Assembly: GCA_017992455.1 (NCBI GenBank)
Contig: JAGOOP010000003.1
Coordinates: 2,696 to 66,695, forward strand
Direction: 5' to 3'
Source of the DNA: Candidatus Omnitrophota bacterium
Lineage (GTDB): Bacteria; Omnitrophota; Gorgyraeia; Gygaellales; Profunditerraquicolaceae
Length of the DNA stretch: 64,000 nucleotides
The notes below the pieces were generated by a model that ran no database searches, was not told where the DNA came from, and worked only from the letters and a program-made list of their open reading frames with translations. How positions within the stretch are numbered: the stretch's first letter is position 1; the number at the start of each line of letters is the position of its first letter. This document shows positions 1 through 64,000 of this stretch, piece by piece. Position numbers and translations under genes: made by a program.

Positions 1-547
1 CGATAAGGGGGCTGCCGAACCTGCCGCCGATAAGCTTATCCGGCTCCTTGCTCGATATGACGCCGATGGCAAAAGAACCCTCGACCTTCATGAGCGTTTT
101 GCGCACCGCGTCCTCAAGGCTTGAGTCCTTTAAATAATCTTCGATCAGATGAACTAACACTTCCGTATCGGTCTCCGAAACGAATTTATGGCCTTTTTCC
201 TGCAATTCGGCCTTAAGCCGCACATAATTCTCAATAATACCATTATGGACGATCGCGATCTCTTCTTTGCAGTCCAAATGGGGATGGGAATTAACCTGGT
301 TCGGCGCGCCGTGCGTTGCCCAGCGTGTGTGCGCTATGCCGATGGTGCCGACGAGCGGTTTCTTCTGGAGGATGCTTTCAAGGACCTTGATCTTGCCCGG
401 GGATTTGCGCAGGGATATCTTTTGCTTGTTCGAAAGGATAAGCGCCATGCCGCTGGAATCGTATCCGCGGTATTCAAGGCGCTGAAGGCCGGTGAGAAGC
501 AGCTGCTGGGCCTGGCGATTGCCGATGTAGCCGACTATGCCGCACAT
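1..547 (-). CDS. glmS: Glutamine--fructose-6-phosphate aminotransferase, N-terminal ~182 codons (rest lies beyond the left edge)
   Basis: The reverse strand from ATG at 547-545 reads MCGIVGYIGNRQAQQLLLTGLQRLEYRGYDSSG...IAHTRWATHGAPNQVNSHPH...IVHNGIIENY. This is a class-II glutamine amidotransferase N-terminus with catalytic Cys2. It is absent from the ORF track because it is open at the window edge. Confidence 0.85.
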   Translation of the reverse strand, partial: MCGIVGYIGNRQAQQLLLTGLQRLEYRGYDSSGMALILSNKQKISLRKSPGKIKVLESILQKKPLVGTIGIAHTRWATHGAPNQVNSHPHLDCKEEIAIVHNGIIENYVRLKAELQEKGHKFVSETDTEVLVHLIEDYLKDSSLEDAVRKTLMKVEGSFAIGVISSKEPDKLIGGRFGSPLI

Positions 548-665
548 GGGATTTTGCCCGCGTTGTGGAACTGTGGGATATATGGTATGCGGCTATTCGC
601 CGCATACCATAAATTCGGCCAAACGGCTTACGTTCACTTTGTTCCGTAAGCCGTGGCCTCATTTG

Positions 666-740
666 CGTCCCCACGGGGATTTGAACCCCGGTCGAAAGCT
701 TGAAAAGCTTTTGTCCTGGACCAGGCTAGACGATGGGGAC
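666..740 (-). tRNA. tRNA-Glu (anticodon UUC)
   Basis: The reverse complement GTCCCCATCGTCTAGCCTGGTCCAGGACAAAAGCTTTTCAAGCTTTCGACCGGGGTTCAAATCCCCGTGGGGACG folds as a cloverleaf. Acceptor is GTCCCCA/TGGGGAC, anticodon stem AAAGC/GCTTT with loop TTTTCAA, and T arm CGGGG-TTCAAAT-CCCCG. Confidence 0.9.
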
Positions 741-756
741 AGATCTATATGAGAAT

Positions 757-3189
<2,433 letters not shown>

Positions 3190-3191
3190 GA

Positions 3192-6230
<3,039 letters not shown>

Positions 6231-6254
6231 TTAAAGAAATTCAATTTTACCACG

Positions 6255-6557
6255 TTATTTTGTCTTTGCAACTTTTATCTCTCCGATCACGAACCTGATA
6301 TCCTTGACGTCCATCGAGTATTCGCGCAATTTCGCCAGCAGGTCCCGTTTACGCAGGCTCAGGTGATACATCCACGGCGCGGAATCGACCGCGATCGCGC
6401 AGATGCCGTTGCGGAAATACGCAAGCCGGACATGGCGTAATTCTTTTTTTGCAAAAACTTTTGCGAAATACTGCGCCGGATCGCTTGCCGCCGTCTTTGT
6501 CTTGCGCGTTTCGAGGTCTTTCAGGACCGCCGCGATCGTTGTTCGGATATCATCCAT
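6255..6557 (-). CDS. DUF721 / DciA-like small protein
   Basis: 100-aa ORF in the usual dnaN-(recF)-DUF721-gyrB position. The core VRLAYFRNGICAIAVDSAPWMYHLSLRKRDLLAKL resembles the DUF721 pattern. No recF lies between dnaN and this gene. Confidence 0.6.
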   Translation of the reverse strand: MDDIRTTIAAVLKDLETRKTKTAASDPAQYFAKVFAKKELRHVRLAYFRNGICAIAVDSAPWMYHLSLRKRDLLAKLREYSMDVKDIRFVIGEIKVAKTK

Positions 6558-7649
6558 TTAACCCAATCGCATGGGAAGCACGATATAAACATGGCCGTCC
6601 CCGCGCATAACGCCGGGCTTTTCGCTTCCCGTCATTTCCCATTCCGTCGTCTCGGCGGATATATTCTTGAGCGCGTCGATAAGATATGCCGGATTAAACC
6701 CGATCACCATCTCTTTGCCCGAATACTGGATCGGCACTTCCTCGCGCGACTCCCCGACGTCGGGCGTGGATTTCGACACGACCATTTTATCCTTGAATAT
6801 CTCCATCTTGACCGCCTGGTAATCGGGCGTTGCCAGGAGCGCGGCGCGGCGTATCGCCAGCATCAACTGTTCGCGGTCGGCCTTTATTTTATTCTCCGAC
6901 GCCGGCGGAATGACCTGCTGATAATCGGGAAATTCGCCTTCGATGATGCGCGAAATGATCATGGTATCTTGAAAATCAAACAAAACCTGGTTCGGCCCGA
7001 TCACCAAAGACAACTCTCCTTCGTCTTTTAGATTTCGCATCAATTCCTGGATCGTTTTGATCGGTATGATGATCCTAATCTCTTTCGTGCTGGGTTGTTT
7101 GAGTTTCCGGGTCGCGATCGCAAGGCGTTTTCCGTCTGTCGCCACAAGCGAAAAATTATTTTGGTTAATTTTAAACAAAATACCGTTTAAGATATACCTG
7201 CTTTCGTCCGCCGATACGGCAAATGACGTTAAATTCAACATTTGTTTTAAAACAGACTGCTCCAACTGGATCACTTCTTTATCTTTAAATTCTGGTAATT
7301 TTGGGAACTCCTCTGCCGGGAGCCCGATAATTTTAAACTCACATGTTTTACCCTCGATAAGGACCATGTGATTTTTTTTAGTATTGATCTGCACTAACGG
7401 ATCGGATAATTCCCGTATAATATTACTAAATCTTCGTGCCGGAATAGTTATTGACCCTTGTTCCAGGATCTCCACAGGTATTACACAGCTTATTCCTATA
7501 TTAAGATCGGTTGCGGTCATGCGTAAACCGTCTTTTTGGGTTTCTATTAAAAAATTCGATAATATAGGTAAAGTGGCTTTGGCGCTGATAACATTTTGAA
7601 TGGTATCAAGCCCTTGTATTAAAACATCTTTTTCCACTTTAAATTTCAT
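6558..7649 (-). CDS. dnaN: DNA polymerase III beta sliding clamp
   Basis: 363-aa ORF, MKFKVEKDVLIQGLDTIQNVISAKATLPILSNFLIE...TDGKRLA...MRLG. Typical DnaN length, start and end, immediately downstream of dnaA. Confidence 0.95.
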   Translation of the reverse strand: MKFKVEKDVLIQGLDTIQNVISAKATLPILSNFLIETQKDGLRMTATDLNIGISCVIPVEILEQGSITIPARRFSNIIRELSDPLVQINTKKNHMVLIEGKTCEFKIIGLPAEEFPKLPEFKDKEVIQLEQSVLKQMLNLTSFAVSADESRYILNGILFKINQNNFSLVATDGKRLAIATRKLKQPSTKEIRIIIPIKTIQELMRNLKDEGELSLVIGPNQVLFDFQDTMIISRIIEGEFPDYQQVIPPASENKIKADREQLMLAIRRAALLATPDYQAVKMEIFKDKMVVSKSTPDVGESREEVPIQYSGKEMVIGFNPAYLIDALKNISAETTEWEMTGSEKPGVMRGDGHVYIVLPMRLG

Positions 7650-7808
7650 TTCACTCCTCTCTGTTATTATTATAATCTAATATATATTAAATAATCGTTA
7701 TATTCTTAGTGTGTGTGGATTATGTGGAAATCTTTGTAATCCCTATATATTCAACCCTGTTATAAAAAATCAACCACTGGATAACCAGTGTGTTTATTGC
7801 TGGATAAC
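7650..7808. promoter_or_regulatory. Candidate oriC segment in the dnaA-dnaN spacer (AT-rich tract plus DnaA-box-like 9-mers)
   Basis: AT-rich run ttattattataatctaatatatattaaataatcgttatattc at about 7665-7706. Box-like 9-mers are TGTGGATTA (7714-7722), TGTGGAAAT (7723-7731) and CTGGATAAC (7777-7785 and 7800-7808), compared with the reverse consensus TGTGGATAA. Gene orientation diverges around this locus. Confidence 0.55.
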
Positions 7809-9125
7809 CTGTATAATCCTATTGATCTTTTCTTTTAACGCCGAATTGACCAGCAGGTCCTCTTTGATCTTATTGTATGAATGAAGCACGGTTGTATGGT
7901 CTTTACCGCCAAAATGCTCGCCGATCTCGGGAAACGACTGTTCGGTCAACTCCCTGCATAGATACATCGCGACCTGACGGGGCAGTACGATGGTTTTACT
8001 GCGTTTTTTTTGTTTCAGGTCAGCCAGGGAAACGCCGAATTCCTCGACCACGCAGCGCTGGATAAAATCGATCGTAACGAGTTTTTTAGGCTCGCGCAAC
8101 AGGTCTTTGAACACTTCTTTGGCCAGGTCAAGGGTGATCACTTTTTCTTCCATGAGCGCATACGCGATGATGCGCACGAGCGCGCCTTCGAGCTCGCGGA
8201 TGTTCGTCTTGATGAGGGACGCGATGAAAAATATCACGTCGTCGGGGATGCGCACCGGCTCGCGTTCGATCTTTTTCTTGAGAATGGCCACGCGCGTTTC
8301 AAGGTCCGGCGGCTGCACGTCCGTCGTCAGCCCCCAGCTGAAGCGCGACACGAGCCGTTCCTGGAGATTGGCGATCTCTTTGGGGGTCCGGTCAGACGAA
8401 ATAATGATCTGTTTGTGGCTGTCGTACAGGGCATTGAATGTGTGAAAGAACTCTTCCTGGGTCGATTCCTTGCCCGCGATGAAATGGATGTCGTCGAGAA
8501 CGAGCACGTCGACGTTGCGGAATTTCTGGCGGAACGCGGCGGTCGAATGGTGCTGGATCGCGTCGATCAATTCATTGGTGAACCGTTCGGACGGCATATA
8601 ACAAATCCGCATCTGCGGCGACGCCTGCCGGACGTGATGGCAGATCGCTTGCATGAGATGGGATTTGCCCAGCCCCACGCCGCCGTATATGAAAAGCGGA
8701 TTGTAATTCTTGCCCGGCGCCTCGGCGACCGCGACGGAATACGCGTGCGCGTGGCGGTTCGACGGCCCGAGGACAAAATTTTCGAACGTGTAGCGGGGAT
8801 TAAGGGACAGGCTGTCGCGCGGCTCGGCATTGCGCAGTCGGGTCATGTCAAGCGCCGGCTTCATTCCCGCGGACGCCTTTTCCTGCGCCTCGATCGCCAC
8901 GGTCATGTTTTTACCGGACGATCTGCGCACCGCGTCTTCTATGTCCTTGCGGTAATGCTGTTCCACCCAATCCTTGAAAAAGGCATCGGGCGCCTCGAGG
9001 ACGAGCTGAAGGCCTGTGTGCTGTTTCGGTTTGAGCGGGTTGATCCAGGTCTGGATCGCGGTTTCGCCGAGGGTCCCTTTGAGCAGGTCTGCGGCGTCTG
9101 CCCAGATGCGAGATGCGTCTGACAT
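7794..9125 (-). CDS. dnaA: Chromosomal replication initiator DnaA
   Basis: AAA+ motifs YNPLFIYGGVGLGKSHLMQAI and VLVLDDIHF, plus the C-terminal DNA-binding helix FGGKDHTTVLHSYNKI. The longest ORF begins at 9188. I favour ATG at 9125 (MSDASRIWADAADLL...) because 9129-9180 is packed with DnaA-box-like sites. The start remains uncertain. Confidence 0.93.
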   Translation of the reverse strand: MSDASRIWADAADLLKGTLGETAIQTWINPLKPKQHTGLQLVLEAPDAFFKDWVEQHYRKDIEDAVRRSSGKNMTVAIEAQEKASAGMKPALDMTRLRNAEPRDSLSLNPRYTFENFVLGPSNRHAHAYSVAVAEAPGKNYNPLFIYGGVGLGKSHLMQAICHHVRQASPQMRICYMPSERFTNELIDAIQHHSTAAFRQKFRNVDVLVLDDIHFIAGKESTQEEFFHTFNALYDSHKQIIISSDRTPKEIANLQERLVSRFSWGLTTDVQPPDLETRVAILKKKIEREPVRIPDDVIFFIASLIKTNIRELEGALVRIIAYALMEEKVITLDLAKEVFKDLLREPKKLVTIDFIQRCVVEEFGVSLADLKQKKRSKTIVLPRQVAMYLCRELTEQSFPEIGEHFGGKDHTTVLHSYNKIKEDLLVNSALKEKINRIIQVIQQ

Positions 9126-9128
9126 TGT

Positions 9129-9180
9129 GTTATCAACCATATCCACAGAATATTCACAGAGTGAATAACTCTGTGGAAAA
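9129..9180. promoter_or_regulatory. DnaA-box cluster immediately upstream of the preferred dnaA start
   Basis: TTATCAACC (9129-9137), ATATCCACA (9139-9147, 8/9 to TTATCCACA), ATATTCACA (9150-9158) and TGTGGAAAA (9172-9180, reverse TTTTCCACA, 8/9). Confidence 0.5.
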
Positions 9181-9311
9181 CTTTTCATAATAAAAAATTT
9201 CCGAGACTCACGATAGCCTTATTATACAGTAATTTTAACCGCAGTCAACAAAAAACCGGGCTGCGTATTCACGCGCATCTTTTGCCGCGCGCCGTATTTG
9301 ATACGCAACAC

Positions 9312-9393
9312 TTGACAAAATCCTCTCCTGTGTTAAAATCTCAATCTCATTGTTAACCTTAAGTGTTGACTTGGGTTTCCTTTGTGTTATAAT
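9312..9393 (+). promoter_or_regulatory. Two tandem sigma-70-like promoters upstream of rpmH
   Basis: P1 is TTGACA (9312-9317), 16 nt, TAAAAT (9334-9339). P2 is TTGACT (9366-9371), 16 nt, TATAAT (9388-9393), preceded by TGT (extended -10). Confidence 0.55.
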
Positions 9394-9441
9394 AAAAAAT
9401 CCGAGAAAACACCAACCGCATACAAGGAGTGAACAGGCACC

Positions 9442-9582
9442 ATGAAAAAACATCTGAAGACCCGTTCGAATCTCGTCGGCAAGCGCGGTCAGGGTTTCCG
9501 CGCCAGAATGGCCACCAAGGCCGGCAGGCAAACCCTGAATCGCCGACGGGCAAAAGGCAGAAAAACGCTTTGCACGCATTAG
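9442..9582 (+). CDS. rpmH: 50S ribosomal protein L34
   Basis: 46 codons, [46 protein letters not shown]. This matches the L34 pattern ([20 protein letters not shown]). It is too short for the ORF track and lies in a different frame from ORF 9429-9794. Confidence 0.92.
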
Positions 9583-9794
9583 GAGTCAGCATACTCACAG
9601 CCGTTATCACGGTATATCAAAAATACGGCAGAGCCCTGTTCCCGCAGTGCTGCCGGTATTGGCCGTCCTGCTCGGAATACGCCAAGCAGGCATTGCAGCG
9701 ATACGGCCTGATCAAGGGCGGATATAAAGCGGTCTGCCGCCTGATGCGCTGCCACCCCTATTCCGGTCGCTCCGGTTTTGATCCTCTAACATAA
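9570..9794 (+). CDS. yidD: Membrane protein insertion efficiency factor YidD
   Basis: The C-terminal two thirds of ORF 9429-9794 read [58 protein letters not shown], the YidD signature. There is no in-frame ATG after rpmH, so the TTG at 9570 is a guess. Confidence 0.75.
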
Positions 9795-9796
9795 CT

Positions 9797-11317
9797 ATGG
9801 AAAAAAGAACAGTACTCGCGATCGCACTATCATTTCTGGTCATATTCTTCTGGTCGAAGTTCGTCTACAAGCCGGAACAGTCGCAGATGCGGTCGTCCGG
9901 CAGCGTTATCAGCTCAGAGCCAAGGCAGGAGCGCATAACACCGGTTACCGCCCCCCTTCTTGCTTCAGAAACCGAACAGGTAGTTACAGCGTATACCATA
10001 CCCGGGGCTGTTATTGAGGTTTCTGAACCGGACGCTGCTATAAAACAGGCAGTTTTTGATAAATATAAGAAGAATAAATATATTTTAAATAACGGACTGT
10101 ATTTAGCAGATCCCGCAGTGAAGTTCGATCAAAAAATAAGCGTAAATGACGGATTTTCATATTTTTATGAAGATACAGCCAAACGCATAACAAAAACGCT
10201 TATTTCAACTAACTCTCATTATGTCATGGAGTTAGAGATAAAAATCACCAACCTCTCCTCTTCTTCTCTTCAACAAGACATTCCTATCATATTGGGAAGA
10301 TTTGACTTAGAAAAAAAGAATGGCGCTGACCAGCGTTTTGACGACATTATTGTCAGCGACCAAAGCAAAATATCACACCCGAGTTTTAAAAAACCAGCGA
10401 CATTCCAGGATATTAAATTCATTGGCATGCGGGATCAATATTTCTGTGCCATTATACAGCCTGAATCCACAGGTTATTCCGGATTTGTGAATAAAGTTTC
10501 TGATAAAGTCTTTGATATTGGAATAGCTTCTGATCGGATAAGCATTCAGCCCGGAAGCGAGATCATTCAACGTTTCAAAATATACCTTGGCCCGCAGGAC
10601 ATCGATGCTCTGAGCAAGGCCAATCCAAGCTGGGGAGCAATTGTATATTTTGGCATGTTCGATATTGTTGCGCAGGTCATACTCGGATTATTAAAGTTTT
10701 TATTTACTATTGTAAAGAATTGGGGCGTTGCTATAATTTTGTTGAGCATAGCTATTTATTTGATATTATTCCCGCTTTCAATTAAGCAAATGAAATCAAT
10801 GAAGGAATTGCAAGTATTGCAGCCAAAAATGGAGCAGTTGCGCAAGCAATACGGTGATAATCAGAAAAAATTGAACGAAGAGATGATGAAGCTGTATAAA
10901 GAGCATAAAGTCAATCCGCTTGGCGGGTGCTTGCCAATGGTGCTTCAGATACCAATATTTATATCATTATACCAGGTGCTGTCACGATCAATAGCTCTTA
11001 AGGGAGCGAAATTTCTCTGGATAAAAGATCTTTCTGAGCCAGACAGGCTTTTTAAGCTGCCATTTGAAATACCTTTCATCGGAGAGTATTTTAATATTTT
11101 GCCGATCTTAATGGCTATTGGGATGTTTATCCAGCAAAAAATGTCGTCTGCAAATGCAACAGGACAGGCTGCAGAGCAGCAGAAGATGATGGTTATAATT
11201 TTTCCGATCATGTTCGGCGTGATGTTTTATAATGTTCCTTCAGGGTTGGTCATGTATTGGTTTTTAAATAGCACGCTGATGCTTTTGTATCAGATCAAGG
11301 TTATGAGATCAAAATGA
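9797..11317 (+). CDS. yidC: Membrane protein insertase YidC
   Basis: 506-aa ORF with an N-terminal TM, a periplasmic domain and the conserved C-terminal 60-kDa-IMP core (WGVAIILLSIAIYLILFPLSIKQMKSMKELQVLQPKMEQLRKQY...KVNPLGGCLPMVLQIPIFISLY...PSGLVMYWFLNSTL). Confidence 0.95.
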   Translation: MEKRTVLAIALSFLVIFFWSKFVYKPEQSQMRSSGSVISSEPRQERITPVTAPLLASETEQVVTAYTIPGAVIEVSEPDAAIKQAVFDKYKKNKYILNNGLYLADPAVKFDQKISVNDGFSYFYEDTAKRITKTLISTNSHYVMELEIKITNLSSSSLQQDIPIILGRFDLEKKNGADQRFDDIIVSDQSKISHPSFKKPATFQDIKFIGMRDQYFCAIIQPESTGYSGFVNKVSDKVFDIGIASDRISIQPGSEIIQRFKIYLGPQDIDALSKANPSWGAIVYFGMFDIVAQVILGLLKFLFTIVKNWGVAIILLSIAIYLILFPLSIKQMKSMKELQVLQPKMEQLRKQYGDNQKKLNEEMMKLYKEHKVNPLGGCLPMVLQIPIFISLYQVLSRSIALKGAKFLWIKDLSEPDRLFKLPFEIPFIGEYFNILPILMAIGMFIQQKMSSANATGQAAEQQKMMVIIFPIMFGVMFYNVPSGLVMYWFLNSTLMLLYQIKVMRSK

Positions 11318-11505
11318 CAGACCAGACTGGCGAAATAGAAGCTGAGGGAAAAACAACAGCAGAGGCGATTAAAAAAGCCCTGAGACAGCTTAAGGCAAAA
11401 AGGGACGATGTTAATATTGAGGTTGTTTGTGAAGAAGAAAAAGGCCTTTTTGGTATGGAAGGCGCAAAAATGGCAAAAGTGAAGGTCAGTCTGAAGCAGA
11501 AATAG
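11314..11505 (+). CDS. Jag_N-domain-only protein (KhpB/Jag N-terminal domain without KH/R3H)
   Basis: 63 aa, GEIEAEGKTTAEAIKKALRQLKAKRDDVNIEVVCEEEKGLFGMEGAKMAKVKV. This matches the Jag N-terminal domain pattern. It overlaps the yidC stop (ATGA) as jag usually does, but no KH or R3H domains follow. Confidence 0.6.
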   Translation: MTDQTGEIEAEGKTTAEAIKKALRQLKAKRDDVNIEVVCEEEKGLFGMEGAKMAKVKVSLKQK

Positions 11506-11513
11506 CCGCAATG

Positions 11514-11650
11514 TTCCCCGTGAAAATGTGCGCGTTTGAACATTTTCACAAAAAAATGTATTGACAAAATTAAGCATCGGCCACATAATAAGGGTTGATA
11601 TCTCCGCATGGTTCCCCGTGAAAATGTGCAATATTGCACATTTTAAGGAG
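11514..11650 (+). promoter_or_regulatory. Promoter flanked by two related palindromic elements upstream of the LAGLIDADG-parA-parB unit
   Basis: Direct repeat TTCCCCGTGAAAATGTGC at 11514-11531 and 11612-11629. Inverted repeat GTGAAAATGT / ACATTTTCAC at 11520-11529 / 11540-11549. Perfect 24-bp palindrome AAAATGTGCAATATTGCACATTTT at 11621-11644. Promoter -35 TTGACA (11561-11566), 17 nt, -10 CATAAT (11584-11589). SD AAGGAG at 11645-11650. Confidence 0.55.
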
Positions 11651-11657
11651 TGCTTAA

Positions 11658-12107
11658 ATGATCGACCCTTGGTATGTGACTGGATTTTGTGACGGAGAAG
11701 CTGCTTTTACATTTAGTCGTGCAGGCGCTTCTTACGCCATTTATTTTGGATTACGACAACGGGCAGATAATGCTCAAATAATTGAAGAAATACACCAGTT
11801 TTTTAACTACGTCGGGCGCTTATATTATTCTAAAGGAGCAGCGCCAACACATAATAGCGGGTTAACACAACCAGCGATATATTATAGGGTGACGAAAAAC
11901 GAAGAACTCCAGGAAATAATCGCTCATTTTGATAAATATCCGTTGCAAAGCTTAAAAAAGCGAGATGCCTACAAGATTTGGCGCGAAATGGTGATTTATA
12001 AGAAAGATCATTATCGAGATATTGATTATGATACGATTAGGAGGCTCGCCGATTCTTTGTCTCAGGCGAATTCAAAGAGCAGGGTTTATAAACGTCACAC
12101 TAGATAA
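11658..12107 (+). CDS. Single-motif LAGLIDADG homing-endonuclease-family protein (free-standing)
   Basis: 149 aa. The N-terminal WYVTGFCDGEAAFTF is a LAGLIDADG motif with an acidic residue at the catalytic position, and the size matches homodimeric I-CreI-type enzymes. Its stop TAA overlaps the parA ATG (TAATG at 12105-12109). The gene is visibly AT-richer than its neighbours. Confidence 0.8.
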   Translation: MIDPWYVTGFCDGEAAFTFSRAGASYAIYFGLRQRADNAQIIEEIHQFFNYVGRLYYSKGAAPTHNSGLTQPAIYYRVTKNEELQEIIAHFDKYPLQSLKKRDAYKIWREMVIYKKDHYRDIDYDTIRRLADSLSQANSKSRVYKRHTR

Positions 12108-12928
12108 TGAGTAAGGTATTTGCGATTTGTAATCAGAAGGGCGGCACTGGCAAAACAACGTCGGCAATTAATATTGCCGCCTATATGGCATTGGCAGGAA
12201 AGAGGGTGCTGCTTGTAGATCTTGATCCACAGGCGAATGCAACAAGCGGCGTTGGTATTGACCGGCATCAGATAAAGCAGAGCACATACCACATACTTCT
12301 CGAGGAACTCAGCGTCGGGGAGATAATCCAAAAAACAGCCATCCCGAATCTATTCCTTGCTCCGGCAAACCTGGATCTGACCGGAGCCGAGGTCGAATTG
12401 GTCAGCGCTCTCGGCCGCGAATACCGTCTTAAAAAATCCCTTGCTGCGGTCCGCGCCGAATATGACTTTATCATTATCGACTCTCCGCCGTCATTGGGCC
12501 TTCTGACCATAAACTCGCTTTCCGCAGCTGATTCGATCCTGATCCCTGTGCAATGCGAATATTACGCGCTCGAGGGGCTGACACAGTTGAATAACACGTT
12601 TAACCTGGTGAAAAACAATCTGAATCAGGGGTTGGCCATACAAGGCGTTATTCTTACCATGGCTGACTTCAGGACAAACCTGACAAAAGAAGTCATCAAC
12701 GAAGTCAAAAAGAATTTTCCAGGCCACGTATATGATACGGTTATACCGAGGAGCATTAGACTGAGCGAAGCTCCGAGTTATGGCAAGCCAATAGCGATAT
12801 ACGACAAAGACAACATCGGCGCTAAAAAATACGAGCAATTGACAATGGAGATTTTAGGAAGCACAACCGTATCATCAGATAAAAATTTTGATACGGTTAT
12901 GCATGAACCACAGTCACAGGAGGCTTGA
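12107..12928 (+). CDS. parA: Chromosome partitioning ATPase ParA/Soj
   Basis: 273 aa. Deviant Walker A NQKGGTGKTTSAINIAAY, plus VLLVDLDPQANAT and IIIDSPPSLGLLT. Confidence 0.93.
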   Translation: MSKVFAICNQKGGTGKTTSAINIAAYMALAGKRVLLVDLDPQANATSGVGIDRHQIKQSTYHILLEELSVGEIIQKTAIPNLFLAPANLDLTGAEVELVSALGREYRLKKSLAAVRAEYDFIIIDSPPSLGLLTINSLSAADSILIPVQCEYYALEGLTQLNNTFNLVKNNLNQGLAIQGVILTMADFRTNLTKEVINEVKKNFPGHVYDTVIPRSIRLSEAPSYGKPIAIYDKDNIGAKKYEQLTMEILGSTTVSSDKNFDTVMHEPQSQEA

Positions 12929-13788
12929 AGATCATGGAACATAGAGCGCTTGGCAAGGGCCTGAATGCTTTGATACCGGAATCGCCGCAGGAAAAGGGAT
13001 CGCGCGTTTTAACGTTAAGCGTTACTCAGATCAAGCCAAATCCGTTTCAGCCAAGAGAGAATTTCAGCCAGGAAGAAATGGCTGAGCTGGTCGGTTCGAT
13101 CAGGGAAAAGGGTGTTATACAGCCCGTGCTTGTCAGGGCGCGGCCTGACGGTTATGAGTTGATCGCAGGAGAGCGCAGACTGCGCGCTGCCCGGATGCTT
13201 AATATGCAGGAGATCCCGGCGATCATAAAAGATGTTGATGACAAGGATTCTCTGGAGCTGGCATTGATCGAGAATATTCAGCGGCAGAACCTGAACGCGA
13301 TCGAAGAAGCGCGCGCATACCAGTATCTCATTGACAAATATCAGATGACCCAGGATGAGCTGAGCCAGGTCATGGGCAGGGCGCGCGTATCGGTAACGAA
13401 TGTGCTTCGTTTGCTCAAGCTTCCCAGGGAGATACAGGACGAGATCAAGAGCGGCCGCATTTCATTCGGCCACGGCAGGGCATTGCTTGAAGTGAACGAT
13501 GAGAACAGGCAGAGATTTTTGACGCAGATAGCCATTTCTAAGTCGTTGTCTGTAAGAGAGTTAGAGAGTCTTATCAAGAATTTACGGCCGCGCAAAAACA
13601 AGCTTACCGTGAAGATGGGCACTGTTGATCCGGTAGTGGCTGTGCTTGAGACCCAGCTGCAGCAGGCCCTGGCGACAAAGGTGAAGATCGTCAAAAGGAA
13701 AAAAAGGGGCCACATCGTTATCGAGTTTTATTCCCAGGAGGACCTGGAGCGCATCGTTGACAAACTACGAGGAGAAACGAACACATGA
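12925..13788 (+). CDS. parB: Chromosome partitioning protein ParB/Spo0J
   Basis: 287 aa. ParB box IKPNPFQPRENF, GVIQPVLVR, ELIAGERRLRAA and HTH region MTQDELSQVMGRARVSVTNVLRLLKLP. Confidence 0.93.
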   Translation: MKIMEHRALGKGLNALIPESPQEKGSRVLTLSVTQIKPNPFQPRENFSQEEMAELVGSIREKGVIQPVLVRARPDGYELIAGERRLRAARMLNMQEIPAIIKDVDDKDSLELALIENIQRQNLNAIEEARAYQYLIDKYQMTQDELSQVMGRARVSVTNVLRLLKLPREIQDEIKSGRISFGHGRALLEVNDENRQRFLTQIAISKSLSVRELESLIKNLRPRKNKLTVKMGTVDPVVAVLETQLQQALATKVKIVKRKKRGHIVIEFYSQEDLERIVDKLRGETNT

Positions 13789-14288
13789 TGCAGTCAGTGC
13801 TTATTCTTATTAAACCCGATGGCTTGAAAAAATCCCTGACCGGCAATATCCTGACGCGGCTTTCGGAGACGAAGCTGGAGATCGTCGCGGCAAAAATGGT
13901 CCGCGTGACCGATACATTGGCGCAAGAGCATTACTGCCATCTCAAGGACAAGCCGTTCTTCCCCGAGCTGATCGAATATCTGAAGGGCGAACTGCACGAC
14001 AGGAAGAAGGTCATGGCCCTGGTGTACTGGGGAAGGGATGCGATCAAGAAATGCCGCGAGATGGCGGGCGCGACCAATCCCGAAGAGGCGGATCCCACGT
14101 CGATCAGGGGCTCATACGGCAGGATCACGACCAAGGGTCTGTACGAGAACGTGATCCATGTTTCGTCGAATGAGGATGAGGCACAGCGCGAGATCAGGCT
14201 GTGGTTTTCCCCCGACGAGATCATCGTCGACCTGTATCCGGTGAAGAACGAAGTCAAAAAAGAAGTCCATATAAAAAGCTGGGCATAA
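13785..14288 (+). CDS. ndk: Nucleoside diphosphate kinase
   Basis: 167 aa. SVLILIKPDG, HYCHLKDKPFFPELIEYL, GATNPEEADPTSIRGSYG and NVIHVSSNEDEAQREIRLWF match the NDK fold motifs (active-site His in NVIHVS). Confidence 0.85.
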   Translation: MMQSVLILIKPDGLKKSLTGNILTRLSETKLEIVAAKMVRVTDTLAQEHYCHLKDKPFFPELIEYLKGELHDRKKVMALVYWGRDAIKKCREMAGATNPEEADPTSIRGSYGRITTKGLYENVIHVSSNEDEAQREIRLWFSPDEIIVDLYPVKNEVKKEVHIKSWA

Positions 14289-14302
14289 ACCAAGGGGCGC
14301 AC

Positions 14303-15130
14303 ATGATCCAGAGCATGACAGGGTTCGGCAGAAGCGAACAGAAAATAGAACCGTTCGGGCTTATCACCGTCGAGATCCGCAGTATCAATCACAAGTTCCT
14401 TGAGACGGTGGTGCATGTGCCCGAGGGGTTCCTGTCGCTCGAGGACAAGATCAAGAAGGAGATCGAGTCGCGGGTCCAGCGCGGCAGGATCACCTGCGTG
14501 GTCACCGTGTCGGGCGGGTCCGGCCGCGACGTCGTGATCAACGAGCGGCTGTTGAAAAAATACCTCGCATCGATCAAATCGATCAGCGGCAAATACCATA
14601 TCGCAGGCGCGGTGAATATCAATAATCTCATCAACATGCCCGGGGTCCTGTCCCTGACCGAGAACCGCAAGCCCGTGCTGAAGATCCTGCCGCAGATCAA
14701 GGCGCTCGTCGCAAAAGCCGTGTCGGAGCTGATACGCATGCGCCGGCAAGAAGGCCAGGCGATCGTCAAGTTTTTGTGTGAGCGCAATGACCAGATCGCA
14801 GGCGATATCGCGATGGTAAAGGACCGTTTCGTCAAGGTCGTCAAGCAGAAAGCGGCGAAATTTCCGACGGATTCGGAGCGCACCGCGTTCCTGAAGGAAT
14901 CCGATATCAACGAGGAGCTCGAGCGCATCGAGTATCATGTGCATAATTTCAAGAGCAAGCTGTCATTAAGCGGCCCGGTGGGCAAGGAGCTCGACTTTAT
15001 TTCCCAGGAGATGCAGCGCGAGGCCAATACCATGGGCGCCAAGTCATGCGACGCGCTTATCTCCGGCAGGGTCGTGCAGATCAAAAGCAGTATTGAAAAA
15101 ACGCGCGAGCAGCTGCAGAATATCGTGTAG
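14303..15130 (+). CDS. yicC: YicC-family stress-induced endoribonuclease
   Basis: Starts MIQSMTGFGRSE at ATG 14303. The ORF-track start at 14201 overlaps ndk. The C-terminus FISQEMQREANTMGAKS...VVQIKSSIEKTREQLQNI is the YicC C-terminal signature. Confidence 0.85.
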   Translation: MIQSMTGFGRSEQKIEPFGLITVEIRSINHKFLETVVHVPEGFLSLEDKIKKEIESRVQRGRITCVVTVSGGSGRDVVINERLLKKYLASIKSISGKYHIAGAVNINNLINMPGVLSLTENRKPVLKILPQIKALVAKAVSELIRMRRQEGQAIVKFLCERNDQIAGDIAMVKDRFVKVVKQKAAKFPTDSERTAFLKESDINEELERIEYHVHNFKSKLSLSGPVGKELDFISQEMQREANTMGAKSCDALISGRVVQIKSSIEKTREQLQNIV

Positions 15131-15749
15131 CGGTGTCGCAAAAAACAGGGGCGCATTGAAAGCACAGGGCGCGATCATCGTATTATCCGGGCCTTCGGGT
15201 TCGGGCAAGACCACGCTGGCGGAAATGCTCGTGCGGCATGCCGCGCTCAGGAAGAAATTGTGCCGGTCGATCTCGGTCACCACGCGGCCCCGCCGCACCG
15301 GCGAGCGGCACGGGCGCGATTATTTTTTCATAAGCGAAGCGGAGTTTTTGCGCAGGCGCCGGGCGAAAAAAATCCTTGAATGGACCAGGTATTTGGGTTA
15401 TTATTACGGGACAGATAAGGATCTCGTCGAAGCGCGGCTCGAGCGGTTCGCGGGGATCGTGCTCTGTCTGGACGTTAACGGCGCGCTGCGGGTCAAACGG
15501 ATGTTCCCGTCGCGCGCGGTCATCATTTTTATACTGCCGCCGTCGCTGGGGGAACTGTCCCGCAGGATACGGGCCCGCGCCGCTTCCACCACTGAGGCGG
15601 AGATCGGCCGGCGGCTTGCCGTTGCGCAGGACGAGCTTAAAGCGGCGCGCGGATACGATTTTCGGGTGAAAAACAAGGATCTGAAAAAGGCGATCAGCAG
15701 CCTGGTCAGGATCGTCAGGCGCGCAATGGCTGAAAACGACGGGAAATAG
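15093..15749 (+). CDS. gmk: Guanylate kinase
   Basis: P-loop IIVLSGPSGSGKTTL, then SVTTRPRRTGERHGRDYFFIS and YYYGT. The true start may be TTG at 15156; the ATG at 15093 overlaps yicC by 38 nt. Confidence 0.88.
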   Translation: MKKRASSCRISCSGVAKNRGALKAQGAIIVLSGPSGSGKTTLAEMLVRHAALRKKLCRSISVTTRPRRTGERHGRDYFFISEAEFLRRRRAKKILEWTRYLGYYYGTDKDLVEARLERFAGIVLCLDVNGALRVKRMFPSRAVIIFILPPSLGELSRRIRARAASTTEAEIGRRLAVAQDELKAARGYDFRVKNKDLKKAISSLVRIVRRAMAENDGK

Positions 15750-15765
15750 CTAAGGAGAAAGAGGA

Positions 15766-15984
15766 ATGGCGCATATGGCTTTGGAGAAACTGCTGGATAA
15801 AACCGAGGGGTCGGTATATAAATTGGTCGTTCTTGCGTCCCGGCGCGCATTGGAGCTTGCCGAGGGGCAGCCAAAGCTGGTGGAGGGGTCCTCAACAGCC
15901 ACGAAACCGTCGATCATCGCCCTGCAGGAGATCGGAGCGAACAAGCTGCTTGCGAAGGCGAAGGAACACGATGCCAAAAAATAA
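15766..15984 (+). CDS. rpoZ: DNA-directed RNA polymerase omega subunit
   Basis: 72 aa. SVYKLVVLASRRALELAEG is the RpoZ core, in the usual position after gmk. Confidence 0.85.
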   Translation: MAHMALEKLLDKTEGSVYKLVVLASRRALELAEGQPKLVEGSSTATKPSIIALQEIGANKLLAKAKEHDAKK

Positions 15985-16513
15985 ACAGGTCGTTCTCGGC
16001 GTTACGGCCAGCGTCGCCATTTACAAGGCGTGCGAGATCGTGCGCAGGCTTCAGGACGCGGGCATGAGCGTGACCGTGGTCATGACCGGGGACGCGAAGC
16101 AATTCATACAGCCGCGGCTGTTCGAGGCGGTGTCGGGGAACAAAGCGTATAGCGCGATGTTCGAGGAAGCGGTCGAATGGGATATCGAACACGTTTCGCT
16201 GGCGCAAAAAGCGGACCTTGTGCTTATCGCGCCGGCAACGGCGAACGTCATCGCAAAAATAGCGGCGGGTATCTGCGACGATCTTTTGACGTGCGTCGTG
16301 TGCGCGACTGAAGCGCCGGTCCTGATCTGCCCGGCGATGAACGACCGGATGTACCTGAACAAGATCACGCAGGCGAACATAGAGAAGCTGCAGAAGCTGG
16401 GATACTGTTTTGTGCAGCCCAGAAAAGGCAATCTTGCCTGCGGCAAAGCCGGAATCGGCTGCTTGGCTGAGGTCGAAGCCATTGTCAAGGAAGCCCGGCG
16501 GCTTCTTGCATAA
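15971..16513 (+). CDS. coaC: Phosphopantothenoylcysteine decarboxylase-type flavoprotein (CoaC domain only)
   Basis: Starts MPKNKQVVLGVTASVAIYKACEIVRRL at ATG 15971. LIAPATANVIAKIAAGICDDLLT and CPAMNDRMY are flavoprotein (CoaC) motifs. At ~180 aa it has no CoaB domain. Confidence 0.8.
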   Translation: MPKNKQVVLGVTASVAIYKACEIVRRLQDAGMSVTVVMTGDAKQFIQPRLFEAVSGNKAYSAMFEEAVEWDIEHVSLAQKADLVLIAPATANVIAKIAAGICDDLLTCVVCATEAPVLICPAMNDRMYLNKITQANIEKLQKLGYCFVQPRKGNLACGKAGIGCLAEVEAIVKEARRLLA

Positions 16514-16521
16514 TTAGATTT

Positions 16522-16596
16522 GGCGACGTAGCCAAGTGGTAAGGCAACTGTCTGCAAAACAGTTATTCAGCGGTTCGAGTCCGCTCGTCGCCTCCA
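16522..16596 (+). tRNA. tRNA-Cys (anticodon GCA), CCA encoded
   Basis: GGCGACGTAGCCAAGTGGTAAGGCAACTGTCTGCAAAACAGTTATTCAGCGGTTCGAGTCCGCTCGTCGCCTCCA. Acceptor GGCGACG/CGTCGCC, anticodon loop CTGCAAA, T arm AGCGG-TTCGAGT-CCGCT. Confidence 0.92.
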
Positions 16597-16620
16597 GATA
16601 GCATTGTCGGGAAACACAAT

Positions 16621-17292
16621 ATGCCCAGGGCATATAAAGAGTTACGCCTGACAGGTTCTAATCTTTGGTATGTTGTAGGTCTTATTACCACAGATGGTTG
16701 TTTGTCAAACGATCATCGGCATATTGATATTACGTCGAAGGATTATCAGCTGCTCAAAGCAGTTAAATCCGCCGCCTCTTTGACAAATAAAATAACGGAT
16801 AAGTATAACGGCCGTGGACAAAAGTCCTATCGTATCGGGCTTGCAAATCGAAAATTCTATGATTTCTTGCTTTCCGTAGGACTGATGACGAATAAATCGT
16901 TGATTCTCGGTCCCATTGACGTTCCGCGCGAATATTTTGCCGATTTTTTAAGGGGCGTAATAGACGGAGATGGCTGCATACGCACATGGATACACCCGAC
17001 AAATCATGGCAAGCAATGGAGCCTGCGGGTTTATTCCGGGTCCCGAAGATTCCTTCTGTGGCTGAGAGATATGGTCACGCAGCAATTCAGCGTCACGGGC
17101 AGTATGCATGTAAATGATACCAAAGCCAATCCCTGTTGGATCCTTAAATACGGGAAAATGGCTGCTCGTGAAATATGCCGTCGATGCTATTATCCTCGGT
17201 GCATTGGTTTGAACAGAAAGATCGTCTTGGCAGGAAAGTGTGTTAACGCGCGTTTTGGCTGGGGGAGAAGCAAGACGGTTTTGAACCATTAA
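16621..17292 (+). CDS. Double-motif LAGLIDADG homing-endonuclease-family protein (free-standing, inside a tRNA cluster)
   Basis: 223 aa with two LAGLIDADG motifs about 100 residues apart, WYVVGLITTDGCL and FLRGVIDGDGCI. The gene lies 24 nt after tRNA-Cys and 7 nt before tRNA-Leu, and is AT-richer than the surroundings. Confidence 0.8.
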   Translation: MPRAYKELRLTGSNLWYVVGLITTDGCLSNDHRHIDITSKDYQLLKAVKSAASLTNKITDKYNGRGQKSYRIGLANRKFYDFLLSVGLMTNKSLILGPIDVPREYFADFLRGVIDGDGCIRTWIHPTNHGKQWSLRVYSGSRRFLLWLRDMVTQQFSVTGSMHVNDTKANPCWILKYGKMAAREICRRCYYPRCIGLNRKIVLAGKCVNARFGWGRSKTVLNH

Positions 17293-17299
17293 TAAACTT

Positions 17300-17383
17300 G
17301 CCGAGGTGTTGGAACTGGCAGACAATGTGGACTTAAAATCCACCGTCCGCAAGGGCATGAGGGTTCGACTCCCTCCCTCGGCA
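17300..17383 (+). tRNA. tRNA-Leu (anticodon UAA)
   Basis: GCCGAGGTGTTGGAACTGGCAGACAATGTGGACTTAAAATCCACCGTCCGCAAGGGCATGAGGGTTCGACTCCCTCCCTCGGCA. It has a long variable arm, anticodon loop CTTAAAA and acceptor GCCGAGG/CCTCGGC, with no intron. Confidence 0.92.
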
Positions 17384-17405
17384 CATTGACAATCATAGTA
17401 GATAC

Positions 17406-17501
17406 GGGCTCATAGCTCAGCCCCGCGCAAAAAGCGCGCGGGACTCCTCGGGATGCACAGCGCATCCCTCGTCGTTGGTTTAAAGGAGTTCGCTATGAGC
17501 T
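17406..17501 (+). ncRNA. Candidate structured RNA unit 1 (begins with the tRNA-Val 5' 15 nt)
   Basis: The closing helix AGCTCATAGC / GCTATGAGCT joins the two ends. Internal hairpins are CCCGCGC-loop-GCGCGGG and GGGATGC-ACAGC-GCATCCC. A further helix, ACTCCT / AGGAGT, encloses the second hairpin. Confidence 0.45.
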
Positions 17502-17522
17502 ATTGACAATTACAGCAGATAC

Positions 17523-17615
17523 GGGCTCATAGCTCAGCCCCGCGCCTTTGGCGCGGGACTCCTCGGGATGCCGGCGCATCCCTCGTCGTTGGTTTTAAGG
17601 AGTTCGCTATGAGCT
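17523..17615 (+). ncRNA. Candidate structured RNA unit 2 (paralog of unit 1)
   Basis: It has the same helices as unit 1. The visible differences fall in or at the two hairpin loops: unit 1 has AAAAA between GC-rich arms where unit 2 has TTT between an 8-bp stem, and ACAGC in unit 1 is CGGC in unit 2. Confidence 0.45.
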
Positions 17616-17636
17616 ATTGACAATTACAGTAGATAC

Positions 17637-17713
17637 GGGCTCATAGCTCAGTTGGTTAGAGCGTTTCCTTGACATGGAAAAGGCCGGAGGTTCAAGTCCT
17701 CCTGGGCCCACCA
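17637..17713 (+). tRNA. tRNA-Val (anticodon GAC), CCA encoded
   Basis: GGGCTCATAGCTCAGTTGGTTAGAGCGTTTCCTTGACATGGAAAAGGCCGGAGGTTCAAGTCCTCCTGGGCCCACCA. D stem GCTC/GAGC, anticodon loop TTGACAT, T arm GGAGG-TTCAAGT-CCTCC. Confidence 0.92.
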
Positions 17714-17724
17714 TATTTTTAGAT

Positions 17725-19446
17725 ATGAACCTCGATACACTCAGACATTCATGCTCGCACGTGATGGCCGTGGCGGTCAAACAGCTCTGGCCGGGCGCCA
17801 AAGTCGCGATCGGCCCGTCCATCGAGGACGGGTTTTATTACGATTTCGACAAGAAAGAGCCGTTTACCGACGATGACCTTGCCCGGATCGAAGAGCGCAT
17901 GGCAGAGATCATCAAAAAGAACGAGTCCTTCGTGCGCGAGGATCTGTCGAAAAAAGACGCGATCGATCTGTTCACGAAACTCGGCGAGGATTACAAGGTC
18001 GAGCTGATCAGGGCTATTCCCGACGAGACAGTGTCGATTTACCGGACCGGCCCTGATTTCGTGGACCTGTGCCGCGGCCCGCATATCGCTTCGACCGGCC
18101 AGATCAAGGCGTTCAAATTATTGTCGGTCGCAGGCGCGTACTGGCACGGCATCGAGACCAATCCCATGCTCCAGCGCATCTACGGGACCTGTTTTGAGAC
18201 GAAGCCTGAGCTCGATCAACATCTTAAATCGCTCGAAGAAGCAAAACTGCGGGACCACCGCAAGCTCGGCCCCGGATTGGAGCTCTTTGATATTTATCAG
18301 GATATCGCAGGCCCGGGCCTGGTGTTCTATCATCCCAAAGGCGCGCTCGTGCGCAAGCTGATCGAGGATTATGAAAAGGCCGAGCATCTCAAGCGCGGAT
18401 ACCAGCTCGTCGTGACCCCGCATATCATGCAGGCGGAACTGTGGATGACCTCCGGCCATTACGATTATTACAAAGAGAACATGTACACGTTCAAGATCGA
18501 GGACCGGGAATTCGTCCTCAAGCCCATGAACTGCCCGGGCCATATCCTGATATATAAATCGAAGATACGCAGTTACAAAGATCTGCCGATCCGGCTGTTC
18601 GAGCTCGGCACCGTGTACCGCCACGAAAAAGCCGGCGTCATGCACGGATTGCTGCGCGTGCGCGGCTTTACGCAGGACGACGCGCACATATTCTGCCTGC
18701 CGGCGCAGGTCCGCGACGAGATCAAGGCAGCGGTCGGATTCGTGTTCGATACCATGAAGGTGTTCGGATTCGAGCATATGGATATCGAGTTGAGCACACG
18801 GCCGGCGAAATCGATCGGGTCCGACGAGGATTGGAACACGGCAACGGCGGCGCTCGAGGATTCGCTCAAAGGCCTCGGCCTGGCATATGAGGTCAACGAG
18901 GGCGACGGCGCGTTTTACGGCCCCAAGATAGACATCAAATTAAAAGACGCGCTGAAACGGTCGTGGCAGTGCGCGACCATCCAGTGCGATTTCAATCTGC
19001 CCAAACGCTTTTCGCTCGAATATGTGGACGCGGACGGAACGGCGAAACAGCCGATCATGCTCCACCGCGTGCTGCTGGGCAGCGTCGAGCGGTTTACCGC
19101 CTGCCTTACCGAGCATTATGCGGGCGCGTTCCCGGTGTGGCTTGCGCCCGTGCAGGCAACGGTGATCCCGGTGAGGGAGGATTTCAGCGCGTACGGCAAA
19201 GAGGTCGTCGATGCGCTCGTGCAGGGCGGCATACGCGCGGACATGGATGCGCGCAGCGAAACGCTCAACAAGCGGATCCGCCAGGCGGAAGTCAACAAGG
19301 TTCCTTATATTCTGGTTGTGGGTGAACGCGAGCTGACGTCGAAGCAGGTATCGGTGCGCAAGCGCCGCGAAGGCGACAAAGGTTCGATGGCGCTCGATGC
19401 CTTTATCGAGCAGGTCGGCCGCGAGATTATGGACCGGGCGCAGTAA
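17725..19446 (+). CDS. thrS: Threonyl-tRNA synthetase (no N-terminal TGS domain)
   Basis: Starts MNLDTLRHSCSHVMAVAVKQLWPGAKVAIGPSIEDGFYYDFD, which is the beginning of the editing domain. Class II motifs include FVLKPMNCPGHILIY, YRHEKAGVMHGLLRVRGFTQDDAHIF and GAFYGPKID. The ORF-track start at 17674 lies inside tRNA-Val. Confidence 0.93.
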   Translation: MNLDTLRHSCSHVMAVAVKQLWPGAKVAIGPSIEDGFYYDFDKKEPFTDDDLARIEERMAEIIKKNESFVREDLSKKDAIDLFTKLGEDYKVELIRAIPDETVSIYRTGPDFVDLCRGPHIASTGQIKAFKLLSVAGAYWHGIETNPMLQRIYGTCFETKPELDQHLKSLEEAKLRDHRKLGPGLELFDIYQDIAGPGLVFYHPKGALVRKLIEDYEKAEHLKRGYQLVVTPHIMQAELWMTSGHYDYYKENMYTFKIEDREFVLKPMNCPGHILIYKSKIRSYKDLPIRLFELGTVYRHEKAGVMHGLLRVRGFTQDDAHIFCLPAQVRDEIKAAVGFVFDTMKVFGFEHMDIELSTRPAKSIGSDEDWNTATAALEDSLKGLGLAYEVNEGDGAFYGPKIDIKLKDALKRSWQCATIQCDFNLPKRFSLEYVDADGTAKQPIMLHRVLLGSVERFTACLTEHYAGAFPVWLAPVQATVIPVREDFSAYGKEVVDALVQGGIRADMDARSETLNKRIRQAEVNKVPYILVVGERELTSKQVSVRKRREGDKGSMALDAFIEQVGREIMDRAQ

Positions 19447-19519
19447 GTAGTGCGGCCAGTCCGGCGCGACGCGCCGGAAAGGCGGCGTACGTACATGCAG
19501 CCAAACAGGAGGTGGGGTT

Positions 19520-20029
19520 ATAAAAAAGTTCATTCGTGTCAACGAGCGGATCCGCGTGCCCGAGGTCCGGCTGATCGGGGCGGAAGGGAACCAGCTGGGT
19601 ATCGTTTCGACGGACAAGGCAAGGGAAATAGCGCAGCAAAGCGAGCTCGATCTCGTCGAGGTGGCGCCCCAGTCGGTCCCGCCGGTATGCAGGATCATGG
19701 ACTTCAGCAAGTTCAAGTACGACCAGGAAAAGAAAGAGCGGGAGGCCAAGAAGCATCAGAAGGCCGGCCGCATCAAGGAGATCCGCCTTCACCCCAACAT
19801 CGACGAACATGACTTTCAGATAAAGGTAAAACAGGCACTCGGTTTTATAAAAAAGAAGGACCGGGTTAAGGTCGACCTGTTTTTCAGAGGCAGGCAGATC
19901 GAGCATATGGACCTGGGCAGGAAGCTGATCGACAAATTCATCGCCGATACGCGCAACGACGCCCTGCTTGAAAAAGAGCCTTCCATGGAAGGCAGGCTGA
20001 TCACGATGATGCTCGCGCCGAAAAAATAA
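19520..20029 (+). CDS. infC: Translation initiation factor IF-3 (probable non-canonical ATA start)
   Basis: IKKFIRVNERIRVPEVRLIGAEGNQLGIVSTDKAREIAQQSELDLVEVAP...IKEIRLHPNIDEHDF is canonical IF-3. SD AGGAGG at 19507-19512 lies 7 nt before ATA at 19520. The only in-frame canonical start (GTG 19556) would remove the conserved N-terminus. Confidence 0.85.
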   Translation: MKKFIRVNERIRVPEVRLIGAEGNQLGIVSTDKAREIAQQSELDLVEVAPQSVPPVCRIMDFSKFKYDQEKKEREAKKHQKAGRIKEIRLHPNIDEHDFQIKVKQALGFIKKKDRVKVDLFFRGRQIEHMDLGRKLIDKFIADTRNDALLEKEPSMEGRLITMMLAPKK

Positions 20030-20048
20030 ACGAAAGGTAATTGCGGCT

Positions 20049-20249
20049 ATGAAGAAACTGAAGACGAAAAAAGGCGTTGCAAAACGGTTCAAACTGACGA
20101 AGAAGGGCAGGGTCAAGTTCCGCCCGTCGGGCAAAAGCCATTTGAACACGAACAAGAAAGCGGATAAGCTGCGCAGGCTGCGCCAGGCGAAAACGCTTCC
20201 CAACAAAAAGGATGAGCAGCAGCTGCGGCGCATGCTGCCTTACGGATAA
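20049..20249 (+). CDS. rpmI: 50S ribosomal protein L35
   Basis: 66 aa, MKKLKTKKGVAKRFKLTKKGRVKFRPSGKSHLNTNK. In the infC-rpmI-rplT operon order. Confidence 0.93.
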   Translation: MKKLKTKKGVAKRFKLTKKGRVKFRPSGKSHLNTNKKADKLRRLRQAKTLPNKKDEQQLRRMLPYG

Positions 20250-20260
20250 GGAGTTCGAGC

Positions 20261-20608
20261 ATGTCAAAGATCAAACACAGCGGTGCAACAAAACGAAGAA
20301 AAAAGAGGATCCTCGCGCGCGCCAAGGGCTTCAGGCTCAAGCGGTCCAAGCAGTTCCAGCACGCGCGCCGCGCGGTCATGAAGGCGCTGACCTACGCGTT
20401 CCGCGACCGCAAGAAGCGCAAGATCGAGTTCCGCGGGATATGGATCGCGCGCATCAACGCGTTGTGCAGGCAGGAAGGGATATCGTACAGCAGATTCATG
20501 GCGGGATTGAAAAAAGCAAAGGTCGCGCTTGACCGCAAGTCCCTTGCGGCGATCGCGGTATCCGATGAGCCGGTATTCAAAAAGCTCATCGAGCTCGCCA
20601 GGAAATAA
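20261..20608 (+). CDS. rplT: 50S ribosomal protein L20
   Basis: 115 aa. RRKKRILARAKGFRLKRSKQFQHARRAVMKALTYAFRDRKKRKIEFRGIWIARINA is canonical L20. Confidence 0.95.
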   Translation: MSKIKHSGATKRRKKRILARAKGFRLKRSKQFQHARRAVMKALTYAFRDRKKRKIEFRGIWIARINALCRQEGISYSRFMAGLKKAKVALDRKSLAAIAVSDEPVFKKLIELARK

Positions 20609-20616
20609 AGCGGGTC

Positions 20617-21270
20617 ATGTACATCATAATCGTCGGGTGCGGAAGGGTCGGATCTGAGCTGGCGCAATTGCTCTCGGCAGAGGGCCACAATGTCGTCATC
20701 GTCGACCGTTCCCCCGCATCGTTCGAGCGCCTCGGCAATACCTTCAACGGACTGACGTTCGTCGGCAACGGCTTTTCGCTCGAACTTCTGCGCCAGGCAG
20801 GCATCGAAAAGGCCGACGCGTTCTGCGCGGTCACCAACGGCGATAATACGAATTTGATCTCCGCGCAGGTGGCGCGCAAGATATTCAATGTCCCGAAGGT
20901 CATCGCCCGCATCTACGACCCGCGCCGGGCGAATATTTATTCGGCGCTCGGCCTCGATATCCTCAGCGGCACCATCCTGTTCGCTTCAATGATCCGCGAC
21001 AAGATCGTGGAAAGCCGTTTTTCCAGCTATCTTATCGAATCAAAAGATGTCGGCGTGCTTGAGGTCGAGGTAAAAGACGATCTTGCCGGCAAGACGATCG
21101 CGGATATAAACATCCCCGGAGAATTCATGGTCGTTGCCGTGCGGAGGCTTGCCGGCGTCACGATCCCGGAGCCGAAGACCGCGGTCATGAAAAAAGACGT
21201 CCTGATGGCCGTCGTGAAGGTCGACGTGCTCGAGAAGATAAAGAAGAAACTGAACCTTGCAGGCGGGTGA
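20617..21270 (+). CDS. trkA: Trk/Ktr potassium uptake regulatory subunit (RCK N+C domains)
   Basis: 217 aa. The Rossmann start MYIIIVGCGRVGSELA is followed by an RCK_C-like C-terminus (LEVEVKDDLAGKTIADINIPGEFMVVAVRR). Confidence 0.85.
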   Translation: MYIIIVGCGRVGSELAQLLSAEGHNVVIVDRSPASFERLGNTFNGLTFVGNGFSLELLRQAGIEKADAFCAVTNGDNTNLISAQVARKIFNVPKVIARIYDPRRANIYSALGLDILSGTILFASMIRDKIVESRFSSYLIESKDVGVLEVEVKDDLAGKTIADINIPGEFMVVAVRRLAGVTIPEPKTAVMKKDVLMAVVKVDVLEKIKKKLNLAGG

Positions 21271-21275
21271 TCGCC

Positions 21276-21938
21276 ATGTACATCATAATCGTCGGCGCGG
21301 GTAAAGTCGGATATTTCCTTGCCAAGCGGCTGATCGCCGGCAGGCATACGGTCAGCATCGTCGAGAAGGACAAGGCGCTGTGCGAAGAGATCGCCAAGGA
21401 ACTCGAGGCGATGGTCATCAACGGCGACGGGTGCGACCCCGTCATTCTTGAGGAAGCAGGGATCAAGCGCGCGGAGGTCGTTGCCGCGGTGACCGGGGAC
21501 GACGAGGATAATCTTATCATCTGCCAGCTCTGCAAGGAGTTGTTCAAGGTCAACCGTACGGTCGGCCGCGTGAACAATCCCGATAACGAACGCACGTTTG
21601 CGGAGCTCGGGGTGGACGTTCCGGTTGACGCCACCATGATCATCGGCAAGATCATCGAGGGGGAAGTTTCTTTTGCCGATTTCGTGAACCTTATGTCGTT
21701 CAAGCGGGGGAAGCTGTCGATCGTGCGCATCGACCTGCCTGCGAATTCGCCCGTGACCAATAAAAAGGTCAAGGACGTGCGCCTTCCCGGGGATTCCGTG
21801 CTTGTGTCGATCGTCAGGCACGACGATGTCATCGTGCCCAAGGGCGATACCGTCTTTATGCCGGGCGACGATATCATCGCGATCACCGGCGTAGGGAACG
21901 AATCGCAGTTGCTGGCGCTGTTCTACGGAAAGCTGTAG
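21276..21938 (+). CDS. trkA: Second Trk/Ktr regulatory subunit (RCK N+C domains)
   Basis: Starts MYIIIVGAGKVGYFLA, parallel to the upstream paralog; the ORF track offers a GTG at 21267. RCK_C-like SIVRIDLPANSPVTNKKVKDVRLPGDSVLVSIVR. Confidence 0.85.
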   Translation: MYIIIVGAGKVGYFLAKRLIAGRHTVSIVEKDKALCEEIAKELEAMVINGDGCDPVILEEAGIKRAEVVAAVTGDDEDNLIICQLCKELFKVNRTVGRVNNPDNERTFAELGVDVPVDATMIIGKIIEGEVSFADFVNLMSFKRGKLSIVRIDLPANSPVTNKKVKDVRLPGDSVLVSIVRHDDVIVPKGDTVFMPGDDIIAITGVGNESQLLALFYGKL

Positions 21939-21942
21939 TGCC

Positions 21943-22068
21943 ATGAAACTGAAGCCGGGTGTTATTTTAAACGCCGCATTCGGGATATTTGCCGAGCTTT
22001 TGTATGCCGCCGCCATCATGCTGTCCGCGCTTGCGGTCTGCCTGGCGTTCTCCCTGATAAAGCCATGA
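21943..22068 (+). CDS. 41-codon hydrophobic micro-ORF coupled to trkH
   Basis: ATG at 21943 gives MKLKPGVILNAAFGIFAELLYAAAIMLSALAVCLAFSLIKP, and its TGA (22066-22068) overlaps the trkH ATG (22065). It has one predicted TM helix, and its start MKLKP echoes the TrkH start MILKP. Coding status is unproven. Confidence 0.3.
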   Translation: MKLKPGVILNAAFGIFAELLYAAAIMLSALAVCLAFSLIKP

Positions 22069-23570
22069 TCCTGAAGCCGCGCCTCGAAGACGTCAAGCTG
22101 ATCGGGTTCTATCTGAGCAAGATCATCCTCGCGCTCGGAGCGTCGATGGCGCTGCCCCTGGCCGTGTCCCTTGCCCTGGCGGAATTCAGCCCCGCCGCCG
22201 ATTTCGCCATCGGCATCGAGATCGCGCTTATCTGCGGCCTTGCGATGCAGCGGGTCTGCCGGACCGACCGGGACCTGCGCTGGATGCACGGGATGATCGT
22301 CGTGTCTTTGTCATGGGTCGCGGCCATGTTCCTCGCAGCGGTGCCGCTGTATTTAAGCGGCCACTGGGCATCGTTTCTCGACGCATGCTTCGATACCATG
22401 TCCGGTTTCGCAACGACCGGCCTGGCCCTCGCGCAGGACCTCGACCACATGTCATACGGACATAATTTCTGGCGCCATCTTATCATGTTCATCGGCGGCC
22501 AGGGCATCGTGATCGTTGCGTTGTCGTTCTTTGTCAAGGGCCTTTCCGGCGCGTTCAAGATGTACGTCGGGGAGGCGCGCGATGAAAAGATCCTGCCCAA
22601 CGTGATCCAGTCGAGCCGCTTCATCTGGCTCGTCAGCTTTGTGTTCCTTGTCATCGGTACCGCGGTGCTGGGGATTGCCGGAATGCTGAACGGTATGCGG
22701 CCGTTCAACGCTTTTTTTCACGGCATCTGTATTTTTATCACGGCGTTCGACACCGGCGGTTTTGCGCCGCACTCGCAGAGCATCCTGTATTATCACAGCG
22801 CCGCCTATGAAATCATTACCGTTGTCATCATGATCATGGGCGCGATTAATTTTAAGCTGCACTATCATTTGTGGACCGGGCGCCGCAGGGAGATCCTGAG
22901 CAATATCGAGAGCCGCACTTTTTTTATCAGCGTGTTCATCGTTTTTTTTATTGTCGCCGCGGGGTTGCGCGCGGCCGGGATGTATCCGCAGGCCGGCGTT
23001 TTATTCCGTAAGGGCTTTTATCAGCTTATTTCGGGCCATACGGGCACCGGCTTTCAAACGATCTATCCCGGGCAGTTCCTGTCCGATTGGAACGATCTGG
23101 CGGTCGTCGGCATCATTATCGCCATGGCATTCGGCGGCGCGGTATGTTCCACGACCGGCGCCATCAAGATGGTCAGGCTCGGCGTTATCTCAAAGGCGTT
23201 CATACAGGACGTCAAGCGCATCCTCTTGCCTGAACGGGCGGTCGTGCAGCAAAAGTTCCATCACATCAGGGAGGTTTTTCTTGATGATAAGATCGTTCGC
23301 ACGGCGCTCATCATCACTTTTGCGTACATCGTTCTTTACGGGCTCGGTTCTCTCGTCGGCATGCTGTACGGCTATCCGTTCCTGAAGTCCCTGTTTGAGT
23401 CCACGTCTGCGGCGGCGAACGTGGGTTTATCATGCGGTATTACCGCTCCCGCCATGCCCGCAGGATTAAAAGTCACGTATATCGTGCAGATGTGGGCGGG
23501 CAGGCTCGAGTTCATGTCCGTGTTGACGCTGCTTGGATTCCTCGTCGCCGCGGTCAAGGGGAAGCGATGA
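22065..23570 (+). CDS. trkH: Trk-type potassium transporter membrane subunit
   Basis: 501-aa polytopic membrane protein with the TrkH/KtrB-type pattern (SGFATTGLA, FDTGGFA, ISGHTGTGF, SAAANVGLS selectivity-loop glycine motifs), downstream of the two trkA genes. Confidence 0.9.
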   Translation: MILKPRLEDVKLIGFYLSKIILALGASMALPLAVSLALAEFSPAADFAIGIEIALICGLAMQRVCRTDRDLRWMHGMIVVSLSWVAAMFLAAVPLYLSGHWASFLDACFDTMSGFATTGLALAQDLDHMSYGHNFWRHLIMFIGGQGIVIVALSFFVKGLSGAFKMYVGEARDEKILPNVIQSSRFIWLVSFVFLVIGTAVLGIAGMLNGMRPFNAFFHGICIFITAFDTGGFAPHSQSILYYHSAAYEIITVVIMIMGAINFKLHYHLWTGRRREILSNIESRTFFISVFIVFFIVAAGLRAAGMYPQAGVLFRKGFYQLISGHTGTGFQTIYPGQFLSDWNDLAVVGIIIAMAFGGAVCSTTGAIKMVRLGVISKAFIQDVKRILLPERAVVQQKFHHIREVFLDDKIVRTALIITFAYIVLYGLGSLVGMLYGYPFLKSLFESTSAAANVGLSCGITAPAMPAGLKVTYIVQMWAGRLEFMSVLTLLGFLVAAVKGKR

Positions 23571-24052
23571 GGATGCGCGTCTGCGCGGCGATGTGCGCGG
23601 CAATGCTCTTTGCCGGCGCGGCAGCGTGCGCGGCGCAAACGGTTTCCAGCGAAGAGCTGATAGCACGGCCGAAGGATTTCGACGGCACGGCCGTCGTGTT
23701 CCGCGGCGAGGTGATCGGCGATATCATGATACGCGGCGGATATGCGTGGATCAATGTCCATGACGGCACGGCTGCGATCGGCGTGTGGGCGGCTGCCGCA
23801 ATGGCCCGCGGGATCGCCCATGCGGGGAATTTCAGGCATTCGGGAGATATTGTAGAGATCGAAGGGACGTTCAACCGCGCCTGCGTCGAGCACGGCGGGG
23901 ATATGGATATTCACGCGCAGGTCATGAAGGTGGCGAGCCCCGGAGCGCCGCGGATGACCTGCAGCCTGAACAAAGTAAAAAAAGACTGGGTGATCAAACT
24001 TTTAGGAGTTGTGGCGATCGTATGGATATTGACGCTATTAAAAACTCGGTGA
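23567..24052 (+). CDS. Hypothetical exported protein with a C-terminal membrane anchor
   Basis: Start ATG overlaps the trkH stop (ATGA at 23567-23570). It has the signal-like N-terminus MRMRVCAAMCAAMLFAGAAACAAQ and a C-terminal TM (WVIKLLGVVAIVWILTLL). I recognise no family. Confidence 0.5.
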   Translation: MRMRVCAAMCAAMLFAGAAACAAQTVSSEELIARPKDFDGTAVVFRGEVIGDIMIRGGYAWINVHDGTAAIGVWAAAAMARGIAHAGNFRHSGDIVEIEGTFNRACVEHGGDMDIHAQVMKVASPGAPRMTCSLNKVKKDWVIKLLGVVAIVWILTLLKTR

Positions 24053-25068
24053 CACAAGAGCTGGGTAATGTTTCCTCGAACGCCGACCTTGATGCGTTAC
24101 GCGTCAGGTATCTGGGCAGAAAAGGCGTCCTGGCCGACCTGACCGGATCGATACCGTCGCTGCCGCCGGACCAGCGCGGCGCATTCGGCAAGCGGGTGAA
24201 CGAGCTCAAGGGGCTGCTTGCCTCGATGTTCGATGAGAAACAGCGGTCGCTCGGGGCCGATGCCGTTGCGCGCGCCGGAGAAAAGCCCGATATGGGCATG
24301 CCCGGTATTGCCCAGGACGTGGGCAGGCTTCATGTGCTGACGCAGGTCATCAACGAGATATGCGATATATTCACCCGCATGGGATTTTTGATCGTCGACG
24401 GCCTTGAGGTCGAAACGGAATACAATAATTTCACGGGCCTGAATATTCCGCTCGAACATCCCTCGCGCGAAGCGTTCGACACGTTCTACCTTAAAGACCT
24501 CGGTGCATCCGCGCTCGGCAGGCCCGCGTCTGACGGAAAATTGCTTTTACGGTCGCAGACCTCCTCGGTGCAGATATCGGTCATGAAAGAGAATAAGCCG
24601 CCCCTTGCGGTTGTCGCGCCCGGGCGGGTTTACCGGCCCGATGCGGTTGACGCGTCGCATTCGTTCATGTTCCATCAGATCGAAGGTTTCTTGGTGGACA
24701 AAGGGGTCAGGTTCTCCGACCTGAAGGGCACGCTTGAATTCTTTGCCCGGGCCGTGTTCGGCCAGGATATCAGGATGCGGTTCAGGCCGCACTTTTTTCC
24801 GTTCACCGAGCCCTCGGCCGAGATCGATATCTCATGCATCATCTGTAAAGGCAAGGGCTGTTCCGTGTGCGGCAAGAAGGGATGGCTTGAGATCCTCGGG
24901 TCCGGCATGATCCACCCGAATGTATTCAGGAATGTCGGGTATGACCCGGAAAAATATACCGGTTTTGCGTTCGGCATGGGCGTTGAGCGCATCGCCATGC
25001 TCAAATACGGCATCAATGATATACGGCTTTTTTATGAGAACGACCTGCGCTTTTTAAGGCAGTTTTAA
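24022..25068 (+). CDS. pheS: Phenylalanyl-tRNA synthetase alpha subunit
   Basis: Starts MDIDAIKNSVTQEL...LDALRVRYLGRKG. Class II motifs include LLRSQTSSVQ, VVAPGRVYRPD, FHQIEGFLVD, FRPHFFPFTEPSAEIDI and GFAFGMGVERIAMLKYGI. The ORF-track start at 23785 is an upstream extension. Confidence 0.93.
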   Translation: MDIDAIKNSVTQELGNVSSNADLDALRVRYLGRKGVLADLTGSIPSLPPDQRGAFGKRVNELKGLLASMFDEKQRSLGADAVARAGEKPDMGMPGIAQDVGRLHVLTQVINEICDIFTRMGFLIVDGLEVETEYNNFTGLNIPLEHPSREAFDTFYLKDLGASALGRPASDGKLLLRSQTSSVQISVMKENKPPLAVVAPGRVYRPDAVDASHSFMFHQIEGFLVDKGVRFSDLKGTLEFFARAVFGQDIRMRFRPHFFPFTEPSAEIDISCIICKGKGCSVCGKKGWLEILGSGMIHPNVFRNVGYDPEKYTGFAFGMGVERIAMLKYGINDIRLFYENDLRFLRQF

Positions 25069-25071
25069 ACC

Positions 25072-27132
25072 ATGAAGACCACCTATAACTGGATCAGGGA
25101 ATTCGTCGATGTCGATATGCCGCCGGAGGAACTCGCGGATAAGCTGACCATGGCGGGCATCGAGGTCAAGGCCGTTGAGTCCAGGCACGGCGATTTTGTG
25201 TTCGAGATCGAGATCACCTCGAACAGGCCTGACTGGCTCAGCGTGCTGGGGATCGCCCGGGAAGTGGCGGCGGTGACGGGGAAAAAGCTGAAGCCGGTCC
25301 CTGCGCTGCGTCGCGCGGCTGTATCCGGCAAGAAACGGGCGCAGGCGCGCGGCACGGCGGCGTGCCCGTGGCAGGTCCGCATCGAAGACCGCGAGGACTG
25401 CCCGCTGTACACGGCCAGGATCCTGTCGCATGTGGCGGTCGGCCCTTCCCCGGACTGGCTGCGCCGTCGCCTCGAACTGGTCGGATGCCGCAGCGTCAAC
25501 AACGTCGTCGATATTACGAATTACTGCCTGTATGAAATGGGAGAGCCGCTGCATGCGTTCGACGCGGATACGCTTGCCCCGGGAGAGATCGTCGTGCGCC
25601 GGGCAAAGCAGGGCGAAAAGATAACGACGATCGACGGACAGGACCGGGCATTGGATCCGTCGGTGCTGGTCATCGCCGATTCCCAAAAGCCGGTCGCGGC
25701 CGCAGGGGTCATGGGAGGCAAAGCGACCGAGGTGACGGAGCGGACAAAAAACGTTATTCTGGAAGCGGCCATATTCAGGCCCGTTGTTGTCAGGCGCGGC
25801 AGGCAGTCCCTCGGGCTTCAGAGCGAAGCGTCGTACAGGTTCGAGCGGGGGATCGATCCGGGCATTATCGCAATAGCGTCGGACCGTGCCGCAGGCCTTA
25901 TCCAAAAATTGTGCGCAGGCAGTATCGAAGGCGCGGCAAGCTCGCCTGCTGTCAGGTGCCGGCCCCGGACCGTTGCGCTGTCCGAAACGGCTGTCAGCGA
26001 AGTCCTGGGCGTTTCGCTTCCCGCGTCCCGCATAAAGAGCATTCTTTCGTCGCTGGGATTCGTTGTCAGGACGAAACGCACGGGGAGCCTTGCGGTTTCC
26101 GTGCCCACGCACCGGCAGGATGTCTGCGCCGGGATCGATCTGATCGAAGAAACGGCGCGCATATACGGGTTCGACCGGATCCCCTCAAGCCTTGCGGCAG
26201 TGAAGCTGCAGGCCGCGGGCGACGACACATACCGCCGCATCTGCGGGGTTAAATCTATATTGACGGGCCTTGGCCTTGACGAGGTCATCACCTATAGCAT
26301 GCTTGACAAGCAGTCGCTTGCGGGTTTCTGGGGGGATGATGCGGCGCTGGCCGCGATAGCGAATCCGCTCAGCGAAGAACAGGAATTCCTGCGGCCCGTG
26401 CTCATGCCCGGCGTGGTCGCAAGCGCCGCTTACAATCTGCGGCAGCAGCAGGAGTATATATCGGTTTTCGAGATAGCAAAGACGTATCAGCTGCGGCAGG
26501 GCCGTTTGCACGAGAATTATCATGTCTGCGCCGCGCTCTGCGGCCGGAAATCGGTGTGGCTCGAGCAGGATAAGCGCCGCATGGCCGACAGCCCGGCGTT
26601 CCTGCACCTGAAAGGGATCACGGCTGTTCTGTTCGACCGCTGCCGCGTCGGGCCGTACCGGTTCGCCGCCGTTGATGCGGGCCGGGTCGATATCATGGGC
26701 CCGAACGGCGCATTAGGGACGATGCGCAGGATAGGCAAAGACGTTCTCGACCGCCTCGCGGTCAAGAACAGGGATATGTATGCGGTTGAACTGTCGCTGA
26801 ACGGCATCCTCGGCGCAGGCAGGCGCGAGTGCCGGTTCGAACAGCTCTGCCGGTATCCGGGCATCTGCCGGGACATCAGCATCGTCGTTCAGGACAGCGT
26901 CGAGACATCGGAAGTCGTCGAACATATCAAACAGCACGGCGGGGAGTTTTTACAGCGTGTGGCAATCAGCGATTTTTACAAAGGCAAGCCCATACCCGAC
27001 GGCCATAAGAATCTGACCGTGTCCTGTTTTTACCGCTCGGCCGCGCGGACGCTGCAGGAAGACGAAGTGAATGCGGCGCACCACGCGGTCATCGAGCGCC
27101 TCAAGGAACGGTTTCAGGCGGCGATCCGGTAG
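25072..27132 (+). CDS. pheT: Phenylalanyl-tRNA synthetase beta subunit (lacks the N-terminal tRNA-binding OB domain)
   Basis: 686 aa. It starts MKTTYNWIREFVDVDMPPEELADKLTMAGIEVKAVE and continues directly into FEIEITSNRPDWLSVLGIAREVA (B3/B4). The usual ~100-aa EMAP-like OB insert is missing. B5 and FDX-ACB-like regions are present. Confidence 0.9.
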   Translation: MKTTYNWIREFVDVDMPPEELADKLTMAGIEVKAVESRHGDFVFEIEITSNRPDWLSVLGIAREVAAVTGKKLKPVPALRRAAVSGKKRAQARGTAACPWQVRIEDREDCPLYTARILSHVAVGPSPDWLRRRLELVGCRSVNNVVDITNYCLYEMGEPLHAFDADTLAPGEIVVRRAKQGEKITTIDGQDRALDPSVLVIADSQKPVAAAGVMGGKATEVTERTKNVILEAAIFRPVVVRRGRQSLGLQSEASYRFERGIDPGIIAIASDRAAGLIQKLCAGSIEGAASSPAVRCRPRTVALSETAVSEVLGVSLPASRIKSILSSLGFVVRTKRTGSLAVSVPTHRQDVCAGIDLIEETARIYGFDRIPSSLAAVKLQAAGDDTYRRICGVKSILTGLGLDEVITYSMLDKQSLAGFWGDDAALAAIANPLSEEQEFLRPVLMPGVVASAAYNLRQQQEYISVFEIAKTYQLRQGRLHENYHVCAALCGRKSVWLEQDKRRMADSPAFLHLKGITAVLFDRCRVGPYRFAAVDAGRVDIMGPNGALGTMRRIGKDVLDRLAVKNRDMYAVELSLNGILGAGRRECRFEQLCRYPGICRDISIVVQDSVETSEVVEHIKQHGGEFLQRVAISDFYKGKPIPDGHKNLTVSCFYRSAARTLQEDEVNAAHHAVIERLKERFQAAIR

Positions 27133-27136
27133 CTGC

Positions 27137-27166
27137 TTGACAAGGGCCGTTGCGGCGTGGTATACT
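27137..27166 (+). promoter_or_regulatory. Near-consensus sigma-70 promoter at the start of the pheT-rarA spacer
   Basis: TTGACA (27137-27142), 18 nt, TATACT (27161-27166), preceded by TGG (extended -10 like). About 250 nt of non-coding sequence follows before rarA. Confidence 0.5.
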
Positions 27167-27415
27167 TTGGTTGCAATAACGCTCTTTTATATCCCTGCCG
27201 TGTTCGTTGGCAATGCTTGACAATAGGTGAACCAACACAATATGTATGGGAGCTTCGATTCTTCTACGCCTTGGCGTAAAGAGAGAGCACCCACCTGATA
27301 CCGTAAGGTTCAGCCGTCGAGCGCCAACGACACAGTGCGGGGATTTTTTTTTCGAGCCCGCCCTGTTCTCGGAAAAATAATCCTGTGCGATGTCTTGCAT
27401 CGCACGGGAGTACCT

Positions 27416-28798
27416 ATGAAAAAAAATTCATTAGACACAGACCTTTTCTCCAAAGAGCAGGCGGAAAAAGACTTCAAGGCCCTCCCCCTTGCCGCCCGCA
27501 TGCGGCCGCAGCGCCTTGAAGATTTTATCGGACAGGAACATGTCCTGGGCCCGGGCAAGCTCCTGCGCCGCGCGATCGAGGCGGACCGCATGAGTTCGAT
27601 CATCCTGTTCGGCCCGCCGGGATGCGGCAAGACCTCGCTGGCCGTATGCATTGCCGGCGTGACGAAATCCTTTTATGCCGCCATCAACGCGACGACCTCC
27701 AGCGTCGATGAGATGCGAAAAGCGATCGCGCAGGCAAAACTGCGCCGCGCAAACGAGGGAGCCCGGACGATCCTTTTTATCGACGAGATACACCGGTTCA
27801 ACAAGGCCCAGCAGGACGTTCTTCTTCCCGACGTCGAACAGGGCAACCCCGTGCTCATCGGCGCGACCGTCCATAATCCGTTTTTCTACATCGCATCCCC
27901 ACTGGTATCCCGTTCTCTGGTGCTGGAATTAAAACCCTTGCAGGACAGCCAGATAATCGAGATCATGCAGGCCGCATTGAAGGATACAGCGCGCGGCCTT
28001 GGCGCGTTCAAGGTGCGGATGGATAACAAGGCGCTTGAATTCCTCGCGAAGGTCTGTGAAGGCGACGCGCGCAGGGCGCTCAATGCGCTCGAGCTGGGCG
28101 TTCTGACCACCCCAAAGAGGAAAGACGGCTCGATCCGTTTTTCCCTCGAGACCGCTGCCGAGTCCATACAGAAAAAGCCCGTCGTCTATGACAGGGACGA
28201 GGACGGCCATTACGATACCGCCAGCGCGTTCATCAAATCAATGCGCGGGTCCGATCCCGACGCTGCGATCTACTGGATGGCGAAAATGCTGTATGCCGGA
28301 GAGGACCCGCGGTTCATCGCCCGGCGGGTGTGCATCCTCGCCGCAGAGGACGTCGGCAACGCAGACCCGCTCGCGCTCGTTCTGGCAAATGCGGCTTTGC
28401 AGGTCGCCGAGTTCGTCGGCATGCCGGAAGCGCGCATACCGCTTGCCCAGGCGGTCACCTATGTCGCGTGCGCGCCCAAATCCAATGCCGCGTATCTTGC
28501 CGTCGATAAGGCGTATGGGGATATCGAATCGGGCAGGGTGCAGGAAGTGCCGGATCATCTTAAAAGCACGGCATACGCCGCGGCCGCGAAGCTCGGCCAC
28601 GGCAAAGGGTATAAATACAGCCACGATTATCCGGGCCATTACGTTGACCAGAAATACACGCCGCTGCCGGTTAAGTACTATTTCCCGACGGACATCGGCT
28701 ATGAAGCGAAGATCAAGGCGCGGATGGAGAAGCTAAAACAGGGGGACGGTGCTCACGGGCGGGGGCAGGCCCCCGACGAGGCTCAGCCCCGCCCGTGA
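27416..28798 (+). CDS. rarA: Replication-associated recombination protein A (MgsA/RarA AAA+ ATPase)
   Basis: Starts MKKNSLDTDLF...PLAARMRPQRLEDFIGQEHVLGPGKLLRRAIEADRMSSIILFGPPGCGKTSLA. It also has ILFIDEIHRFNKAQQDVLLP, the MgsA C-terminal AIYWMAKMLYAGEDPRFIARR and GYKYSHDY. Confidence 0.92.
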   Translation: MKKNSLDTDLFSKEQAEKDFKALPLAARMRPQRLEDFIGQEHVLGPGKLLRRAIEADRMSSIILFGPPGCGKTSLAVCIAGVTKSFYAAINATTSSVDEMRKAIAQAKLRRANEGARTILFIDEIHRFNKAQQDVLLPDVEQGNPVLIGATVHNPFFYIASPLVSRSLVLELKPLQDSQIIEIMQAALKDTARGLGAFKVRMDNKALEFLAKVCEGDARRALNALELGVLTTPKRKDGSIRFSLETAAESIQKKPVVYDRDEDGHYDTASAFIKSMRGSDPDAAIYWMAKMLYAGEDPRFIARRVCILAAEDVGNADPLALVLANAALQVAEFVGMPEARIPLAQAVTYVACAPKSNAAYLAVDKAYGDIESGRVQEVPDHLKSTAYAAAAKLGHGKGYKYSHDYPGHYVDQKYTPLPVKYYFPTDIGYEAKIKARMEKLKQGDGAHGRGQAPDEAQPRP

Positions 28799-28826
28799 GA
28801 ACCGTCCCTATTATTTCGGAGACCAT

Positions 28827-29492
28827 ATGATCATCACGGAACAGAAGCCGCTGGAAGAGATCCTCGAAAGCCTCGCCGGAAAAACGAAGATATTTCTCGC
28901 AGGCTGCGGGGATTGCGCGACCGCGTGCAGGACAGGCGGTGAAGCGCAGATGCTGGACATGAAAAAGCTTCTCGAAGAGAAGGGCAAAGTTGTTACCGGG
29001 ATATGCATCCCCGATGCGACGTGCGTTGCGGCAAAATTGAAAACCGCCCTCGCCGGCCATTTGCCGGCTCTGCGGCAGTCCGAGGCGGTCGTTGTATTCA
29101 GCTGCGGCCTCGGCGTGCAGTCGTTCAAAGACAATGACCGGCTCAGGTTAACGGTTCTGCCGGGCTGTAATTCTCTTTCCGGCGCAGTGCTTGACGGCCA
29201 GGGCAATCTCTGGGAGAAATGCGCCATGTGCGGCCAGTGCGTGCTCGGGAAGACCGCCGGCATCTGCCCTGTTGCGCTGTGCCCGAAAGGCCTTTTGAAC
29301 GGGCCGTGCGGCGGCATGAACAAGGGGAAGTGCGAGCTTGACTCAGAACGCGACTGCGTATGGGTGCTTATATACAGGGAAGCCGAAAAAAAACAGCAGG
29401 CAGAGGCGCTCAATAAAATACAGCCGCCGCGGGACTATAAAAAAACCGTACGGCCTCATTCGCTGATCGTGAACCAACCCGCAGTAAAATAA
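28827..29492 (+). CDS. Methylenetetrahydrofolate reductase C-terminal-domain-like Cys-rich protein
   Basis: Starts MIITEQKPLEEIL. The Cys cluster CAMCGQCVLGKTAGICPVALCPKGLLNGPCGGMNKGKCELDSERDCVW resembles the MTHFR_C / MetV-type zinc-ribbon region. Confidence 0.55.
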   Translation: MIITEQKPLEEILESLAGKTKIFLAGCGDCATACRTGGEAQMLDMKKLLEEKGKVVTGICIPDATCVAAKLKTALAGHLPALRQSEAVVVFSCGLGVQSFKDNDRLRLTVLPGCNSLSGAVLDGQGNLWEKCAMCGQCVLGKTAGICPVALCPKGLLNGPCGGMNKGKCELDSERDCVWVLIYREAEKKQQAEALNKIQPPRDYKKTVRPHSLIVNQPAVK

Positions 29493-29495
29493 TAT

Positions 29496-30062
29496 ATGGC
29501 ACGCAAACGCAACGACATAGCGTTGACAAAAGAAGCAATTCGTAATAAAATCTTAGTGAGACTTAAAACCCAGAAGGAGGATATAAGGGCCCGGAAAAGC
29601 GCCGTTATTTCCAAGAGGCTGTTCCGGACCCGGGCGTTCAAGCAGGCTGTAACAGTGATGTTTTACAAGGCATTTACGGGTGAGGTCGATACCGACAGCA
29701 TGATCAAAGCAGCTCAAAAATCAGGCAAGATCGTCGTAGTTCCTGTTTGCGGCGAACATAGAACATTAATTCCCTGTATCCTCAAGGACGGAGCGCGGCT
29801 GTTGCGCGGCCCGTACGGGATAGGGGAACCTGCAATCAAGAGATCCGTGCCCCTGCGCTCCATCGACCTGGTCATCGTGCCGGGTATCGCGTTTACCAAA
29901 AACGGCAAACGACTGGGCAGAGGCAAAGGATACTACGACCGCTTCTTATCGCGCGTATCGCACCGCGCTGCTATCATCGGCCTGGGATTCGATTTCCAGG
30001 TGCTGCCCGATCTTCCCACCAATGCCATGGACGTCAGCGTCCAGAAGGTCATCGCCGCCTGA
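29496..30062 (+). CDS. 5-formyltetrahydrofolate cyclo-ligase
   Basis: 188 aa. GEVDTDSMI, VVVPVC and the diagnostic LVIVPGIAFTKNGKRLGRGKGYYDRFL. Confidence 0.85.
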   Translation: MARKRNDIALTKEAIRNKILVRLKTQKEDIRARKSAVISKRLFRTRAFKQAVTVMFYKAFTGEVDTDSMIKAAQKSGKIVVVPVCGEHRTLIPCILKDGARLLRGPYGIGEPAIKRSVPLRSIDLVIVPGIAFTKNGKRLGRGKGYYDRFLSRVSHRAAIIGLGFDFQVLPDLPTNAMDVSVQKVIAA

Positions 30063-30118
30063 CCGTTCCGTCCGGCGGTAAAATCAAGAGTCATTAAAAT
30101 AGAGGAGGTTCCCGCACC

Positions 30119-31672
30119 ATGCTTACCATCATGCTTATGATCGGCATTGCCGCGGCCGCCCTGCTCGGCGGATATGCCTTGCGCAAATTCCTCGCCGAAC
30201 AGAAGATCCATGACGCAGAGACCCAGGCAAAATACGTTATCGAACAGGCCAAAAAAGAAGCCGCGGACCGCCATCGCAGCGCGGAGCTCGAAGCGAAGGA
30301 CCTGCTTTACCGCATGCGCCAGGATTTCGAACAGCAGACCAAGGACCGCAGGCAGGAAATAGCCAATCTTGAAAAAAGGCTGTCGCAGAAAGAAGAGAAC
30401 ATCGACCGGAGGCTCGATCTTCTGGAGCGCAAGGAAAAAGACCTCGAGCAGAAACACGAGAACATCAGGCGGCTTGAGGACGGCCTGAAGACCAAGGAGA
30501 ACACCCTGCATCTGTTGATCGCGGAGGAAAAAGAGCGGTTGCAGAAAATGGCGTCGTTGTCCATGGACGAGGCGCGCCAGATCCTGCTCTCGCGCCTAAG
30601 CGAAGAGCTGAACACCGAGAAGGCGGTCCTCATCAAGCGGCAGGAGGAGGAGATACGCGGCGCCGTGGATAAAAAAGCGGTCGAGCTCATCAGCCTGGCC
30701 ATCCAGCGCTGTGCGGCGGAACAGACCGTCGAATCGACGGTGAGCGTCGTCAACCTGCCCAATGATGAAATGAAAGGCCGTGTCATCGGGCGCGAGGGCC
30801 GCAATATACGCGCGCTCGAGATGGCGACCGGCGTCGATGTCATCATCGACGATACGCCCGAGGCGGTCACGCTTTCATGTTTCGATCCGGTCAGGCGCGA
30901 AATAGCGCGTCTTTCCCTGGAGAAGCTCATCGGCGACGGCCGGATACATCCGGGCCGCATCGAGGAGGTCGTAGAGAAGACCAAAAAGGATATGGATGAG
31001 AAGATCAAGGAGGTCGGCGAACGCGCGGCATTCGATTCCGGGGTCGAGAATCTGCATCCCGAGATCGTGAAGCTCCTCGGCCGGCTCAAATACCGCACGA
31101 GCTTCGGCCAGAACGCGTTGCAGCATTCCCAGGAAGTGTCCTATTTGATGGGCGTCATGGCGTCGGAGCTCGGCCTCGATTTCAAGCTTGCCCGCAGGGT
31201 GGGGCTGCTCCACGACCTCGGCAAGGCGCTTGATTACCAGGTCGAGGGGACGCATGCGAAGATCGGGGCGGACGTCGCCAAAAAATACAACGAATCCCAC
31301 GAGGTCATCCACGCGATCGAGGCGCATCATGAGGAAACGCCGCTCGTCAGCGCCTATGCGGTGCTTGCGGTCGCGGCGGACGCCATCAGCGCGGCGCGGC
31401 CCGGCGCGCGCAGGGAAACGCTCGAGACGTATATCAAGCGGCTTGAGAAGCTTGAAGCGATCGCCAACCAGTTCAAGGGCGTCGATAAGACCTACGCGAT
31501 CCAGGCGGGCCGGGAGATCAGGATCATCGTCCAGCCGGAGAAGATCAACGACGGCGATGCGGTGAACATGTCTCGGGAGATCCGCAAAAAGATAGAGGAA
31601 GGGATGGAATACCCCGGCCAGATCAAGGTCACGGTCATCCGCGAGACGCGGGCGATCGAATATGCGAAATAA
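30119..31672 (+). CDS. rny: Ribonuclease Y
   Basis: 517 aa with an N-terminal TM, a coiled coil, a KH domain (MKGRVIGREGRNIRALEMATGVDVIIDD) and an HD domain (LQHSQEVSYLMGVMASELG...GLLHDLGKA). Confidence 0.95.
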   Translation: MLTIMLMIGIAAAALLGGYALRKFLAEQKIHDAETQAKYVIEQAKKEAADRHRSAELEAKDLLYRMRQDFEQQTKDRRQEIANLEKRLSQKEENIDRRLDLLERKEKDLEQKHENIRRLEDGLKTKENTLHLLIAEEKERLQKMASLSMDEARQILLSRLSEELNTEKAVLIKRQEEEIRGAVDKKAVELISLAIQRCAAEQTVESTVSVVNLPNDEMKGRVIGREGRNIRALEMATGVDVIIDDTPEAVTLSCFDPVRREIARLSLEKLIGDGRIHPGRIEEVVEKTKKDMDEKIKEVGERAAFDSGVENLHPEIVKLLGRLKYRTSFGQNALQHSQEVSYLMGVMASELGLDFKLARRVGLLHDLGKALDYQVEGTHAKIGADVAKKYNESHEVIHAIEAHHEETPLVSAYAVLAVAADAISAARPGARRETLETYIKRLEKLEAIANQFKGVDKTYAIQAGREIRIIVQPEKINDGDAVNMSREIRKKIEEGMEYPGQIKVTVIRETRAIEYAK

Positions 31673-31702
31673 AATCGGCACAGCCGGACAGGCGGAGCGC
31701 GC

Positions 31703-32482
31703 ATGAAGATATTGTTTATCGGGGACATCGTCGGAAAGCCCGGCCGCGAGGCAGTGGCCGGGCTGGTGCCTGCGCTGCGCTCGGCATCGGGTATCGACTT
31801 CGTGATCGCCAATGCAGAGAATTCGTCCGGCGGGTCCGGGATCACTCCGCAGACCGCCGGAGAGCTGTTTGACGCGTCCGTCGATGTGCTGACGGCGGGC
31901 GACCATATATGGAAGCGCAAAGAGATCTTCGAGCTCATCCGTTTTGAGTCCAAGATCATCCGGCCGGCGAATTTCCCCGCCGGCGCTCCGGGCCGCGGGT
32001 TCGGGGTCTTTCGGTCAGCATCGGGGATCAAGGTCGGCGTCGTCAACGTGCTCGGGCGGGTGTTCCTGGAGCCGCTCGACTGCCCGTTCAGGGCGGTGAG
32101 GGCCGCGGTGGAGCAGATCCGAAAAGAGACGAACGTCATCCTCGTCGATATACACGCCGAAGCGACATCGGAAAAGATCGCCATGGGCTGGTACCTTGAC
32201 GGCGACGTGTCCGCGGTCGTGGGCACGCATACCCATGTGCAGACGGCGGATGAGCGGGTCCTGCCCAAAGGCACCGCGTATATCACCGACGCGGGCATGG
32301 CAGGGCCGTTCGATTCGGTGCTCGGCCGGCGCGTCGAGGACGTGCTTGAACGGTTCCTCGGCTGCGTGCCGGTGCGCTTTGAGGTCGCCGGCGATAATGT
32401 GCAGATGCACGGGGTGATCGTCGATATCGACGAAAAGACCGGATGCGCCCGGTCGATCGAGCGGATCCAGAAGCGATTGTGA
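31703..32482 (+). CDS. ymdB: YmdB-family metallophosphoesterase (2',3'-cyclic-nucleotide phosphodiesterase)
   Basis: MKILFIGDIVGKPGR, ANAENSSGGSGIT, DVLTAGDHIW and VGTHTHVQTADERVLP. In the usual position after rny. Confidence 0.88.
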   Translation: MKILFIGDIVGKPGREAVAGLVPALRSASGIDFVIANAENSSGGSGITPQTAGELFDASVDVLTAGDHIWKRKEIFELIRFESKIIRPANFPAGAPGRGFGVFRSASGIKVGVVNVLGRVFLEPLDCPFRAVRAAVEQIRKETNVILVDIHAEATSEKIAMGWYLDGDVSAVVGTHTHVQTADERVLPKGTAYITDAGMAGPFDSVLGRRVEDVLERFLGCVPVRFEVAGDNVQMHGVIVDIDEKTGCARSIERIQKRL

Positions 32483-32485
32483 TGT

Positions 32486-34354
32486 ATGCCTAATTATAAT
32501 GCGAAGGCCTTTATAGCGCTGGTTTTGTGCGCGTTCCTGTGGCTGCCGGCGGCATTCTGCCAGGACGGCGATATCGAGTATGTGCTTGATGCAAGCTCGA
32601 CCGCCGTCCCGCTGCCCGATATTTTCAAGCCGGCCATGGACCTGTCCGGCCGCGGCTATAACAGCGATCCGGCATGGCCGCAGTCGCTCGCGCATCAGCG
32701 CGTGCTCGACATCTGGCAGAAAGATGTCGGCTTCCGGGGCATCTATCGGCTTCAGTACAACCTGTGGGAGATCAGCGAGGTGTCGGGTAACCGCGCGCTC
32801 CATGAAAAGCTGCATGCTAATTACGAGGCGACGATCAAGCGGGTGAATGAAGCAGGCGGCGTGGTGATCCTGAACATATTCAGCACCCCGCAGGGCCAGG
32901 GCAAGGTCCTTGACAAAAAAAGCTCGCCGGTCGACCTGAAGGCGTTTAAATCAACGGTCAAGGAATTCATCCGGTATTACAGCTGCCTGAAGCGCTATAC
33001 CGTCTGGTATGAGGTCTGGACCGCGCCGGACCTCGACGATTTTTTCCTCGGCAGGCAGCAGGAATATTTGAACCTGTACCGCGCGGTCGCCGAGGCGGTC
33101 AAGGAGCTCGAGTCCGAATTCAAGATATCTATCCCGGTCGGCGGCCCGTCATCGAGCTGGTGGTTCCGCAGCGTCGAGGGCAATACCAACGTCACCCCGG
33201 AGCGCAGCCTTGCGTATGAGCTGGTCAAGTTCTGTTATCATTACCGGCTGCCGCTTGATTTCATCTCGTGGCATGCGTATTCGACCGATCCCCGCTGCGA
33301 GAAAGAGATGACGTCGTACAACAAGACCGCGGTCGCGCTCATGCGGGACTGGCTCAGTTATTTCAAGAAGGAGCGGGTGCTCTTGATCGTCGACGAGTGG
33401 AATTACGACAGCGGCGTCAATCTTTCCGCGGAGCGGCGCGACCGCGTATTCGTATCGGCGGCATATATCCCCGCGCGGCTCAAACATATGTATGAAGCGG
33501 GCATCGACCACCAGGTTTTCTTTTCCCTCGAGGACTTCCAGTACAATAAAGAGGGCATCGAGCGCAACGTCGGGGCGTTCTGGTTCACGCCGGACCCGGC
33601 CGCGTATAACGGCGGCGCAAAGTCGACATACAACGTATGGCGCCAAATATCGTTCCTGGGCGATTCGATGTATGTCCACGCGCCCAGGACCGCGGACGAA
33701 TTCGTGGGCGTCATTGCGACGCGGGGGCAGGACCGGATCGCGCTCCTGGTGTATAACTACATCGATCCGGACACCTTCCGGAATTACCTCTCGCGCAACA
33801 TCGCGCTCCTGAAAGAAGGCGAGCGCCGCGCCCTGCTCTCGATCATAAAAAGCGATAAGCTGGACAAGATCCTGCGCAGGCAGCTCGACGCCGCCACCCT
33901 GCCGGTATCCGGGCGGGTCAAGGCCATGCTCAAGAAAGCGCAGGAGCTCAATGACAGCGCGGCGCGGTTCTCCGCATCGGGCAGGAACATCAAATTCGTC
34001 ATAAAGAACCTTAAGGACGAATATACAGCCGAGCGGTATACGGTCGATTCGTCGTGTAATTCCAACTGTGAGCTGTCCGCTGCCGCGCTCGAGCAGTCGG
34101 CGTCTGCCGGTACGGTCTCGATACCGATGACGCTGAATCCCTATTCGGTGAATCTTGTTGTGCTGACCAAGAAGCCGAAAGAAGAGATGCGTCCGCGGGA
34201 GATCGATAAAGCGCTTGAGGAAGCGGCTCAGCGCAAAGAAACTCAGCAGGAGAAGGCCGGGGAACCGGAGAAGCAGGCTGAATCGGTTCAGCCCGATGCA
34301 ATGCAGGGTGAGCCTGCTGCGGCAGAAAAAGTCGATGCGGCGCAAATCCCGTAA
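32486..34354 (+). CDS. Secreted GH39-like (clan GH-A TIM-barrel) protein with a charged C-terminal tail
   Basis: 622 aa with signal peptide MPNYNAKAFIALVLCAFLWLPAAFCQ. WYEVWTAPDLDDFF occupies the place of the WxEIWNEPN acid/base motif. LLIVDEWNYD is a nucleophile-like region, and ISWHAYSTDP is also present. The family call is pattern-based only. Confidence 0.5.
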   Translation: MPNYNAKAFIALVLCAFLWLPAAFCQDGDIEYVLDASSTAVPLPDIFKPAMDLSGRGYNSDPAWPQSLAHQRVLDIWQKDVGFRGIYRLQYNLWEISEVSGNRALHEKLHANYEATIKRVNEAGGVVILNIFSTPQGQGKVLDKKSSPVDLKAFKSTVKEFIRYYSCLKRYTVWYEVWTAPDLDDFFLGRQQEYLNLYRAVAEAVKELESEFKISIPVGGPSSSWWFRSVEGNTNVTPERSLAYELVKFCYHYRLPLDFISWHAYSTDPRCEKEMTSYNKTAVALMRDWLSYFKKERVLLIVDEWNYDSGVNLSAERRDRVFVSAAYIPARLKHMYEAGIDHQVFFSLEDFQYNKEGIERNVGAFWFTPDPAAYNGGAKSTYNVWRQISFLGDSMYVHAPRTADEFVGVIATRGQDRIALLVYNYIDPDTFRNYLSRNIALLKEGERRALLSIIKSDKLDKILRRQLDAATLPVSGRVKAMLKKAQELNDSAARFSASGRNIKFVIKNLKDEYTAERYTVDSSCNSNCELSAAALEQSASAGTVSIPMTLNPYSVNLVVLTKKPKEEMRPREIDKALEEAAQRKETQQEKAGEPEKQAESVQPDAMQGEPAAAEKVDAAQIP

Positions 34355-34357
34355 GGT

Positions 34358-35668
34358 ATGAACGGCGAACGTCATATTTTCAGCGTTACCGAGATCACGC
34401 AGGGAATAAAGCTGCTCTTGAGCCGGCAGTACGGCTCGGTATGGGTGGAAGGGGAAGTTTCGAATTTCCGGCCGTCGAGCTCCGGCCACTGGTATTTTTC
34501 GCTCAAAGACGAATCATCGGTCCTGTCCGGCGTGATCTTCAGCCGCGCCGCCCGGGACGTGCCTTTTAAGCTTGAAGACGGCCTGAAGGTCGTATGTTTC
34601 GGTTCCGTCGACGTGTACGCGCCGAGAGGCAGTTATCAGCTGATCATCGAGCGCATCGAGCCCAAAGGCGTCGGCGCGTTGCAGCTTGCGCTCGAACAGC
34701 TGAAGGTCAAGCTCGAAAAAGAAGGGCTGTTCGCTCCGGAACATAAAAGGGATATTCCGTACCTGCCCGGCCGCATCGGCGTTGTGACCTCGGCGACCGG
34801 CGCGGCGATCAAGGATATTTTAAAGGTTCTCGAGCGCAGGTTCAAGGACGTCCATATCATCCTCTCCCCGGTGAAGGTGCAGGGCGACGGGGCAAAAGAA
34901 GAAATAGCGAACGCGATACGGGAGTTGAACGAGTATAACGACGCCTGTTCCCGCGGAGACCGGATCGAGGTATTGATCGTCGGCCGCGGCGGCGGCAGCA
35001 TCGAGGATCTGTGGGCGTTCAACGAGGAGGCGGTCGCGCGCGCGATATACGCGTCGAAGATCCCGGTTATCTCCGCGGTCGGCCATGAACGCGACGTGAC
35101 CATTTCGGACCTCGTTGCTGACCGGCGGGCAGCAACGCCGTCGGTTGCAGCCGAGATCGTCATCCCCCGCAAAGAAGACCTGCGCGGCCAGGTCCGGGAC
35201 CTGGCGATGCGCATGGCCAATTCGTTCGAGGGCCTGTATGCAGACGCCGCGCAGCGGCGCGCGGATGCCCTGGGCCGCCTGAAAACCGGCATGGAGCATA
35301 TATGGCAATTGAACCGGCAGTCATGCGAATCGATGTCGCAGAAGCTTCTCAGGGCGAATCCGGCGCTGGTGATCCCGGAGTATATCGAAAAAATGCGCGA
35401 ATACGCGCGGCAGATCGCGGTGCGCGCGGAGCATTGCATCGCGCTCAAAGAATCCCGGTTCGGCGGCGTTGTCGAAAAGATGGCAAGCCTCAACCCGCTC
35501 AACATTCTCTCGCGCGGCTACAGCGTGACGTATCTGCTGCCGCAGGAGAAGATTATGAAGAGCGCGGTCGGCGCGAAGCAGGGATCGAGCATCCGGACGC
35601 GGTTGTCGAACGGCGGATTGATCAGCACGGTTACGGAGGTGTACGGCGATGGCGGAGATCAGGTTTGA
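34358..35668 (+). CDS. xseA: Exodeoxyribonuclease VII large subunit
   Basis: 436 aa. The OB-fold start FSVTEITQGIKLLLSRQYGSVWVEGEVSNFRPSSSGHWYFSLKD is followed by GVVTSATGAAIKDIL, LIVGRGGGSIEDLWAFNEE and PVISAVGHERDVTISD. Confidence 0.93.
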   Translation: MNGERHIFSVTEITQGIKLLLSRQYGSVWVEGEVSNFRPSSSGHWYFSLKDESSVLSGVIFSRAARDVPFKLEDGLKVVCFGSVDVYAPRGSYQLIIERIEPKGVGALQLALEQLKVKLEKEGLFAPEHKRDIPYLPGRIGVVTSATGAAIKDILKVLERRFKDVHIILSPVKVQGDGAKEEIANAIRELNEYNDACSRGDRIEVLIVGRGGGSIEDLWAFNEEAVARAIYASKIPVISAVGHERDVTISDLVADRRAATPSVAAEIVIPRKEDLRGQVRDLAMRMANSFEGLYADAAQRRADALGRLKTGMEHIWQLNRQSCESMSQKLLRANPALVIPEYIEKMREYARQIAVRAEHCIALKESRFGGVVEKMASLNPLNILSRGYSVTYLLPQEKIMKSAVGAKQGSSIRTRLSNGGLISTVTEVYGDGGDQV

Positions 35669-35882
35669 AGATGCGCTGAAAAAGCTGGAAAAGATCGTCG
35701 AAGAGCTCGAGCAGGGAGACCTGTCCCTCGACGAGGCGCTCAAGAAATACCAGGAAGGCATCGAGCTGTCGCGCGCGTGCACGGCGCGGCTGGAGAACGC
35801 GAAAAAAAAGATCGATGTGCTGGCGAAGAACAAGAAGGGCGATTTCGAGCTCGAACCGCTGGATGAAGACAATGTATCTTGA
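35649..35882 (+). CDS. xseB: Exodeoxyribonuclease VII small subunit
   Basis: 77 aa. FEDALKKLEKIVEELEQGDLSLDEALKKYQEGIELSRAC is canonical XseB. It overlaps the xseA end. Confidence 0.9.
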   Translation: MAEIRFEDALKKLEKIVEELEQGDLSLDEALKKYQEGIELSRACTARLENAKKKIDVLAKNKKGDFELEPLDEDNVS

Positions 35883-37749
35883 AAAGATCGCTTCTCCGCG
35901 CGACATCAAAAATATCCCGCTTGACCAGCTTCCTGTTCTGGCGCAGGAGATCAGGCAGCGCATTCTTGAGGTAACGAGCAGAACCGGCGGCCATATCGCC
36001 TCGAGCCTCGGAGCGGTCGAGCTGATCGTCGCCCTGCATTACTGCCTGGATGCGCCGCGGGACAGGATCCTGTTCGACGTGGGCCACCAGGCATACGCGC
36101 ACAAGATATTGACCGGCAGGAACAAGGACTTCGATACCCTGCGCCAGTACGGCGGCATGAGCGGATTCCCTTCGAAAGAAGAGTCCGAATACGATACGTG
36201 TTTCTGCGGCCACAGCTCGACGAGCGTATCCGCGGCCCTCGGGATCGCCTGCGCGCGGGACGCGGCCCGGCTCAAAGACCCGTTCAAGGTGGTCGCGGTG
36301 ATCGGCGACGGATCCTTGAGCGGCGGGTTGTGTTTTGAAGGGCTGAACAACGCCGGCCATCTGAAAAAAGATCTGCTCGTGGTGCTCAATACCAATGAGC
36401 TCAGCATCGCGCCCAACGTCGGCGCGATCAGCACGTACCTGAACAAGCTTATCTCTTTGCCCATTTATAACAGGTTCAGGGCGTCGTTCGATAAATTCCT
36501 CGAGGCGCGCGTGCCCAAGGGCAGAAGGCTCAAGGCCGTTGCGGCAAAGCTCGAGGAAGGGTTAAAAGGCCTGTTCATCCCGGGAATATTGTTCGAAGAG
36601 CTCGGTTTCAGATATTTCGGCCCGCTTGACGGCCACGATCTCGGCAAGCTCGTGCCCACGCTGCGCAATATCCTCGGCGTCAAAGGCCCGCGGCTGGTGC
36701 ATATCATCACGAAAAAAGGCAAAGGCTATGCGCCTGCTGAAAAAGACCCGGTGCGGTTCCATTCAACCGGCCCGTTCGATATCGCCAGCGGTGAGCCTGC
36801 GTCGCGCGGCACTGCCGGCCGGCGGACCTATACCGACGTGTTCGGCGAAGCGGTTGTCCGGATCGCGGCGCGCGACCCGCGCGTGGTCGCGGTCACCGCG
36901 GCAATGCCTGAAGGGACGGGGCTGGATAAATTCCGCGACGCGTATCCGCAGCGCTTCTTCGACGTGGGGATCGCCGAGCAGCACGCCGCGTGTTTTGCCG
37001 GAGGGCTTGCGCTCGCCGGCCTGCGGCCGGTCGTGGCGATCTATTCGACCTTCTTTCAGCGCGCGCTCGACCAGGTCTTCTCCGACGTGGCGCTTCAGAA
37101 GGCAGCGGTTGTGTTTTGTCTGGACCGCGCCGGCATTGTCGGCGAAGACGGGGTCACGCATCAGGGCGTGTTCGATATCCCGATGCTGCGCGGGGTTCCA
37201 AATCTTATCATGATGGCGCCGCAGGATGGGATGGAACTGGAGGCGATGCTGGAGTATGCAATATCGCTCGACAAGCCGTGCGTTATCCGTTATCCTAAAT
37301 CTGTAATCCCGGCGCTTGAAACAGGCCGCAGTCCGCTCGCGCTCGGCAGGCCGGATGTCCTGCGCATGGGCAAAGATTATTGCCTTATTGCGCTGGGCAG
37401 TATGGTCGAGCATGCGCTCGCCGCTCAGGCCCTGCTCGCAAAAGAAGGTCTGTCCGGCATGTGTATCAATGCCCGGTTCATCAAGCCGCTCGATCCGGGG
37501 GCGTTCGCGAAAGCAGTGCAGCAGGCTGGTCCGCACGCGCCGATCATCACTGTCGAGGACGGCGTCATCGATGCAGGGTTCGGTAGCGCGGTCAGCGAAG
37601 CGCTTGGCCGAAGCGTTGAGCGGATCGGCCTTCCCGATCAGTTCATCGTGCACGGTAAGCGGCAGTTTCTTCTTGAGAAATACGGACTTGATCCCGCAGG
37701 CATCGCCCTGCGGATAAAAAACGCGGTAAAGAAAAATGGCAAAAGTTGA
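35872..37749 (+). CDS. dxs: 1-deoxy-D-xylulose-5-phosphate synthase
   Basis: Starts MYLEKIASPRDIKNIPLDQLPVLAQEIRQRILEVTSRTGGHIASSLGAVELIVALHY. It also has FDVGHQAYAHKILTGR, the TPP motif GDGSLSGGLCFEGLNNAG and FDVGIAEQHA. Confidence 0.95.
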   Translation: MYLEKIASPRDIKNIPLDQLPVLAQEIRQRILEVTSRTGGHIASSLGAVELIVALHYCLDAPRDRILFDVGHQAYAHKILTGRNKDFDTLRQYGGMSGFPSKEESEYDTCFCGHSSTSVSAALGIACARDAARLKDPFKVVAVIGDGSLSGGLCFEGLNNAGHLKKDLLVVLNTNELSIAPNVGAISTYLNKLISLPIYNRFRASFDKFLEARVPKGRRLKAVAAKLEEGLKGLFIPGILFEELGFRYFGPLDGHDLGKLVPTLRNILGVKGPRLVHIITKKGKGYAPAEKDPVRFHSTGPFDIASGEPASRGTAGRRTYTDVFGEAVVRIAARDPRVVAVTAAMPEGTGLDKFRDAYPQRFFDVGIAEQHAACFAGGLALAGLRPVVAIYSTFFQRALDQVFSDVALQKAAVVFCLDRAGIVGEDGVTHQGVFDIPMLRGVPNLIMMAPQDGMELEAMLEYAISLDKPCVIRYPKSVIPALETGRSPLALGRPDVLRMGKDYCLIALGSMVEHALAAQALLAKEGLSGMCINARFIKPLDPGAFAKAVQQAGPHAPIITVEDGVIDAGFGSAVSEALGRSVERIGLPDQFIVHGKRQFLLEKYGLDPAGIALRIKNAVKKNGKS

Positions 37750-37942
37750 GATCGACCAAGAGCGGTGCAAAGGCTGTTATCTGTGCGTCAGCGCATGCCC
37801 GAAAGGCTGCCTGATCATCGAGCCCTCCCTGAATAAAAAAGGGTGCAAGCCCGTCGGCTTCAAGCCCGGGGCGGAATGCGCAGGGTGCTGTTTATGCGCG
37901 GCCATGTGCCCGGATTGCTGCATCGAAATAATCAAGGAATAG
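37736..37942 (+). CDS. 4Fe-4S ferredoxin-type delta subunit of 2-oxoacid:ferredoxin oxidoreductase
   Basis: 68 aa with two CxxCxxCxxxCP clusters (CKGCYLCVSACP, CAGCCLCAAMCP), directly upstream of the alpha/beta/gamma subunits. Confidence 0.85.
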   Translation: MAKVEIDQERCKGCYLCVSACPKGCLIIEPSLNKKGCKPVGFKPGAECAGCCLCAAMCPDCCIEIIKE

Positions 37943-37960
37943 CGCAAGGAGCGCGGTCGT

Positions 37961-39017
37961 ATGGCGGCAAAACGAATTCTTATGGCGGGAAACGAGGCGA
38001 TCGCCGAAGGGGCGATGCAGGCAGGCCTCGACTTTTATGCGGGGTACCCCATAACGCCTCAAAACGAGCTGACCGCATATATGGCTGCGCAGATGCCTGC
38101 GCGGGGCAAAGTTTTCATCCAGGCGGAATCCGAGCTTGCGGCGATCAATATGGTGTTCGGCGCCTCCGCAGCCGGAGCCCGCGCCATGACATCGTCGTCG
38201 AGCCCGGGGATCAGCCTGAAGCAGGAAGGCATTTCATATATGGCGGGCTGCAGGCTTCCGGGCGTTATCGTCAATATGATGCGCGGCGGCCCGGGGCTGG
38301 GCAATATCGCGCCGTCGCAGTCGGATTATTTCCAGGCCACCAGGGGCGGCGGCCACGGCGATTACCGCACCATCGTCCTTGCGCCCGGGTCAGTGCAGGA
38401 ATGCTATGACATGATGTTCGACGCCTTTGATCTTGCTGACCAATATCGCACCCCGGTCATGGTATTGGGCGACGGCATGCTCGGGCAGATGATGGAACCG
38501 GTTGCGTTCAAGCAGGCGGCAGGGAAGCAGCGCGCGCCGATACCCAAGCCATGGGCATTGACCGGCGCACGCGGCAGGCAGGCGAACATTATCAGGTCCC
38601 TTCTTTTGAAAGACGGCGCGCTCGAGGCGCTTAACAAACAGCTTCAGGCAGAATACGCCCGGATACAGAAGAAAGAGCAGCGATGGGAAGAATATTGCTG
38701 TGACGACGCCCGCGTCGTCATTGTCGCCTACGGCATTATGGCGCGCGTGGCGAAAACTATCGTGACATCGATGCGCGCAAAAGGCGCGCGCGTGGGCCTT
38801 ATCCGGCCCATGACCCTGTGGCCGTTCCCCGTCACGCCGTTCAGCAAGAAGAAATCACGCGGTGTAAAATATCTTGTCGTCGAGATGTCATACGGCCAGA
38901 TGGTCGAGGATGTGAAGCTTGCGCTTGAATGCAGGCAGCCGGTCAAATTCTTCGGCAGGGCGGGCGGCGCGATGCCGTCTGAAAAAGAGATCGTCGCACA
39001 GGTAAAGGCGCTCCTCC

Positions 39018-39025
<8 letters not shown>
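37961..39025 (+). CDS. 2-oxoacid (2-oxoglutarate/pyruvate-type):ferredoxin oxidoreductase alpha subunit
   Basis: 354 aa. GNEAIAEGAMQAGLDFYAGYPITPQNEL and QAESELAAINMVFGASAAGARAMTSSSSPGISL. Confidence 0.9.
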
Positions 39026-39742
<717 letters not shown>

Positions 39743-39746
<4 letters not shown>

Positions 39747-40288
39747 CGCATCGCATCATCATCGCAGGTGAAGGAGGCCAGGGCATCATGCTGCTGGGCA
39801 AGGTTCTTGCCGAGGCGGCAATGGCTGAGGGCAGGTCGGTGACGTATCTGCCCGCGTACGGCGCCGAGGTGCGGGGAGGCACGGCCAATTGCATGGTCAT
39901 CGTGTCGGATACGGAGATCGGTTCTCCTCTCGTGCAGGAGGCGGACAGCCTGATCATCATGAACGAGCCGTCCCTGGTGCGCTTTGCCGGCAGGTTGTCG
40001 AAAAAAGGAACGGCATTCATCAACAGCTCTCTTGTTTCAGGCAATGTTCCGGTAAAGGCAGGGGCGCGGTTCCCGTTCACGGATATGGCAATACAGATGG
40101 GAAATCAAAAGTGCGCGAATATGGTCGCCCTGGGCTGTTTTTGTGCCGGAACAAAACTTATTGACCTGAAAACGGTTATGAAGATCATAGAAGAAAACAC
40201 GCCTGCGCAGAAAAAGGAACTCGCCGTATTAAATAAAAAAGCATTGGAAGCCGGAGCCGGGCTTTGCCGGCAGGAAAGGGATCTATGA
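39743..40288 (+). CDS. 2-oxoacid:ferredoxin oxidoreductase gamma subunit
   Basis: Starts MTHRIIIAGEGGQGIMLLGKVLAEAAMAEGRSVTYLPAYGAEVRGGTANCMVIVSD. ATGA overlap with the beta-subunit stop. Confidence 0.88.
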
Positions 40289-41637
40289 GTGCGGTCAGAG
40301 TGAGGTTCGCTCCCAGTCCGACGGGTTTTCTGCATATCGGCGGCAGCCGCACTGCGCTGTTCAACTGGATCTTCGCGCAGTCTCAAAAAGGCAAATTTAT
40401 CCTGCGCATCGAAGATACGGACGCGCTCAGGTCAAAGAAGGAATACGTCGATGAGATCCTGCAGAGCCTGGACTGGCTCGGTTTCCATTGGGATGAGATC
40501 TATTATCAGAGCCAACGGTATGCAATATATAAGGAATACGCCGATAAGCTGCTCAAGGACGGCAGGGCGTATTTAGCGGATAAGCTGGCGGTACAGCCCG
40601 CAGAGGCCCCGGCCGCGGTTCCTGCCGCAGGCGCGGCAGGCCGGGCGGTCATACTGAAGATCGAACCGCGAACGATCGCGGTCGAAGACCTGATCCGCGG
40701 CAGGATCGAATTCGACACGTCGGTCATCAAGGACCAGGTGCTTATCAAATCCGACGGCACGCCGACGTACAACTTCGCGTGTGTTGTCGATGACGCGCTC
40801 ATGGGCATCACTCATGTCATCCGCGGGGACGACCATATTTCCAACACGCCCAAGCAGGTCATCATGTACGAAGCGCTCGGCCTTGCGATGCCGGCGTTCG
40901 CGCATCTGCCGCTCATCCTGGCAAAAGAAGGCGGCAGGCTTTCCAAGCGCAAAGGCGCCACTGCCATTTCGGAATTCCGGTCCATGGGGTATCTTTCAAA
41001 AGCGCTCGTGAACTTCCTTCTGCTGCTGGGCTGGTCCCCGGGAGAGAACCGCGAGATCATCGAGCCCCACGAGGCGGTCAAGCTTTTCGACATCAGGCAC
41101 ATCAATAAGACCGCTGCGGTGCTTGACCTGGACAAGCTCAACTGGATCAATAACCAGTATCTCAAAGCCGAGGACCCGGAAAAACTCATCGATGAGGTGA
41201 TGCCTCTTTTAGAAGCAAGGGGCCTGATCGATAAAAAGACCGTTGACCGAGGCTATGTCCGCTCCATTGTCTGCCTGCTTCAGGCGCGGTTGACCACGCT
41301 GAATGATTTTCCCGAGCGCGCGGATTTCTTTTTTATGAAAGAACCGGCGATGGATCCGAAAGCCAGAGAAAAATTCCTCACCGCAGACCTTTCAAAGGAA
41401 TTCAGCGAGTTTGCCCGGCGGCTGTTTGCGCTGGAGCGGTTCGATATCGTATCGATCGAGGACGCGTTCAGACAGCTTGCGGCTGAATTGAAGCTCGAGG
41501 CAAAGGCGTTGATCCATCCGGTCCGCGTTGCCCTGACGGGAAAAACTGTTGGACCCGGCCTGTTCGAAGTGATATATTATTTAGGTAAAGAACGCTCCAT
41601 CGAGCGGCTCATGAAGCAGGTCAAAACAGGAGGCTAG
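40285..41637 (+). CDS. gltX: Glutamyl-tRNA synthetase
   Basis: Starts [28 protein letters not shown] (HIGH motif). It also has [16 protein letters not shown] and the KMSKS-like RLSKRKG. Confidence 0.93.
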   Translation: [450 protein letters not shown]

Positions 41638-41796
41638 ATGAGCAGGGCCTTGGTGCTTGCGGCGCTGCTGGCATGCGCCCTGATGTCAGGATGCCATACA
41701 GCATCCGGCGCGGCTGCGGGCGCGGCAGCAGGGGCACAAAAGGATTACGAAACAGCCAAAAAAGCGGATGCGTGGCTGCAGGATAATCTCTGGTGA
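41638..41796 (+). CDS. Small putative lipoprotein (52 aa)
   Basis: The ATG overlaps the gltX stop region. MSRALVLAALLACALMSGCHTASG carries a lipobox (LMSGC). A strong terminator follows. The ORF is too short for the ORF track. Confidence 0.45.
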   Translation: MSRALVLAALLACALMSGCHTASGAAAGAAAGAQKDYETAKKADAWLQDNLW

Positions 41797-41799
41797 TAT

Positions 41800-41832
41800 A
41801 AGCGCGGCATGTATCCATGCCGCGCTTTTTCT
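41800..41832 (+). terminator. Rho-independent terminator after gltX and the lipoprotein ORF
   Basis: AAGCGCGGCATG-tatc-CATGCCGCGCTT (12-bp stem, 41800-41827) followed by TTTCTTT. Confidence 0.8.
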
Positions 41833-41918
41833 TTGAGAAAGCGCTTTCACAAATACGCTGTTTTGGCATTGTTTTGCGTGTGCCCCGCGCGTATACTTAT
41901 ATGGAGGGCTCCATTCCT

Positions 41919-42332
41919 ATGAGGGCAAAAGGATTCACCCTGCTGGAACTCATGGTGGTTATTATCATCATCGGCATCCTGGTCATATATTCGCTTCCGT
42001 CGATGGGGAATTCGCTTGAGCGCAGCCGGGGCCGGAACGCTGAATTTAACCTGATAGCGGTCTATTCCGCGCAGAAGCGGTATCTGGTAAGCGAGCGTAA
42101 GTACTTTATATGTGACGACGGCGATATCGTAAATCCGGACGAGCGGCTGGCTGCGATAAATCAAAACCTTTCGCTCAAGATCGAAGACGCGTATTTTGAA
42201 TATAGTATCAGCAAAGCCGGGGACGGGTATCGGGCGCGGGCGGTCAGGAAGGACGGCAGATGCGTCAATAAAGCGATGAGTGTGACCGAGGACAACAGCA
42301 CGGTTAACAAAAAAGGATGCACGGCATGGTAA
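41919..42332 (+). CDS. Prepilin-type N-terminal cleavage/methylation-domain protein (pseudopilin/minor-pilin-like)
   Basis: MRAKGFTLLELMVVIIIIGILV is a class III signal (G|FTLLE with Glu5). SD GGAGGG lies upstream of the ATG at 41919. The ORF-track start at 41817 lies inside the upstream terminator. Confidence 0.85.
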   Translation: MRAKGFTLLELMVVIIIIGILVIYSLPSMGNSLERSRGRNAEFNLIAVYSAQKRYLVSERKYFICDDGDIVNPDERLAAINQNLSLKIEDAYFEYSISKAGDGYRARAVRKDGRCVNKAMSVTEDNSTVNKKGCTAW

Positions 42333-43702
42333 AACGCATGACATTATGGCAAGGGGCCCTGGCCTGCGCGGTGCTGGCGATCGTGTGCATGTGCGGTTTT
42401 GCGGTCGCTAAAGAAAAGCTCATGCTTAAATATCTGCCGGTCGACCATGATATCGAGATGGTCAGCCAGGATCATACGGCGAACCCGATCGTGGTCGATG
42501 AAACGAAGGATCCTGCTATTCAGGCGGTGATAGCCAAGGTCAACATCTGCAGCGCATGCCGGGTACTGGATATAAGCAATTCTTCCCAATGCCCCGACTG
42601 CTGTCTGTATAATAATGACTTGAGCCTTATACACTGTCAGGATAGTTCTGATCCGGCATGTCCGAAGCCGGGGCCGCAGCCGAACCAAAGGCCGTTCGAT
42701 ACGGCGTGTATCGATTGTACCAATACCTTTACGCGGGATTGCAAGCCGTGTCCGGCGCCGTGCGCGAAATCGCCGGAATCTTTCGTGCCCTGCCAGAAGC
42801 GCGGCTGCCCGGATACCGCAGCACCGGATGATCCGTCGTGCAAAGCCGATCCGCATAATCCGCGTGTCTGGTATTGCAAGGGAAGGCTGATAAAACCACG
42901 ACGCGCCTGCGCAAGTTCCTTGATCGCGGACTGTACCGATTATTCGACGACGAATGATGCATATATAGTTCCTTTCCATCCGGAAGATCCGGAACTCTGT
43001 GCTCCCTCCGTGCCTGCTGGGCAGTGCTACAGGTATGAAGCGCGGTCTCAGTTCCTTGATTGCATAACCCGGTGCGTTCAAGAGGCGAATAACTGGGAAA
43101 ATACCTATTATAAATACAACAACGGCACCCTGGGCAGCGCCGTTTGCGGCGAATACGGAAATTGTACCGCCGGATTCACGCGGCATTGCAATGTGGCTAA
43201 GTGCCAGCAGAAGATCGCTTTGAAATGCGCAAGTGATTATACAAAGGCGAAATGCGGGGGCTACGAAAAAGAGCTTCAGGAATATCTGCTGGCCCTTAAG
43301 CCGAAGGTATTCCGCGAGATCGACCCGTCTTTTAAATACTCGTTCGTCGCGCGCAACGGAGAGCGGTATATGGCGGGCTGGCAGGTTCTGTGCGACGTGG
43401 AACTGCCGGGGAAGAACGATCCCGATAAGGATAAATATAATTTTTATACCATGATCAAGGTTTTTGAAGTCGATAACGCGGGGATAGAAACCCAGCGGTA
43501 TGAAAGCATCATCCATCAAAAATCCCTCGGCAGCACGTTTTATATCAACGCGCAAACCGGATTTTCTCAGAAAGATCACGGGCTTCAGCCGGGACACTCG
43601 TATGTGATTAGGCTGTATTATTATTTGCCCTGGGACGGAAAAACTCGTCTTCGCGTAAAAGTGTCGCTTTTACAGATGATTCTGTACAGAACAAAGAATT
43701 AG
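42317..43702 (+). CDS. Cysteine-rich secreted protein of unknown family
   Basis: 461 aa with signal/TM WQGALACAVLAIVCMCGFAVA. Of 32 Cys, 29 lie after the signal region, mostly between residues ~77 and ~350 (for example CSAC, QCPDCC, CIDC, CKPCPAPC). The C-terminal ~110 aa is Cys-free and beta-rich. The gene overlaps the upstream pilin gene by 16 nt. Confidence 0.7.
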   Translation: MHGMVKRMTLWQGALACAVLAIVCMCGFAVAKEKLMLKYLPVDHDIEMVSQDHTANPIVVDETKDPAIQAVIAKVNICSACRVLDISNSSQCPDCCLYNNDLSLIHCQDSSDPACPKPGPQPNQRPFDTACIDCTNTFTRDCKPCPAPCAKSPESFVPCQKRGCPDTAAPDDPSCKADPHNPRVWYCKGRLIKPRRACASSLIADCTDYSTTNDAYIVPFHPEDPELCAPSVPAGQCYRYEARSQFLDCITRCVQEANNWENTYYKYNNGTLGSAVCGEYGNCTAGFTRHCNVAKCQQKIALKCASDYTKAKCGGYEKELQEYLLALKPKVFREIDPSFKYSFVARNGERYMAGWQVLCDVELPGKNDPDKDKYNFYTMIKVFEVDNAGIETQRYESIIHQKSLGSTFYINAQTGFSQKDHGLQPGHSYVIRLYYYLPWDGKTRLRVKVSLLQMILYRTKN

Positions 43703-43727
43703 GCTCATAAATTTCTGGAGGTGGCGT

Positions 43728-44621
43728 ATGAGAGCCATGACAGCGGCATGCTTGATCCTTTTGTTTGCGGCAGGATACGTACACGCGGTTGACAGCGGCA
43801 GTATCCCCGCATCGCAGCAGCCAATAATCCTGGAAAAAACCGGCACCGGGACCATCTTTCTGGAAGCAGCGCTCTATCCCGAATTCACAAATATAGCGCC
43901 TGGAGACGCGGATCCCTGGTGTATGCCGAATAACCGCAGAGTATTTGACTATTTAGCCGGTGAGGATATCAGGAAACAGTCCAATTCTCAGAATCTCAAA
44001 GAGTTCGATGGTAATACCAATCCGGATATTATTAAACGATTGGTCCCGAATCCGAAACGCGTGGTGACGGAGGAACCCTGGCCTACAGGGCGGATCATCG
44101 ACCTGTCCAAGCTCGGCGTTCAACCCACAGATTTGGAGATAAAGCTCGGTGCCGGCGCGCTGAACCCGAAATATTCCGACACGGCGAAAATATTAGTGAC
44201 CTGGACAATGCGGATCGAGGGGAAATGTCCTGCATGGCATATCGGCCATTTTATCTGCGAGCCGTATAACGGAAGCATTTCTTTTCTGTGCGAAAAAGAA
44301 AATGTTGAAACCTGGCTGCGCGCCAAATATGATCTGCTCGATGAGAATGGCAATTTCATCAAGACCGTCGAAAAAAATTTCAAGCCCCGTGTTATAATGG
44401 AAATGCCGGAGACAACCACGAAGACAACGCAGAGAGATCCGACTTTGACCGGGACCTATGTGATCACCGCGCAGGATTTCCCCGATAACGGCAAACGGAT
44501 CCCTGCCGGTATGACACTCAGGGTGTATTGGGAACACAAGGGCGCGATGTACATCTACAGTCCGGACGGCATGCGCAATATGATCGTCAACGTGATACCG
44601 TACACGAAGGCGGTTCAATAA
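43728..44621 (+). CDS. Secreted protein, paralog 1 of a tandem pair (unknown family)
   Basis: 297 aa with signal MRAMTAACLILLFAAGYVHA. Blocks shared with the next gene are SGSIPASQQPI, LEAALYPEF, TAKILVTWTMRIEGKCPAWHIGHFICEP, DPTLTGTYVIT and SPDGMRNMIVNVIP. Confidence 0.7.
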   Translation: MRAMTAACLILLFAAGYVHAVDSGSIPASQQPIILEKTGTGTIFLEAALYPEFTNIAPGDADPWCMPNNRRVFDYLAGEDIRKQSNSQNLKEFDGNTNPDIIKRLVPNPKRVVTEEPWPTGRIIDLSKLGVQPTDLEIKLGAGALNPKYSDTAKILVTWTMRIEGKCPAWHIGHFICEPYNGSISFLCEKENVETWLRAKYDLLDENGNFIKTVEKNFKPRVIMEMPETTTKTTQRDPTLTGTYVITAQDFPDNGKRIPAGMTLRVYWEHKGAMYIYSPDGMRNMIVNVIPYTKAVQ

Positions 44622-44659
44622 AAGGCCGCATTTGAAGGAATACAAAAAGGAGGCGTTAT

Positions 44660-45442
44660 ATGAAACGGATCATAGTGATCGCACTGGTTCTTTTTGCGGC
44701 AGCGGGGTATGTGTATGCCGTAGAAAGCGGGAATATCCCCGCGGCGCAGCAGCCGATCGTCAAAGAAGTGACCGGTTCGGGTACCATAAAGCTTGAGGCA
44801 GCGCTGTATCCGGAATTTCAGCCTATTGAAGTTATTCCCCCGACAGAACCCGGATGTCAGACAGCGGACAGCAGTGTGTTTAAGGCCCTGGCGCTGCAGC
44901 CTATAACGACTGTTTCGCCGTCAACAGGCAAGCCGGTTGGGGCGGATACGGCTAAGCTCGGCAGGCAGGAAACCGATCTCAAGATTAAACTGACGGACGC
45001 AGATATCCCTGTAGGATATCGCAAGACCGCGAAAATCCTCGTTACCTGGACCGTCCGGATCGAAGGAGTGTGCCCTGCATGGGGGATCGGTCATGTCATC
45101 TGCGAGCCCTGGGTCGGGACGCTGACGTTCAATTGTCCTGCCGGCGACGTTAAAACATACTTGAAAGTCGCCTATAAGAGCAATGGGGAAACAAAGGGAG
45201 GGGTGATCAGTGCTCCTGTTGTCATGCAGATGCCCGCGGGCACCACAGGTCCGATTCAGCAGCTGGATCCGACCCTGACAGGCACGTATGTCATAACGCG
45301 GGAGGATTTCCCGGATAAAGAAATCCCCGGCAATCTCGAGTTGACGATCCTGTGGGAGAATTTTACGTCGATGCGGGTCCACAGTCCTGACGGCATGCGC
45401 AACATGATCGTCAATGTGGTGCCGGTCGTGAAAAGCAAATGA
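44660..45442 (+). CDS. Secreted protein, paralog 2 of the tandem pair
   Basis: 260 aa with signal MKRIIVIALVLFAAAGYVYA. It has the same conserved blocks (TAKILVTWTVRIEGVCPAWGIGHVICEP, DPTLTGTYVIT, SPDGMRNMIVNVVP). Confidence 0.7.
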   Translation: MKRIIVIALVLFAAAGYVYAVESGNIPAAQQPIVKEVTGSGTIKLEAALYPEFQPIEVIPPTEPGCQTADSSVFKALALQPITTVSPSTGKPVGADTAKLGRQETDLKIKLTDADIPVGYRKTAKILVTWTVRIEGVCPAWGIGHVICEPWVGTLTFNCPAGDVKTYLKVAYKSNGETKGGVISAPVVMQMPAGTTGPIQQLDPTLTGTYVITREDFPDKEIPGNLELTILWENFTSMRVHSPDGMRNMIVNVVPVVKSK

Positions 45443-46338
45443 AGAACAGCAAGGGCTTAAGCCTGATCGAAATACTCGTTGTCCTGGTCATCACCGGACT
45501 CATCGCGGCGTGCGTGTCAGCCGCGGTGATCGGCGGGTATTATATGCTCAAGCAGGCAGAACATAAGTCGCGGGCAATGAGCATCACGCACGTGAAACTG
45601 CAGGAGTACCTGGCAAAGTCGTTCGACAGCCTGGTGCCTGACGTTATTCCCGGCAACGAAAGCAATATCAGCAATGCGTTTGTCGAGACGCAGGATAATA
45701 CGTATTTTAACTGGACGGTTATCATTAAAGATGGCGTGACCAAAGACGCTCCCAACGAGGTGCCGTATAAGAACGTTACGGTTCAGACGAATTATACCGA
45801 GGTCAACCCGCAGGGCAAGCAGGTTAATTCTCGCGTCATCCAATTATCGAACATTGTGCCGTATCCGTTGATCCATATTCTGTCAACACGGGGGGATATC
45901 GATGATGATAGCCACAAAGCGCCGCGCACCACCCGTGAATATGTGTCAGGCATGACAGATGCGCAGTATAATTGGGGCAACATTCTTCAGACGCCGGCAG
46001 TTATGAGCTTTGATTATGCTGTTTCCAAAGACCTTATTATTATGTATAACCTTGCGATCTTTTATGATACCGACCATTCGCCCGGCGCCGAACAAACAAT
46101 AATGACCCGGTGCCGCATTGATAACGGCAAAACAGAGGGCATTATTACCCGGACGCCCATCAGGTCCCAGAGATTCATCAATAATATACTTCAGGTGGAG
46201 AATGTGCCGGCCGGGCAGCACAAAATAAAGATCGAGTGGTGCCAGGAAGCGGGAAATCCCGATTGGGATGCGAATGTTGCGGTATGGCTGCGCGCGTATG
46301 ACGTGACGGTGGTCGCGGTCGAGCACAAGGATAAATAA
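45439..46338 (+). CDS. Large prepilin-type N-terminal-domain protein (minor-pilin-like, 299 aa)
   Basis: MKNSKGLSLIEILVVLVITGLIAA is a class III signal (G|LSLIE). ATGA overlap with the upstream gene. Confidence 0.8.
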   Translation: MKNSKGLSLIEILVVLVITGLIAACVSAAVIGGYYMLKQAEHKSRAMSITHVKLQEYLAKSFDSLVPDVIPGNESNISNAFVETQDNTYFNWTVIIKDGVTKDAPNEVPYKNVTVQTNYTEVNPQGKQVNSRVIQLSNIVPYPLIHILSTRGDIDDDSHKAPRTTREYVSGMTDAQYNWGNILQTPAVMSFDYAVSKDLIIMYNLAIFYDTDHSPGAEQTIMTRCRIDNGKTEGIITRTPIRSQRFINNILQVENVPAGQHKIKIEWCQEAGNPDWDANVAVWLRAYDVTVVAVEHKDK

Positions 46339-46347
46339 TGAGGGCCG

Positions 46348-46911
46348 ATGATGCATAGACGGGGTATGACCCTAATAGAAGTGCTGGTTGCATTGTCGCT
46401 CGCCGGCATTATGTTCATTGCGATCTTTCATGTCAGCACGATCGCCGGAAAGCAGGTCCATATTTATATCGAGCGGTATAATGCGTACAGCCAGATCGGG
46501 TATGCGTTGGATGATATGGCATTGCGGCTGCCCAGCGCGAGCGAGATCATGACGCCGTTTACGAAATTCGGCGAGCTTGAAATACAAAGGACCATGCGGT
46601 TCAAGGGCGCGAGCAACCCGTATGACGTCACTCCCTACCAGGGTGATACCATATACCGGTACCGCGTTGAGGCCGGCGCCCTTGTTCTTGAGGACCTGAC
46701 GAATGTCAAGACGGAGGTGTTGATCGAGTCAAAGTTCAGGCCTCGCGTCGAATTCATACGCCACGGCGAACAACATGACGCGGAACCTGATTTTATGACC
46801 GTGGTGATCTCGGTGTTCTGCGACAAATCGAAATCCATCGGTTTGCCCGAGAAACTCGTCAAGGCCGAAGGCATACGGTTCTGGTTCATCGACGTGGTTC
46901 GGCCCAAATAA
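46348..46911 (+). CDS. Prepilin-type N-terminal-domain protein (PilW/GspJ-like size, 187 aa)
   Basis: MMHRRGMTLIEVLVALSLAGIMFIAIF is a class III signal (G|MTLIE). Confidence 0.8.
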   Translation: MMHRRGMTLIEVLVALSLAGIMFIAIFHVSTIAGKQVHIYIERYNAYSQIGYALDDMALRLPSASEIMTPFTKFGELEIQRTMRFKGASNPYDVTPYQGDTIYRYRVEAGALVLEDLTNVKTEVLIESKFRPRVEFIRHGEQHDAEPDFMTVVISVFCDKSKSIGLPEKLVKAEGIRFWFIDVVRPK

Positions 46912-46922
46912 GGCAGGCGGAT

Positions 46923-47228
46923 ATGGTCGCAATCATCCTCGGAGTGCTGGTAACGATCGGATCGCTCATGCTGGCTTTTTTTCTGGCCGTTTCGAACGTC
47001 AGCTTTATTGTCGAGAACGATTTTATGGCCAAGGCAAAACAGAACGCGGTTATCCATGCGTTGAGCACGGGCCAGCTGGAGGTGCGCGCCAAGAGGCTGA
47101 CGGAAGGAAAGAGCACGACGGTTGATCCGGGATACCTGCGCGATTTCCGGGACGGCACATATAACAACATGACCTATAATATTACCTACGACAAAGGGGC
47201 CATTGATGTCACCGTCAAGGTTAAATAG
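46923..47228 (+). CDS. Small N-terminally anchored protein (PilX-like position, no cleavage/methylation motif)
   Basis: 101 aa with a single N-terminal TM, MVAIILGVLVTIGSLMLAFFLAV, sitting between pilin-like genes. Confidence 0.55.
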   Translation: MVAIILGVLVTIGSLMLAFFLAVSNVSFIVENDFMAKAKQNAVIHALSTGQLEVRAKRLTEGKSTTVDPGYLRDFRDGTYNNMTYNITYDKGAIDVTVKVK

Positions 47229-47616
47229 GGGCGCGACTTTCCTCGAGATGGTCGTTGTCATTGTGATCATCGGCGTGCTCGCGCGTCTCGGCTTTGCGCA
47301 CTATGCGCACGTCTGCGAAAAGGCGCGCGCGGAAAGCGCGAAGCAGGCCCTGTGGGAGATCCGGGTGGCATGGGGGCAATATATCATGAATTACCGGGAC
47401 AACGACGTGACCTTTCGGGATCTGAATCTTACGCCGCACGAAGCGTTTCCGTCTTCCTGTCGGTCCGAGCAGTATTTCAGGTACGGTTTGAGCAGGACCC
47501 ACGCGATCGCGACCAGATGCACCAGGGGCGGCAAGCCTCCGCAAGGGCCGCGGGCATATGAGGTCACGCTGAATCTCGAAAACAGCACCTGGAGTGGTAC
47601 GCCGGGGTATTATTAG
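47203..47616 (+). CDS. Prepilin-type N-terminal-domain protein (GspG/pilin-like, 137 aa)
   Basis: MMSPSRLNRGATFLEMVVVIVIIGVLA is a class III signal (G|ATFLE). It overlaps the upstream ORF by 26 nt. Confidence 0.8.
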   Translation: MMSPSRLNRGATFLEMVVVIVIIGVLARLGFAHYAHVCEKARAESAKQALWEIRVAWGQYIMNYRDNDVTFRDLNLTPHEAFPSSCRSEQYFRYGLSRTHAIATRCTRGGKPPQGPRAYEVTLNLENSTWSGTPGYY

Positions 47617-47679
47617 ATAAAGGCAAAAAACGGGGTCAGAATTATTTATTTGCGCGAAGCGCGCGCGGCAAATAAAAAC

Positions 47680-47718
47680 CGGGGACGGTTCTCAACGAGA
47701 ACCGTCCCCGTTATTTTT
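47680..47718. terminator. Bidirectional Rho-independent terminator between the pilin-like operon and tRNA-Leu(GAG)
   Basis: CGGGGACGGTTCTC-aac-GAGAACCGTCCCCG (14-bp stem, 47680-47710) is followed by TTATTTTT on the plus strand and preceded by AAAAACC. A second GC/AT hairpin (TTTATTTGCGCG...GCAAATAAA) lies just upstream at about 47645-47677. Confidence 0.8.
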
Positions 47719-47805
47719 GGTGCGAGGAGAGGGAGTTGAACCCTCACAGTTTATGCAACCAACAGCCCCTCAAACTGTCGCGTCTGCCAATTCCGCCATC
47801 CTCGC
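47718..47805 (-). tRNA. tRNA-Leu (anticodon GAG), CCA encoded
   Basis: Reverse complement GCGAGGATGGCGGAATTGGCAGACGCGACAGTTTGAGGGGCTGTTGGTTGCATAAACTGTGAGGGTTCAACTCCCTCTCCTCGCACCA. It has a long variable arm and anticodon loop TTGAGGG. Confidence 0.9.
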
Positions 47806-47837
47806 AATAATATGCAGCTCGGTTTCGAGTGTAGTAT

Positions 47838-47866
47838 ATTCTAATACGTATAGGCCGGTATGGCAA
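47838..47866 (-). promoter_or_regulatory. Sigma-70-like promoter for tRNA-Leu(GAG)
   Basis: The minus strand reads TTGCCA (47866-47861), 17 nt, TAGAAT (47843-47838), about 30 nt upstream of the tRNA 5' end. Confidence 0.45.
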
Positions 47867-47950
47867 GATTTAATTCGACCAAAAATACATTTGCATAATC
47901 GTCATCGATCGTGCATACTTACCAGTGAGAGCCATGCAGGTTCTCGATAA

Positions 47951-48092
47951 TGCCTGTTGAAAAAGGCAAACCAGCAGTAATGCTGGGACATCAAGTGGGC
48001 GCGCTTTACGCGTCTACCTGATCCCGGACGCCGGCATACCGGTGCCCGGGGCAAAGCATCCGGTCCCACAGGGACAGCGGGGCTGCCAAAGG
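47951..48092 (+). promoter_or_regulatory. Riboswitch-like 5' leader with GEMM-I (c-di-GMP-I)-like sequence blocks (candidate only)
   Basis: AAAAAGGCAAACC (GGCAAACC at 47965-47972) is followed by the hairpin AGCA-GUAA-UGCU with a GNRA loop (47973-47984) and GGGAC (47985-47989). GCAAAGC is at 48051-48057 and GACAGCGGGGCUGCC at 48073-48087. About 60 nt of extra hairpins lie between the blocks, so the fit to the two-hairpin GEMM-I model is imperfect. Confidence 0.35.
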
Positions 48093-48103
48093 CGCGGTTT
48101 ATA

Positions 48104-48138
48104 AAACCCTAAGGCACAACGCTTTAGGGTTTTATTTT
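48104..48138 (+). terminator. Intrinsic terminator (expression platform) between the leader and the downstream ORF
   Basis: AAACCCTAA (48104-48112) pairs with TTAGGGTTT (48124-48132), followed by TATTTT. It lies 26 nt upstream of the ATG at 48164. Confidence 0.7.
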
Positions 48139-48163
48139 GCCCCCTTTGGTTTTTGGGGGTACC

Positions 48164-48742
48164 ATGCCGATCCGGGCGTTTCAAAAGGGATTCATCGTCA
48201 TCATACTGATCGTGATAGGCGCAGGCACGTGTTTTGGTTCAGAGATCGGTATGGCGCGCCAGGGTTTGCCTGAAGATCGGGAATATCCTGTTTTTCAATA
48301 CGCCACTGACGAACTCTGGCAATACCTGCGCAAGGGGTTGAATTATCTGGAATCCCCCCGGCCGGCGCAAGACCCCGAAACAGTATCCCCGTTATATATC
48401 CACCCTGACGGCAGAGGTTTCGGCTGTTACGGATTTTCTCCGGAAGCATATCAGGATGTCCAGCGGTTGTATCCGTATTTCCGCCGGATCAGCTGGGAAC
48501 ACCTCTTAAGCTCTTTTCGCCTTTATGATCTGGCGAATCAGGCATTCTGCGACTGGCTGATAAAGAACCTTCGGGATTATTGCGAAGGAGGCAAAGAACC
48601 TTCCGATGTCTTTGATACGGTTCAGCAAGCGTGGAATCTGGGTTTAAGCGGATTCAAGAACGGAAGGAAAGTCGTTTCATCGCGCATGCGCAGGGCAAAA
48701 GACTTCAAAAATTATTACGAGGCGCAGGAGGGCTTGATCTAA
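48164..48742 (+). CDS. Hypothetical exported/membrane-anchored protein
   Basis: ATG at 48164 gives [25 protein letters not shown] (signal or anchor). The ORF-track TTG at 48137 lies inside the terminator T-tract. I recognise no family. Confidence 0.55.
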
Positions 48743-50421
48743 AGCTTTTTCTCGATCTTTGCCCATGTATCCCGCAGGGTTACCGTGCGGTTGAATACAG
48801 GCTTGTTGGCAAGGGAATCAAGGGGGTCTGCGGTAAAATATCCCATGCGTTCGAACTGGAAGCAGTCGCCGGGCCGCGCATTCAAAAGCCCCGGTTCTGC
48901 TTTGCAGCCGCGGAGCGTTTCAAGAGACTTCGGGTTCAAGTTCGCGGTAAAATCCGATCCTTCGGGCGCATCGTCAGGGTCCCGCTTGGTAAAAAGGGTA
49001 TCATAGAGCCGCACATCTACATCGACCGCATGGTGGGCGGATACCCAGTGGATCGTCGCCTTGACCTTGCGGCCGTCAGGGGCGTTGCCGCCGGCTGTGG
49101 CAGGATCGTAGGTGCAATGCACTTCCGTTATATTCCCGTTACTGTCCTTTGAAACTCCGGCGTATTTGATGAAATAGCCGTAGCGCAGCCGGACTTCTTT
49201 GCCCGGAGAGAGCCGGTAATATTGTTTTGGCGCTTCCTCCCTGAAATCCTCCTGTTCGATATACAATTCCCTTGAGAACGGCAGCGCGCGGGTTCCTTTT
49301 GACGGGTCTTCCGGGTTGTTGACCGCCGCGACCTCTTCGGTTTGGCCGGCGGGATAATTGTCAATGACAACTTTTAATGGCCGCAATACCGCCATGACGC
49401 GGGGCGCGGTCCTGTTCAGTTCCTCGCGGATGCTGTTCTCAAGCAGGACCAGGTCCACGATACTGTCGGCTTTTGCCACGCCGATCCGGTCGCAGAACTT
49501 ACGGATGGACGCGGGTGTGTATCCGCGGCGCCTTAAACCCGCAAGGGTGGGCATTCGCGGGTCGTCCCAGCCGCCGACAAGCTTTTTTTCAACGAGCGCC
49601 AGAAGCTTGCGTTTGCTCAGGAGCGTATGGCTCAGATTGAGGCGCGCGAACTCGATCTGCTGAGGGTGGTGGATGCCCAGCTCGTCGAGGATCCAGTCAT
49701 AGAGCGGCCGGTGCACTTCGAATTCAAGGGTGCAGATCGAATGGGTGATCCCCTCGATGGAGTCGCAGATGCAGTGGGTAAAGTCGTATGTGGGATAAAT
49801 GCACCAGGCTGTTCCGGTCCGGTGATGCGCCTGTTTGCGGATGCGGTAAAAGACCGGGTCCCGCATCAGCAGGTTCGGGTGCGACATGTCGATCTTGCCG
49901 CGCAGGACCCGCGCGCCTTCGTCGAACTCGCCCGCTTTCATGCGGCTGAAAAGATCAAGATTCTCCTCGACGCTGCGGCTGCGGAACGGGCTGTCGGTCC
50001 CCGGCTCGGTGATCGTGCCGCGGCATGCGCGCATTTCTTCCAGGGACTGGTCGCATACGAATGCTCTGCCTTTTTTGATCAGCTCAACGGCATATTCATA
50101 CAGCCTCGGAAAATAATCCGACGCATAATAGAGCCGGTCCTGCCAGTCGAAACCGAGCCAGCGGACATTATCCGCGATCGAGTTGACGTATTCGACATCC
50201 TCCGTTTCCGGATTGGTGTCGTCGAACCGGAGATTGCACAGGCCGTCATAATCCCGCGCGATGCCGAAATTCAGGCAGATGCTTTTGGCATGGCCGATAT
50301 GCAGGTAACCGTTGGGTTCGGGAGGGAAGCGGGTATGGACGCGGCCGCTGTTCTTTCCGGCGGCCCGGTCAGTCTCGACGATCTCCCTGATAAAATTAGT
50401 GTTCGGAGCGGATGTTTCCAT
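48739..50421 (-). CDS. glnS: Glutaminyl-tRNA synthetase
   Basis: [48 protein letters not shown] (HIGH motif), [36 protein letters not shown] and the KMSKS-like LLSKRKL. The ORF-track start at 50463 would overlap tRNA-Gln, so I prefer the ATG at 50421. Confidence 0.92.
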
Positions 50422-50449
50422 TCGATGCCCGCGGGGATTGCGAAGATTG

Positions 50450-50523
50450 TGGTTGCCCCCCATGGATTCGAACCATGATTAACTGGTCCAGAGCCAGTCG
50501 TGCTACCATTGCACTAGAGGGCA
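50450..50523 (-). tRNA. tRNA-Gln (anticodon CUG), CCA encoded
   Basis: Reverse complement TGCCCTCTAGTGCAATGGTAGCACGACTGGCTCTGGACCAGTTAATCATGGTTCGAATCCATGGGGGGCAACCA. Anticodon stem ACTGG/CCAGT with loop CTCTGGA, T arm CATGG-TTCGAAT-CCATG. Confidence 0.88.
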
Positions 50524-50562
50524 GTCAACGTGTTATAAGTATATAGTATTCAGGCGGCAAAA

Positions 50563-51552
50563 TCAAGCCTTTTGGGCCTCGGACCCCGAGCCGTCGGGCC
50601 CCGAGCCTTCGGCTTCCGGACCCTCGGCCTTTCGCTTGTCCATGACATAATTGCTTTTGGTCATGCTTTTTGCGAATGCCTTAAGCTCCGCCCCGATCTC
50701 GCCGATCTGCGCGACATGCTCGATCTTGCGGAATTCGTTGGTCACGACGCCGATGGATATGGAAAGCAGCTGGAATCTGCGCTGCGCGCCCTGGCGGTCG
50801 TGCGCGATGATGTAGCCGTTGGCAAGGTCCGTTTCGTTGTAGAAAGAAGGCGTTGCGGCGTCGAACTGGGAGATGATGGCTGAACAGAGACGATCGACCT
50901 TCGGCAGGGAAGTGACGACGACAAAATCGTCGCCGCCGACGTGTCCGACAAAATCCCCCGGGTTGCCGAATTCCTGAGCGGCGCGCAGGAGTATCCGCGC
51001 CGTTTCCCTGATGACGTTGTCCCCTCGCTCGAAGCCGTACGTATCGTTGTACGCCTTGAATTTGTCCAGGTCGACGTAGCAGACCGCAAAAAGCTCTCCG
51101 CCGGCGATCTTGCGCGATAGTTCGTCCAGGATCGAGATATTCCCCGGCAGGCGGGTGAGCGGATTTGCCTCGAGATCGATGCCTGACCTGCGCAAAAGCA
51201 TGCGGATATGGGCGATCAGTTCTTTGGGTTCGAACGGCTTGACGATATAATCGTCCGCGCCCGCTTCGATACCGTCGACCTTATCGGTGATCTCGCCCTT
51301 GCCCGTGACCATGATGACCGGCAGATGCCGCAGGAGGATGTCTTTTTTGATCTGGCGGCAGAATTCCCTGCCGTCCATGCGGGGCATCTTGTAATCGCAC
51401 AGGACCAGGTCCGGAAGCTTCTTCTGTATGAACGCCAGCGCTTCCTCGCCGTTGCCCGCCTCAAACACCTCGTATTTCTCGTCCTCGAGGGTTATGCGCA
51501 GCACGTCCCTGATATCGGGTTCATCGTCGACAATTAGTATTTTGATCCCCAC
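50563..51552 (-). CDS. Response regulator with GGDEF-type output domain (motif reads GGDDF)
   Basis: REC domain KILIVDDEPDIRDVL...DLVLCDYKMPRMDG...PVIMVTGKG...YIVKPF. GGDEF domain FAVCYVDLDKFKAYNDTYGFERGDNVI...VGHVGGDDFVVV. Confidence 0.88.
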   Translation of the reverse strand: MGIKILIVDDEPDIRDVLRITLEDEKYEVFEAGNGEEALAFIQKKLPDLVLCDYKMPRMDGREFCRQIKKDILLRHLPVIMVTGKGEITDKVDGIEAGADDYIVKPFEPKELIAHIRMLLRRSGIDLEANPLTRLPGNISILDELSRKIAGGELFAVCYVDLDKFKAYNDTYGFERGDNVIRETARILLRAAQEFGNPGDFVGHVGGDDFVVVTSLPKVDRLCSAIISQFDAATPSFYNETDLANGYIIAHDRQGAQRRFQLLSISIGVVTNEFRKIEHVAQIGEIGAELKAFAKSMTKSNYVMDKRKAEGPEAEGSGPDGSGSEAQKA

Positions 51553-51569
51553 CGTATGCTCCTTTAGTA

Positions 51570-53066
51570 TTAAACCGATTGCGGCAGCGTGAAGCTGAAG
51601 GTCGAACCGGCGCCGACTTTGCTTTTGACCCAGATATTTCCTTTATGCGCCTCCACGATATGCTTGACCATTGCCAGCCCCAGGCCCGTGCCTTTGACCT
51701 CCTGGTTGATGGCCGTATCGACGCGGTAGAACTCGGTGAATAATTTATCGAGCGCGTCCTCGGGCATGCCGCAGCCGGTGTCGGTTATGTCAACCTGGAT
51801 GCCGGTATCGACGCGCTGGACGCGGACGGTTATCCTGCCGCCGGCCTGCGTATATTTGAACGCGTTGTTGACGAGGTTGATGAATACGCGTTTGATCTGG
51901 CCGTAGTCCGCCATGACCTCCGGTATTGCGTCGGGAAGGATCGAAGAGAAAGCGATCTGCCGCTCCTTCATCTGCACGGTCAGCATGTCCCCGACCTCAT
52001 CGACGATATTCTTGAGATTGACCGGCGCGATCTTCAGGGTCATCCGCCCGCTTTCGATGCGGGCAATGTCGAGCAGCTCGTTGACGAACTGCACGAGCTC
52101 GTCGGAGTGTTTATTGATCTTCTCGAGGCGCTTGTGAGCCTCTTCGGGTATGACGCCCAATTTGCCGGAGAGCAGGATCGAGGCGTAGCCCTTGATCGAG
52201 GTCAGCGGCGTGCGCAGTTCGTGCGATACGTTGGACACAAAATCGTTCTTGCGCTGGCTGACACGTTTGATCTCTTCAAAGGCCTGGGACAATTCCCGGG
52301 TGCGCTGTTCGACGCGGCTTTCCAGTTCCTGGTGCGCCTGCCAGGTTTTTTCGAAGAGCCGCGCATTGTCAAGGGCCTGGCCGATCTGATTTGCCAGGAT
52401 CTTGATCAATTCCTCGTCGCCCTCGTTGATCACGGTGTCCGGATTCTCGGCGCCGGCCAGGAAGATCCCTTTATTGCCTTCTTTGGGTAGATACGGCGAT
52501 ATGACAAATGCCGTTACCTTGAATATCGTGCAGACTTTGTTCCTGAACCCCTGGTCGATCGAAGGCGAAATAGAGGAAACCGCCCGCTCATCGGATATAA
52601 GCCGTTTGAAATGCGTTTTTTCCCCGTCGATAAGGGACGAGATCGCCGCAGTTTCCGCTTCGGAAAATCCCGCGGACAGCCGGATGACGGCTCCGGGGTG
52701 GCTCTCGTCCCAGCCGAACGCGACGGCTTTTTCAAAGCCCAGGTCCGCCAGAAGCGGCGGCTCGATCTTACTGAATATCTGCGCTTCGTCGAGGGTGGCG
52801 CTGATCTGCCGCGAAAGCGTCTGCAGGGTATAGAGGCCGGTGATCTTTTTGTCCAGCTCTTCCTGGGCCTTGTTGAGCTCGATATCGGTGCGGACGACCA
52901 ATTTTGCCTGTTCGTCCATCTCGTCAAGCGTATGTTTGAGATTATCGACGGACAAACGCAGTTGCTTGATGTCGCTCAGGAGGAATACGATCCAGATGCC
53001 CAGCCCGATCGAGCACACAATGCCGAGCATTCCCAGCGCGTTCATCAGCAATTCGATATCCGACAT
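51570..53066 (-). CDS. Membrane-anchored sensor histidine kinase (GAF-like, HisKA, HATPase_c)
   Basis: 498 aa with N-terminal TM LGMLGIVCSIGLGIWIVFLL, a coiled coil and H-box FVSNVSHELRTPLTSIKGY. ATPase boxes are LVNNAFKYT, DTGCGMP and GTGLGLAMVKHIVEAHKG. Confidence 0.9.
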   Translation of the reverse strand: MSDIELLMNALGMLGIVCSIGLGIWIVFLLSDIKQLRLSVDNLKHTLDEMDEQAKLVVRTDIELNKAQEELDKKITGLYTLQTLSRQISATLDEAQIFSKIEPPLLADLGFEKAVAFGWDESHPGAVIRLSAGFSEAETAAISSLIDGEKTHFKRLISDERAVSSISPSIDQGFRNKVCTIFKVTAFVISPYLPKEGNKGIFLAGAENPDTVINEGDEELIKILANQIGQALDNARLFEKTWQAHQELESRVEQRTRELSQAFEEIKRVSQRKNDFVSNVSHELRTPLTSIKGYASILLSGKLGVIPEEAHKRLEKINKHSDELVQFVNELLDIARIESGRMTLKIAPVNLKNIVDEVGDMLTVQMKERQIAFSSILPDAIPEVMADYGQIKRVFINLVNNAFKYTQAGGRITVRVQRVDTGIQVDITDTGCGMPEDALDKLFTEFYRVDTAINQEVKGTGLGLAMVKHIVEAHKGNIWVKSKVGAGSTFSFTLPQSV

Positions 53067-54317
53067 TTAACCCTCGATGATCAGAACCGAGATCATTTGA
53101 TTCTGAAAATACGTTTGTCCGTGATAGCTTTGCGTCGCCAGCGGCGCTACTTCCCCGAAGCTGTTGACGCCGATGATGCCGGTCCCCGGCTCGAGCGACT
53201 CCGCGATGATCTTAAGTTCCGTTCGCGCGTCTTTCCCTAATGCGGCGGCGCGCGGGAACGAGTTGAACACGATAACAAGCCGCGAGGATTTCTCTTTATG
53301 GAACTTCAGCGCGTGCGCGGCCAGATTGGTTTTTGCTTCTTCCACGGCGGCGCGCGTCGCTTCCAGGCACGTTTCCTTTGTCGATATCATCAGCCGGGTG
53401 ACGGATCCGGCGGGTATATCCCCCCGGCAGACGAGCGAACCGTCGCTGTTGATCGTCTGGATGCTGCGCAGGAGATATTCGTCCTGGCCGGCGATCCGTA
53501 TGCCGATCGGGTACAGCACGGAAAGGTTTTTCAGTTCTTTTCTGATGCGCGGGAAATCGTACGCCAGGTATTCTTCGTACAGCCGCACCGCAGGCTCGTT
53601 GTCGATCTTGTGTACCACATTGCCGGAAACGGCGGTTATTACATGCGGCTTGCCGAGCGGTTTCCACCCGTGCCGCAGGCCAAGACCGAAGCTGATCTTC
53701 CCTCCGAATAGTATCCCCGCGCACGCGTCGCGCAGGGCGGTTTTATTAAAGATCAGGCCGCTGCGGCTGCTGTCGTCGGGGCTCGAAAGGGAAGCGCCGA
53801 CGCAGGGGAAGCTTTTGCCGAGCCGTTCCTGCAAACCGCCGATAAAATCAGCGTTATTCCGCGTCAGCCTGTCAAAGAAAAGAAGCGCGAGGCTTCGCGG
53901 CACGTTCTTGAATCCGGACAGCAGTTTTTCTCCGAGCTGTTCGCCCGCGGCGAGCGCGCCGGAAGAAGAGATGTTGTGGATATCCCCGGTGGTAAAAAGC
54001 GCCCCTTCGGGGAATGTGACGAGCATAACGGCGATGCCGCGCTTATAGATGGATTGATGCGCAAAAAAGCCGCTCGCGTTCCCCCCGAGTACCGGCACAT
54101 TGGGCAATAATGCCGAGACGTTTTTGATGATGCCGGAGGCGGGCAGATCAGAGCTGTGGAAGACGAAGGCAAGGTCGATTTTTTCTTTATTGACCTTTTT
54201 TGTCTTTGCATGCCGGATCGCTTCCTCAACAGCGGCAACATCGTTTTTGTCAATGCTGGCGCCGGTGCCGATGTCAATCATATATAGGAGTATATAACAG
54301 CAGGTGGGAAAGGTCAA
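53067..54317 (-). CDS. FIST-domain (FIST_N + FIST_C) sensory protein
   Basis: 416-aa soluble protein, IDLAFVFHSSDL...VPVLGGNASG...LYPIGIRIAGQDEYLLRS...GVNSFGEVAP, consistent with FIST N/C organisation. Its stop abuts the kinase start (TAAATG at 53064-53069 on the reverse strand). An alternative start is M13 (MIDIGTG, 54281). Confidence 0.7.
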   Translation of the reverse strand: MTFPTCCYILLYMIDIGTGASIDKNDVAAVEEAIRHAKTKKVNKEKIDLAFVFHSSDLPASGIIKNVSALLPNVPVLGGNASGFFAHQSIYKRGIAVMLVTFPEGALFTTGDIHNISSSGALAAGEQLGEKLLSGFKNVPRSLALLFFDRLTRNNADFIGGLQERLGKSFPCVGASLSSPDDSSRSGLIFNKTALRDACAGILFGGKISFGLGLRHGWKPLGKPHVITAVSGNVVHKIDNEPAVRLYEEYLAYDFPRIRKELKNLSVLYPIGIRIAGQDEYLLRSIQTINSDGSLVCRGDIPAGSVTRLMISTKETCLEATRAAVEEAKTNLAAHALKFHKEKSSRLVIVFNSFPRAAALGKDARTELKIIAESLEPGTGIIGVNSFGEVAPLATQSYHGQTYFQNQMISVLIIEG

Positions 54318-54363
54318 TAAATTTGATTGACCATCGGATAAAATATGTTATATTATTCCATAC

Positions 54364-54441
54364 GGCCCCATCGTCTAGCCCGGTCCAGGACGGATGGTTC
54401 TCAGCCATTAAACACCGGTTCAAATCCGGTTGGGGCTACCA
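54364..54441 (+). tRNA. tRNA-Glu (anticodon CUC), CCA encoded
   Basis: GGCCCCATCGTCTAGCCCGGTCCAGGACGGATGGTTCTCAGCCATTAAACACCGGTTCAAATCCGGTTGGGGCTACCA. Anticodon stem GATGG/CCATT with loop TTCTCAG, T arm ACCGG-TTCAAAT-CCGGT. Confidence 0.85.
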
Positions 54442-54444
54442 ACG

Positions 54445-55304
54445 AAGACGCTTTAGCTAACCCATTGCTCACCAACGTTTTATAAAACAATTCTTTATTC
54501 CCCAAACCCATAATTAATAAAAAAGTAGTGAGATATTACGTATTCCCGCGTCTATTTAGACAAAGGAGGTGTGATATGTCACCATATGCCAGGAAACATC
54601 AACTATCGAACTCATTAACCTATCATGTGTATAACAGGAGTAACTCCAAGAAAATAATATTTTGCGATGAACAGGATTATCAGCATTTCTATTATATACT
54701 GAAGAAATATGTCGGCCTCTTTTCGCTCAAGATTTATCATTGGGTCATCATGCCTACCCATTACCATCTCCTTCTGGAAATGGTGGATCCGGAAAAGCTG
54801 TCAAAAGCCATTGCCGGCATTGCTTTGGCATATACTAAATATTTTCATAAACGCTATAAAGGGTGCGGATATCTATGGCAGGGCAGATTTCAGTCAAAAC
54901 CCGTTCAGAAAGAAAATTATATGCTTTCATGCGGCAGGTACATCGATTATAATCCGGTTAAGGACAAGATCGTAACTGTTGCGTCTGACTACGCATATAG
55001 CAGTGCTCGATTCTATTGTTCTGGTATCGATGATGGCATTACGACAACAGATCCGATGTATGAAGAACTCGGTACTGACAAGGCACGGCAGCAAGAGGCC
55101 TATACCCGTTTTCTGCAGAAATATAATGATGCGGATAACACGCACTGGGAGGATATGAAAACGCCGCAGGGAGATGAGGAGTTTATTCAGCGGCTGACCA
55201 AAGGAAAGGGCAGAATCATATCATTAAGGCGGGGACGGCCAAGAGCCAAGCAAAAGAATTAAATTGTATCTTATTGCTATAGTGAGTGTTAGCTAAAGCG
55301 TCTT
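54445..55304 (+). mobile_element. Low-GC Y1-transposase (RAYT / IS200-like) cassette bounded by a perfect 17-bp inverted repeat
   Basis: AAGACGCTTTAGCTAAC (54445-54461) and its exact reverse complement GTTAGCTAAAGCGTCTT (55288-55304) bracket the single gene. The left copy starts 3 nt after the tRNA-Glu CCA. The interior is markedly AT-richer than the flanks. Confidence 0.65.
54576..55262 (+). CDS. HUH-family Y1 tyrosine transposase (REP-associated tyrosine transposase / IS200-like)
   Basis: SD AAGGAGG lies before the ATG at 54576. The HUH motif is in WVIMPTHYHLLLE and the catalytic Tyr region in GRYIDYNPVKDKIV. YLWQGRFQSKPV is also typical of RAYT/COG1943 proteins. Confidence 0.8.
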   Translation: MSPYARKHQLSNSLTYHVYNRSNSKKIIFCDEQDYQHFYYILKKYVGLFSLKIYHWVIMPTHYHLLLEMVDPEKLSKAIAGIALAYTKYFHKRYKGCGYLWQGRFQSKPVQKENYMLSCGRYIDYNPVKDKIVTVASDYAYSSARFYCSGIDDGITTTDPMYEELGTDKARQQEAYTRFLQKYNDADNTHWEDMKTPQGDEEFIQRLTKGKGRIISLRRGRPRAKQKN

Positions 55305-55309
55305 GGCTT

Positions 55310-56581
55310 TTAGAAGGTGAGTTCTTCGGTGCCTACGATCTTTACGGGGGCGTTTTCTTTGAGCTCGCCCTGGACTTCGAGGATGACCAGGTCGTTCTCG
55401 CCGGCGCCTTCGATGATCTGCGCGTAGTCGCTGGAAAGGTAGCCGGTCGTGACCTTGACGATCTGCGCAATTCCGGTCAGTTCGTCCTCGGCTTCTTTGA
55501 TCGTGCGGCTGGGGATAACGGATAAAAGCGTCAATCCTCCGGAGCTGATAAGCGCCGATGCAGGGATCATGAGCGCGTGGGGCAGTTCGACGATGCTCAT
55601 CTCAGCCCGCGCGAACATGCCGGGCAGCAGCAGGCTTTTGGGATTGGGGACCTTGATCTTGACGGTGAGCGTCCTGCTTTTGCCTTCGACCACGGGATAC
55701 ACATACGCGACCACGCCTTCAAATGCCAGCGCCGGATACGCGTCCACGAACACCCTGGCGATCTGGCCGAGTTTTATCTTATCGATGTCCCGCTCGACCA
55801 CGCCGACCTCGACAAACACCTCATTGATCTCATAGATCGTGGCGACCTTGTCCTGGGGCGTGACGAATTCGCCTTCTTCGGCATCGCGCGCTCCCATGAC
55901 ACCGTCCTTGACCGCATACAAAAATGTTTTGCGCATTTCGTTCGACGCGAGTTCTTCCTCGCTGCGCGTGGTTTCAAGTTGATAGCGCGCGGATTCGACT
56001 TCAAGCTCTATCTGTTCCATCTTGGACTTGATGATGGCGCCTGCCTCATACAGCTTCCGGTGTATCTCAAGCTGTTTCTGAACAGAATTATACGCCGCCT
56101 GTGCAGCGTTGAATTTTGATTTCGCATACGCGACCTTCAACTCGACGTCCTTGGAATCGATGCTCGCGACGAGGTCCCCCGCTTTGATGCGCTCGCCTTC
56201 CCGGAAATTTATCTGCTTGACCACGCCGTTGATCTCGAATTTGAGCGGGATCTCGGTCACTCCCTTGATCGTCCCCATGACGGGAAGCACATCCTTGAAA
56301 TCAACGGCCTTGAGTTTCAGCGTTCGGACCTGCGGCAGGATCGGTTCTTCGGGGACCGGAGGGACGGGCGGCTGCGGCGCCGTCGTTTCTGTCTCTGCTT
56401 TTTTCATCCCGGGGATGGAGAACGGCAGGGAGAAACCTTTTTTCTCAACAGGCTGTCCGGTAACGCCGGCAGGAACAGCGTCCGATTTCGCTTTCTGTCC
56501 CTGGTACCATTTCATGCCGAAATACGCAATCAGGAAAACAACCCATATCCCGATCAGCAGCCTGGCGATCTTTGCGGCCAT
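55310..56581 (-). CDS. RND efflux periplasmic adaptor (membrane fusion protein)
   Basis: 423 aa with an N-terminal anchor, a lipoyl/hairpin region (GERIKAGDLVASIDSKDVELKVAYAKSKFNAAQAAYNSVQKQLE) and a beta-barrel C-terminus. It lies downstream of two RND permeases. Confidence 0.88.
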   Translation of the reverse strand: MAAKIARLLIGIWVVFLIAYFGMKWYQGQKAKSDAVPAGVTGQPVEKKGFSLPFSIPGMKKAETETTAPQPPVPPVPEEPILPQVRTLKLKAVDFKDVLPVMGTIKGVTEIPLKFEINGVVKQINFREGERIKAGDLVASIDSKDVELKVAYAKSKFNAAQAAYNSVQKQLEIHRKLYEAGAIIKSKMEQIELEVESARYQLETTRSEEELASNEMRKTFLYAVKDGVMGARDAEEGEFVTPQDKVATIYEINEVFVEVGVVERDIDKIKLGQIARVFVDAYPALAFEGVVAYVYPVVEGKSRTLTVKIKVPNPKSLLLPGMFARAEMSIVELPHALMIPASALISSGGLTLLSVIPSRTIKEAEDELTGIAQIVKVTTGYLSSDYAQIIEGAGENDLVILEVQGELKENAPVKIVGTEELTF

Positions 56582-56629
56582 ACAGCCTCCTTAATTACTT
56601 CATTTTAAATGATTTCTGAGGTTTGTAAA

Positions 56630-59600
56630 CTACTTTTTTATCAAACGGAAATCGCAGAATACCAGATACACGCACGGGATCACAAAAAGGGTCAGGGCAG
56701 TCGACAGCGTCAGGCCGCCGATGACCGTGATCGCCAGCGGCGACCACAGATTAGCCGATTCGCTTTTGTCGATCGCCATGGGGATCAGCCCGAGGATGGT
56801 CGTCAGCGACGTCATCATGATCGGCCGCAGACGGTCAAGGGATGCCTCGACGATCACGGACCGTACATTGCCGGCGTATTCGGGTTTCTTGCGCATAAAA
56901 TTGATGCGGTCGATCAATACGATGGCATTGTTCACGACAATGCCCCCGAGCATGATCGAGCCGATAAGAACGCCGGTGCCCACCGGTTTATTGGTATACC
57001 GCAGAGCGATGATGGCGCCGATCGCGGCGAGCGGCACGGTCGCAAGGATGATGAACGGCTCGCTCATCGATTCGAAAAGGCTCGCAAGGATCATATACAC
57101 GAGGATCAGGCTTAAGAGGAGGGCAAACCCCAGTTCCTGCTGGTTGCGCAGCATCTTGTCGTAATTGCCGCCGATCTGCCAGAAATAATCCTTCGGGAAC
57201 TTGACTTCCTTGAGCGCCTTGATGACATTATCCGCTGCGGTGCCCAGCGCCGTGCCGCCGGTATTCGCGCTGACCTGCACCATGCGCGCTTTGTTCTTGC
57301 GCCATATTTCGCTCGGCCCCAGGTCGAATTTGAAGTTCGCCAGCTGCGAGAGGAATATCATGTGCCCGTCGGGCGTGACAAAGGTCGTCCGGCGCAACGC
57401 TTCGAAAGACTTTCTGAATTGTTCTTCCAGGCGGACGATCGTCTCGGTTTCCTTGCCGATGAGCGAGTTCGGGGAGGACGCGGTGCGCGGTATTTTCAGC
57501 ATCGCGCTTTCCTCGAGCGAGCCCGGCGCATCCGGCGTTTCCTTGATCCTGACAATGGGCTCGGTCGAGCCGCGGTAGCGCGTCGCAACGAGCCCCCGCG
57601 TGTTCGTATGCAACGCGAGCGCGATCGACTCGACGCTCAGGCCGAAATACGCCGCCTGGCGCTTGTCGATATAGAGGTGCAGTTCGGGCCGGCCCTCGCG
57701 CATGCGGATCTTGGTGTCGGTGAACTTCGGGATCGTCTGGATCCGCTGGGCGACCTGGATCGCGAGGTTCTTCAGGACGTCGTAATCATACCCGAACAGC
57801 TCCAGAATGATCTCTTTGGTGCCGACTTCTTCCGGCTCCTCATAATAAATGAACGCGGGGTCCATTTTTTCAGTGTGGGGGCGCAGTTCGTTGATCATCT
57901 GCGCCGTCGTCATCTTGCGTTGCCCGAAGGGGACCATTTCGACGAAGATCTTGCTCGACCAGGGCTCGATCTTGGCCGTGGCGGTTTTGATATCGGGATA
58001 ATTCTTGAGGATATCCTCGACCTTCTGGACAACGGCGTTCGATACGTCGAGCTTTGTCCCCGTCGGCATTTCGATGAAGATCGTGAATTTGTTCTGTTCC
58101 GCGATGCCGATGAATTCTTTTTCCAGCTTGTTGGATTCCTGGAGCGCGCGCATGAAACCGAGCGCGGCGAGGATGACAAGCAGGTAGCGCAATGCGAGCG
58201 AAATGGAGATGAACCCGCGGTAAATGTTCTGCCCGAAACCCGCCATGGCGCGCCATGCGCGCACGACCGGATGCGCCTGCCTGAACGGATCCGCCGGCGC
58301 TTTGTTGCGGATCCGTATCTTGGTCAGGAGCATAGGGACCAGCGAGATCGCGGTCAACAGCGACGCGATGAGGGAGAACGATATGGTCAGGGCGATGCCG
58401 GAATACAGCTTTTGTATTTCCGGGTTGATCCAGACGATCGGCAGGAACACGATGATCGTGGTCAAGGTCGACGCGGTGATCGCCAGGACCATTTCGTCGG
58501 CGCCTTCCATGGCGGCGATCTGTTCCCAGTGCTCGGGGTCCGGATGCTGGCTTTGCGCAAAGCGCTGGCGTTTTTTGAACGTGTTGTCGAGCACGACGAC
58601 CGCGTTGTCGATGAGCATGCCCACGCCGAGCGCAAGGCCGCTGAGCGAAATGACGTTGAGCGACAACTTGGAAAAGTACATGCAGACGAACGTCAAAAGC
58701 AGGGATACGGGTATGCAGGTCGCGATGATGAACACGAGGCGCAGGTCGCCGAGGAACACCAGGAGCACTGCGACCGCAAGCAGAGCGCCCGTTATCAAAG
58801 AGGATTTGACCTGGGCAACCGCCTGCTGGATCACATCCGCCTGATTGAACGTCAGGTTCACCTGAATGTCCGATTCGAGTATCTGGCGGAGTTTGGCGAT
58901 CTCTTCCTTGACGAGCTTCGATATCCGGACCGTGTTCGCCGTCGATTCCTTCTGCACGTAGATAGAGACGACCGGATTGGCGTTCATACGGGAGAACGAT
59001 ACCGGGTCGAGGTACGAGTCCTTGACCGTTGCGACGTCCTTGACGCGGATGACCGAGCCTTTTTCGGTCGTCGCGATGGCCAGATTTGCGATATCGTCGA
59101 GCGTTTTGAACTCGCCGATCGTCCGGACCAGGTATTTATTGCGCGCGCCTTTGATCTCGCCGGCGAGCGCGTTCTCATTATTAAGGTTTATGATGTCCAC
59201 GATCCGGTTGATGGGCAAACCGTATGACTGGAGCTTGCGCTGGTCCACCTCGATGATGACCTTGCCTTCGCGGCCTCCGGCGATCTCGGCATTGGCAACG
59301 CCCTCGATGCGCTGTATCCGGTCCTTGACCTTTTCGTCCACGATCTTGCGCAGCTGCTCCGGGGTCCTGATCGGGCTGGTGAGCGCGATGATCATGATCG
59401 GCACGTCCATGTACTCGTATTTGGCCACGACCGGCTTTTCTATTTCGGGAGGGAGCTTGTTGCGGATACGGTTGAACTTTTCCCGGACTTCGAGAGCGGC
59501 AAAATCCATATTCGTGCCGGGCTCGAACTCGAGGATGATCGTCGCATTGCCTTCTTTGGATATGGCGATGATGTTCTTCAGGTGGGTGACGCTGCCGACC

Positions 59601-59821
59601 GCTTCTTCGACGAGCTTGGTGATGCGTTTTTCGACCTCGGACGCGGGCATGCCTCCCCGGACGTCAATATTGATCGTGATGTCGCCGAAGCTGACATTGG
59701 GCATCATTTCGACCGGCAGCGCGGTGAAGGCGATGGCGCCGAGCAGCAAGACACCCAGATAGAACATCCATACGGTTATCGGCCGTTTGACGGAAAAGTC
59801 GGGTATTGAGGGAAGTCCCAT
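56630..59821 (-). CDS. RND family efflux permease (AcrB/HAE-type)
   Basis: 1063 aa with 12-TM RND architecture (PITVWMFYLGVLLLGAIAF..., GLALGVGMLIDNAVVVLDN, LGGIVVNNAIVLIDRI). Its start is 2 nt after the stop of the upstream RND gene. Confidence 0.93.
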   Translation of the reverse strand: MGLPSIPDFSVKRPITVWMFYLGVLLLGAIAFTALPVEMMPNVSFGDITINIDVRGGMPASEVEKRITKLVEEAVGSVTHLKNIIAISKEGNATIILEFEPGTNMDFAALEVREKFNRIRNKLPPEIEKPVVAKYEYMDVPIMIIALTSPIRTPEQLRKIVDEKVKDRIQRIEGVANAEIAGGREGKVIIEVDQRKLQSYGLPINRIVDIINLNNENALAGEIKGARNKYLVRTIGEFKTLDDIANLAIATTEKGSVIRVKDVATVKDSYLDPVSFSRMNANPVVSIYVQKESTANTVRISKLVKEEIAKLRQILESDIQVNLTFNQADVIQQAVAQVKSSLITGALLAVAVLLVFLGDLRLVFIIATCIPVSLLLTFVCMYFSKLSLNVISLSGLALGVGMLIDNAVVVLDNTFKKRQRFAQSQHPDPEHWEQIAAMEGADEMVLAITASTLTTIIVFLPIVWINPEIQKLYSGIALTISFSLIASLLTAISLVPMLLTKIRIRNKAPADPFRQAHPVVRAWRAMAGFGQNIYRGFISISLALRYLLVILAALGFMRALQESNKLEKEFIGIAEQNKFTIFIEMPTGTKLDVSNAVVQKVEDILKNYPDIKTATAKIEPWSSKIFVEMVPFGQRKMTTAQMINELRPHTEKMDPAFIYYEEPEEVGTKEIILELFGYDYDVLKNLAIQVAQRIQTIPKFTDTKIRMREGRPELHLYIDKRQAAYFGLSVESIALALHTNTRGLVATRYRGSTEPIVRIKETPDAPGSLEESAMLKIPRTASSPNSLIGKETETIVRLEEQFRKSFEALRRTTFVTPDGHMIFLSQLANFKFDLGPSEIWRKNKARMVQVSANTGGTALGTAADNVIKALKEVKFPKDYFWQIGGNYDKMLRNQQELGFALLLSLILVYMILASLFESMSEPFIILATVPLAAIGAIIALRYTNKPVGTGVLIGSIMLGGIVVNNAIVLIDRINFMRKKPEYAGNVRSVIVEASLDRLRPIMMTSLTTILGLIPMAIDKSESANLWSPLAITVIGGLTLSTALTLFVIPCVYLVFCDFRLIKK

Positions 59822-59823
59822 GA

Positions 59824-62800
59824 TTATTTGTTCAGCTCATACCAGCGGCCGGGCCCGAGCGGTCCTCGTGCGACAAGGATCTTTCTGCTCACCAGTTCTT
59901 TCAGGTCGCGCGCCGCTGTGGGAATGGATATCGAGAGCATGTCGGCATATTCCTTGCGGGTTATGCGCTCGACGGTCTGGAATTTTTCAAGGAGTTTGAC
60001 CTGGCGCGGGTTCAATTCCTGCGGGCCGGCCGTTGACGCGCCGGCAGCGGGTTCTTCGGGCAGTTCTGCCGCGGGCTGCGGTGACTCCGGTTTTGCAAAC
60101 GGCTCATGCGTGCGCGGCCCCTGCGCCCGGGCCTTTTTCGACCCTTCGTCCCGCTCCCGGATCAGGCGCTGTTTTTCTTCTTCCGCCCGAACTTTTTCTT
60201 CAGCGGCCTTTTGTTCGAGCGCGGCCAATTCCTCGTCCTTTTGCCGCAATAATATTTCGAGATTGCGTTTCTGCCGTTCGATCTGCTGCTGTAGTTCGGC
60301 AAGGCTCGTTTCCTTGTCGGACAACAAGCGGCGCATATCCTCGATCTGATGTTCTTTTTCGATCGATGTCTTCTGATAATCCTGCTGCTGTGTTTCAAGC
60401 TGCTCGGCAAGCGCCTTGAGGCGCTGTTCCTCTTCGGAATAATGGCGCAGCTTCGCTTCAAACTCTTTTTCTTTGTCGGCCGAGAGCGCTCCGGCGTCGG
60501 CAGCGGCTTTGGCCTGTTCCTGCGCGGATTGCATGTCGTGCTTCAGGCCAGCCAGCGCGGTTTCTTTTTCCTGCAGCTGGCGTTTGAGGTCATTGAGCTG
60601 CTTTTCCTTTTCCATGGCCTGCGATGCCATGCCTGCCTGTTGGATCTGGATCTGTTTTTGTAATTCCTGGAATGCCGCCTCTTTTTCTTCAAGCGCCTGC
60701 CTGATGTTCGCGATCTCGGCCGCAGAGGCGTCGATCAAGGGGCGCGCCTGAACACGCGAAGCTGCCGGGCCATGCGCCGGCGCATCGATGCCGACAACTT
60801 CCTGTAATAAATCCGATGCCGATTGCTCGGATGGAAGCTCTGCAGTTGGTTGACGGGGTGCGAGCGGTTCTTCTTCGGGCTGTCCGAGCCGGTCGGTTTT
60901 GCGGAAGAAAGGGATCGAGGATAATCTATCCTCGACCAGCACATACAGCGCCGGAACGAACACAAGGGTGAGGAAGGTCGCGGATATCAATCCCCCGAGC
61001 ACCGTAAGCGCAAGAGGCGCTTGTAATTCCGATCCTTCTCCAATACCAAGAGCAAGCGGCACCAGGCCCAGGATCGTCGTGCCCGAGGTCATGAGGATCG
61101 GCCGCAGGCGGGTCCGGGTAGCTTCTATGACTGCTTCTTCTGCGGTATAGCCTTTTTTCCTCAGCGCATTGATGAATTCGACCAGGACAATGCCATTGTT
61201 GACCGTGATGCCGCCGAGCATGATGATGCCCAGATACGCGACAACGTTGAGCGATGTGCGGGTGACAAGCAGGGTAAAGGCAACGCCGATAAGCGAGAGC
61301 GGCACAGTGAACATGATAAGCAGCGGCTGCCAGAGCGATTCGAATTCCGCGGCCATGATCATATAGACCAGCAATATTGCCATGATGAGCGCGAACGCAA
61401 GGCTGGCGAACGACTCCTGCATTTTCTGCTGTTCGCCCGCCAGGTCGACGGTATACGCGGCAGGAATATGGCTTTTTCGGAGCGCGGCAATGCGGCTGTT
61501 GATATCGCGCGCGACATCGGCGAAATTGCGGTTATAGATATTCGCCGTGACGACGACGCTGCGCTGCTGGTCGATGCGCTTGATCTCGGTCGGGCCCCGG
61601 CCCTTTGCCAGATATGCAAGGTCCGACATGGCCACATCAGCACCCGTCGGAGAATGAATGAGCAGGCGCTGGAGCTTGCCGAAGTCGCTTCTGTCCTGCG
61701 GCCGCAGGCGAACGCGGATGTCCACGTCCTCTTCGACATTCTTTTCCTTGAACTTCGTCGCGACATAGCCTTTGAGCGCGACCTGCGTGGTGACCGCGAT
61801 ATCGCGCACCGACAGGCCGTAGAGCGACGCTTTGTCCTTGCGGATATTGAGCTTTGTTTCGGGGCTGGGCTTTGCCATGGTCATCTTGATGCCGTAGATG
61901 CCGGGGACGGTCTTAAGCTGGTTCTGAAGCAGGTTTGCGTATCCCATGAGCTTGTTCAGGTCAGGGCCTTTGATCTCGACGACGACCGGCGCGCCCTGCT
62001 CGACGGCAGAACCGAGGGAGGTCTCCTGGGCGATATATTCGAGTTCCGCATCCTCCATGTTCTGGCCTTCAAAATAGGATTTCAGATATTGAATGACCGC
62101 GTCGGTAGAACGCCTGAAGCGGGCGCCTTTTTTATGCAGGTTCACGAGGATCTGCGCCTGGTGGCTGCCCATGGTCTGGAGCGCGCTTTTTTCCGGAGAA
62201 TCTTTTTCTTCGCTCGAGCCGATATTGACCGTGCAGTCTTTTGTTTCAGGAAGGGCGAGGATCGTCCGTTCCAGTTTGCGCGCGACCGTATCGGTTATTT
62301 CAAGGCGGGTCCCGGGCGCCAGGTCCACTTTGATGATGAACTGCCGCTGGTCCACCCGCGGCATGAATTCGCGGTCAAGCGAGAAAAGGGTGATCAGGCT
62401 CAGGGCAAAAAGTATCCCGACCACGCCGACGATCAGCAGTTTCTGCTGCATGAGGCCCGTGAACCACGCCTGGAACCTCCCGGTGAACTCGTCGGTGACC
62501 GATTCGACTTTCCTGCTGATGCGCTCATCCCGCTTTGACTCGCCGCAGATAAGCACCAGCACCGGCACAAGCGAAACGGCGACAATGATGGATGCGATGA
62601 GGGAGAAGGAGATGGTGAACGACAACTGCTTGAATATCTGCCCCGCAATTCCCACGACGAACACGAACGGCAGGAACACCGCGATATTGGTGAGCGTCGA
62701 GCCGATGATCGCCGAGGTCATTTCTCCCGTGCCCTTGACGATGGATTCCTTGAAACCCGCTTTCAACTGCAGGCGGTACCTGAATATATTCTCGATGACG

Positions 62801-64000
62801 ATATTGGCGTTATCGATGACCATGCCCACGCCCAGGGCCAGGCCGCCGAGGGACATCATGTTGAGGTTGATGCCGGAGAAATACATGAGCACCGCGGTCG
62901 CGGTGATGCACAGCGGTATCGCAGCGGTGATGATGAGCGCGGCCTTGAGTTCCCACAGGAACACAAAGAGCACGATAAATGCGAGGATCGCTCCCATAAC
63001 GCCGGCATTGCGGACATTGCCGATGGCTTCTTTGATGAAGATCGACTGGTCGTAGGTCATCTGGATCTTGACGCCCTTGGGCAGTTTTGCGGCCAGCAGC
63101 GATCTGATCTCGCGCTTGATGCCGTTGACAACGGATAGGGTGTTGGTGCCCGATTGCTTGCGGATCACCAGCGATACGTTATCCGCGCCCATATACCGGG
63201 AAATACTGGTTTTTTCCTTGACCGTGTCCTTAACCGTGGCGATATCCTTCAGATACACCAGGCGCCTGCCTTTTGCTTCCTCTTTTTCCTTTTCTTTGAC
63301 GGTCTTGGCCTTTTCTTCAGGGATATCAAGCGCCGCGGGCGTATCCTTGATCTCCGCGATCGTCTGGTATTCGCCCATGGTGCGGATCAGATACTCATAA
63401 AACGCTTCTTTGATAGTGCCGGCCGGATAGTTCAGATTGGCGGATTTAAGGCTTTCGACGATCGATACGATCGATATCTGGGACGCGCGAAGCCGCGGCT
63501 GGTCGATCTCGACGAGGATCTCGCGTTCCTCGCCGCCGGTGATCGTGGCGGAGGCAACGCCCTCGACCTTCTCTATGGCATCCTTGACGTATTTGCGGCA
63601 CATCTCGCGCAGGTCAAGCGGCGTCATAGGGCCGGTGACCGCGAGGTTGGCAACAGGCAGGTCGAACGGATTATATTTCATGACGATCGGGTCTTTTGCC
63701 TCGCGCGGCAGGCGCTCCTTGATGAGGTCGATCTTTTCCCTGACATTGAGCGCGGCGAAATCCATGTTCGTGCCCCAGTTGAACTCGACCATGACCAGGG
63801 ACGACCCTTCTTTTGATATGGAGGAGATGCGCTTGACATTATTGACCGTGCCGACCGCCTCTTCGACGATCTTGGTGATGAGCGACTCTATTTCTTCAGG
63901 TGCGGCGTTTTCATAGGACGTTACTACGGTGATCTGAGGATACGTGATGGAAGGGAAGAGTTCCTGCGGCAGTTTTGTCCAGGAGATAAGGCCCAGAAGG
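59824..64000 (-). CDS. RND family efflux permease with a C-terminal coiled-coil plus winged-helix extension (5' end beyond the right edge)
   Basis: The frame stays open to position 64000 (LLGLISWTKLPQELFPSITYPQITVVTSYENAAPEEIESLI... precedes the first Met of the track ORF). The RND core ends near FVPALYVLVEDRLSSIPFFRK (~60900). About 350 further residues follow, ending in LNPRQVKLLEKFQTVERITRKEYADMLSISIPTAARDLKELVSRKILVARGPLGPGRWYELNK. Confidence 0.9.
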   Translation of the reverse strand, partial: LLGLISWTKLPQELFPSITYPQITVVTSYENAAPEEIESLITKIVEEAVGTVNNVKRISSISKEGSSLVMVEFNWGTNMDFAALNVREKIDLIKERLPREAKDPIVMKYNPFDLPVANLAVTGPMTPLDLREMCRKYVKDAIEKVEGVASATITGGEEREILVEIDQPRLRASQISIVSIVESLKSANLNYPAGTIKEAFYEYLIRTMGEYQTIAEIKDTPAALDIPEEKAKTVKEKEKEEAKGRRLVYLKDIATVKDTVKEKTSISRYMGADNVSLVIRKQSGTNTLSVVNGIKREIRSLLAAKLPKGVKIQMTYDQSIFIKEAIGNVRNAGVMGAILAFIVLFVFLWELKAALIITAAIPLCITATAVLMYFSGINLNMMSLGGLALGVGMVIDNANIVIENIFRYRLQLKAGFKESIVKGTGEMTSAIIGSTLTNIAVFLPFVFVVGIAGQIFKQLSFTISFSLIASIIVAVSLVPVLVLICGESKRDERISRKVESVTDEFTGRFQAWFTGLMQQKLLIVGVVGILFALSLITLFSLDREFMPRVDQRQFIIKVDLAPGTRLEITDTVARKLERTILALPETKDCTVNIGSSEEKDSPEKSALQTMGSHQAQILVNLHKKGARFRRSTDAVIQYLKSYFEGQNMEDAELEYIAQETSLGSAVEQGAPVVVEIKGPDLNKLMGYANLLQNQLKTVPGIYGIKMTMAKPSPETKLNIRKDKASLYGLSVRDIAVTTQVALKGYVATKFKEKNVEEDVDIRVRLRPQDRSDFGKLQRLLIHSPTGADVAMSDLAYLAKGRGPTEIKRIDQQRSVVVTANIYNRNFADVARDINSRIAALRKSHIPAAYTVDLAGEQQKMQESFASLAFALIMAILLVYMIMAAEFESLWQPLLIMFTVPLSLIGVAFTLLVTRTSLNVVAYLGIIMLGGITVNNGIVLVEFINALRKKGYTAEEAVIEATRTRLRPILMTSGTTILGLVPLALGIGEGSELQAPLALTVLGGLISATFLTLVFVPALYVLVEDRLSSIPFFRKTDRLGQPEEEPLAPRQPTAELPSEQSASDLLQEVVGIDAPAHGPAASRVQARPLIDASAAEIANIRQALEEKEAAFQELQKQIQIQQAGMASQAMEKEKQLNDLKRQLQEKETALAGLKHDMQSAQEQAKAAADAGALSADKEKEFEAKLRHYSEEEQRLKALAEQLETQQQDYQKTSIEKEHQIEDMRRLLSDKETSLAELQQQIERQKRNLEILLRQKDEELAALEQKAAEEKVRAEEEKQRLIRERDEGSKKARAQGPRTHEPFAKPESPQPAAELPEEPAAGASTAGPQELNPRQVKLLEKFQTVERITRKEYADMLSISIPTAARDLKELVSRKILVARGPLGPGRWYELNK

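Follow-up and report, generated by a model that had tools for sequence, protein, structure and literature searches.

LAGLIDADG endonucleases of the homodimeric subclass carry one motif per chain, are ∼150–170 aa long and recognize palindromic or pseudo-palindromic targets of ∼22 bp, in the standard form of two half-sites around a variable 4-bp center. The described enzymes I-CreI, I-MsoI, I-CeuI, and I-TnaI are encoded in rRNA-gene introns and are mobile. To our knowledge, homing-endonuclease scaffolds have been recruited to host functions in only a few bacterial cases, of which WhiA (DUF199) of Gram-positive bacteria is the main one; this monomer of ∼330 aa combines two degenerate LAGLIDADG domains with a C-terminal HTH, which accounts for most of its binding, and it has lost the catalytic residues. 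On the segregation side, parS is among the most conserved non-coding sequences in bacteria, and autoregulation of plasmid par operons through an upstream site is standard; for chromosomal parAB operons, as far as we know, a dedicated regulator has not generally been described. The promoters bound by WhiA include its own and parABp2 (PMC3240954), which provides a precedent tying the LAGLIDADG fold to par control. I-TevI is an intron-encoded and mobile endonuclease of the GIY-YIG superfamily in phage T4. It acts as an autorepressor, the operator at its promoter being similar to the homing site but cleaved ∼100-fold less well (PMC2988022).

The locus described here lies in a 64-kb stretch of Omnitrophota DNA (the window, meaning the whole stretch analyzed) that also contains dnaA (7794–9188, minus strand). 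Pfam annotation of its ORFs placed yidC at 9797–11317 on the plus strand, as are all features that follow. The end of yidC is overlapped by a 63-aa ORF (11314–11505) with a Jag_N domain (Pfam E = 1.5e-18) and without the KH and R3H domains that full-length Jag has, a form (63–79 aa) also present in the Omnitrophota loci with gene calls that we inspected. Downstream are a sigma-70-type promoter (TTGACA-17-CATAAT, 11561–11589, matching the consensus at 11 of 12 positions), a Shine-Dalgarno sequence (AAGGAG, 11645–11650) 7 nt before the next ATG, and a 149-aa single-motif LAGLIDADG ORF (11658–12107). The stop codon of this ORF (TAA, 12105–12107) shares a TAATG with the parA start (ATG, 12107–12109), an arrangement (12105–12109) indicative of translational coupling. 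The parA gene (12107–12928; Pfam AAA_31, CbiA, MipZ, and ParA) encodes a Soj-type ATPase of 273 aa with no N-terminal HTH, and parB (12925–13788; Pfam ParB_N, HTH_ParB, and ParB_C) encodes 287 aa. Aligned with ParB of T. thermophilus, H. pylori, B. subtilis, and M. xanthus, the latter keeps the canonical GxxR...GHxR DNA-reading residues.

Two copies of a palindromic element flank the promoter. The distal copy (11512–11549), 5′ of the −35 box, consists of a 16-mer recognized by comparison with parS (TGTTCCCCGTGAAAAT, 11512–11527) and an inverted repeat, GTGAAAATGT-N10-ACATTTTCAC (11520–11529 and 11540–11549). The proximal copy (11610–11644), identified by repeat search and in relatives and proposed below as an operator, corresponds roughly to nucleotides +14 to +48 of the predicted transcript and is made up of a second parS-like 16-mer (GGTTCCCCGTGAAAAT, 11610–11625) and a perfect 24-bp palindrome (AAAATGTGCAATATTGCACATTTT, 11621–11644) that abuts the Shine-Dalgarno sequence. 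An 18-nt direct repeat shared by the copies (11514–11531 and 11612–11629) is the core of a 48-nt repeat (11499–11546 and 11597–11644) that is 79% identical. The first-pass annotation, made from the letters of this stretch, had described the LAGLIDADG gene as heading the parA-parB unit with its TAA overlapping the parA ATG, and the promoter as flanked by two related palindromes that share the 18-nt repeat, the split one with an N10 spacer lying upstream of the −35 box; all of these features were found again. It had also considered that the motif might be a widespread generic repeat. Allowing up to two mismatches, AAAATGT-N10-ACATTTT occurs at just these two places in the 64 kb, against 0.24 expected, and 2 of 100 shuffled sequences reached two occurrences; chance or a generic repeat was accordingly rejected as the explanation of the palindromes. 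DnaA and LexA boxes were dropped by eye as identities for the motif, being poor matches or having the half-sites in the wrong order.

The 149-aa protein, which begins MIDPWYVTGFCDGEAAFTF..., is a LAGLIDADG protein by sequence and by fold. Pfam LAGLIDADG_1 (PF00961) matched residues 8–111, equivalent to profile positions 2–101/102, with E = 3.4e-12 and 47.6 bits against a cut-off of 23.1, and a phmmer search of the PDB returned I-GzeII, I-OnuI, and I-CpaMI at E-values of 1e-9 to 1e-12. In the AlphaFold2 model (pLDDT 87.9) an alpha-beta-beta-alpha-beta-beta-alpha core (H4–14, E15–22, E25–35, H36–48, E54–58, E73–78, H81–93) carries the motif on the N-terminal interface helix. Foldseek comparison of the model with the PDB gave 121 matches at E ≤ 0.001, the best 50 of which were all LAGLIDADG enzymes, and the homodimeric I-TnaI matched over the whole chain with a TM-score of 0.70. 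Size and a lone motif are those of the single-motif subclass, and the protein may work as a homodimer.

Alignment to I-CreI with hhalign paired E14, the acidic residue at motif position 8, with D20 and Q34 with Q47; N38 stands at the position of R51 and K100 at that of K98, the latter equivalence coming from a manual alignment. E14 does not vary among 38 Omnitrophota sequences, the exception being one locus (L071), or among 18 sequences from the wider family; Q34 is likewise constant in Omnitrophota, and K100 in both sets. The predicted DNA-facing beta-sheet is also largely conserved across clades, with F17, T18, F30, Y56, and R77 invariant. The single-motif protein of the first-pass annotation thus stands on Pfam, PDB, and model-fold evidence, and the catalytic acidic residue that it had singled out for alignment against I-CreI is retained, as are Q34 and K100. 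Because these active-site residues persist, the protein may have kept the ability to nick or cleave some DNA. In L071, E14 is replaced by G, yet the gene, the site, and the synteny are kept, a hint that binding may matter more than catalysis.

More than 260 clusters of homologues were recovered, nearly all of 147–167 aa and 57–79% identical, and those with names came from MAGs of Omnitrophota, which are uncultured. The loci that we compared are gene-bearing ones found through the protein or, in the case of 15 Omnitrophota loci, through the motif itself; a contig search of genomes with a single protein yielded two loci, its peptide patterns being too specific. The arrangement jagN-promoter-site-LAGLIDADG-parA-parB was present in all 24 independent loci inspected, and the longer order yidC-jagN-[promoter]-[site]-LAGLIDADG-parA-parB-ndk-yicC-gmk-rpoZ was seen in L001–L010, in the 15 motif-scan loci, and in L137, whose protein is 46% identical. 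The first-pass annotation had pointed to jag-X-parA synteny in related genomes as informative, and jagN-X-parA was found at every Omnitrophota locus inspected. TAATG is kept in 10 of the 16 loci compared, the rest having a short 3′ extension or a gap (e.g., 68 nt in L137). A sigma-70 promoter, TTGACA-16/17-GATAAT, ends 17–32 nt before the element in 19 of the 20 distinct Omnitrophota loci whose upstream sequence was long enough.

The LAGLIDADG gene also evolves together with its neighbors. Its dN/dS is 0.08–0.13 (unsaturated pairs), and pairwise identity of the protein correlates with that of ParA (r = 0.81) and of ParB (r = 0.76), where ParA and ParB correlate with each other at 0.87. Within the Omnitrophota loci compared we found none of the marks of a mobile homing gene, namely a patchy distribution, several insertion sites, or residence in an intron, intein, or mobile DNA; the gene occupies one fixed free-standing locus and its divergence is congruent with that of ParA and ParB. 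The pattern is that of a vertically inherited gene under strong purifying selection, and the label of selfish-endonuclease-family gene given in the first-pass annotation has to be revised to that extent, given the absence of mobile behavior at this fixed locus. Searches for relatives in plasmids and viral contigs found none, and a phage search gave one remote match (33% identity) inside a methyltransferase gene.

These observations bear directly on the possibility that the protein is still mainly an active homing endonuclease with a target elsewhere, in which case the upstream site would just limit its own toxic expression and there would be no par role beyond the shared transcript. I-TevI is a precedent for such a self-limiting homing endonuclease, the wider family as a whole conserves E14, Q34, and K100, the catalytic-type residues, and the several unrelated contexts in which that family occurs (see below) imply past mobility. 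Once it is fixed at its single site, however, a homing gene would be expected to decay, and dN/dS is instead ∼0.1; the single fixed Omnitrophota locus, the congruence with ParA and ParB, and the failure to find relatives in plasmids or viral contigs, with the sole phage match so remote, count against it as well. We consider this explanation decidedly unlikely.

The element itself has a conserved form that differs from its appearance in the window. Across Omnitrophota it reads TGTTCCnCGTGAAAAwGT-N10-ACAyTTT, a pseudo-palindrome with 7-nt arms and an asymmetric, one-sided 11-nt extension, and its ortholog lies 39–63 nt before the ATG in every relative. The perfect 24-bp palindrome emphasized in the first-pass annotation is indeed present, but its perfection is particular to this genome and is not the conserved unit. 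All loci found through the protein, a set not biased towards the motif, contain the element, and we met no relative that keeps the gene and has lost the palindrome. Arm positions are paired in 68.5% of cases, compared with 33–47% when the partner is slid. Conservation is far stronger in the left arm and the 11-nt extension than in the right arm; for the 15 Omnitrophota loci retrieved with the motif, evidence from the left arm is circular. L058, too, has a further copy 5′ of its promoter, the promoter and site are duplicated together in L014, and in the high-GC loci L020, L023, and L044 the distal copy overlaps the predicted −10. A metagenome scan with TGTTCCnCGTGAAAAwGT returned at least 80 loci, and ∼59 of those listed were unrelated, being chance matches in coding sequence or apparent parS-like sites of other taxa (with n = A); none of these ∼59 had the second palindrome or a LAGLIDADG gene. 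A search for LAGLIDADG residues co-varying with the AAAAAGT and AAAATGT forms of the arm was uninformative, in that the variant corresponds to about one clade and the separating columns fall outside the beta-sheet.

The core of the element, GAAAATGTTCC-N4-GGAACATTTTC, also stands directly upstream of homologues that are just 39–48% identical and sit in other gene contexts. In L011 and L077 the order is bioF-bioA-bioD-X-udg-gidB, X being the LAGLIDADG homologue; in L023 X is convergent with gidB. The motif-X arrangement is shared by L020 and L044. In L136 parA and X are divergent and the core lies in the 56 bp that separate them, and in L132 it lies beside a xerC/D-like gene as a perfect 11+4+11 palindrome. 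Degenerate copies of the core were found in L133/L134. The site of L135 is degenerate too; its contig has many fragmented genes, suggestive of assembly indel errors, and is to be read with caution. Since the family occupies such differing contexts across phyla, past mobility is likely. The core has no constant position with respect to the promoter (at +14 to +48 in Omnitrophota, also upstream of the −35 in the window and L058, and over the predicted −10 in L132 and L023), and the asymmetric part is found in opposite orientations in different lineages. This recurrence with distant homologues, in varied contexts and promoter positions and in either orientation, indicates that the core accompanies the LAGLIDADG gene and would act as DNA and not as RNA; variable promoter position and flipped orientation are the behavior of a putative DNA operator.

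The same comparisons weigh against the inverted repeat being a hairpin in the 5′ leader RNA, which would act on mRNA stability, attenuation, or access to the Shine-Dalgarno sequence without any protein reading it as DNA. The proximal copy in Omnitrophota is predicted to be transcribed, the leader in the window folds at −19.4 kcal/mol (z = −2.5) with the Shine-Dalgarno sequence paired, and there is a weak excess of compensatory changes at the palindrome center (7 of 500 shuffles reach the covariation score). Covariation as evidence of an RNA helix was rejected, its signal being weak; the arms are conserved and do not covary. Copies upstream of the −35 (window, L058) or over the predicted −10 (L132, L023) would be outside the mRNA, the asymmetric extension is conserved in sequence and flips its orientation between lineages, and an Rfam search gave no match. 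An RNA function of this kind seems to us very improbable.

A more substantial alternative is that the element is the centromere and operator of this lineage, a divergent parS bound by ParB, which would regulate the operon. The LAGLIDADG gene would then be a long-resident free-standing homing gene that homed into the parS neighborhood and persists because it sits between the promoter and the translationally coupled parA. The left arm and extension are parS-like, TGTTCCnCGTGAAAAw matching parS at 12–15 of 16 positions (15 in L006), and a search of the 64-kb origin window around dnaA, and of 10 kb either side in L008–L010, L135, and L136, gave no better candidate for parS, so ParB could be the occupant. 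The LAGLIDADG family also repeatedly adjoins parA or gidB, the usual neighborhood of parS, and in plasmid par systems upstream centromeres that double as operators are standard. For TGTTCCCCGTGAAAAT we counted the 12 of 16 matches to the parS consensus that the first-pass annotation had given, or 13 of 16 with position 5 taken as N, and the sites in the window have 3–4 mismatches.

The details of the match fit ParB less well. The half-site determinants of parS, in the numbering used here, are G1 and A6, the bases discriminated by the invariant R173/G201 arrangement of ParB (PMC7383237). Canonical parS is a 16-bp palindrome, TGTTNCACGTGAAACA, with G1 and A6 in both half-sites, and the sites in the window lack this combination: the right half never has the G contacted by R173 (T in place of G1 in 32 of 32 aligned elements) and the left half has no fixed A at position 6. 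The window ParB keeps the canonical equivalents of R173 and G201. All four bases occur at position 7 of the 16-mer, whereas the position mirroring it does not vary. It is the second palindrome, with a variable center that is not CACGTG, that stays with the gene in all contexts, and maintenance of an ORF for coupling does not explain a dN/dS of ∼0.1 or the invariant beta-sheet and active-site residues. The divergent ParB site put forward as an alternative in the first-pass annotation is therefore weakened for the one-sided extension, which is asymmetric, varies freely at one core position, and lacks one discriminated base in each half; the resemblance to parS remains. We regard occupancy by ParB as the main explanation as rather unlikely.

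On the comparative evidence we lean towards the reading that a homodimer of the LAGLIDADG protein binds a site at its own promoter and autoregulates the parA-parB operon as a resident host gene. In outline, the 149-aa protein would be a homodimeric DNA-binding protein, now a resident Omnitrophota host gene, that binds the pseudo-palindrome at its own promoter/leader through the core AAAAwGTkyc-N4-grAACAyTTT. The two candidate sites in the window, 11520–11549 and 11621–11644, flank the promoter at 11561–11589, and their occupancy by this protein, in preference to ParB, would repress transcription from it. Because parA is translationally coupled to the LAGLIDADG gene and parB comes next, such negative feedback would determine how strongly the entire segregation operon is expressed. 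If the nuclease is still active, the site at its own gene could be a variant that is bound without being cut, as in the I-TevI operator. Of the readings compared here, the own-site, autoregulation, or domestication idea of the first-pass annotation probably fits the comparative data best, once selfish behavior and the perfect 24-mer as the unit are removed from it. Two observations complicate an operator function. Except in L071, E14, Q34, and K100 do not vary in Omnitrophota, although their loss, as in WhiA, would be expected of a pure repressor. The left side of the element is far better conserved than a symmetric homodimer would lead one to expect, which points to recognition of that side by a second factor.

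Set beside the described systems, the locus shares some features with each. As in I-TevI, an endonuclease-family protein has a site at its own promoter, here a candidate one that is palindromic, over or just after the promoter, and variable in its central 4 bp; unlike I-TevI, the Omnitrophota protein is chromosomal, free-standing, fixed across the loci inspected, and shares a predicted transcript with housekeeping genes. The recruitment of a LAGLIDADG scaffold for gene regulation that we propose would parallel WhiA, but the protein has a single domain, no HTH, no WhiA Pfam match, and retains its catalytic-type residues. It resembles I-CreI, I-MsoI, I-CeuI, and I-TnaI in size, single motif, fold, and a putative site with two inverted half-sites and a 4-bp center, whereas its sequence is nearer to the I-OnuI/I-GzeII branch and it is free-standing and vertically inherited. 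Like parS and the plasmid par centromeres, a parS-resembling palindrome (arms TGTTyC/GrAACA, 6+4+6) lies directly upstream of parA-parB. It departs from canonical parS in matching at 12–13 of 16 positions in the window, where one 16-mer is degenerate in its right arm and the center of the other is not CACGTG, and from plasmid par operons in that an extra, unrelated protein is encoded between site and parA.

The likeness to parS extends to its architecture. The half-sites (AAAA)TGTTyC ... GrAACA(TTTT) have the 6+4+6 spacing of parS (TGTTTC-ACGT-GAAACA) and differ from it mainly in the central four bases, which are where LAGLIDADG enzymes cut. A speculative and, in our estimate, doubtful extension is that the LAGLIDADG family recognizes the bacterial centromere itself, as a nuclease lineage that homed on parS. 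If so, homing on parS would explain the repeated residence of the family beside parA and gidB, and the Omnitrophota protein would be a co-opted third DNA-reading component of ParABS that, for example, competes or cooperates with ParB at an overlapping composite site or excludes foreign replicons with canonical parS.

Overall, the comparisons suggest that a former selfish nuclease now controls a segregation operon. The Omnitrophota protein is a second, independent candidate for a recruited homing-endonuclease scaffold, with an intact active site and a candidate DNA site, and its proposed role, if correct, would add a dedicated regulator to a chromosomal parAB operon. The resemblance of its site to parS leads to a testable hypothesis, in which a selfish nuclease would have exploited, and then been absorbed by, the centromere system.

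The origin-proximal genes of the window run in the order dnaA (minus strand), yidC, a 63-aa Jag_N-only ORF (jagN), a LAGLIDADG ORF, parA, parB, ndk, yicC, gmk and rpoZ. The LAGLIDADG ORF (11658-12107, plus strand, ATG start, 149 aa, N-terminus MIDPWYVTGFCDGEAAFTF) scores well over the Pfam LAGLIDADG_1 threshold and its TAA overlaps the parA ATG (TAATG), bearing out the coupled LAGLIDADG-parA arrangement read in the first-pass annotation. It is preceded by a 48-nt direct repeat with 79% identity between copies (11499-11546 and 11597-11644), of which the 18-nt repeat reported earlier is a part. Inside this repeat lie the split inverted repeat (11520-11529/11540-11549) and the perfect 24-bp palindrome (11621-11644) recognized earlier, and between the copies is a promoter, TTGACA-17-CATAAT (11561-11589). 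The palindrome pattern had no further copies in the 64-kb window (0.24 expected by chance), which speaks against a generic repeat. An 18-nt inverted repeat (83% complementary; 11582-11599/11661-11678) spanning the -10 region to the first LAGLIDADG codons is probably due to chance.

PDB matches of the 149-aa protein (phmmer) were I-GzeII, I-CpaMI, I-AabMI and the I-OnuI series (E 1e-9 to 1e-12), whose GFTDAEGSF motif aligns with the N-terminal WYVTGFCDGEAAF. An AlphaFold2 model built with 38 homologues as input (pLDDT 88) has an alpha-beta-beta-alpha-beta-beta-alpha core, and the Foldseek matches listed were exclusively LAGLIDADG enzymes, with homodimeric I-TnaI aligned over the full chain. Invariant in the 38 Omnitrophota homologues are E14, Q34, N38, K100 and K101, together with much of the beta-sheet (F17, R21, F30, Y56, Y75, and R77). 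The comparison with I-CreI suggested in the first-pass annotation paired the acidic E14 with D20, Q34 with Q47 and N38 with R51 (hhalign), and K100 occupies the position of K98 (manual alignment). Because E14, Q34, N38, and K100 are invariant or matched to I-CreI positions, the active site looks intact. The orthologue at the L071 locus (ORF about 641-231, minus strand) reads GFCDAGAAF, with the motif's E14 changed to G, and is missing ∼12 residues of the beta3-beta4 loop.

A word-indexed search recovered homologues in 261 clusters at 90% identity; among the matches listed, these were 147-167 aa long (mostly exactly 149) and 57-79% identical, and those named were Candidatus Omnitrophota/Omnitrophica MAGs. 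A 50%-identity library retains two or three representatives of the Omnitrophota clade, set apart by a gap from other 130-200 aa single-motif relatives. Every readable Omnitrophota locus, including the 46%-identical L137, has the order yidC-jagN-LAGLIDADG-parA-parB-ndk-yicC-gmk-rpoZ, confirming the synteny that the first-pass annotation had proposed to examine, and most loci compared retain the TAATG overlap. Pairwise identity of the LAGLIDADG protein (mean 68%, vs. 80% for ParA and 75% for ParB) correlates with that of ParA (r 0.81) and ParB (r 0.76; ParA vs. ParB, 0.87), and its dN/dS is 0.08-0.13 in all pairs with unsaturated dS. On this comparative evidence, the gene is vertically inherited, and purifying selection maintains its amino-acid sequence, beyond the mere upkeep of an open frame. 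Although it belongs to what the first-pass annotation called a selfish-endonuclease family, the gene is not a mobile element in Omnitrophota. Plasmids and viral contigs searched for relatives yielded none; the sole phage match is remote (33% identity) and lies within a methyltransferase gene.

In the window (11314-11505) and in the L001-L010 and L137 gene calls, only the N-terminal domain of Jag remains (63-79 aa, lacking KH and R3H). The mnmE-gidA-gidB block usually found between jag and parA is missing from these same loci, whereas the non-Omnitrophota locus L136 has both full-length Jag and the block; a deletion may have occurred as the LAGLIDADG cassette was inserted. In the Omnitrophota relative L009, gyrA (1-1866) contains an intein bearing a LAGLIDADG_3 domain, a separate and conventional selfish element ∼8 kb from the par-linked one. 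IS-family transposase genes adjoin the dnaA/yidC region at L004 (1-25) and L010 (4692-6146); synteny on the dnaA side is lost in L010, with the yidC-to-rpoZ block left intact.

Promoter and element spacing was taken from loci retrieved with the protein, a route that introduces no bias toward the motif (15 Omnitrophota loci came via the motif itself). All protein-retrieved loci have a near-consensus TTGACA-16/17-GATAAT and, starting 17-32 nt past it and 39-63 nt before the LAGLIDADG ATG, the element TGTTCCnCGTGAAAAwGT-N10-ACAyTTT; relatives that keep the gene thus keep the element. L058 has a second copy 5′ of the -35, like the window, whereas L014 (2485-2680) carries the GATAAT -10 hexamer and element twice in tandem before the LAGLIDADG start, with a full -35/-10 match for the first copy only, unlike the window's one-promoter, two-site layout. 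In L001 (3937-3984) the element is widened to a 48-bp near-perfect palindrome, ATGTTCCGCGTGAAAATGTtCCAGCTGGcACATTTTCACGCGGAACAT, which therefore contains both parS-like 16-mers in inverted orientation. Fourteen columns of a 32-element alignment are invariant, nearly all on the left side, and position 7 may be A, C, G, or T. The arms AAAAwGT/ACAyTTT are symmetric (68.5% of cells pair vs. 33-47% with slid partners), with weak covariation across them. Since relatives keep just a pseudo-palindrome with a near-invariant left side, the 24-mer, perfect in the window, is best read as local perfection of this conserved form.

A metagenome scan with the left-hand 18-mer of the element returned at least 15 Omnitrophota loci, with the LAGLIDADG gene in all that had enough downstream sequence, and at least five high-GC loci in which the motif precedes a 41-46%-identical LAGLIDADG homologue and neither parA nor jagN was detected. 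ORFs read in L023 and L077 gave biotin-synthesis genes (bioF; bioA and bioD), udg, and gidB as neighbors, and L020, L023, and L044 each have two inverted element copies. Among loci located through the protein, L011 (bioD-LAGLIDADG-udg-gidB) has the site TGTTTCACATGAAAATGTTCC-CATG-GAAACATTTTCA; L132, with a xerC/D-like neighbor, has a perfect 11+4+11 palindrome, GAAAATGTTCC-TATG-GGAACATTTTC; and the low-GC L133 and L134, with a tRNA neighbor, have two degenerate copies. In L136 (gidA-gidB-[LAGLIDADG on the other strand]-parA-parB-bactofilin) the element occupies the 56 bp separating the divergent parA and LAGLIDADG start codons. The 796-kb contig L135 contains many fragmented genes (dnaA of 260 aa, yidC split, ATP synthase gamma subunit of 122 aa), suggesting indel errors, and its degenerate site, ATGTTTC-ATCC-GAAACAT, may thus be partly an assembly artifact. 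Our key result is that the element, as judged from these contexts, accompanies the LAGLIDADG gene and not parAB.

The predicted -10 in L132 and L023 is the motif's own GAAAAT. Depending on the locus, the site precedes, covers, or follows the promoter, and it occurs in both orientations, yet it always adjoins this LAGLIDADG family. Because promoter position and orientation vary while the gene neighbor stays constant, the element behaves as a candidate protein-binding DNA operator. This variability also argues against an RNA element in the leader, as does the lack of any Rfam match for the element. The window leader (11596-11665) is nevertheless predicted to fold (-19.4 kcal/mol, z -2.5) into a structure in which pairing of CUCC (11602-11605) with the GGAG of the SD encloses the palindrome hairpin; this pairing may be specific to the window genome, as most relatives have no obvious SD.

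The canonical target of homodimeric LAGLIDADG proteins is two inverted half-sites around a variable 4-bp center, and the element is laid out as inverted half-sites of 7-11 bp around such a center. Residues invariant across clades include parts of the predicted DNA-facing sheet, and L071, despite its loss of E14, keeps the gene, the jagN-LAGLIDADG-parA order, and a near-perfect palindrome, AAAATGTGCCAACTGGCACATTTT. For these reasons we favor binding of the palindrome by the LAGLIDADG protein, which would thereby autoregulate its own promoter.

ParB may instead read the asymmetric extension, or the two proteins may share a composite site. The left 16-mer is parS-like (12-13/16 in the window, in line with the 12/16 counted earlier, and 15/16 in L006), and neither the 64-kb origin window nor the 10-kb flanks on either side in five other loci contain a better parS candidate. 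Canonical parS (TGTTNCACGTGAAACA) was absent at ≤2 mismatches from the 64-kb window around dnaA, in a genome that encodes a canonical-looking ParB. Against ParB, its orthologues share an invariant R173, the residue contacting G1 in both half-sites, and an invariant G201; the second base to be discriminated is at position 6 (PMC7383237). The window ParB retains both equivalents (GRAR...GHGR), but in the 32-element alignment the right half never has G1 and the left half has no fixed A6, and what stays with the gene throughout is the second palindrome, with a center other than CACGTG.

The palindrome core, TGTTyC-N4-GrAACA, has the 6+4+6 architecture of parS (TGTTTC-ACGT-GAAACA) with nearly identical arms, differing mainly in the central four bases, which is where LAGLIDADG enzymes cut. 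This resemblance, with the repeated residence beside parA or gidB, suggests, speculatively, an ancestral nuclease that targeted parS.

Autoregulation by the LAGLIDADG protein would have close precedents. I-TevI is a repressor of its own promoter whose operator is similar to its homing site but is an about 100-fold poorer cleavage substrate (PMC2988022), and the LAGLIDADG-derived regulator WhiA binds both the parABp2 promoter and that of its own gene (PMC3240954). In full-text literature searches only WhiA surfaced, and no paper describing a LAGLIDADG gene from a par operon or from Omnitrophota was retrieved, consistent with the first-pass annotation, which knew of no such arrangement. Because the LAGLIDADG gene's promoter drives parA and parB as well in Omnitrophota, the protein would also set ParA and ParB levels. 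The locus would then be a case of an endonuclease-family protein taken over for host regulation, with a candidate operator at the promoter of its own gene.

Follow-up and report, generated by a model that had tools for sequence, protein, structure and literature searches.

The spacer between the tRNA-Leu and tRNA-Val genes of the locus described here contains two tandem copies of a structured element, which we regard, with roughly an even chance of the whole reading being right, as a lineage-restricted RNA derived from tRNA-Val, encoded on the plus strand in the spacer of a tRNA-Cys/tRNA-Leu/tRNA-Val(-thrS) operon and acting in cis on pre-tRNA-Val. The fold supported by comparison of the sequences is a three-way junction, which comprises the helices P1 and P1b and two hairpins, P2 and P3. 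As to its role, an action in cis on the folding and processing of pre-tRNA-Val is favoured with moderate confidence, as a prediction from sequence and folding models.

ThrRS homologues place the organism of the window (the whole 64-kb stretch of DNA that was analysed) in Candidatus Omnitrophota. The gene order at the locus is ndk, yicC, gmk, rpoZ, coaC, tRNA-Cys, a LAGLIDADG ORF, tRNA-Leu, the units, tRNA-Val and thrS-infC-rpmI-rplT; dnaA and dnaN are found about 10 kb upstream. The gene for tRNA-Leu(UAA) (17300..17384, plus strand; ARAGORN, Rfam tRNA 50.4 bits) has no encoded CCA. It is directly followed, on the same strand, by a first copy of a 21-nt leader, AUUGACAAUCAUAGUAGAUAC (17385..17405), unit 1 (type 1, 96 nt, 17406..17501), a second leader (17502..17522), unit 2 (type 2, 93 nt, 17523..17615) and a third leader (17616..17636), which is the true 5' leader of tRNA-Val(GAC) (17637..17713, plus strand, CCA encoded; ARAGORN, Rfam 72.7 bits). 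The next gene is thrS (threonine-tRNA ligase, 17725..19446, plus strand), whose AUG lies 11 nt past the CCA of tRNA-Val and is not preceded by a Shine-Dalgarno sequence. The spacer is thus flanked by co-oriented tRNA genes on the strand of the units. A promoter scan found no sigma-70-like promoter inside the units, and a terminator scan returned a single weak match within them (17572-17588), a 5-pair stem overlapping P3. By location, the units would therefore be classed as a tRNA-operon spacer RNA, lying between co-oriented tRNAs with no promoter or terminator of their own. The TTGACA of the leader was considered as a promoter and rejected, since it has no usable -10 box and is missing from the leaders of other clades. 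A link between the unit and the upstream LAGLIDADG ORF was also rejected, because two loci (L006 and L008) have the ORF without the unit and another (L011) has the unit without the ORF.

The repeat was first noticed in a sequence-only reading, according to which the leader followed by GGGCTCATAGCTCAG (tRNA-Val positions 1-15) is present in three copies at spacings of 117 and 114 nt, of which only the third is a tRNA. Both points were confirmed. Tandem Repeats Finder reports positions 17385-17651 with a period of 114, 2.3 copies, 91% matches and a score of 450, and repeat searches recover a 44-nt block (leader plus tRNA 5' end) three times at the same spacing. The leader matches at all three places with at most 3 mismatches (0 matches expected from shuffles), and tRNA-Val(gac) at 17637-17713 is all that ARAGORN and Rfam call in this array. 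Positions 1-15 of tRNA-Val are the block copied into every unit, whose 3' strand is in each case complementary to positions 3-11.

In unit 1 (CM R1, 104.6 bits; also supported by folding and pair counts), P1 (17408-17416/17492-17500) and P1b (17417-21/17474-78) lead into P2 (17422-28/17436-42, loop AAAAAGC), a junction strand ACUCCUC (17443-49) and P3 (17450-56/17462-68), and a 3' bulge, UUUAAAGGAGUUC (17479-91), precedes the 3' strand of P1. Unit 2 (CM R1, 96.2 bits) has the same helices, with P1 at 17525-33/17606-14. Both units fold with the closing helix, the GC hairpin and the GGGAUGC hairpin that had been proposed for them (-47.2 and -49.3 kcal/mol for units 1 and 2; z-scores -5.6 and -4.5; none of 200 shuffles equally stable), and the closing helix is indeed made with the tRNA-derived 5' end. 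The minus strand folds about equally well (z-scores -5.0 and -6.4), so that the strand is not fixed by energy alone. The observation that differences between the two units spare the helices also stood: all of them are at unpaired positions, in three places, namely the P2 loop (AAAAAGC in unit 1 vs CUUUG in unit 2, which has a UUU loop on an 8-bp stem), the loop of P3 (ACAGC in unit 1, CGGC in unit 2) and the 3' bulge, where there is one shift (UUUAAAGG and UUUUAAGG, respectively).

Homologous units were found in relatives. An exact-pattern scan of 185,579 species genomes gave one true match, L002, an Omnitrophota MAG with 42% GC whose contig begins inside the array, and an exact-pattern scan of metagenomes gave three more loci (L010, L011 and L012). 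By walking from ThrRS homologues into their contigs and following synteny, we identified two divergent units (L015 and L018) that were out of reach of the patterns. As both scans relied on strict exact patterns, the true distribution is under-sampled. The units occur in five Omnitrophota lineages at the equivalent site, on the tRNA strand and directly upstream of tRNA-Val(GAC), although ThrRS identity among these lineages is just 71-80%. With models CM R1 and R2 the units obtain 43-114 bits (E 1e-9 to 1e-27), and there are no further matches in the 64-kb window or in about 100 kb of related loci (about 146-180 kb in all), which leaves a single locus for the unit in all DNA examined. A search of viral contigs found none with the unit. 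The contig of P0011 begins about 270 nt upstream of thrS. Two pattern matches that lacked the rest of the unit, one in Eubacteriales (L001, CM-negative) and one in a GC-rich soil contig (L009, CM 15-17 bits), were treated as chance. The distribution is patchy, with no intact unit at 9 of 18 loci (among them L006, L007, L008, L013, L014, L017, L019 and L016, the last with a decayed remnant). Where it is present, the core of the unit is about 85% identical across genomes with 71-72% ThrRS identity and a GC content of 42% vs 55%, while their leaders are unrelated.

We analysed six units with RNAalifold and counted pairs in 8 distinct units from about five lineages. The alignment is small and was adjusted to fit the model. 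Within it, 99% of cells pair, and compensatory changes, on both sides of the pair, are seen at ten base pairs, values that none of 500 shuffles attains; slid controls yield 0-2. Compensatory changes occur in both hairpins across relatives, in agreement with the proposal of a structured element under selection: they affect 5 of the 6 pairs of P2, whose loop is A-rich in most units, and 4 of the 7 pairs of P3, which carries a GAAA tetraloop in L015. The lengths and loops of both hairpins vary widely, and L018 has large insertions together with AUUUCGC in place of CUCCUC in the junction. P1b (UCAGC/GUUGG, 5 bp) is a helix newly recognised here, absent from the fold drawn in the sequence-only reading; it has one compensatory change (C-G to U-A), two one-sided changes and two invariant G.U pairs. 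These two G.U pairs are kept in all units and would be impossible on the minus strand, which, together with the orientation shared with the tRNAs, supports an RNA of the plus strand. P1 (GCUCAUAGC/GCUAUGAGC, 9 bp) is invariant except for two broken cells in L010. Because it never varies, P1 has no covariation support of its own, and its invariance could be a mere reflection of the conserved tRNA sequence.

Two elements of the proposed structure, the inner helix ACUCCU/AGGAGU and the mini-ORF AAGGAG-N6-AUG-AGC-UAU-UGA, exist in the window but do not hold among relatives. The inner helix is 88% paired by explicit count, yet it shows no compensatory change, in 4 of 7 units the pair at its centre is broken, and the covarying P1b crosses it. 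It is at best a clade-specific pseudoknot or alternative pairing. The mini-ORF is taken up below with the explanations to which it belongs.

The absence of a match to known RNA families was borne out. Rfam 15 (4227 models) has no match over the units of the window at E <= 10, and over those of L002, L010, L015 and L018 there is none at E <= 1, only the tRNAs of these loci being detected. Nor are the units recognised as tRNAs: there is no ARAGORN call and no RF00005 match even at E <= 10. They share with tRNA merely positions 1-15 and a remnant of the D-loop, and have neither a T-arm nor RCCA. We found no prior description in the searched literature on Omnitrophota tRNA-like elements or RNA motifs. 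On the small sample available, the units have the features expected of a conserved structured ncRNA motif and probably represent one. We also considered repeats of the kind found in type III toxin-antitoxin systems. ToxI-like elements consist of short RNA repeats in tandem that directly precede the gene of a ToxN-type endoribonuclease; here the downstream genes are tRNA-Val and thrS, the units are about 115 nt long and a single copy is common, and this candidate was rejected.

The layout of the unit (tRNA-Val 1-15, two hairpins, a D-loop remnant, which reads GUUGGUUAGAG in L010, the conserved GG(A/U)GUUC bulge and GCUAUGAGC) points to its origin. The L010 unit has an 11-mer, GTTGGTTAGAG, in common with the D-arm of tRNA-Val, and the other units keep GUUGGU. 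Since both positions 1-15 and the D-arm 11-mer match, we infer that the unit derives from the 5' third of tRNA-Val, the P2-junction-P3 segment having been inserted in the D-loop.

Copy number differs between close relatives. The window, with one unit of each type in the order type 1, type 2, serves as the reference. Two loci with 99.82-99.90% DNA identity to it (L003 and L004) have a single type 1 unit, and a third (L005, 99.92%) has two of type 1. At 95-98% identity, L012 has a single type 2 unit, to which unit 2 of the window is nearly identical, and at about 86% identity L013 is an empty site with one copy of the window's leader. The leaders of L012 are identical to each other, and perfect 36-nt direct repeats flank the insert in the window clade; in low-GC clades the flanking leaders are not duplicated. 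The tandem state would have arisen by unequal recombination or slippage between these 36-nt direct repeats, each consisting of the leader and tRNA positions 1-15, which would also permit clean and precise loss. Some of the copy-number variation may be an assembly artefact, with repeats collapsed or broken by short-read assemblers. As an intact unit is missing from 9 of 18 loci, the element is dispensable.

The unit would be transcribed together with the tRNAs and released as they mature: processing at the 3' end of tRNA-Leu would define the upstream end of the spacer RNA, and RNase P cleavage at +1 of tRNA-Val would complete the release. Processing of the flanking tRNAs alone would free the RNA, so cleavage by RNase P at the unit's own +1, as suggested in the sequence-only reading, would not be needed. 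The geometry of the closing helix, as predicted, does not particularly favour such a cleavage either; the conserved helix begins at G3 rather than G1, a G2.U pair is present in the window clade alone, and the T-arm and RCCA of a minihelix-type substrate are missing.

The proposed action in cis centres on GCUAUGAGC. This segment (segment 2) may close P1 with the tRNA-like 5' end of the unit (segment 1), or it may equally bind nucleotides 3-11 of the tRNA that follows (segment 3), a pairing that would block the cloverleaf and RNase P. The logic would be attenuator-like, with 1:2 and 3:4 pairing on one side and 2:3 on the other, and a factor deciding between the two could act at the conserved junction. 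Maturation of tRNA-Val would depend on the result, as would, where thrS directly follows, the 5' end of the thrS mRNA. Several features of the comparison are consistent with this. GCUAUGAGC is invariant and a perfect complement of tRNA-Val 3-11; this holds in L010 too, although two mismatches are found there in the 5' strand of the unit itself. Where tRNA-Val starts with GGGCGGTTAG or GGGCGCGTAG, the locus lacks the unit or retains just a decayed remnant of it. The distance from the 3' strand of P1 to G1 of tRNA-Val stays within 16-22 nt throughout, despite the different leaders of the lineages; the distance upstream to tRNA-Leu is 8-76 nt, and the spacers of empty sites measure 3-82 nt. The constant 16-22 nt could also be an inherited duplicated leader instead of a constraint. 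When unit, leader and tRNA are folded together, alternative pairings (of the 3' strand with positions 3-11 of the tRNA, or of the unit's 5' end with the 3' acceptor strand of the tRNA) are 4-9 kcal/mol below P1 plus cloverleaf, in a nearest-neighbour calculation that takes account neither of tRNA tertiary structure nor of the order of transcription. On its own the unit closes P1, and in the cell the 2:3 conformer might therefore never arise. Regulation of thrS as the sole role is weakened by L010, in which the unit and tRNA-Val are present without thrS following.

A more specific version of the action in cis is an RNA switch that gates tRNA maturation, in which a sensing junction chooses between closure of P1 and invasion of the 5' strand of the acceptor and D-stems of pre-tRNA-Val. 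In this precise form the proposal is unlikely. If it were true, it would provide control of the supply of tRNA-Val and, where thrS starts 7-17 nt past the tRNA, also of the thrS-infC-rpmI-rplT mRNA, in its 5' end and its translation; to our knowledge, riboswitch- or attenuator-type control acting on the folding of a tRNA would be without precedent.

The main rival to an action in cis on pre-tRNA-Val is a small RNA that is excised from the operon spacer by tRNA processing and acts elsewhere, either as a base-pairing regulator or sponge, through the unpaired CUCCUC, UCGUC or GG(A/U)GUUC, or as a protein-binding RNA; its tRNA-like 5' end would then reflect no more than its history or processing. 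Such an RNA would be suited by a three-way junction that is stable, covaries and has conserved segments left single-stranded, as it would by the retention of the unit in L010, where tRNA-Val is not followed by thrS. Precedents are a functional tRNA spacer (PMC6191717) and the stable RNAs of phage T4, whose function is still unknown (PMC9697503). However, CUCCUC is not universal (AUUUCGC in L018) and no target can be proposed. A role in trans also leaves unexplained both the fixed 16-22 nt to tRNA-Val and the invariance of the anti-tRNA strand while the unit's own 5' strand drifts, and we consider it possible but doubtful.

The same junction might instead be the aptamer of a riboswitch-like sensor for a metabolite or protein, the ligand locking P1 and thereby freeing the 5' strand of tRNA-Val, with tandem units acting cooperatively. 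P1 as a switching helix with an alternative partner downstream is a classic layout, and such an alternative pairing between the 3' strand of P1 and tRNA-Val 3-11 is predicted here. Tandem aptamers exist in known riboswitches, nucleotides of the junction and bulge are conserved, and L015 has a GNRA loop. The junction is only partly conserved, though, with a deviating sequence in L018, and the wide variation of P2 and P3 in length and loops, with large insertions in L018, also speaks against it. There is also no candidate ligand, and close relatives dispense with the element, all of which makes a sensor quite unlikely.

A further explanation is neutral debris, that is, a decaying partial copy of tRNA-Val with chance hairpins, expanded by slippage and without function. 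The repeat does hold the tRNA 5' end and its native leader, copy number is variable, the element is easily lost, and L016 has a decayed remnant. The sequence-only reading had itself raised duplication debris as grounds for abandoning its proposal, and the comparison speaks against it: the core is about 85% conserved at 71-72% ThrRS identity while leaders are unrelated, ten pairs have compensatory changes with 99% of cells pairing, and the differences between units 1 and 2 are all unpaired. Debris is accordingly disfavoured as very improbable.

Mobile DNA is a highly improbable source of the same pattern, whether as a MITE, with AGCTCATAGC/GCTATGAGCT as its terminal inverted repeats, or as a mini integrative element (att-X-att) at the 5' end of tRNA-Val. 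Filled and empty sites among close relatives, perfect 36-nt direct repeats around X in the window clade, identical L012 leaders and the patchy phylogenetic distribution would all fit. A MITE or other dispersed repeat was nevertheless rejected because the unit, although its P1 resembles an inverted repeat, is confined to one locus in the DNA examined, the 20-mer used in the genome scan being found in one true genome contig of 185,579 species and with no viral matches. For an att remnant, the 36-nt direct repeat lies at the 5' end of the tRNA, whereas att sites in tRNA genes usually correspond to the 3' half; no transposase or integrase is present nearby, the sole nearby nuclease ORF being the LAGLIDADG one, which is uncorrelated with the unit. 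The insert between the repeats is just 78-81 nt long with a conserved structure, leaders are not duplicated in low-GC clades, and the conserved G.U pairs favour RNA over DNA hairpins.

Finally, a translated leader peptide that regulates downstream genes, suggested by the SD-like purine tract (GGAG/GGUG) 6 nt upstream of an AUG in the P1 3' strand of all units, can be practically dismissed: the claimed Shine-Dalgarno sequence and 3-codon frame becomes a frame of 3, 7, 14 or 19 codons (MSY*, MSRRTKN* and the two longer ones, which extend into the tRNA) that runs into the leader or tRNA and is conserved in neither length nor sequence, the strand's complementarity to positions 6-8 of the tRNA already dictates an AUG, and L011 has only a weak AAAGUG.

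Elements with some of these features are known from other systems. Distal to E. coli tyrT there are tandem units of about 178 bp, each with the 3' end of tRNA-Tyr, which are thought to have arisen by unequal recombination, vary in copy number and encode a small basic protein. Like them, the present units are arranged in tandem next to a tRNA gene and each contains a fragment of that tRNA; unlike them, they lie upstream rather than downstream, contain the 5' end, lack a conserved ORF and covary as RNA between lineages. Among the tRNA-like structures that RNase P processes are the MALAT1/mascRNA element and the tRNA-like domain of bacterial YrlA. The unit resembles these as a tRNA-derived or tRNA-mimicking module within a longer transcript, but it has no T-arm, anticodon arm or CCA end and no ARAGORN or Rfam match as a tRNA or tRNA-like element. 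In phage T4, RNAC and RNAD are encoded in the tRNA gene cluster and matured with the tRNAs; they are phage-encoded, single-copy and not derived from the 5' end of a neighbouring tRNA, and similarity to the unit in sequence or structure is not expected. Both are small stable RNAs whose function is still unknown (PMC9697503). With attenuators and riboswitch platforms, the unit shares a segment, GCUAUGAGC, for which identical alternative partners exist on either side, the one downstream being needed for a functional fold. The difference is that the regulated fold, as predicted from sequence, would be a tRNA cloverleaf and not a terminator or RBS hairpin.

A parallel in location is the spacer RNA of E. 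coli, which shows that a spacer of a tRNA transcript freed by tRNA-processing nucleases can have a function of its own (PMC6191717). The unit is likewise a non-tRNA segment of a polycistronic tRNA transcript, for which release by nucleases is predicted. The E. coli RNA, however, is a short, largely unstructured base-pairing sponge with a terminator end, whereas the unit is internal, forms a covarying three-way junction, is built from the adjacent tRNA and occurs in tandem. The units belong with orphan structured RNAs and tRNA-spacer RNAs, and differ from them in being both built from and antisense to the neighbouring tRNA.

If confirmed, these units would constitute an undescribed structured RNA family of an uncultured phylum, in which a fragment of a tRNA is combined with two hairpins and a strand antisense to the tRNA downstream. 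Their interest for RNA biologists is limited by the narrow and patchy distribution of the unit. They also suggest that new RNA genes can arise by partial duplication of a tRNA, and that 36-nt repeats let such genes expand, contract and vanish within species. The unit may affect the maturation of its neighbouring tRNA, and its architecture, with a built-in competition with tRNA folding, would offer a concrete and testable example of pre-tRNA structure as the point at which regulation or quality control is exercised, one that could tie tRNA processing to the expression of thrS-infC-rpmI-rplT.

The two units, the putative tRNA-Val-derived RNA elements just upstream of tRNA-Val(GAC), differ in the loop of helix P2: on the same stem, type 1 carries an A-rich AAAAAGC loop (hairpin at window 17422-17442), whereas type 2 carries a U-rich CUUUG loop (hairpin at 17539-17557), a difference reminiscent of a partial inversion of the hairpin loop. 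The population retains both types, type 1 in the related loci L003 and L005 and type 2 in L012.

A perfect 15-bp hairpin lies directly 3' of tRNA-Cys in three related loci (L010, 8502-8574; L014, 671-757; L018, 407-441). This hairpin starts within the CCA end of the tRNA, reads CCATTTAAATTTTCC-GACAA/GTTAA/GATAA-GGAAAATTTAAATGG and is followed by additional hairpins with loops of the CGACAAG type. Besides the units, these hairpins form another conserved family of structured modules located in spacers of this tRNA operon. In L018 (454-729), a module at least 51 nt long occurs three times between tRNA-Cys and tRNA-Leu, the copies being 69-90% identical. Every copy terminates in ..(A/G)TGGTAGC, which is similar to a tRNA D-loop, and the modules may be another spacer repeat derived from a tRNA fragment. 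The 82-nt spacer between tRNA-Leu and tRNA-Val in L017 (995-1076) is occupied by unrelated inverted repeats, GTTAACAGTTCAC...GTGAACCGTGAGCTGTTAAC.

Two sequences resemble the unit only in part. Positions 737-800 of L016 hold a decayed remnant, GGGCTCATAGTTTGAA...TTGTTGTTGG, which lacks the 3' strand and gave no hit with the unit's covariance models; the tRNA-Val downstream of it has a different 5' end of its own, GGGCGGTTAGCTCAG. In L009, a GC-rich (65%) metagenome contig, 26 nt (1788-1813) are identical to helix P3 and the junction that follows it, CCTCGGGATGC-TGC-GCATCCCTCGTCGTT. This match is intergenic, has no associated tRNA and scores only 15-17 bits with the covariance models (E 0.16-0.33); the identity is probably due to chance.

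The window also contains a free-standing LAGLIDADG_3 ORF of 223 aa (16621-17292, + strand; Pfam E 2e-10), flanked by tRNA-Cys and tRNA-Leu. It is kept in L006, L008 and L012 and degraded in L013, and its presence does not correlate with that of the unit. A second ORF, LAGLIDADG_1 (149 aa), is located between jag and parA (window ~11658-12107). A core tRNA and ori-proximal region is an unusual setting for genes of the homing-endonuclease type. Upstream of tRNA-Cys in L017, a LAGLIDADG-like ORF was missed by annotators.

At the downstream end of the tRNA cluster, just 11 nt separate the encoded CCA of tRNA-Val from the thrS AUG (window 17714-17727), with no Shine-Dalgarno sequence preceding this start codon. 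The junction is equally tight (about 7-17 nt) in L006, L008, L011, L013 and L017. Processing of the tRNA probably creates the 5' end of the thrS-infC-rpmI-rplT mRNA, which would be nearly leaderless.
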